The translations under genes were made by a program, and so were the position numbers. DNA of 20,000 bases. Source: an uncultured virus (IMG/VR IMGVR_UViG_3300037467_001416). Its lineage: Duplodnaviria; Heunggongvirae; Uroviricota; Caudoviricetes. The notes under the pieces are model-generated. The model saw nothing but the letters and a program-made list of their open reading frames with translations, was not told the DNA's origin and searched no databases. This document shows, in pieces, positions 1 to 20,000 of this stretch; positions within the stretch are counted from its first letter, which is position 1; each line of letters starts with the position of its first letter. The DNA is taken from the IMG/VR virus record IMGVR_UViG_3300037467_001416; one strand, written 5' to 3'.

Positions 1-104
1 TGCTCTATGGTCTCTACAAGACCCATTTTCGAGCAGCTCAGGTCGTCACCGTGGCTCAGGATAATCGGGTTCCGGCCGAGGTAGCGCAGATCCACTACAA
101 GTAA
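1..104 (+). CDS. 3' end of a gene truncated by the window edge (possibly holin/membrane protein of lysis region)
   Basis: Open frame from position 3 (LYGLYKTHFRAAQVVTVAQDNRVPAEVAQIHYK) to TAA 102-104, which overlaps the AGGAG SD of the next gene. Function guessed from context only. Confidence 0.5.
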   Translation, partial: LYGLYKTHFRAAQVVTVAQDNRVPAEVAQIHYK

Positions 105-114
105 GGAGCTCACG

Positions 115-477
115 ATGCGAATTACACTCTTACTCGCAGTTGCATCTCTCGGACTGGCGGGATGCAATACGGTCATGCCGGTCACACCCGAGTCGCCGGC
201 TCCTCTCCAGAAGACCGTCATTGACGATCGAGCAGTCCGGTACGCCTTTCTCACGCTCGACACACTCGCGACTCTCGCCGATCAGGCTATCGACGCGAAA
301 CTCATCGTGCCGGGTAGTCCGAAGGCGAAGGAAGTCGCCCGAGGCCTCACGCTTGCGAAGCAGTGGGTCAATGCTGCCTCCGCCGCGCAGAAGGCCGGCT
401 CGGTCACCTCGTACAACGAGGCATTCCAACACGCAACTGAGGCGATTGCTCTCGTTAAGCAATCACTCGGCAAGTAG
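115..477 (+). CDS. Phage lipoprotein (possible lysis accessory/spanin-like or exclusion protein)
   Basis: Signal peptide MRITLLLAVASLG followed by lipobox LAG-C; AGGAG SD upstream. Confidence 0.75.
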   Translation: MRITLLLAVASLGLAGCNTVMPVTPESPAPLQKTVIDDRAVRYAFLTLDTLATLADQAIDAKLIVPGSPKAKEVARGLTLAKQWVNAASAAQKAGSVTSYNEAFQHATEAIALVKQSLGK

Positions 478-486
478 GAGGATCTC

Positions 487-729
487 ATGGAAGAGACCAT
501 TCGTAAAATTCTTGCTGCTGCCGAGAATCTCGCCCCCACGATCGAGAAGTTCACCGGCACTCCTTTGATCACGCCGGCGATCCGTGCTGGTCAGGCTCTT
601 CTGGAGCTGATTGACGGCCTGAAGGAAACTTCCGGTCAGAGTCAGGAAGAACTCCAGAGCACACGTGATGCGTTGGAGGCAAAGATCAACGCTCACGTGG
701 ACGAGGTCATCGGAAGGCTCAACGGTTAA
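487..729 (+). CDS. Hypothetical helical protein (80 aa)
   Basis: AGGAGG SD directly after the lipoprotein stop; amphipathic helical sequence. Confidence 0.7.
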   Translation: MEETIRKILAAAENLAPTIEKFTGTPLITPAIRAGQALLELIDGLKETSGQSQEELQSTRDALEAKINAHVDEVIGRLNG

Positions 730-766
730 CCTGTGATCTCTGCGATGCGGGAGGCATCACTCTGAA

Positions 767-1132
767 ATGACGATTGATGTAGCCCGCATCGCGTTCGCGC
801 AACAACCTGTTCGCACAACTCCGGCGATCGAGGATTTGTCTGTTCAGACAAAGCATCCTCTCGCGCAGGAGATGGAATATTCCAGTTTAACTCAGAACGT
901 AACCGATGCTACAGCGCTCGGCAACCAGATTCTGAGCCTACGAAAGTTAGATCGCTGGACGTGGGCTTGCTTCGTCGCAAAGAGGAATTACGCACCGTTC
1001 GAGGTCGGAACGACTATCACGGTCAAATATCCGCGCTACGGCTTCAACAACGGAAAGAACTTCATCATCAAGAGAGTTCGCACAGACTCCAACGCTCTGT
1101 TTGACGAGCTCACTTTATTCGGGCCTCAGTAG
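767..1132 (+). CDS. Putative tail-tip/minor tail protein
   Basis: C-terminal pattern GTTITVKYPRYGFNNGKNFII...ELTLFG resembles the C-termini of alphaproteobacterial phage tail/baseplate proteins; GGAGG at 750-754. Confidence 0.55.
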   Translation: MTIDVARIAFAQQPVRTTPAIEDLSVQTKHPLAQEMEYSSLTQNVTDATALGNQILSLRKLDRWTWACFVAKRNYAPFEVGTTITVKYPRYGFNNGKNFIIKRVRTDSNALFDELTLFGPQ

Positions 1133-1954
1133 ATGAGCATCTTTTTCGCAGCTCCGATCGACCAGCATCCGGATTATGCCAAGGTCACGACCGTTCCCAC
1201 GGCGACGAATGCTGACCCGAACTTCCCGATCGCGAATATCCTGACGTTCGATCCTACTCAGGTTTTCGCTGCGACGACGACTTCCACCGTCATCACGTGG
1301 AATTTCGGCGCGAGCGTGACCTTTGACATGGTCTCTCTCGTCTACACGAACCTTACAGACGCGGCAACGCTTCTCATCGAGGGTAGTACGAACGGAACTG
1401 CATGGGCCACGCTCTACAACAGCACCGCTCTGGCTCACGTAGTCGCAGGTCAGACTACGCAGAATAAGATCAATATGCTTCGGCATAACTCTTCGTTGCT
1501 GAATCTGGCGACGCCGGTTTCCTATCAGTATCTGCGCCTCACCGTTAACTCACAGGTAGCTGGACTCTTTCCGAGTATCGGTCGTCTGTTTGTCGGAACG
1601 AAGTTCGTGCCGAGTACCGGCTGGCAGTACGGTTCTCAGTTTACGTTCGCAGACAACTCTGTCCGGCAGCGTACTGATCGTGGAACTCTCATCGTAGACC
1701 CACAGCCTCCCATCGTGGCGGCGAACGTCAAGCTGGACTTTCTCAGTAAGAATGAAATGTACGACTACGTCTACGACTTCAACTACTGGCGTGGAGCAGC
1801 CCGAGAATTCTTCGCCTGCCTGGACGTAGAAGATACGAAAAGACTTCAAAAGAATATTCTATACTGCACCATCAGCGACGGTAGGTTAATCTCCTTTGAT
1901 TCCTACAATACGCACAGTGTCGCGTGGATGCTAGAAAGCATCGGGATAGGGTGA
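1133..1954 (+). CDS. Putative distal-tail (Dit-like) virion protein with beta-sandwich domain
   Basis: Thr/Asn-rich beta-strand sequence; motifs FPIANIL, YQYLRLTV, SIGRLFVG, WQYGSQF, RTDRG; starts immediately after the previous stop. Confidence 0.55.
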   Translation: MSIFFAAPIDQHPDYAKVTTVPTATNADPNFPIANILTFDPTQVFAATTTSTVITWNFGASVTFDMVSLVYTNLTDAATLLIEGSTNGTAWATLYNSTALAHVVAGQTTQNKINMLRHNSSLLNLATPVSYQYLRLTVNSQVAGLFPSIGRLFVGTKFVPSTGWQYGSQFTFADNSVRQRTDRGTLIVDPQPPIVAANVKLDFLSKNEMYDYVYDFNYWRGAAREFFACLDVEDTKRLQKNILYCTISDGRLISFDSYNTHSVAWMLESIGIG

Positions 1955-3687
1955 CGATACAAGTTGTCTTTGAGTCAGACGAGAAGAAAGCGTGGCTAGA
2001 CGGTCGGGTTCCACCGCACGTCTTTAACGCTCTCTCAGAGCTTCCAGGCCGCAAGCGGTACGTACAGGGTAAGCCTTTCATTGAGCTTTCGAGGAGCAAT
2101 CTAGAGTTCCTCGACACGCGTCTAGAGGGCGTCACTTGGCGCGGCCCCGCTGCTACACTGGTGGAACAATTTCGGCGTATGCGCGAGCAGGAGCGTGAGA
2201 CTCGTAACGCAAAGTGGATTGAGCCTGTTGGCTTCGAGTTCCCGTATAAGCACAAGCCCTATCAGCATCAACTCAAGGCTAACATTCTCGCCAGAGGGAA
2301 GATCGCCTTCGGGTACTTCATGGAGCAGGGCACCGGAAAGACCAAGACCCTGTTGGACGACGCCGCCGACATTTTTCTCAACGGTGGTGAGAACGGCAAG
2401 ATCGACACGTTATTGATCGTCGCCCCCAACGGCGTCCATGCTCAGTGGATAAACGAACAAGTTCCGGAACATTTAAGCCCCTCTGTGCCTTGGGCGGGCG
2501 GGTACACCGTTGCAGCCCCAACCCATGAAGAGGCTCTCCGACTGTCCAAAGCGCGGTATTTTAAGGATGGTCTCAGGATCATTGCAATCCACATCGACAT
2601 GATGAGTCACAAGAGCGGTGAGGAGCTCCTGCAAGAGCTTCTTCTCTCTTCTAGAGCCATGCTGGTCGTGGACGAGAGTAGCCGCATAAAAGACTCCAGC
2701 TCAAAGAGAACTAAGACTCTTCTGAAGCTAGGTAAGCTAGCCAAGTATCGACGCATTCTCACAGGAACTCCAATCTCCCAGGGCGTGGAGGATCTTTATT
2801 CACAGTTCTACTTCCTGGACCCTCATATCCTGGGCTACAGCAGTTTCTACGCCTTCCGGAATCACTTCTGTCGCATGGGCGGTTTTCAGAACAAGAAGAT
2901 CGTCGGTTACGTAAATGAGGAAGAACTTAAACGCAAGATCGACTCGTACACGTACCGAGTTCTCAAGGAGGATTGCCTGGATCTTCCTGCCAAGAACTTC
3001 ATTCGTGTAGAAGTTCCGTTCACTGAAGAGCAGAGTCGCGTATATGCTCAGATGAAGAAGGACTTCTTCCTCGACCTTGACGCCGGTATTCTCACCGCGC
3101 GTCTCGCCATCACTCGTCTCATTCGTCTTCAGCAACTCATAGGTGGGTTCATCCACAAGAGAGCGAAGAAGGACGAGAACGGAAAGATAGTTGATCCTGA
3201 ACTGTATCAGGAGTTCCCGAATCGTCGAGTGGAGCGCACCGTAGAGATTATCAAGGAAGCTCGCGGGAAGGTTATCGTCTGGATTAAGTTCGAGGGTGAC
3301 TATCGTCTTCTGAGCAAGGCACTAACCGAGGCTGGCATCTCCTGGATAGACTACGTTGGTCGGACCAAAGACAAGTTGACGAATCTTAAGAAGTTTCAGA
3401 CAGACGACAATATCAAGGTCTTTCTCTCCACTCCTAAGTCCGGGGGTATTGGTCTCAACCTGACTGTCGCCAGCGAGGTCATTTGGTACAGCCGAGACTT
3501 CTCCCTTGAGAACGAACTGCAAGCCAACGACAGATGCCATCGCATCGGACAACACTTTCCCGTGAACTATCACTATCTTATCACCCCGCGCTCGGTGGAC
3601 GAGAGAATCGACAAGGTACTCAAGTCCAAGGGCGCGATCGCCGAGAATCTAATTGACATAAGGGATCTCTTTGCCGATGACGAGTAA
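1951..3687 (+). CDS. SNF2-family (SF2) DNA helicase
   Basis: PYQHQ Q-motif, Walker A MEQGTGKT, Walker B VVDESS, motif III LTGTP, motif V SGGIGLNL, motif VI QANDRCHRIGQ. Start placed at GTG 1951 (GTGA overlap with upstream stop); the ORF extends to 1924. Confidence 0.92.
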   Translation: MTIQVVFESDEKKAWLDGRVPPHVFNALSELPGRKRYVQGKPFIELSRSNLEFLDTRLEGVTWRGPAATLVEQFRRMREQERETRNAKWIEPVGFEFPYKHKPYQHQLKANILARGKIAFGYFMEQGTGKTKTLLDDAADIFLNGGENGKIDTLLIVAPNGVHAQWINEQVPEHLSPSVPWAGGYTVAAPTHEEALRLSKARYFKDGLRIIAIHIDMMSHKSGEELLQELLLSSRAMLVVDESSRIKDSSSKRTKTLLKLGKLAKYRRILTGTPISQGVEDLYSQFYFLDPHILGYSSFYAFRNHFCRMGGFQNKKIVGYVNEEELKRKIDSYTYRVLKEDCLDLPAKNFIRVEVPFTEEQSRVYAQMKKDFFLDLDAGILTARLAITRLIRLQQLIGGFIHKRAKKDENGKIVDPELYQEFPNRRVERTVEIIKEARGKVIVWIKFEGDYRLLSKALTEAGISWIDYVGRTKDKLTNLKKFQTDDNIKVFLSTPKSGGIGLNLTVASEVIWYSRDFSLENELQANDRCHRIGQHFPVNYHYLITPRSVDERIDKVLKSKGAIAENLIDIRDLFADDE

Positions 3688-4036
3688 GGTCTTTGTCCTA
3701 CAGGCCGTCCGGTTTCAGCCCGACGTCAGCCCCGCCGCCGTATATGGCGAGATCCGCTTTGTGCTCTCTGCTGGAGATCGGACCTCGGCTAATCCTGAGC
3801 TCTCCATAGAGCGTCTCAGGAGAGCACTCTCGGAGTTTGATCCCCGAACGGACTTCATCGTCTGGGCGGGTGGAGATCCTCTCAGCGCCATTGTGACCGG
3901 CATGGTGATGCTTGACCTAGGTATCACGAAGTTCCGCTACTTGCGCTTTGAGAAAAACCGCAATACAAAGCATGGAGAACCCGTAACGGGTTTCTATTCT
4001 CCCGTAGAAGTCAGGCTGGAAGAGGAACAAGACTAA
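3677..4036 (+). CDS. Conserved phage hypothetical protein
   Basis: Coupled to both neighbours; pattern SPAAVYGEI...FDPRTDFIVWAGGDP resembles small proteins found next to SNF2 genes in related phages. Confidence 0.7.
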   Translation: MTSKVFVLQAVRFQPDVSPAAVYGEIRFVLSAGDRTSANPELSIERLRRALSEFDPRTDFIVWAGGDPLSAIVTGMVMLDLGITKFRYLRFEKNRNTKHGEPVTGFYSPVEVRLEEEQD

Positions 4037-4602
4037 TGGTCGAAGAGACGCAGACGGAGCAGAGTGACGTAGACTTCTTCGAGGAGGCCGACACCAGTAC
4101 CGGCTCTGAGCGCTTTAAGGCTCATATTACCAATCTCGCGAGAGAGTATCGTCTTCTCGAGGGAGACATCGCCGAGCTACAGAATAAAATCAAAGATCTC
4201 ACTCGCCGGAAGGTCGAGATAGAGACACAGAAGTTGCCCGAGTTGCTGAAGCAGGCAGGCGTCCGCGAGATCACTACGCTGGAGGGTCTCAAGGTCTCAA
4301 CCAAATACGTCGTCGGATCAATTCCGCCACAGTCCAAGGAGCAAGCCTACGAGTGGCTCGACTCGCACGGACATAGCGATATTATCAAGCGTAATCTAGC
4401 CCTTCAGTTCAGCAAGGGTGACACGAAGCAGGCCGAGTTAGCACGTGAAACGCTCGCCAAGATGGGCTTCGACCCTACCATCAAGCTGGACGTGCACCCT
4501 CAAACCTTTATGGCATTCGCGCGCGAGCAGATTCAGAATGGCGTCATGCTCCCACTTGAGAAGTGGGGAGTCTGGTTTGGCGATAAGGCAGTCATTAAGT
4601 AA
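4036..4602 (+). CDS. Conserved phage replication-module protein (coiled-coil N-terminus)
   Basis: TAATG overlap; motifs LPELL, AYEWLDSHGHSDIIK, VHPQTFMAFAREQ; position upstream of the SSB-like gene. Confidence 0.75.
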   Translation: MVEETQTEQSDVDFFEEADTSTGSERFKAHITNLAREYRLLEGDIAELQNKIKDLTRRKVEIETQKLPELLKQAGVREITTLEGLKVSTKYVVGSIPPQSKEQAYEWLDSHGHSDIIKRNLALQFSKGDTKQAELARETLAKMGFDPTIKLDVHPQTFMAFAREQIQNGVMLPLEKWGVWFGDKAVIK

Positions 4603-4634
4603 GTCTGCCGAGTTATTCTAGAGTAAAATATCCC

Positions 4635-4662
4635 TTGCGTTGTGAGTTAACGCGCTTATAGT
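4635..4662 (+). promoter_or_regulatory. Sigma70-like promoter
   Basis: TTGCGT-16 nt-TATAGT in the intergenic gap, upstream of the GAGGAG SD of the gene at 4703. Confidence 0.55.
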
Positions 4663-4702
4663 GAAGCGTCTGGTGGCAAGCCAGTGAACAGAGGAGAGCC
4701 TA

Positions 4703-5566
4703 ATGGCCGAAGCAAAGAAGAAAGCTGAAGAAGAAAAGAGTGAGGCACCTGCGGCTGGCGGTACCAATCTCACAACGACCAAGAACGAGTCAACCGATTT
4801 GGTTGCGGCGGACGACGACTTCTTCGCAGAAGCCGGTGCGGGTCTGGACGATTTCCAGCAGTCCGACTTTCTCATCCCGTATGTCCGCATCCTGCAAGCG
4901 CTCTCGAAGGAGCTTCAGCGTGGTCACGCTAAGTTTCTTCCTAACGCCGGTCAGGGCATGTTCGTCAACTCTGCGACGCGGAAGCTCATCAACGGCGAGA
5001 CGGGTTTTCTCGCCGTTCCGGTCGGCTTTAGTCACCGATACATGGCGTGGCGACCGAATAACGCCGGTCCTGCCTACGACATGGGTGACGATCCCTCGAA
5101 GTTCAACGCGGCGACGCCGGACGACAAGGGTAAGCGCTACGACGAGCAGGGCAATGAGCTCACCGATGCTCTTCAGTACTTCGTCGTCCTGGTGAATCCG
5201 GAGACGCAGGAATGGGAGGCAGCGGTTCTGAACTTCTCTGGGGTTCAGGCTCGCAAGGGTCGCGGGTGGGCAACCACGATCAACAATCGCATGGAGCGAT
5301 TTCCGGTAGGCCACGCCAAGGCCGGGACTCTCTTCCGTCCTGCGATGTGGTTCTACTCGTACAAGATTACCACGATTCCAGAGTCCAACGACAAGGGTTC
5401 GTGGTACGGGTTCCTCATCGAGGAGGGGCCGAAGGTGAAGGATCTCGCAAACGGGCGCGAGATTTTCACTGCCGCCAGCGAGCTGCGTAAGCGGATCGAT
5501 GCCGGCGAAGTCAAGGGTGACATGGAGCATCCCGACGACGAGCCCGGAGACGAGCAGGCGTTCTAG
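4703..5566 (+). CDS. Putative single-stranded DNA-binding protein
   Basis: DFLIPYVRILQALS and SNDKGSWYG motifs; acidic C-terminal tail ending in Phe (PDDEPGDEQAF), as in SSB and T7 gp2.5. Confidence 0.7.
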   Translation: MAEAKKKAEEEKSEAPAAGGTNLTTTKNESTDLVAADDDFFAEAGAGLDDFQQSDFLIPYVRILQALSKELQRGHAKFLPNAGQGMFVNSATRKLINGETGFLAVPVGFSHRYMAWRPNNAGPAYDMGDDPSKFNAATPDDKGKRYDEQGNELTDALQYFVVLVNPETQEWEAAVLNFSGVQARKGRGWATTINNRMERFPVGHAKAGTLFRPAMWFYSYKITTIPESNDKGSWYGFLIEEGPKVKDLANGREIFTAASELRKRIDAGEVKGDMEHPDDEPGDEQAF

Positions 5567-5594
5567 TCCCTGCTAGAAGGAGCATCAAGAAGTC

Positions 5595-6242
5595 ATGTCT
5601 ACGAAATTGGATACCGAAAAGAAGCTGTGGGTCGGTCCCACGGCTGTCCGTGCAGGCACTGTCGTCGACGCGATGCGTCAGGCAGCGAACGAACTCGGCG
5701 GCGCTCCCGGCGGCGACGGCGTCAGCTACGCCGATCTGGAGAAGCATCTCCTCGAGAACTTCTCGCCGAAGAAGTCGCAGGGCTACGGACCCTCGTACAT
5801 CCGTGCCTATGTTCGCGACGCAGTTCAGCGCTACGGTCATCTGGTCAACGAGGCGGACAAGGCTGAGGAGTACAGCTCGATCGCGGCTCCGGAGCCGAAG
5901 GCCAAGGCCAGCAAGCCCAAGAAGCTGACCAAGGCTCAGCAGGCGGAGCTCGACGCGCTGAACTTCATCCGTGAGCGCGGGGAAGTCTCGGACGCCGGCG
6001 ACATCGACAACACGCAGATCACCGTCCAGGACTTCGTCACGGAGACCGGGAAGAAGACCAAGACGGTCGAGAAGCAGATCGACAAGCTCGAGAAGGACGG
6101 TCTCGTCCGCACCGAGTCGCGCGAGGACAGCATCTACGTCTTCCTGACGCAGGCTGGCTTCAGTCGTCTGCAGGAAGCGGAGTCGCAGGACACCGGTGAG
6201 CCGACCGCGGCGACCGGGAGCGACGGTGGCATGGTCGAGTAA
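5595..6242 (+). CDS. Putative DNA-binding protein with C-terminal winged helix-turn-helix
   Basis: ITVQDFVTETGKKTKTVEKQIDKLEKDGLVRT...IYVFLTQAG is MarR-like wHTH; Lys/Ala/Pro linker; AAGGAG SD; strongly C/G-ending codons. Confidence 0.7.
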   Translation: MSTKLDTEKKLWVGPTAVRAGTVVDAMRQAANELGGAPGGDGVSYADLEKHLLENFSPKKSQGYGPSYIRAYVRDAVQRYGHLVNEADKAEEYSSIAAPEPKAKASKPKKLTKAQQAELDALNFIRERGEVSDAGDIDNTQITVQDFVTETGKKTKTVEKQIDKLEKDGLVRTESREDSIYVFLTQAGFSRLQEAESQDTGEPTAATGSDGGMVE

Positions 6243-6266
6243 TACTCGACGCCTCTGTCCTTACAG

Positions 6267-6301
6267 AAGGGCGGGCGTCGTGAGGCGTCCGCCCTTTTCT
6301 T
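6267..6301 (+). terminator. Rho-independent terminator
   Basis: 13-bp stem AAGGGCGGGCGTC / GGCGTCCGCCCTT (with G-U pairs), GTGA tetraloop, followed by a T-rich tract. Confidence 0.8.
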
Positions 6302-6322
6302 CGTCCTCAGCGGAGAGCCGCC

Positions 6323-7216
6323 ATGAACCAAGAGATCTACGAGACTTTCGTTCACTACCTGAACGAGCGCGAAGCTATCCGGCAGAAGAGAGTTGCAGGT
6401 GAGCCAGGTCCCTGGACCACAGATCCAATTCTCTCGCGCTACAAGTTCACAAATATTCTCCGCAAGCACGATCGCACTACGCAGTGGCTGATCCGGAATT
6501 GGTATAATCCTAATCGTGGAAATGTTCCGAAACAAGTCATGGCACTCAACTGTGCCATCGCGCGTTACTTCGGCAGCATTGAGTTTCTAGAAGACGTTGG
6601 TTTTCAATACGAGTGGAACCCAGATTTTCTCATACGTCGCGCCGGCGAGCGTCTCGCTGCCGGGAAGAAAGTCTTCACCGGAGCGTACATCATAACGAAC
6701 GCGGGCAGCACAGATCCTAAGCAGATCGTCGTCGTGTCGCAGTTTCTCACTCCGTTTCGGATGCGTCTGGACTCTGTCATCGGCATGGCTGAGCGCACGA
6801 ATCGGTGGCAGGAGGTCTGTGAGCTCTTGCAGGGAATGCCCGGAATTGGTCCCTTCATGGCGAAGGAGATCGCACTGGACATGATGCTGACGCCTGTGCT
6901 CGAGAATGCTACCGACAAGCTGACGTGGTCACCGGCTGGCCCCGGAGCTATCCGCGGTCTCAATCGTCTTCACGATCGTCCGACGCAGGCCGGGATGCCT
7001 CAGCAGAGGGCTCAGCACAAGATGCAGGCTCTTCTCGGTCGTCTCAGCATGGATCGTGCGTTCAAGGACTACATGCCTGAGATTGGTGTTCACTACGGAG
7101 TCACCGATGTTCAGTTCTCTCTGTGCGAACTGGACAAGTATCTCCGTGTGAAGAATGGCGAGGGTCGTCCACGCTCCGGCTACGACTGGCGTAAGGCAAA
7201 GCCTATAGTCCCCTGA
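6323..7216 (+). CDS. 5-hydroxymethyluracil DNA kinase-like protein (aGPT-Pplase1 / HMUDK helical family)
   Basis: Signature NEREAIRQKR..G.PGPWTTDPILSRYKFTNILRKHDRTT; FTGAYII; HhH motif LQGMPGIGPFMAKEI; GPGAIRGLNRL; QFSLCELDKYLR. Confidence 0.82.
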   Translation: MNQEIYETFVHYLNEREAIRQKRVAGEPGPWTTDPILSRYKFTNILRKHDRTTQWLIRNWYNPNRGNVPKQVMALNCAIARYFGSIEFLEDVGFQYEWNPDFLIRRAGERLAAGKKVFTGAYIITNAGSTDPKQIVVVSQFLTPFRMRLDSVIGMAERTNRWQEVCELLQGMPGIGPFMAKEIALDMMLTPVLENATDKLTWSPAGPGAIRGLNRLHDRPTQAGMPQQRAQHKMQALLGRLSMDRAFKDYMPEIGVHYGVTDVQFSLCELDKYLRVKNGEGRPRSGYDWRKAKPIVP

Positions 7217-7258
7217 GAAACGGCTTGCTATAAGATAGCTACTCAGCAGGAGGCAGGT

Positions 7259-7549
7259 GTGAAGCTCAGATTAGGCCCCGGACAACGCGACATACATCTC
7301 GAGGGACGGGACGGGGAGCTTCTCGTCGGTAGAGACGAGAGTGGTAAATTCGTCAACAAACTTCATCTCACGGATGCCGAGTTCTCCATGGGAGCCTCGA
7401 GATTTCCCATTCTGCGCCTTGACGTGGAGATGATCGGCTACGAGATCGAGATAGACGCCATGGAGGAAGACGTTGTCGTAGTCCTTCACCGTCATGGCAT
7501 TACTCGCATAGAAGGAATTAAGAATGCAGATCTTCATCCCGACGCGTGA
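7259..7549 (+). CDS. Hypothetical protein (96 aa)
   Basis: AGGAGG SD before GTG; fills the gap in the modification cluster and overlaps the next start. Confidence 0.6.
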   Translation: MKLRLGPGQRDIHLEGRDGELLVGRDESGKFVNKLHLTDAEFSMGASRFPILRLDVEMIGYEIEIDAMEEDVVVVLHRHGITRIEGIKNADLHPDA

Positions 7550-8336
7550 TCGTGTCAACGCTCAATTTACATGGGACAACCTGACGCCGGCTCTGCGGCA
7601 ATGCACAACGCTGGTATGCCCCGCGGAGGAGGTCACCGAGCATCTCGAGCGCTCTCGAAACGCAGTGGCGCGGCCCCCGGTAGGGCTGGCTGCGGTGCGG
7701 CAATGGATTGTCGACGAGCTTGCTAGACAGGGTGAGCCGGTCATCATGCTAGACGACGATCTAGCGTTTTTCGTTCGCAAGGATCCATCCGCGCACAATC
7801 TACGTCCCGCCGGTGCCGACGTGGAGCGTATCTTTTCGAGACTTCATATTCTCGTGGCTCACAACGATTACGTCCATTCAGGATTATCGCCTAGGCAGGG
7901 AAATAATTGGGCGTATCCTGCTACGACGCTCACTGTGGAGCGCATGAACGCGGTCCACTGCGTCTTACCTGAGGCGCTGCGGCACTACGGCATTCGCTAC
8001 GACGACGTTGACATGATGGAGGACTACCATGTCGTTCTTTCGCTTTTTGAGAAAGGTGAGAAAAACGCCGTCATTACGGATGCCGCCTGGGATCAGTGCA
8101 AGGGATCAGGAGCTCCTGGAGGCTTCAGCCACTACCGAACTAGCGAGACTCAAGCGGCGGCGGCTGAGCGTCTTGCGGAGCTCCACCCGAAAGTCGTCAA
8201 AGTCGTAGAAAAGACACCCAAGACGGGCAGCGGCGGCTTTTCGGGAACACGCAAGGACGTGCGCGTCCAGTGGAAGAAAGCGTACCAAACCCGCGGTCGT
8301 GAGTTCATCAATCCTAGCTTCCGGAGGGGTGCGTGA
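7524..8336 (+). CDS. GT-A fold glycosyltransferase, TAGT / GREB1-like / J-glucosyltransferase family
   Basis: N-terminal IFIPTRDR, DxD motif IMLDDDL, catalytic-type MEDYHVVL, GAPGG, LAELHPKVV, DVRVQWKKAY. Confidence 0.8.
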   Translation: MQIFIPTRDRVNAQFTWDNLTPALRQCTTLVCPAEEVTEHLERSRNAVARPPVGLAAVRQWIVDELARQGEPVIMLDDDLAFFVRKDPSAHNLRPAGADVERIFSRLHILVAHNDYVHSGLSPRQGNNWAYPATTLTVERMNAVHCVLPEALRHYGIRYDDVDMMEDYHVVLSLFEKGEKNAVITDAAWDQCKGSGAPGGFSHYRTSETQAAAAERLAELHPKVVKVVEKTPKTGSGGFSGTRKDVRVQWKKAYQTRGREFINPSFRRGA

Positions 8337-8566
8337 GAGATAAGCAAGGTCGCAGGTACGCCCGTCTGGCTGAGATCAAGGCAGGCTCCTACATCCGCGT
8401 CGACGGAGACTTTGACTGCATGAAGAAAAACTCTCTGCGGAAGGTCTTTAGAGACCGCGAGGGGTATTACGTCGTGTGTTCTCGCGGTCGCCATCATCTG
8501 GACGGGCAGTCAGACGGACACGGTAATCTCATCGGCATGTATCAGGAAGAGACTGAGAATGTATAG
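8333..8566 (+). CDS. Hypothetical protein (77 aa)
   Basis: GTGA overlap upstream, GGAGG SD, overlap with the next gene. Confidence 0.65.
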   Translation: MRDKQGRRYARLAEIKAGSYIRVDGDFDCMKKNSLRKVFRDREGYYVVCSRGRHHLDGQSDGHGNLIGMYQEETENV

Positions 8567-9596
8567 CTTCGAGATAGACTGCCCCAACGAGGGCTTCGGT
8601 CGTGTGATGCAAGCTCTCAAGTCGGAGGGAATCAAGACCGACAGTCGTAACGGTCCTGTCATTCGGTTCCCGAAGCCGGTGTGTCTAGAGTACGTCAATC
8701 CTCGCAGGAGACTTCTCGACCATCCTGTGCGGGACGCGAATCACTTCTTCCATCTCTTCGAGACGATGTGGATGTTCGCCGGCCTAGACACCGTAGCGCC
8801 TCTGAATCTCTACAACAGCGGCATGAAGAATTACTCTGACGACGGAGTGACTTTCGCGGCTCCGTACGGCTTCCGTTGGCGCAGACACTTCCACTTCGAT
8901 CAACTCGCGAGAGTTGTGCAGAAACTACGAAGTAATCCAGAGGATCGTCGTATCGTTCTTCAGATCTGGGACTCCCAAGAGCTAGTGAAGGATCAGGGAC
9001 GTGACTTCGCCTGCAACCAGCAGGTCTTGTTCGACACCCGTCCGAGAGAGGGCGGCTATCTTCTTGACATGACGGTGACTAATCGCAGCAACGACCTCGT
9101 CTACGGAGCTATGGGTAGTAATCTCGTTCACTTCTCACTTCTGCATGAGTACATCGCCTATCACGCAGGTCTCGAGGTCGGCACCTACTACCAGATCTCC
9201 AAGAACATGCACCTCTACCTTGAGAACGAGACCTCCCAGCGCTGCTGGGAGCACATGGACGAGTTTAAGAACTTCGCCTCTCAGAAGGCAGACTACAGTC
9301 TAACGGAACACGGTCTCACTCTCGATATGAAGATTCTAGCAGAATTCGTCAACGGAGGCGAGATTCCCGTCGGTAAATTGAGTTCTTATCTCGGCCGCGT
9401 AGTGAGACCGATTTGCGAGGCTTACAGGATATACAAGCTGAAGAGTCTCACAGGCATAGATACTCCTATAGAAGTTCGCATAGATCTTGCCATGGAGATC
9501 TTGCGAACGTGTGAGTCAGAATCCTTGCGACTGGCCTGCGTGAACTGGTTGATGGATAAGCAGGTGAAGGCTCAGAGGAAAGCTCTCGCAAGATGA
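8559..9596 (+). CDS. Thymidylate synthase homolog, probably dUMP hydroxymethylase
   Basis: SRNG, RDANHFFHLFE, YGFRWR, DRRIVLQIWD, catalytic DFACN, NRSND..YG...N (Asn at the specificity position indicates dUMP), NMHLY. Confidence 0.88.
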   Translation: MYSFEIDCPNEGFGRVMQALKSEGIKTDSRNGPVIRFPKPVCLEYVNPRRRLLDHPVRDANHFFHLFETMWMFAGLDTVAPLNLYNSGMKNYSDDGVTFAAPYGFRWRRHFHFDQLARVVQKLRSNPEDRRIVLQIWDSQELVKDQGRDFACNQQVLFDTRPREGGYLLDMTVTNRSNDLVYGAMGSNLVHFSLLHEYIAYHAGLEVGTYYQISKNMHLYLENETSQRCWEHMDEFKNFASQKADYSLTEHGLTLDMKILAEFVNGGEIPVGKLSSYLGRVVRPICEAYRIYKLKSLTGIDTPIEVRIDLAMEILRTCESESLRLACVNWLMDKQVKAQRKALAR

Positions 9597-10147
9597 TCTC
9601 CTTCGTAGACGCGTGGCTCTCCGGAAAGGTTCGGCGAAAGCACACGATGGAGAACATCCACGCTGAGAATATCAGCGAGCATACGTGGGGAGTCGTTCTC
9701 CTTCTTCTTATGCTCTGGCCTGATGCCCGGCGAGAGATTATCATAGCCGCTCAGCTCCATGACTTCGGCGAGAAGGCTACGGGAGATATGCCGGGTCCGA
9801 CAAAGTGGTCCGATCCTGTACTGGAGACTCTCATGGACAAGCTTGAGCGTGATCACATGAGAACCACGTTACCTCAAGCTCTCTACTCTTTGATAGAGGG
9901 TCTCACTGATCCTGAGTGGGGGCTCGTCGAACTGTGTGATCGTGCTGAGTTCTGCGTCAGTATGATCCATGAGAGGATGCTCGGCAATCGCTACGCGGAG
10001 ATCTACTATAAGAGAGCCTGGGACAAAATGACTCAGACACTAGAACTTTACAGAGCTGAGTTCGTCACTATGTCTCCGTGGCTCATGACGAACATCGCGA
10101 ACATGCGCAGAGATCTTGACGGTCAATGGAGAAAGGCTAGAAGCTGA
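9593..10147 (+). CDS. HD-domain (YfbR-like) deoxynucleotide phosphohydrolase
   Basis: VRRKH, ENISEHTWGV, LHDFGEKATGDMPGPTK, CDRAE; ATGA overlap. Confidence 0.85.
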   Translation: MISFVDAWLSGKVRRKHTMENIHAENISEHTWGVVLLLLMLWPDARREIIIAAQLHDFGEKATGDMPGPTKWSDPVLETLMDKLERDHMRTTLPQALYSLIEGLTDPEWGLVELCDRAEFCVSMIHERMLGNRYAEIYYKRAWDKMTQTLELYRAEFVTMSPWLMTNIANMRRDLDGQWRKARS

Positions 10148-10635
10148 TGGGACACTACGACAACTGTCGCGAGGGCAACTGTTCAGTCTGTGGGCAGACT
10201 CTTGGCTACTGCGAGCATTCCACCGGAAGCAAGAAGCAACCGAGTGCCAACGACATCCAGCATGGAGGCAGTCACTACAAGGGTGCGAAGTTTCAGCACT
10301 GGGATCTGTGTGCCAAGAATCGCATCGGCTATCTCGAGAGCTGCGGTTCTAAGTATGCCTCACGCTGGAGGAAGAAGAACGGAGTCGAGGATTTACAGAA
10401 GGGCGTCCACTACTGCGATAAGATTCTTGAGTGTATCGTACAGTACGACTATGCGCCGACTGGCCGTGCTCCCTACAGCGATCTCCAGATGTTCTTTGAG
10501 CAGAACGGCATCTCGGACGCCGACGAGCAACTCGCTATCTCACATCTCTGCACTTGGGACTCTCGGCTAGGCATAGAATTAGCGCGGAAGCATATGTCCG
10601 CGCTTCTCGAGAAAGCTCAGGCACTGGCCGCGTAG
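10147..10635 (+). CDS. DUF3310-family protein with Cys-rich N-terminus
   Basis: ANDIQHGGSHYK...QHWD...KYASRWRKKNGVEDLQKG pattern; N-terminal C-x4-CxxC-x6-CxH; TGATG overlap. Confidence 0.78.
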   Translation: MGHYDNCREGNCSVCGQTLGYCEHSTGSKKQPSANDIQHGGSHYKGAKFQHWDLCAKNRIGYLESCGSKYASRWRKKNGVEDLQKGVHYCDKILECIVQYDYAPTGRAPYSDLQMFFEQNGISDADEQLAISHLCTWDSRLGIELARKHMSALLEKAQALAA

Positions 10636-10636
10636 C

Positions 10637-12703
10637 TTGTCAACAGAACAAACCAGCTTTATACAAGAGCTTCTGGACGGCCCTGTTAGACAGGGTAGTC
10701 GCAGTAAGCGAAAGCCAACGTCAATGCTAGACATGTTCTCGGATCTTCCCGAGCTTCACGGTCCGATTACCCTAGACTCAGAAACTCACGATCCTCTCCT
10801 GAAGACGAGAGGCTCCGGCTGGTCCTATTCTCGCGAGGGTCAGAACGGCGGGAAGATAATCGGCATCGCAGTTCACGCTGAAAACTTCCACGAGTATCTA
10901 CCCATCGGGCACACTGAGGGAAATCTAGATCCCGTGAAGGTGAAGAGCTGGCTGAGTAGTCAGTTGACGAAGGACGATTCTCAACCTAAGATCTTCTTCC
11001 ACGCACAGTACGACGTCGGTTGGTTTCGTGCTGAGGGAATTAAGATCTCAGGTCGCATAGAGGATGTCTCGTTTCAGGCTCCGCTCGTGGACGAGCATCG
11101 TCCGAACTATCAGCTAGATCGGTTAGCCAAAGACCTCGTGGGACGTGGTAAGGACGAGCGCGCATTAGCTGAGGCAGCTAAGAAACTCGGTGTGAAGAAC
11201 ACGAAGGCTGACAACATCAAGATGCATCTCATGAGGGTGCATCCCGACGTCGTAGGTATCTACGGTCGTGAGGACGTCGCAATCACTCGACTTCTGTGGG
11301 ACTTCTACAATCCCATCATGGAGGAACAGGAGCTCCAGAAAGTCTACGAGCTCGAGTGTGATCTTATCCCAATGCTCGTAGATATGCGGATGCGCGGAGT
11401 TCGTGTCGACGTTCCGGGCATCGAGATTCAGCAGCGCAAGTTAGTTCACGAAGAAGATCTCGCCAGACGGTTTATCAAGGATAAGACTGGGATCACTGTA
11501 GGAAGCTGGGACAATGCCGCAGAACTCTCGCGAATATTTGACAAGCTCAGCATTAAGTACGGCCTCACCGAGAAGACCGAGCAGCCGAGTATCACGGCAG
11601 ACTGGCTACGATCTCTATCCCATCCAGTTGCAAACGCTATTCTTCGCGGCCGCAAGACGAACAACATTAGATCCACGTTTCTCGAGAACAATCTGCTCTA
11701 CCTCCAGGAAGGCGGACGCATCTTCCCGAACTTCAATCCCCTCAAGCGTGACGACGACAGCGGAGGAGTTCTCGGTAAGGAGCTGAAGGCTGGTGTTCGC
11801 GGAGCGCTGTCAGGGCGGTTCAGTTCTTCTCAGCCGAATTTCCAGAATTTTCCCTCGCCAGACAAGGATCCTGAGCTAGGCTTAATGGTTCGCAGCATGA
11901 TTCTTCCTGAGGAGGGTGAGTTCTTCCATGTGATGGACTACTCTTCGCAAGAGCCTCGTCTGACAGTTCACTTTGCCGAGATCACGGGCTGCATGAAGGC
12001 TCGCGAGATGGCTGATCGATTTAGAGCCAATCCGCGTACCGACCTGCACGACGAAACCCGCAAGATGGTCGCCACAGTCCTGGAGGACTGGAAGGATCCC
12101 AAGAAGCGCAAACCAGCGAAGATTATCAATCTGGGCGTGGCCTACGGGATGGGCGGCGGAAAGCTGGCATTATCGCTCGGTCTACCGTACACCGAGGCTT
12201 CCTTCATGAAGGGTGATCAGGAGTTCAAATATCTCAAGGCTGGCCCCGAGGCTCAGGAGTTGATGGCTGTCTTCGACGAGCAGGCTCCATTCATTCGCCA
12301 GCTTGCTCGCAAGGCCCAGAACGCTGTCAAGCAGAAGGGTTACATTAAGACTCCAGTGGGACGACGATTCCGTTTCCCGAAAGAGGACGACGGGCGTACT
12401 TACAAGTTTCTCAACAAGGCACTGAATCGTCTTATCCAGGGAAGCGCCGCAGACATGACAAAGATGGCGCTGCGCGAGATGTACCGCTCAGGTATTCTTC
12501 CTCACGGCACAGTTCACGACGAGATCGACATCAGCTCTGCAAGCGTCAAGACCGTGAACTTGGCTCAGGAGATCATGGAGAGCGCCATGGAGCTAACCAT
12601 CCCCATTAAGATCGACGTCGCCAGTGGCCGCACTTGGGGCGAAGCTTCTATGGAGAAGCAGGGCGCAGAGAACTACGAAAAGTTTCTGACGGGAGAACTG
12701 TGA
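10637..12703 (+). CDS. polA: Family A DNA polymerase with 3'-5' exonuclease domain
   Basis: ExoI LDSET, ExoII HAQYD, ExoIII YGRED; GRFSSSQPNFQN; motif A MDYSSQEPR, motif B RKPAKIINLGVAYG, motif C TVHDEI. Start uncertain (TTG 10637 versus ATG 10724/10733). Confidence 0.96.
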   Translation: MSTEQTSFIQELLDGPVRQGSRSKRKPTSMLDMFSDLPELHGPITLDSETHDPLLKTRGSGWSYSREGQNGGKIIGIAVHAENFHEYLPIGHTEGNLDPVKVKSWLSSQLTKDDSQPKIFFHAQYDVGWFRAEGIKISGRIEDVSFQAPLVDEHRPNYQLDRLAKDLVGRGKDERALAEAAKKLGVKNTKADNIKMHLMRVHPDVVGIYGREDVAITRLLWDFYNPIMEEQELQKVYELECDLIPMLVDMRMRGVRVDVPGIEIQQRKLVHEEDLARRFIKDKTGITVGSWDNAAELSRIFDKLSIKYGLTEKTEQPSITADWLRSLSHPVANAILRGRKTNNIRSTFLENNLLYLQEGGRIFPNFNPLKRDDDSGGVLGKELKAGVRGALSGRFSSSQPNFQNFPSPDKDPELGLMVRSMILPEEGEFFHVMDYSSQEPRLTVHFAEITGCMKAREMADRFRANPRTDLHDETRKMVATVLEDWKDPKKRKPAKIINLGVAYGMGGGKLALSLGLPYTEASFMKGDQEFKYLKAGPEAQELMAVFDEQAPFIRQLARKAQNAVKQKGYIKTPVGRRFRFPKEDDGRTYKFLNKALNRLIQGSAADMTKMALREMYRSGILPHGTVHDEIDISSASVKTVNLAQEIMESAMELTIPIKIDVASGRTWGEASMEKQGAENYEKFLTGEL

Positions 12704-13206
12704 TGGGTGCTAGCACTAGAGAAAATACTGGGAATTCTGAGCCGCACATCGTAGACTTGGATGTCGTGCCTAGCGACTTCACCAGCTATCCGACGAAGTT
12801 CCAGCGGCTACATCCAGACGCAAAGATTCCGCAGCGAGGTTCTCTCAGTGCTGCTGGATATGATCTTACGGCGATCTATCGTTGTGTGCTCGGTCCTGGG
12901 CGCATTGCTAAGATTCCTCTCGGATTCGCCACAGAGATGCACCCGGACATTCACTGTCGCATCGAGTCTCGCAGCGGCATGGCTCTCAAAGGTCTGGTCG
13001 TACTCACCGGCGTGATCGACGCAGACTATCGCGGAGAGTGGTGCGTGATTCTCATGAACGTCACCGAGGCCACCCAAACCATTGCACCGGGAGACCGGGT
13101 GGCACAGGCTGTAATGCGGCCAACGGTACGCACCCACTTCACAGAGTCCAAGAGCCTCGAGGACAGTCAGAGAGGCTCCGGCGGCTTTGGTAGCAGCGGG
13201 CGCTAG
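12703..13206 (+). CDS. dut: Trimeric dUTPase
   Basis: All five motifs present: AAGYDL, SRSG, GVIDADYRGE, GDRVAQ, RGSGGFGSSG. Start at ATG 12703 (TGATG overlap, GGGAG SD). Confidence 0.95.
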   Translation: MGASTRENTGNSEPHIVDLDVVPSDFTSYPTKFQRLHPDAKIPQRGSLSAAGYDLTAIYRCVLGPGRIAKIPLGFATEMHPDIHCRIESRSGMALKGLVVLTGVIDADYRGEWCVILMNVTEATQTIAPGDRVAQAVMRPTVRTHFTESKSLEDSQRGSGGFGSSGR

Positions 13207-13257
13207 GTTGGCGGCGCGGTAGTAGCACAGGAGCACTCAGAAGGGCACGATGTAAAC

Positions 13258-14118
13258 ATGCAGAGACCAGCGCTTATAGTCGACGGGCTGTCCGTTTTTC
13301 ACTCCGTCGCAGGACCGGCGGCGTTTCTAACGAATGGCTACACGTACAGCTTCGTGACGCAACTCACATCTGCCGTGAAGAAGTTCGGCCCTCGCGGCAT
13401 CTTCGTATGCTGGGATCGCGGGAGCGAGCGTCGCACGACGATTCATCCTGGCTACAAGGGTGATCGCCCCTCGTCTATGAATGACGCTAAACGCATCATG
13501 CTTCAACAAGTCGAGAATTTCCTCGAAGCTGTAGGAGCCGACCAGCTTCACGCCGAGGGCTTCGAGGCGGACGACATCGGAGCCATGCTGGCAAACACTC
13601 TGGACCACGCCATTCTCGTCAGTAACGATAAAGACTGGCTCCAGCTAGTGCGACCTGGAATCTCTATCTACTATCGCTGCAAGCAGGAAGGTCGCAAGGC
13701 CGAGAAGAAGCTGGTCACGGTGGATAACTTTGCAGAGATCACCGGGTGGAGTAGTCCTGACGAATTCGTAAAGGGACTCTGCGCTATCGGCGACGGCGTG
13801 GACTGCGTTGATGGCATCGACGGTGTCGGAGAGCTCACGATCAAGAAGTACCTCATGGGCATGAGCGTTGGTCCTACGAAGCAGGAACGCCTGGATCGCT
13901 TCTTCTCTGGAGACGAGCTCTATCTGCGAAACAAGGCACTCATCGAGCTTCGCGACATCCGCGAGATTCCAGGACTGAGAACCCGCATGGGTACGTTTGA
14001 CGAAGGCGCAGTCCGCGGCTTGCTGGAAGAGCTTACCTTTGCTAGTATGCTTAAGAAGTTCCCCGAATGGGTGCGACCCTACAAGGAGGCTCATGCAGAC
14101 TTTTCTCCCTTACCCTAG
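13258..14118 (+). CDS. 5'-3' exonuclease / flap endonuclease (PolI N-terminal-like)
   Basis: LIVDG, YKGDR, FEADD, SNDKDWLQL, GDGVDCVDGIDGVG (H3TH). Confidence 0.92.
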   Translation: MQRPALIVDGLSVFHSVAGPAAFLTNGYTYSFVTQLTSAVKKFGPRGIFVCWDRGSERRTTIHPGYKGDRPSSMNDAKRIMLQQVENFLEAVGADQLHAEGFEADDIGAMLANTLDHAILVSNDKDWLQLVRPGISIYYRCKQEGRKAEKKLVTVDNFAEITGWSSPDEFVKGLCAIGDGVDCVDGIDGVGELTIKKYLMGMSVGPTKQERLDRFFSGDELYLRNKALIELRDIREIPGLRTRMGTFDEGAVRGLLEELTFASMLKKFPEWVRPYKEAHADFSPLP

Positions 14119-14587
14119 CTTCGTTGAGTCGGCTAAGGTCTTAGACTATCGCCGTCTCGGGAAGCAGCGCGTAGAGTGTAAGCAGCTTCTATCTGCTCTC
14201 GGTTTTGAAGTACTCCGGGGTCAAATCTCACGTATCATTCCGGTGGTTCATTCTAGAGCAGGATGGAAGAATCATCCTGCCGCGAAGATGTGGCGAGGCT
14301 ACGAACATGCCTTAGCTCTCTATCAGATGAGCATGATCTACGAGTGGGTGCGTCGCGGGTACAACAACACGATGGAGTTTCTGTCAGACGATATCGGTAA
14401 TGCTGAGTGGAGTATTTCCATGCCGCCGTGGCTCGGCGACGAGGCTTTTCACGCCAGTCATCGCAGCAACCTTCTACGGAAGGATCCTACACACTACGGT
14501 CAGTTCGACTGGACCGAGCCGCCTGATCTTCCGTACGTCTGGCCTACGGTTCCTGAGGATGGGCCACAGAAGGCGGAGAACTTCTAG
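14093..14587 (+). CDS. Pyrimidine-dimer DNA glycosylase (T4 endonuclease V-like, MSMEG_6728-type)
   Basis: MQTFLPY, LDYRRLGKQRVE, HPAAKMWRGYE, PPWLG, HASHRSNLLRKDP; AAGGAGG SD before ATG 14093. Confidence 0.88.
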   Translation: MQTFLPYPSFVESAKVLDYRRLGKQRVECKQLLSALGFEVLRGQISRIIPVVHSRAGWKNHPAAKMWRGYEHALALYQMSMIYEWVRRGYNNTMEFLSDDIGNAEWSISMPPWLGDEAFHASHRSNLLRKDPTHYGQFDWTEPPDLPYVWPTVPEDGPQKAENF

Positions 14588-14625
14588 CGTGAGTGCGACA
14601 TCGACCTTCATAAAGGAGAAACCTA

Positions 14626-14868
14626 ATGGACGAGGATGACATGCCCCATGGTGATCCGCCGCAGAGCGAACAGTTTCTTATCTCTCGCTCTGCGCTGGAC
14701 GAAGCCTACTCAGCGCTCGCCGGAGCTGTTGGTGCTCTCGGAGATATCGCGAATCTCAGCGCCGGTATGGAGGCGCTGAAGACTGCCCTTGGTCAGTTCG
14801 GCGACAGCTACGGGGGTCATAATCCTCAGTTCGTCGTCGCCGGCTGTAGCGAGCCTATGCCGGAATAA
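14626..14868 (+). CDS. Hypothetical acidic protein (80 aa)
   Basis: AAGGAG SD; fills the gap between flanking genes. Confidence 0.6.
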   Translation: MDEDDMPHGDPPQSEQFLISRSALDEAYSALAGAVGALGDIANLSAGMEALKTALGQFGDSYGGHNPQFVVAGCSEPMPE

Positions 14869-14893
14869 TCTAGCCTCACAGGAGAATTTCCAC

Positions 14894-16366
14894 GTGAATG
14901 CAGTGACGGTTGAAGTTGCAGACGAGAGCTCCGGGGCGGGGCGAGTGGGCGCGGCTGTTGAGTTAACTTATGACGATCTGAATCCGCAGCAACGTGCCGC
15001 TGTCGATGATGCAGTTCGTTGGTTTAACTCCGGTCGCGCCCACGAGGCCCCCTACGTGATGCAGGGGTATGCCGGAACGGGTAAGACGACACTACTGAGG
15101 ATACTCATAGGACGTCTCAGAACCCCGTACTCTCGCGTGGCTCTGTGTGCTCCGACTAATCGAGCAGCTAAGGTCCTCGCCAACAAGACTGGGATGTTCA
15201 CCCAGACGATTCATAAGCTGATCTACATCACGGTGTCGGAGGAGATCAACTTTCAGCGAGAACGCCTCAGGATGTGGGAGGAAGCTAAGAGCTTCAATCA
15301 ACTCAGCGAGGCCCTCATCGTCCAGTCCGGGCAAGATCTTCGCTCGGAGTACGACGAATTACTGGAGCGCGATGGTCTAGCCTTCGACGAGACAGAGTTC
15401 CGTAAGTTCTGTGAGGAACGTGGTGAGACGATTCTTAAGTTCGAGGGCCTGGAGCTTCCTAGCGACCCTATCGAGAGACAGAAGATCTTCGAGAAGGTGA
15501 AGACTGAGAAATTGTCTCAGCACAAGCAGAATATTCGCGACCTCATGGCCGAGGATCTTCCAGTGAGGAAGAAGGAACCTCAGGAGCTGATGGAGAAGTT
15601 CAGCCTCATCATGGTGGACGAGTCCTCCATGGTCAACGAGACTATCGGTAAGGATATTATCTCCTTCGGTATCCCGACGATTCTCGTTGGCGACCCCTTC
15701 CAGCTCCCGCCCGTAAAGGCGAAGCCCTTCTGGCACAACGTCAGGCCTCATACAGTTCTAACTCGCATCGAGCGGCAGAAGGGTGTCGGCGCTGGTATCC
15801 CTCTCGCCGGTGAGAAGTTACGCAGCGGAGGTCAGATTTCTCGTAACGAGAGCCTGAACATCCATGGCCGCAACACGCTTCCTGACTCGTCGTGGCTAGA
15901 GATCGATCAAATCATCTGTGGCACTCACAAGACTCGCGAGAGACTATGCCGCTTCGTCAGGGGAAAGCTGGGATTCAACACCGCCTATCCTCAAGTCGGT
16001 GAAAAGATTGTCGCCGTGTTCAACGACAAGAAGAGAGGAATAATGAATGGTGAGCTCTACACCGTCAAGAGAAGTGAGCTCACGCGCAACGGTTCCGTCA
16101 CGCGAATGGACATTGAGGACCCTTACGGTCGAGTCATTACGAACGTGGATGCGTGGACCAGAGGCTTTGGAGGCCGTTCGCAGACTGATTATCTTGACGA
16201 CCAGTTCGGGAAGTTCTGGTGGGGATACGCGATTACCTGTCATCAGTCCCAAGGCTCAGAGTGGAAGCAAATCATAGTCTGCGACGACTGGCCCGGAGAT
16301 GGTCATGATCGTTGGCTGTACACGGCCATCACGCGCGCCTCTCAGCACTGCGACTTAGTGAGGTAG
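14894..16366 (+). CDS. SF1B RecD/Dda-like DNA helicase
   Basis: LNPQQ, GYAGTGKTT, APTNRAA, TIHKLIY, VDESSM, VGDPFQLPPV, YAITCHQSQGSEW, LYTAITRA. Start placed at GTG 14894 after an AGGAG SD. Confidence 0.92.
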   Translation: MNAVTVEVADESSGAGRVGAAVELTYDDLNPQQRAAVDDAVRWFNSGRAHEAPYVMQGYAGTGKTTLLRILIGRLRTPYSRVALCAPTNRAAKVLANKTGMFTQTIHKLIYITVSEEINFQRERLRMWEEAKSFNQLSEALIVQSGQDLRSEYDELLERDGLAFDETEFRKFCEERGETILKFEGLELPSDPIERQKIFEKVKTEKLSQHKQNIRDLMAEDLPVRKKEPQELMEKFSLIMVDESSMVNETIGKDIISFGIPTILVGDPFQLPPVKAKPFWHNVRPHTVLTRIERQKGVGAGIPLAGEKLRSGGQISRNESLNIHGRNTLPDSSWLEIDQIICGTHKTRERLCRFVRGKLGFNTAYPQVGEKIVAVFNDKKRGIMNGELYTVKRSELTRNGSVTRMDIEDPYGRVITNVDAWTRGFGGRSQTDYLDDQFGKFWWGYAITCHQSQGSEWKQIIVCDDWPGDGHDRWLYTAITRASQHCDLVR

Positions 16367-16367
16367 T

Positions 16368-16565
16368 ATGAATCGTAAGTTCGCAGAGTTCAATCTCTAT
16401 CGCTACACAGGCTCACAGGAAAACGCTCCAGAGGGCTTCAAGGAGTCTCCTTCGCTTGTAAGATATCTAAACCATATCGAGAGCCAAGGATACACAGTTT
16501 TTCAAGTGGTGACCCCAAGCGACTCTATGTGGTACACCATTATCTGCACCGACGAGGTATCTTAA
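16368..16565 (+). CDS. Hypothetical protein (65 aa)
   Basis: GAGG SD; coupled to neighbours. Confidence 0.6.
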   Translation: MNRKFAEFNLYRYTGSQENAPEGFKESPSLVRYLNHIESQGYTVFQVVTPSDSMWYTIICTDEVS

Positions 16566-16918
16566 TGCCCACTCTACTTGATCTCGCCGTCAAACATCTT
16601 AGCGGGCACCATTGGTCGCAAGAAGACGCTGCCGTGCTGCACGATCTCATTAACCGTCAGACAGCTTCTAGCGTCGTGCGCCTTGACATGCAGACGAAAG
16701 AATCTGTGCCGGTTCAGAACGTACTCCTGGGCGCGATACGAGAGCACATTCTCGACCCATTTGAGACTGTACTCGTGATAGGAATGCGCGGGGAGAAAAG
16801 CTCAGATCGTGAGATGTTTTTCACGAGTGAAGCCAACGCAGGGTCGCACCTATACGACATGGAGCGCTTCAAGAGACGTCTTATGTGGGAGGCCGACGAA
16901 CGTGTTCGAGAGGGTTGA
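16565..16918 (+). CDS. Hypothetical protein
   Basis: ATG 16565 in a TAATG overlap, GAGGT SD. Confidence 0.6.
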   Translation: MPTLLDLAVKHLSGHHWSQEDAAVLHDLINRQTASSVVRLDMQTKESVPVQNVLLGAIREHILDPFETVLVIGMRGEKSSDREMFFTSEANAGSHLYDMERFKRRLMWEADERVREG

Positions 16919-17441
16919 AGACTACGCCGCCTACGCCGGGATCGGTAGTAGAGAGACTCCTGGAAATATCCTCGGTCTGATGCGTGGCATCGCACGTATG
17001 CTAGCTGATCGCGGCTACACGCTACGAAGCGGAGGAGCTAAGGGAGCAGATCAGGCCTTCGAGTACGGTACTCCAGTTCTCGTGCAGATGGAGATCTTCG
17101 TACCGTGGCACGGATTCGAGCGTCGCCCTCAGACAATTCCGGACTCCAAGCTGGCACTAGGAGAAGCTCGTAGCATCGCCGAAAAGTTTCATCCGAACTG
17201 GGAGGCCTGCTCCGAGGGTGCGAGAAAGATGCACACTCGCAACACCTTCCAGGTTCTCGGAGCGGACTGTCACACTCCGTCAAAGTTCGTAGTCTGCTGG
17301 ACTAAGGACGGAAAGGCTTCCGGTGGAACTGGTCAGACTCTCCGTATCGCCGAGGCGCACAAGATTCCTATCTACAATCTTCACGATCCTAATGTCCGTG
17401 CGATGTTCTACGGAGAGCTCGGTTGGGAGCATGACGTATGA
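16902..17441 (+). CDS. SLOG-superfamily (DprA/Smf-like) nucleotide-binding protein
   Basis: YAGIGSRETP, LRSGGAKGADQAFE, HTRN..QVLG, FVVCWT, SGGTGQ. Start placed at GTG 16902 after GGAGG. Confidence 0.82.
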   Translation: MFERVEDYAAYAGIGSRETPGNILGLMRGIARMLADRGYTLRSGGAKGADQAFEYGTPVLVQMEIFVPWHGFERRPQTIPDSKLALGEARSIAEKFHPNWEACSEGARKMHTRNTFQVLGADCHTPSKFVVCWTKDGKASGGTGQTLRIAEAHKIPIYNLHDPNVRAMFYGELGWEHDV

Positions 17442-17593
17442 CGTACCCACGAGTTCACTATATTCTTCCTGATGGTCGTGCTCGCTGCGGAAAGCCTCAT
17501 CCCGAGTTGTTTCAGACGCGCGAACCTGAGATCAACTGCCGAATGTGTCTCCGCTGTATAGACACTGACGCCGGTCTGCGTTACACTCGGTGA
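17438..17593 (+). CDS. Small putative zinc-binding protein (51 aa), absent from the ORF track
   Basis: ATGA overlap with the SLOG gene; MTYPRVHYILPDGRARCGKPHPELFQTREPEINCRMCLRCIDTDAGLRYTR has an H...CG...CxxC pattern. Confidence 0.65.
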   Translation: MTYPRVHYILPDGRARCGKPHPELFQTREPEINCRMCLRCIDTDAGLRYTR

Positions 17594-17594
17594 T

Positions 17595-17626
17595 CACTTG
17601 TCAACATGGCTCGGAGCTGCTAAGTG
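17595..17626 (+). promoter_or_regulatory. Putative promoter (CACTTGTCAAC repeat copy)
   Basis: TTGTCA-17 nt-TAAGTG, preceded by GC; the 11-mer is repeated exactly at 18515. Confidence 0.55.
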
Positions 17627-17627
17627 A

Positions 17628-17740
17628 GAACTTCGCCAGACGGGCAGACCCGTGAGCAGCGCGCCGACGTAACATTCCGGCCCCTGCGTCCGAGTTCCGT
17701 AGACGAGATTCCTCACAATTAATCTCAATGGAGATAGACT
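17628..17740 (+). promoter_or_regulatory. Structured 5' leader with alternative SD-sequestering hairpin
   Basis: Stems ACGGG/CCCGT, GCAG/CTGC, GCCG/CGGC, GAACT/AGTTC. AATCTC (17721-26) can pair with GAGATT (17705-10) or with the SD-overlapping GAGAT (17731-35). Confidence 0.4.
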
Positions 17741-18256
17741 ATGCCTGTCATCGCGAAGATGCAGTTGAATGGTGTCTTGAACTTCGGCTCTGGGAGTGTG
17801 AGTAAGTTGTCCTGCGTGTGCGAGAACGATCTCATGGCGGCTTACGCCAAGGCCGACGAAGATAAACTTTTCACACGCTACAGTCCGTGGGGTGAGATGA
17901 AGTTAGGACACAGCCTTCGCTCGTTCAAAGACGGGCAGAAGTTCTACGTCGTAGCACTCAAGTCTAAGTCCAGACCCAAGTGTGAGAAAGCAGCACACGT
18001 CCATCCTGCGCGTGTCCACGTCGTAGAAGACTATGGTTCGAGCAAACAAGTTCAGCTGAGCTACGACGGCTACAATAAGAACGCCTACACATCAGTTGAC
18101 TACGAGCATCCCGGTGAGCTACACTGGCGCATGACGATAGATAATCCTCCTGCTGTGGAATTCTTCACTCCCGGAGAAAACGACTATTGGGTTGCTTTCT
18201 ATCCTGACGACAAGTTCACGCAGCACGAAGCTTTGGTGGATGCACACAGCGACTAA
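17741..18256 (+). CDS. Hypothetical protein with two tandem copies of a small beta-rich domain
   Basis: GGAG SD. First half AKM..FGS..KLS..FTRYSPWGEMKL..FKDGQKFYV parallels second half ARV..YGS..QLS..PGELHWRMTIDNPPAVEFFTPGENDYWV. Confidence 0.75.
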   Translation: MPVIAKMQLNGVLNFGSGSVSKLSCVCENDLMAAYAKADEDKLFTRYSPWGEMKLGHSLRSFKDGQKFYVVALKSKSRPKCEKAAHVHPARVHVVEDYGSSKQVQLSYDGYNKNAYTSVDYEHPGELHWRMTIDNPPAVEFFTPGENDYWVAFYPDDKFTQHEALVDAHSD

Positions 18257-18298
18257 TCTTCGCTTGCACCGGGAGCTAGGCCGTGGCACCTAGCAGCT

Positions 18299-18500
18299 AG
18301 GCGGCGCTGGCAGACCGCGCGACAAGCCTCCACTCTAGGGTGGAAACTACAGTAGTCTGCTTCCTATTCTCTTCCCGAGGCTAGTCTAAGGTCCGCGAGG
18401 CTTATGACTGCTGAGGGAGACGCGAGGGTATCACCGTCCCGTCGGTGACTGAGGCGCAGCGGGAATTGCGCTCTGGCGACGTAGAGTTCGTTACCCTCGC
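18299..18500 (+). ncRNA. Candidate highly structured non-coding RNA (family not recognised)
   Basis: No ORF in the track for 18257-18577; pseudoknot, 11-nt tetraloop receptor, tandem GA pairs, GNRA loop, 9-bp closed four-way junction with complementary loops (details in findings). Confidence 0.62.
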
Positions 18501-18514
18501 TTTCCCCAATTCTC

Positions 18515-18546
18515 CACTTGTCAACTGAGCTGTGCTGAGCTAGAGC
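18515..18546 (+). promoter_or_regulatory. Putative promoter (CACTTGTCAAC repeat copy)
   Basis: TTGTCA-17 nt-TAGAGC, preceded by GC; upstream of the exonuclease and terminase genes. Confidence 0.5.
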
Positions 18547-18585
18547 TCTCTGGTCTAGACTGAGTTAGACTAGAAAGTTGGCACC

Positions 18586-19155
18586 ATGCTTGCGTGTCTC
18601 TTCGACACCGAGACCACCGGAATCTACGATTATCGCGCTCCGGCAGGAGCCGAGCATCAGCCCGACGTTGTTCAGCTATGCGCCATGCTCTGCGACGAAG
18701 AGCGTGTCTACAGTGCCATCAACGTCTTCGTACACTCCGACATCGAGATCCCCGACGCGGCCTACGAGGTTCATCGCATCGACCGCGCTATGACTGCTCG
18801 CGTAGGCATCAGTCGCATCCGCGCCTGCCAGCTTTTGGATAGCTTCGCCGGTAAGGCCGACATTCTGGTCGGTCACAACATTGACTTCGACGTCAACATG
18901 ATGATGACGGCGACGCTTCGTGAAGGCGGTAGGGGAGCCAATCTCAAGAAGCCGCGCTTCTGCACGATGAAGGAGGCCGTACCGCTCTGCAAGCTGCCGA
19001 ATCCAAAGCGACCGGGAACTTACAAATGGCCCTCTCTTCAAGAGGCCTACCAGATCTTGGTAGACTCGAAGGGTTTCTCTGGAGCGCACGACGCAATGGC
19101 CGACGCAAGGGCTACCTATGAACTCTATCGCGTTCTCCGCAGCAACGCTAACTGA
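18586..19155 (+). CDS. DEDDh 3'-5' exonuclease (DnaQ/epsilon-like)
   Basis: FDTETTG, VGHNIDFD, FCTM, KWPSLQE, AHDAMADA. Confidence 0.93.
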   Translation: MLACLFDTETTGIYDYRAPAGAEHQPDVVQLCAMLCDEERVYSAINVFVHSDIEIPDAAYEVHRIDRAMTARVGISRIRACQLLDSFAGKADILVGHNIDFDVNMMMTATLREGGRGANLKKPRFCTMKEAVPLCKLPNPKRPGTYKWPSLQEAYQILVDSKGFSGAHDAMADARATYELYRVLRSNAN

Positions 19156-19621
19156 CGAGCAGGCGCTTGAACTAGCGCAGGCTTACGTCAAGGGTGACAA
19201 GGATCCTCTGAGAATTGCGCGAATTCTCGGCGTCGACAGCTTTGACCTTAACGCGATCATGCATCCTCTGACGCGAGGTCACATTGTGCGTCTGCACAGG
19301 GCTACGTCTGCTGAGCATTCTCTAGCCGATCACATGGCTTTTCTGAAGAAGATTCGTAACGCAGCCTTTGACGACGACAACTTCAAGGTTGCTCTCGCCG
19401 CTGAGACTCAGCTCGGTAAGGCGGCGGGTCACTATGATCCGAAGCCAGCGGGCGATGACTCAGATCCCACCAAGCAGCTCGACCCTACGAAACTGACTTC
19501 AGACGAGCTTCGTAGGCGACTAGCCTCTACGATTGGAGCCGTTATCCCCGCTCCGAAACAGGAGGCACTTCCCGGCTCCGTGGAGGCTCAGGAAGCTGAA
19601 GATCGCGATGGTGAGATCTAG
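19118..19621 (+). CDS. Putative terminase small subunit
   Basis: Directly upstream of the large terminase; ALAAETQLGKAAGHY and LTSDELRRRL patterns are typical of TerS. Confidence 0.65.
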   Translation: MNSIAFSAATLTDEQALELAQAYVKGDKDPLRIARILGVDSFDLNAIMHPLTRGHIVRLHRATSAEHSLADHMAFLKKIRNAAFDDDNFKVALAAETQLGKAAGHYDPKPAGDDSDPTKQLDPTKLTSDELRRRLASTIGAVIPAPKQEALPGSVEAQEAEDRDGEI

Positions 19622-20000
19622 TGAACGAAGAAGCAATCATCCGTGAGCTACTTCGCCGAGAGGAGGCGAAGATGCACATGGAGAACTTCGTTCCCTACGT
19701 AACCGAGAACATTCACACTCCTGCGCCACATCACCTAATCGTATGTCGTGCTCTCGACGCAGCGCTCCGCGGTGTCAAGAAACGTCTCATCATCGCGATG
19801 CCACCGGCACACGCTAAGTCCGTCTATTCCTCTCACAACTTTCCTGCCTTCTGGCTAGGCAATCGTCCACAAGACAAGATTATCGCAGCTTCTCACACTC
19901 AGCCATTCGCCGCCGAGATCGGGGCTAAGGTTCGTAACCTGATCAATAATGAGATGTATCGCCGTTTATTCGAGATACAGATCAGCCCAGACACACGCGC
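19621..20000 (+). CDS. terL: Terminase large subunit, N-terminal ATPase (truncated by window end)
   Basis: GTG in a TAGTG overlap; translation MNEEAIIRELLRREEAK...PAPHH...KRLIIAMPPAHAKS...FPAFWLG..P...IIAASHT...GAKVRNLI; open to the window end. Confidence 0.9.
   Translation, partial: MNEEAIIRELLRREEAKMHMENFVPYVTENIHTPAPHHLIVCRALDAALRGVKKRLIIAMPPAHAKSVYSSHNFPAFWLGNRPQDKIIAASHTQPFAAEIGAKVRNLINNEMYRRLFEIQISPDTR

What the first reader, a model, noticed from the sequence alone, without database searches (positions are those of the whole stretch)
18299..18500. Candidate ~200-nt multi-domain structured ncRNA with several tertiary-structure signatures
Seen in the sequence, in three domains. (a) AGGC 18299-302 pairs with GCCT 18326-29 and GCGC 18304-07 with GCGC 18317-20; the enclosed loop GGCAGAC 18309-15 pairs with GTCTGCT 18355-61 to form a pseudoknot, with a CCAC/GTGG hairpin inserted. 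(b) Hairpin 18372-18419 has tandem GA/GA pairs (CCC-GA-GGC / GCT-GA-GGG), TCTAAG 18385-90 opposite TATGA 18403-07, and a GCGA tetraloop. (c) A perfect 9-bp stem GCGAGGGTA 18422-30 / TACCCTCGC 18492-500 encloses three hairpins. Established: CUAAG/UAUG is the 11-nt GAAA-tetraloop receptor of group I introns, RNase P and c-di-GMP-I riboswitches. Inference: so many motifs in a gene-dense genome suggest a functional phage RNA (ribozyme, RNP scaffold, oligomer or anti-defence decoy). It may have its own promoter (TTGCAC 18264-17 nt-CACCTA). I do not recognise it as a known family.
Basis: partly seen in the sequence, partly recalled or inferred. Interest (0 to 1): 0.85.

Follow-up and report, generated by a model that had tools for sequence, protein, structure and literature searches.

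The report
Conserved structured RNA in soil phage
A roughly 240-base non-coding stretch between two genes of an uncultured soil phage folds into a multi-part RNA whose helices are kept by paired mutations in one other phage lineage, so it is probably a real RNA of a new family with unknown function.

Summary
Folding energy alone does not support them: 18299-18500 gives z=+0.39 and the whole 329-nt gap gives z=-0.82. Comparison does. A covariance model built from the window alone finds the hairpin plus four-way junction (18372-18500) full-length in three IMG/VR contigs of one related lineage. There, 96.6% of pair cells stay paired and 14 of 42 pairs changed on both sides; slid controls give 40-50% paired.

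The 5' domain (18262-18361) is conserved mainly in sequence. Its long-range/pseudoknot helix has one compensatory change, and a rival fold has one too.

The "tertiary signatures" do not hold up. The CUAAG/UAUG receptor, the GCGA loop and the tandem G-A pairs are absent in the relative. Receptor-like motifs occur in 79% of shuffled windows.

There is no Rfam match, no tRNA, no terminator and no supported promoter of its own. The element lies 6 nt after a stop codon and just upstream of a recurrent TTGTCA-type promoter. Two sister lineages lack it, so it is accessory.

Verdict: a real structured RNA of a new family known from only two lineages. Its function is unknown and no expression data exist.

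The parts
17598..17626 (+). Upstream promoter-like box (-35 TTGTCA 17598-603, 17-nt spacer, -10 TAAGTG 17621-26). It probably drives ORF 17741-18256 and, by read-through, the RNA.
   Evidence: The box (A/G)CTTGTCAAC plus a TA-starting hexamer 17 nt later recurs on the + strand of the phage record at window coordinates -12503, -735, 17597 and 18517. Sequence read. Function is inferred.
17741..18256 (+). 171-aa ORF ending 6 nt before the conserved RNA block. No family assigned; it is not linked to the RNA in relatives.
   Evidence: No Pfam or PHROG hit. 68 homologues found. The AlphaFold model (pLDDT 82.6) resembles Rpb8/RpoG. The ORF is absent from the L002 and L005 records.
18262..18298 (+). 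5' conserved block. Its sequence is conserved but its fold is ambiguous. It can pair with 18299-18327 in an alternative fold.
   Evidence: blastn gives 80-81% identity to L001-L003 from 18262 on (alignment A5). The alternative fold is 85.5% paired, with one double change at 18272/18315.
18299..18329 (+). Domain a hairpin (AGGC/GCCU outer stem, GCGC/GCGC inner stem, loop containing GGCAGAC).
   Evidence: The sequence is nearly invariant in L001-L003, so it says little about structure. The outer stem is 100% paired and never varies. The inner stem is 83% paired.
18309..18361 (+). Long-range or pseudoknot helix, GGCAGAC 18309-15 with GUCUGCU 18355-61.
   Evidence: One compensatory change: 18315/18355 is C-G in the window and G-C in L001-L003. 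90.5% of cells are paired. RNAalifold on L001/L003 predicts the equivalent helix, and it appears in the window centroid.
18330..18343 (+). Small hairpin CCACU/GGUGG. In L001-L003 it is enlarged to 31 nt.
   Evidence: CCAC/GUGG in the window becomes CCGG/CCGG in L003, with 2 pairs changed on both sides. In L001 it reads CCCG/CGGG.
18362..18371 (+). C/U-rich linker. In L001-L003, about 250 nt of extra helices are inserted here, closed by AAGAGAG/CUCUCUU.
   Evidence: Alignments A1 and A5. RNAalifold of L001/L003.
18372..18419 (+). Domain b: an irregular hairpin. The basal 13 pairs are conserved. The distal part, with the receptor-like motif and GCGA loop, is specific to the window.
   Evidence: Model R1 alignment. 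Helix 1 has 17 pairs, 3 of them changed on both sides, and 95.3% of cells are paired. The 4 distal pairs have letters only in the window. z=-2.29.
18422..18500 (+). Domain c: a four-way junction. Closing stem 18422-30/18492-500; H1 18431-36/18443-48 (loop UCCCGU); H2 18454-58/18467-71 (loop GCGGGAAU); H3 18476-80/18486-91.
   Evidence: Pairs changed on both sides: closing stem 4 of 9, H1 4 of 6, H2 3 of 5, H3 0 of 5. An independent minimum-energy fold of L001 gives the same architecture, z=-2.95. The loop cores UCCCG and GGGA are identical in both lineages.
18518..18546 (+). Promoter-like box of the exonuclease-terminase operon (-35 TTGTCA 18518-23, -10 TAGAGC 18541-46). It marks the 3' limit of the RNA element.
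   Evidence: The box is conserved upstream of the exonuclease gene in L002, L005 and L080, including the lineages without the RNA. It also recurs elsewhere in the phage record.
18554..18577 (+). Conserved TAGACT-N4-(T)AGACT element or hairpin in the exonuclease 5' leader. It is not part of the RNA element.
   Evidence: Conserved in L002 and L005. Predicted as a hairpin.
18586..19155 (+). DnaQ/RNase_T-type 3'-5' exonuclease gene downstream. It was used as the anchor to fetch relatives.
   Evidence: Pfam RNase_T 1.4e-14. PHROG 192. Relatives.

Best explanation
The stretch 18262-18500 encodes an accessory, modular, structured non-coding RNA of a family not yet described. It is read from the + strand, like all neighbouring genes.

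Shown:
- It has a sequence-conserved 5' domain with a long-range or pseudoknot helix.
- It has a slot that takes expansion helices: 0 nt in the window and about 250 nt in the relative.
- It has an irregular hairpin and a four-way junction closed by a 9-bp stem. These helices are kept by compensatory mutations in a second phage lineage.
- The element occupies a variable slot between the replication genes and the conserved promoter of the exonuclease-terminase operon. Sister lineages lack it.

Inferred:
- It has no promoter or terminator of its own. It is therefore made as the 3' part of the transcript that starts at the TTGTCA promoter at 17598 and runs through the 171-aa ORF.
- The GC-rich junction at its 3' end would block 3'-to-5' decay, so the folded RNA would accumulate.
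- It would then act in trans as a folded RNA that binds a host or phage factor, as a decoy, sponge or scaffold. That would give an optional advantage rather than an essential function.
For: Structure conservation:
- Model R1, built from the window only, hits L001, L002 and L003 full-length (43.5, 43.5 and 42.2 bits; E about 3e-6 to 5e-6). It hits nothing else in 408,676 bases of 67 sources.
- On that alignment 96.6% of 116 cells are paired and 14 of 42 pairs changed on both sides. 0 of 500 shuffles reach this. Slid controls give 39.8-50.0% paired and 0-4 double changes.
- A separate minimum-energy fold of L001 gives the same hairpin plus three-hairpin junction, z=-3.43, with 0 of 200 shuffles as good.

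Strand:
- 9 pair cells are G-U, which would be A-C on the other strand.
- + strand energies are lower than - strand energies: -56.6 vs -49.4 and -54.1 vs -43.2 kcal/mol.

Non-coding: no ORF is shared between the two lineages.

Accessory:
- L080 (exonuclease 72% identical) has only an 80-nt gap with the promoter box.
- The L005 lineage has a 142-aa ORF plus a terminator in the slot instead.
- R1 finds nothing in L004-L066 or L077-L156.

Modular: the L001/L003 insert is closed by its own helix. L001 and L003 differ from each other by pair-preserving changes and by a clean 58-nt deletion.

Co-transcription: there is no sigma-70-type promoter or terminator in the gap. Recurrent TTGTCA promoters lie at 17598 and 18518.
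Against: - Only two lineages carry the element (3 distinct rows). The covariation therefore rests on essentially one divergence event, and the alignment was fitted to the model.
- Folding energy of the full element is no better than shuffles.
- There is no expression evidence. No RNA run holds the sequence, so transcript ends, stability and trans action are all inferred.
- Domain a has two mutually exclusive folds, each with one compensatory change at the same base, 18315.
- Nothing identifies a binding partner.
- The upstream ORFs differ between the lineages, so there is no conserved protein neighbour to hint at a function.
Confidence: 0.45

Rival explanations
1. Cis-acting mRNA element. On this reading it is a 3'-end stabiliser, a processing site or an insulator. 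It would protect the upstream transcript from 3' exonucleases or direct RNase cutting between the two operons, and would have no function as a free RNA.
For: The element starts 6 nt after a stop codon and ends 17 nt before the next promoter's -35 box. It has no promoter of its own. A GC-rich 9-bp stem lies at the 3' end, followed by UUU. Domain b looks like an irregular double-stranded processing hairpin.
Against: A 240-nt element (about 500 nt in L001) with a long-range helix, an expansion slot and a four-way junction is far more elaborate than known stabilisers. Sister lineages manage the same gene junction without it. The upstream genes it would serve differ between the two lineages. There is no terminator-like U tract.
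Confidence: 0.2
2. Cis-regulatory leader or conformational switch. Read-through transcripts would carry the RNA in front of the exonuclease-terminase operon. Alternative folds of the 5' domain would tune read-through, processing or translation, in the manner of a riboswitch or an antitermination RNA.
For: Base 18315 covaries both with 18272 (alternative fold) and with 18355 (pseudoknot). This is what two competing conformers would show. The element keeps its place next to the exonuclease promoter in both lineages, while the upstream genes differ.
Against: A conserved promoter lies between the RNA and the gene, and it works without the RNA in L005 and L080. No terminator or Shine-Dalgarno-sequestering platform follows the element. 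No Rfam riboswitch or leader model matches at E<=10. Each alternative fold rests on a single substitution, and in L001 that substitution merely creates self-complementary GCGC words.
Confidence: 0.12
3. A single-stranded DNA structure rather than an RNA. On this reading it is a signal for replication priming, recombination or packaging, formed by the + strand.
For: Covariation cannot distinguish RNA from DNA hairpins. The element sits at the end of the replication module and two genes before the large terminase gene.
Against: It is absent in sister lineages, so it cannot be an essential origin or packaging site. In the L002 record, which has direct terminal repeats, it lies about 34 kb from the ends. 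G-T pairs and multi-branched junctions are weak in DNA.
Confidence: 0.06
4. No function. On this reading the helices are chance GC-rich pairings in a junk spacer that two lineages inherited.
For: Whole-element folding energy is not better than shuffles. Only two lineages are known.
Against: 14 of 42 pairs changed on both sides while staying paired, and only 4 of 116 cells are unpaired. Slid controls give 40-50% paired. Sequence identity in b and c is low, while the flanks are 81-87% identical. That pattern is the opposite of neutral decay.
Confidence: 0.07

Closest known systems
ROOL and GOLLD, the large 'ornate' RNAs of phages and prophages (Rfam families; cryo-EM in PMC12286853, where I read the passages found by a term search)
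   Same: Both are phage-encoded, intergenic and accessory. Both have many helices, pseudoknot-type long-range pairs and a part of variable length. [quoted passage not shown] Function is unknown in both cases.
   Different: No Rfam model matches the window or the L001 element. This RNA is 240-500 nt, against roughly 580-800 nt or more. ROOL and GOLLD often lie near tRNA islands, but this phage record has no tRNA gene. There is no evidence here for self-assembly.
phi29 packaging RNA (pRNA). Its properties are recalled, not taken from a call.
   Same: Both are structured phage RNAs of 100-200 nt encoded near packaging genes. In both, two hairpin loops are complementary to each other over 4 nt (here UCCC and GGGA).
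   Different: No Rfam hit. The phage type differs: this one has a large terminase, and its relative's record ends in direct terminal repeats. The RNA is absent from sister lineages, so it cannot be an essential motor part. The loops do not vary, so the pairing is untested.
The 11-nt GAAA-tetraloop receptor, as in group I introns, RNase P and c-di-GMP-I riboswitches (motif definition recalled)
   Same: The window has UCUAAG 18385-90 opposite UAUGA 18403-07. This is the receptor consensus with the outer C-G pair replaced by U-A.
   Different: The motif is not kept in L001-L003. The predicted folds contain no GAAA hairpin loop. Such a motif is expected by chance in 79% of shuffled windows. None of the host families matches in Rfam.
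tRNA and tRNA-like cloverleaves
   Same: Domain c is a 79-nt cloverleaf-shaped junction: a closing stem plus three hairpins.
   Different: ARAGORN finds nothing at default settings. At an 80% threshold it reports a 96-nt 'tRNA-Val' that uses different pairings, but at that setting it 'tRNAs' in the 73-kb record, so this is noise. It finds nothing at the homologous place in L001. The stem lengths (9, 6, 5 and 5 bp) and the spacers do not fit a tRNA. The Rfam tRNA model does not match at E<=10.

Membership tests
Any Rfam 15 family (4227 models) | Covariance-model score at or above the family's gathering threshold | tested here: not met
   Window: 0 hits at gathering threshold. 18200-18620: 0 hits at E<=10. 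L001 2380-3020: 4 hits, all with E>=0.31 and 15-61 bits below gathering.
11-nt GAAA-tetraloop receptor | CCUAAG / UAUGG internal loop within a helix | tested here: met
   UCUAAG 18385-90 / UAUGA 18403-07, with flanking pairs.
11-nt GAAA-tetraloop receptor | Motif retained in homologous RNAs | tested here: not met
   L001-L003 have UCUAG / CAUGA closing a 13-nt loop. The second A of the platform and the G-U pair are lost.
11-nt GAAA-tetraloop receptor | A cognate GAAA tetraloop elsewhere in the RNA | tested here: not met
   The predicted folds have no GAAA hairpin loop. The only GNRA loop is GCGA, which sits on the same hairpin.
11-nt GAAA-tetraloop receptor | Occurrence above chance | tested here: not met
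   2 in the window against a mean of 1.6 in 200 dinucleotide shuffles; 79% of shuffles have at least one.
tRNA / tmRNA | Cloverleaf with canonical arm lengths and T-loop/D-loop features, detected by ARAGORN | tested here: not met
   0 genes in the window and 0 in the whole record. The relaxed-threshold call is noise: 68 calls in 73 kb.
Intrinsic terminator | GC-rich hairpin followed by a U tract | tested here: not met
   0 terminator-like sites in 17600-18700. None falls in the gap in the whole-window scan.
Independent gene with a sigma-70 promoter | -35 and -10 hexamers at 16-18 nt spacing upstream of the RNA | tested here: inconclusive
   No consensus match in the gap. TTGCAC-17-CACCTA is sequence-conserved in L001 and L003, but it lacks the T at -10 position 6 and differs from the phage's TTGTCA/TA.... 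promoters.
ROOL / GOLLD ornate phage RNAs | Match to the family model; neighbourhood of tRNA islands | tested here: not met
   No Rfam hit. No tRNA in the record.
phi29-type pRNA | Match to the family model; presence in all members of the phage group because it is essential for packaging | tested here: not met
   No Rfam hit. The element is absent from the L005 and L080 lineages.
phi29-type pRNA | Intermolecular loop-loop pairing that builds a ring | not testable with these tools
   Loops UCCC(G) and GGGA are complementary and identical in both lineages. With no variation there is no covariation test. In the L001 minimum-energy fold part of the H1 loop is paired.
Riboswitch / cis-regulatory leader | An expression platform (terminator or RBS-sequestering helix) directly downstream of the aptamer | tested here: not met
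   A conserved promoter box follows the element, not a platform. There is no terminator.

The most novel reading that the evidence does not exclude
This could be a new class of compact 'ornate' phage RNA that works through RNA-only higher-order structure. The invariant complementary loops UCCC (H1) and GGGA (H2) of the four-way junction would pair between molecules rather than within one. That would build a dimer, ring or cage, as in ROOL, GOLLD or pRNA. The expansion slot would carry lineage-specific cargo or binding helices, and the assembly would sequester a host factor or defence component during infection.
Probability: 0.08. Interest if true: 0.8.

Novelty: new variant of a known kind. 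Interest (0 to 1): 0.5.

Why it matters
Phage genomes are gene-dense, so a 240-500-nt non-coding element kept by compensatory mutation is probably doing something. Very few phage-encoded structured RNAs have a known role. This one is a clean candidate for a new family. It is modular, with an expansion slot. It is accessory, which fits host-interaction or anti-defence cargo. It comes from an uncultured soil phage group that also carries a thymidine-hypermodification gene set. The case also shows that recognisable tertiary-motif look-alikes in a single sequence were not what held up. The plain helices did.

Tried and rejected
- Expression. No RNA holder was listed among the 11 runs that hold the sequence; all are DNA contigs from soil or rhizosphere. 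Laying 4 of them gave only one variant inside the RNA (18481 G>A, in the H3 loop, run X11) and showed the L001-type form in the same samples.
- More homologues.
  - Phage GenBank collection, blastn: no match.
  - Phage GenBank collection, tblastn with the exonuclease: 138 records, all below 60% identity.
  - IMG/VR pattern scans returned only the contigs already fetched, plus 4 chance matches to the 17-mer.
  - One search used a pattern that I mis-specified by one base. It returned 2 chance hits.
  - The metagenome scan with the exonuclease kept 80 of 225 loci. R1 matched none of them.
Most were an unrelated palindromic repeat of Allosphingosinicella MAGs. The best R1 score was 17.7 bits, E 0.059, away from the pattern position.
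  - Relatives of a virus record cannot be drawn.
- The ORF171 route. IMG/VR gave one 47%-identical homologue, L285, with no RNA next to it.
- tRNA-like reading: rejected.
- Small-protein reading: rejected.
- Second copy. There is none in the phage record. The record-level search also missed the known L001-L003 copies, so that negative is weak. A filter-free search of the L001 gap found no second copy.
- TAGACT and GGCAGAC words are not enriched in the record.
- The protein atlas was unreachable.
- Earlier findings of this scan: nothing on this genome or sequence.

Full report
Setting. The window is the replication and nucleotide-modification module of an uncultured phage. The source is an IMG/VR record of 73,472 bases, and the window is its bases 15900-35899 on the minus strand. 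All genes lie on the + strand:
- SNF2 helicase
- Pam3 gp34-like protein
- 5-hmdU DNA kinase
- TET-associated glycosyltransferase
- thymidylate-synthase-like protein
- family A DNA polymerase
- dUTPase
- 5'-3' exonuclease
- Dda-like helicase
- DprA-like protein

After these come a 171-aa ORF (17741-18256), the 329-nt gap holding the finding (18257-18585), a DnaQ/RNase_T-type exonuclease (18586-19155), a 167-aa ORF, and the start of the large terminase. DNA runs that hold the stretch come from soil and rhizosphere metagenomes. No isolated phage is close: blastn finds nothing, and the exonuclease is under 60% identical to all 138 matching records.

Check of the observation. Every helix and motif is at the stated coordinates, and ViennaRNA reproduces domains b and c as drawn. 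Folding energy does not single the region out:

| Stretch | z-score |
|---|---|
| 18299-18500, + strand | +0.39 (129 of 200 shuffles as good) |
| 18257-18585, + strand | -0.82 |
| 18257-18585, - strand | -1.20 |
| domain a alone | +0.82 |
| domains b+c | -1.98 |
| domain b | -2.29 |
| domain c | -2.13 |

There is no Rfam match at gathering threshold in the window or at E<=10 in 18200-18620. There is no tRNA or tmRNA.

Relatives. I used the exonuclease as an anchor. IMG/VR gave 66 loci, of which six are close: L001-L003 at 89% and L004-L006 at 87% amino-acid identity. The metagenome collection added L079 and L080 at 72%. blastn of the gap against the first 66 loci matched only its two ends, and only in L001-L003: 18262-18331 at 80-81% and 18516-18577 at 87%. 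The gap in L001/L002 is about 590 nt long. The L005 lineage instead has a 142-aa Gly/Ser-rich ORF with a canonical terminator. L080 has the DprA-like gene followed by only 80 nt. All of them keep the same box, CTTGTCA-17 nt-TA...., in front of the exonuclease gene.

Domains b and c are conserved as structure. I built a covariance model (R1) from the window sequence 18372-18500 alone, using the predicted structure.
- In 408,676 bases of 67 sources it found, besides the window itself, only L001, L002 and L003. Each hit was full-length at 2795-2913, with 43.5, 43.5 and 42.2 bits and E about 3e-6 to 5e-6.
- It found nothing in L077-L156.
- On the resulting alignment (3 distinct rows) 96.6% of 116 pair cells are standard pairs. 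14 of 42 pairs changed on both sides while staying paired. None of 500 shuffles reaches this.
- Sliding the 3' partners by 1-3 columns gives 39.8-50.0% paired and 0-4 double changes.
- Double changes by helix: closing stem 4 of 9, H1 4 of 6, H2 3 of 5, domain b 3 of 17, H3 0 of 5.

The alignment was fitted to the model, which favours it. Two independent checks agree, however. An unguided MAFFT/RNAalifold run already showed 6 compensatory pairs. A separate minimum-energy fold of L001 2795-2913 gives the same hairpin plus three-hairpin junction, with z=-3.43 and 0 of 200 shuffles as good.

The + strand is the folded one. Nine pair cells are G-U, and + strand energies are lower than - strand energies in both lineages. 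No ORF is shared across the region.

The limitation is plain. The family has only two lineages, so the counts reflect essentially one divergence.

What is not conserved. In L001-L003 the distal part of hairpin b is missing. That part is 18389-18403, with the G-U pair, the bulge and the GCGA loop. It is replaced by a 13-nt loop, so the receptor-like CUAAG/UAUG becomes CUAG.../...CAUG. The tandem G-A/G-A internal loop becomes G-U and U-A pairs, giving a continuous helix. No GAAA hairpin loop exists in the predicted folds. A CTAAG...TATG pair with flanking base pairs occurs twice in the window, against a mean of 1.6 in 200 shuffled windows, and 79% of shuffles have at least one. The tertiary signatures that motivated the high first-stage score therefore carry no weight. 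What is invariant in both lineages is GUCUA and AUGAC in hairpin b, the H1 loop core UCCCG and the H2 loop core GGGA. UCCC and GGGA are complementary. Because they do not vary, a loop-loop contact cannot be tested. In the L001 minimum-energy fold part of the H1 loop is paired.

Domain a. The block 18262-18360 is homologous to L001 2423-2540, and mostly at the sequence level. A second model (R2) aligned it. Three of 20 pairs changed on both sides, but 46 of 500 shuffles do as well. The three changes are:
- 18315/18355, which is C-G in the window and G-C in L001-L003, in the GGCAGAC/GUCUGC helix.
- Two pairs in the small hairpin, which reads CCAC/GUGG in the window, CCGG/CCGG in L003 and CCCG/CGGG in L001. 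The hairpin is enlarged from 14 to 31 nt in the relatives.

RNAalifold on L001/L003 predicts the equivalent long-range helix. A rival fold pairs 18262-98 with 18299-18327. It is 85.5% paired and has its own double change at 18272/18315. The same base therefore covaries with two partners. This may mean alternative conformers. It may also be a by-product of the self-complementary GCGC words that the L001 substitutions create. I cannot decide between these with two lineages.

Modularity. Between the pseudoknot strand and the C/U-rich linker, L001 carries about 250 nt that the window lacks. RNAalifold closes this insert with AAGAGAG/CUCUCUU and fills it with helices. L001 and L003 differ there by pair-preserving changes and by a clean 58-nt deletion of one arm. 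The whole L001 gap folds with z=-2.23. An expansion slot of this kind is typical of structured RNAs.

Transcription context. The box (A/G)CTTGTCAAC, followed 17 nt after TTGTCA by a hexamer that starts with TA, recurs on the + strand of the record at window coordinates -12503, -735, 17597 and 18517 (sequence). It precedes the exonuclease gene in every relative. I read it as the phage's promoter type. One copy (17598-17626) precedes the 171-aa ORF, and one (18518-18546) follows the RNA. A sigma-70 consensus scan finds no promoter or terminator in the gap. The simplest reading is that the RNA is the 3' part of the transcript from 17598. This is inference, because no RNA run holds the sequence.

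What it is not.
- It is not a tRNA-like gene. ARAGORN finds nothing at default settings, and its relaxed setting 'tRNAs' in 73 kb.
- It is not a genome end. In the L002 record, which has direct terminal repeats, the element lies about 34 kb from the ends.
- It is not tied to the upstream protein. The 171-aa ORF has 68 homologues but is absent from the L002 and L005 records. A 47%-identical homologue in another phage has no such RNA beside it.
- It is not repeated in the record. That search also missed the known L001-L003 copies, so it is a weak negative.

Interpretation. The evidence shows an accessory, modular, structured RNA of an undescribed family. The mechanism is inferred. My best guess (0.45) is a stable, 3'-UTR-borne RNA that acts in trans by binding a host or phage factor. 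The rival readings and their weights are:
- a purely cis 3'-end stabiliser or processing site: 0.2
- a switch-like leader for the exonuclease-terminase operon: 0.12
- a single-stranded DNA signal: 0.06
- no function: 0.07

The closest known things are the ornate phage RNAs ROOL and GOLLD (PMC12286853, passages read), which are also phage-borne, accessory and of unknown function. Short natural RNAs have also been reported to form cages and filaments (bioRxiv 10.64898/2026.07.01.735769, abstract only). This RNA matches none of their models.

Novelty and score. The element is a new family of a known kind of thing. Two searches of the paper library turned up nothing that describes it, but they were aimed at analogues and not at this sequence. 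The claim that it is not a known family therefore rests on Rfam 15 and on this scan's own index. Interest is moderate. The structure is real and the accessory context is suggestive. Against that, only two lineages are known, there is no expression evidence and no functional lead, and the features that made it look exceptional did not survive comparison.

Noticed in passing
window 17598-17626 and 18518-18546; also phage-record positions equivalent to window -12503 and -735: There is a recurrent promoter-like box, (A/G)CTTGTCAAC, with a TA-starting hexamer 17 nt after TTGTCA. It is conserved upstream of the exonuclease gene in L002, L005 and L080. The standard sigma-70 scan misses it because its -10 hexamer lacks the final T.
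   Followed up: partly
window 17741-18256: This is a 171-aa ORF of no known family with 68 metagenomic homologues and an invariant CVCEND-like motif. The AlphaFold model made with the alignment has pLDDT 82.6. Its best PDB matches are RNA polymerase subunit Rpb8 / archaeal RpoG (Foldseek E 2e-4, TM 0.59-0.69 by target length). It may be an OB-like nucleic-acid-binding barrel.
   Followed up: partly
window 4703-9596: A gene set typical of thymidine hypermodification lies here: Pam3 gp34-like protein, 5-hmdU DNA kinase, TET-associated glycosyltransferase and a thymidylate-synthase-like enzyme. An HD phosphohydrolase and a dUTPase are nearby.
   Followed up: no
window 18554-18577; L002 about 2966-2988; L005 about 2967-2988: A conserved TAGACT-N4-(T)AGACT direct repeat, or imperfect hairpin, sits in the 5' leader of the exonuclease gene, just after the promoter box. 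It may be an operator or a leader hairpin. The word TAGACT is not enriched in the record overall (21 on the + strand, 14 on the - strand).
   Followed up: partly
L005 2389-2817 (the L004-L006 lineage, also L077 and L078): In this lineage the slot that holds the RNA in the window is filled by a 142-aa Gly/Ser/Ala-rich ORF with a signal-peptide-like start. A canonical GC-hairpin/T-run terminator follows it. The slot therefore behaves like a moron insertion site.
   Followed up: no
L168-L243 (many loci), e.g. L192 about 330-450: A multi-copy palindromic repeat of about 90 nt (CGTCATCCCGGCGAAAGCCGGGA...TCCCGGCTTTCGCCGGGATGACG) is scattered through Allosphingosinicella MAGs. It surfaced only because it happens to match my search pattern. 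It is unrelated to the phage RNA.
   Followed up: partly
window 17640-17652: The 5' leader of the 171-aa ORF contains a small hairpin, ACGGG-CAGA-CCCGU, that carries the same 7-mer GGCAGAC as the pseudoknot loop at 18309-15. The 7-mer occurs 7 times on the + strand of the record, so this may be coincidence.
   Followed up: partly
window 18481 and 18193: One DNA run (X11) carries a near-identical contig with only two differences across 17700-19200. One is G>A at 18481, in the loop of hairpin H3. The other is T>C at 18193, in the upstream ORF. The L001-type phage occurs in the same samples as the window's phage.
   Followed up: no
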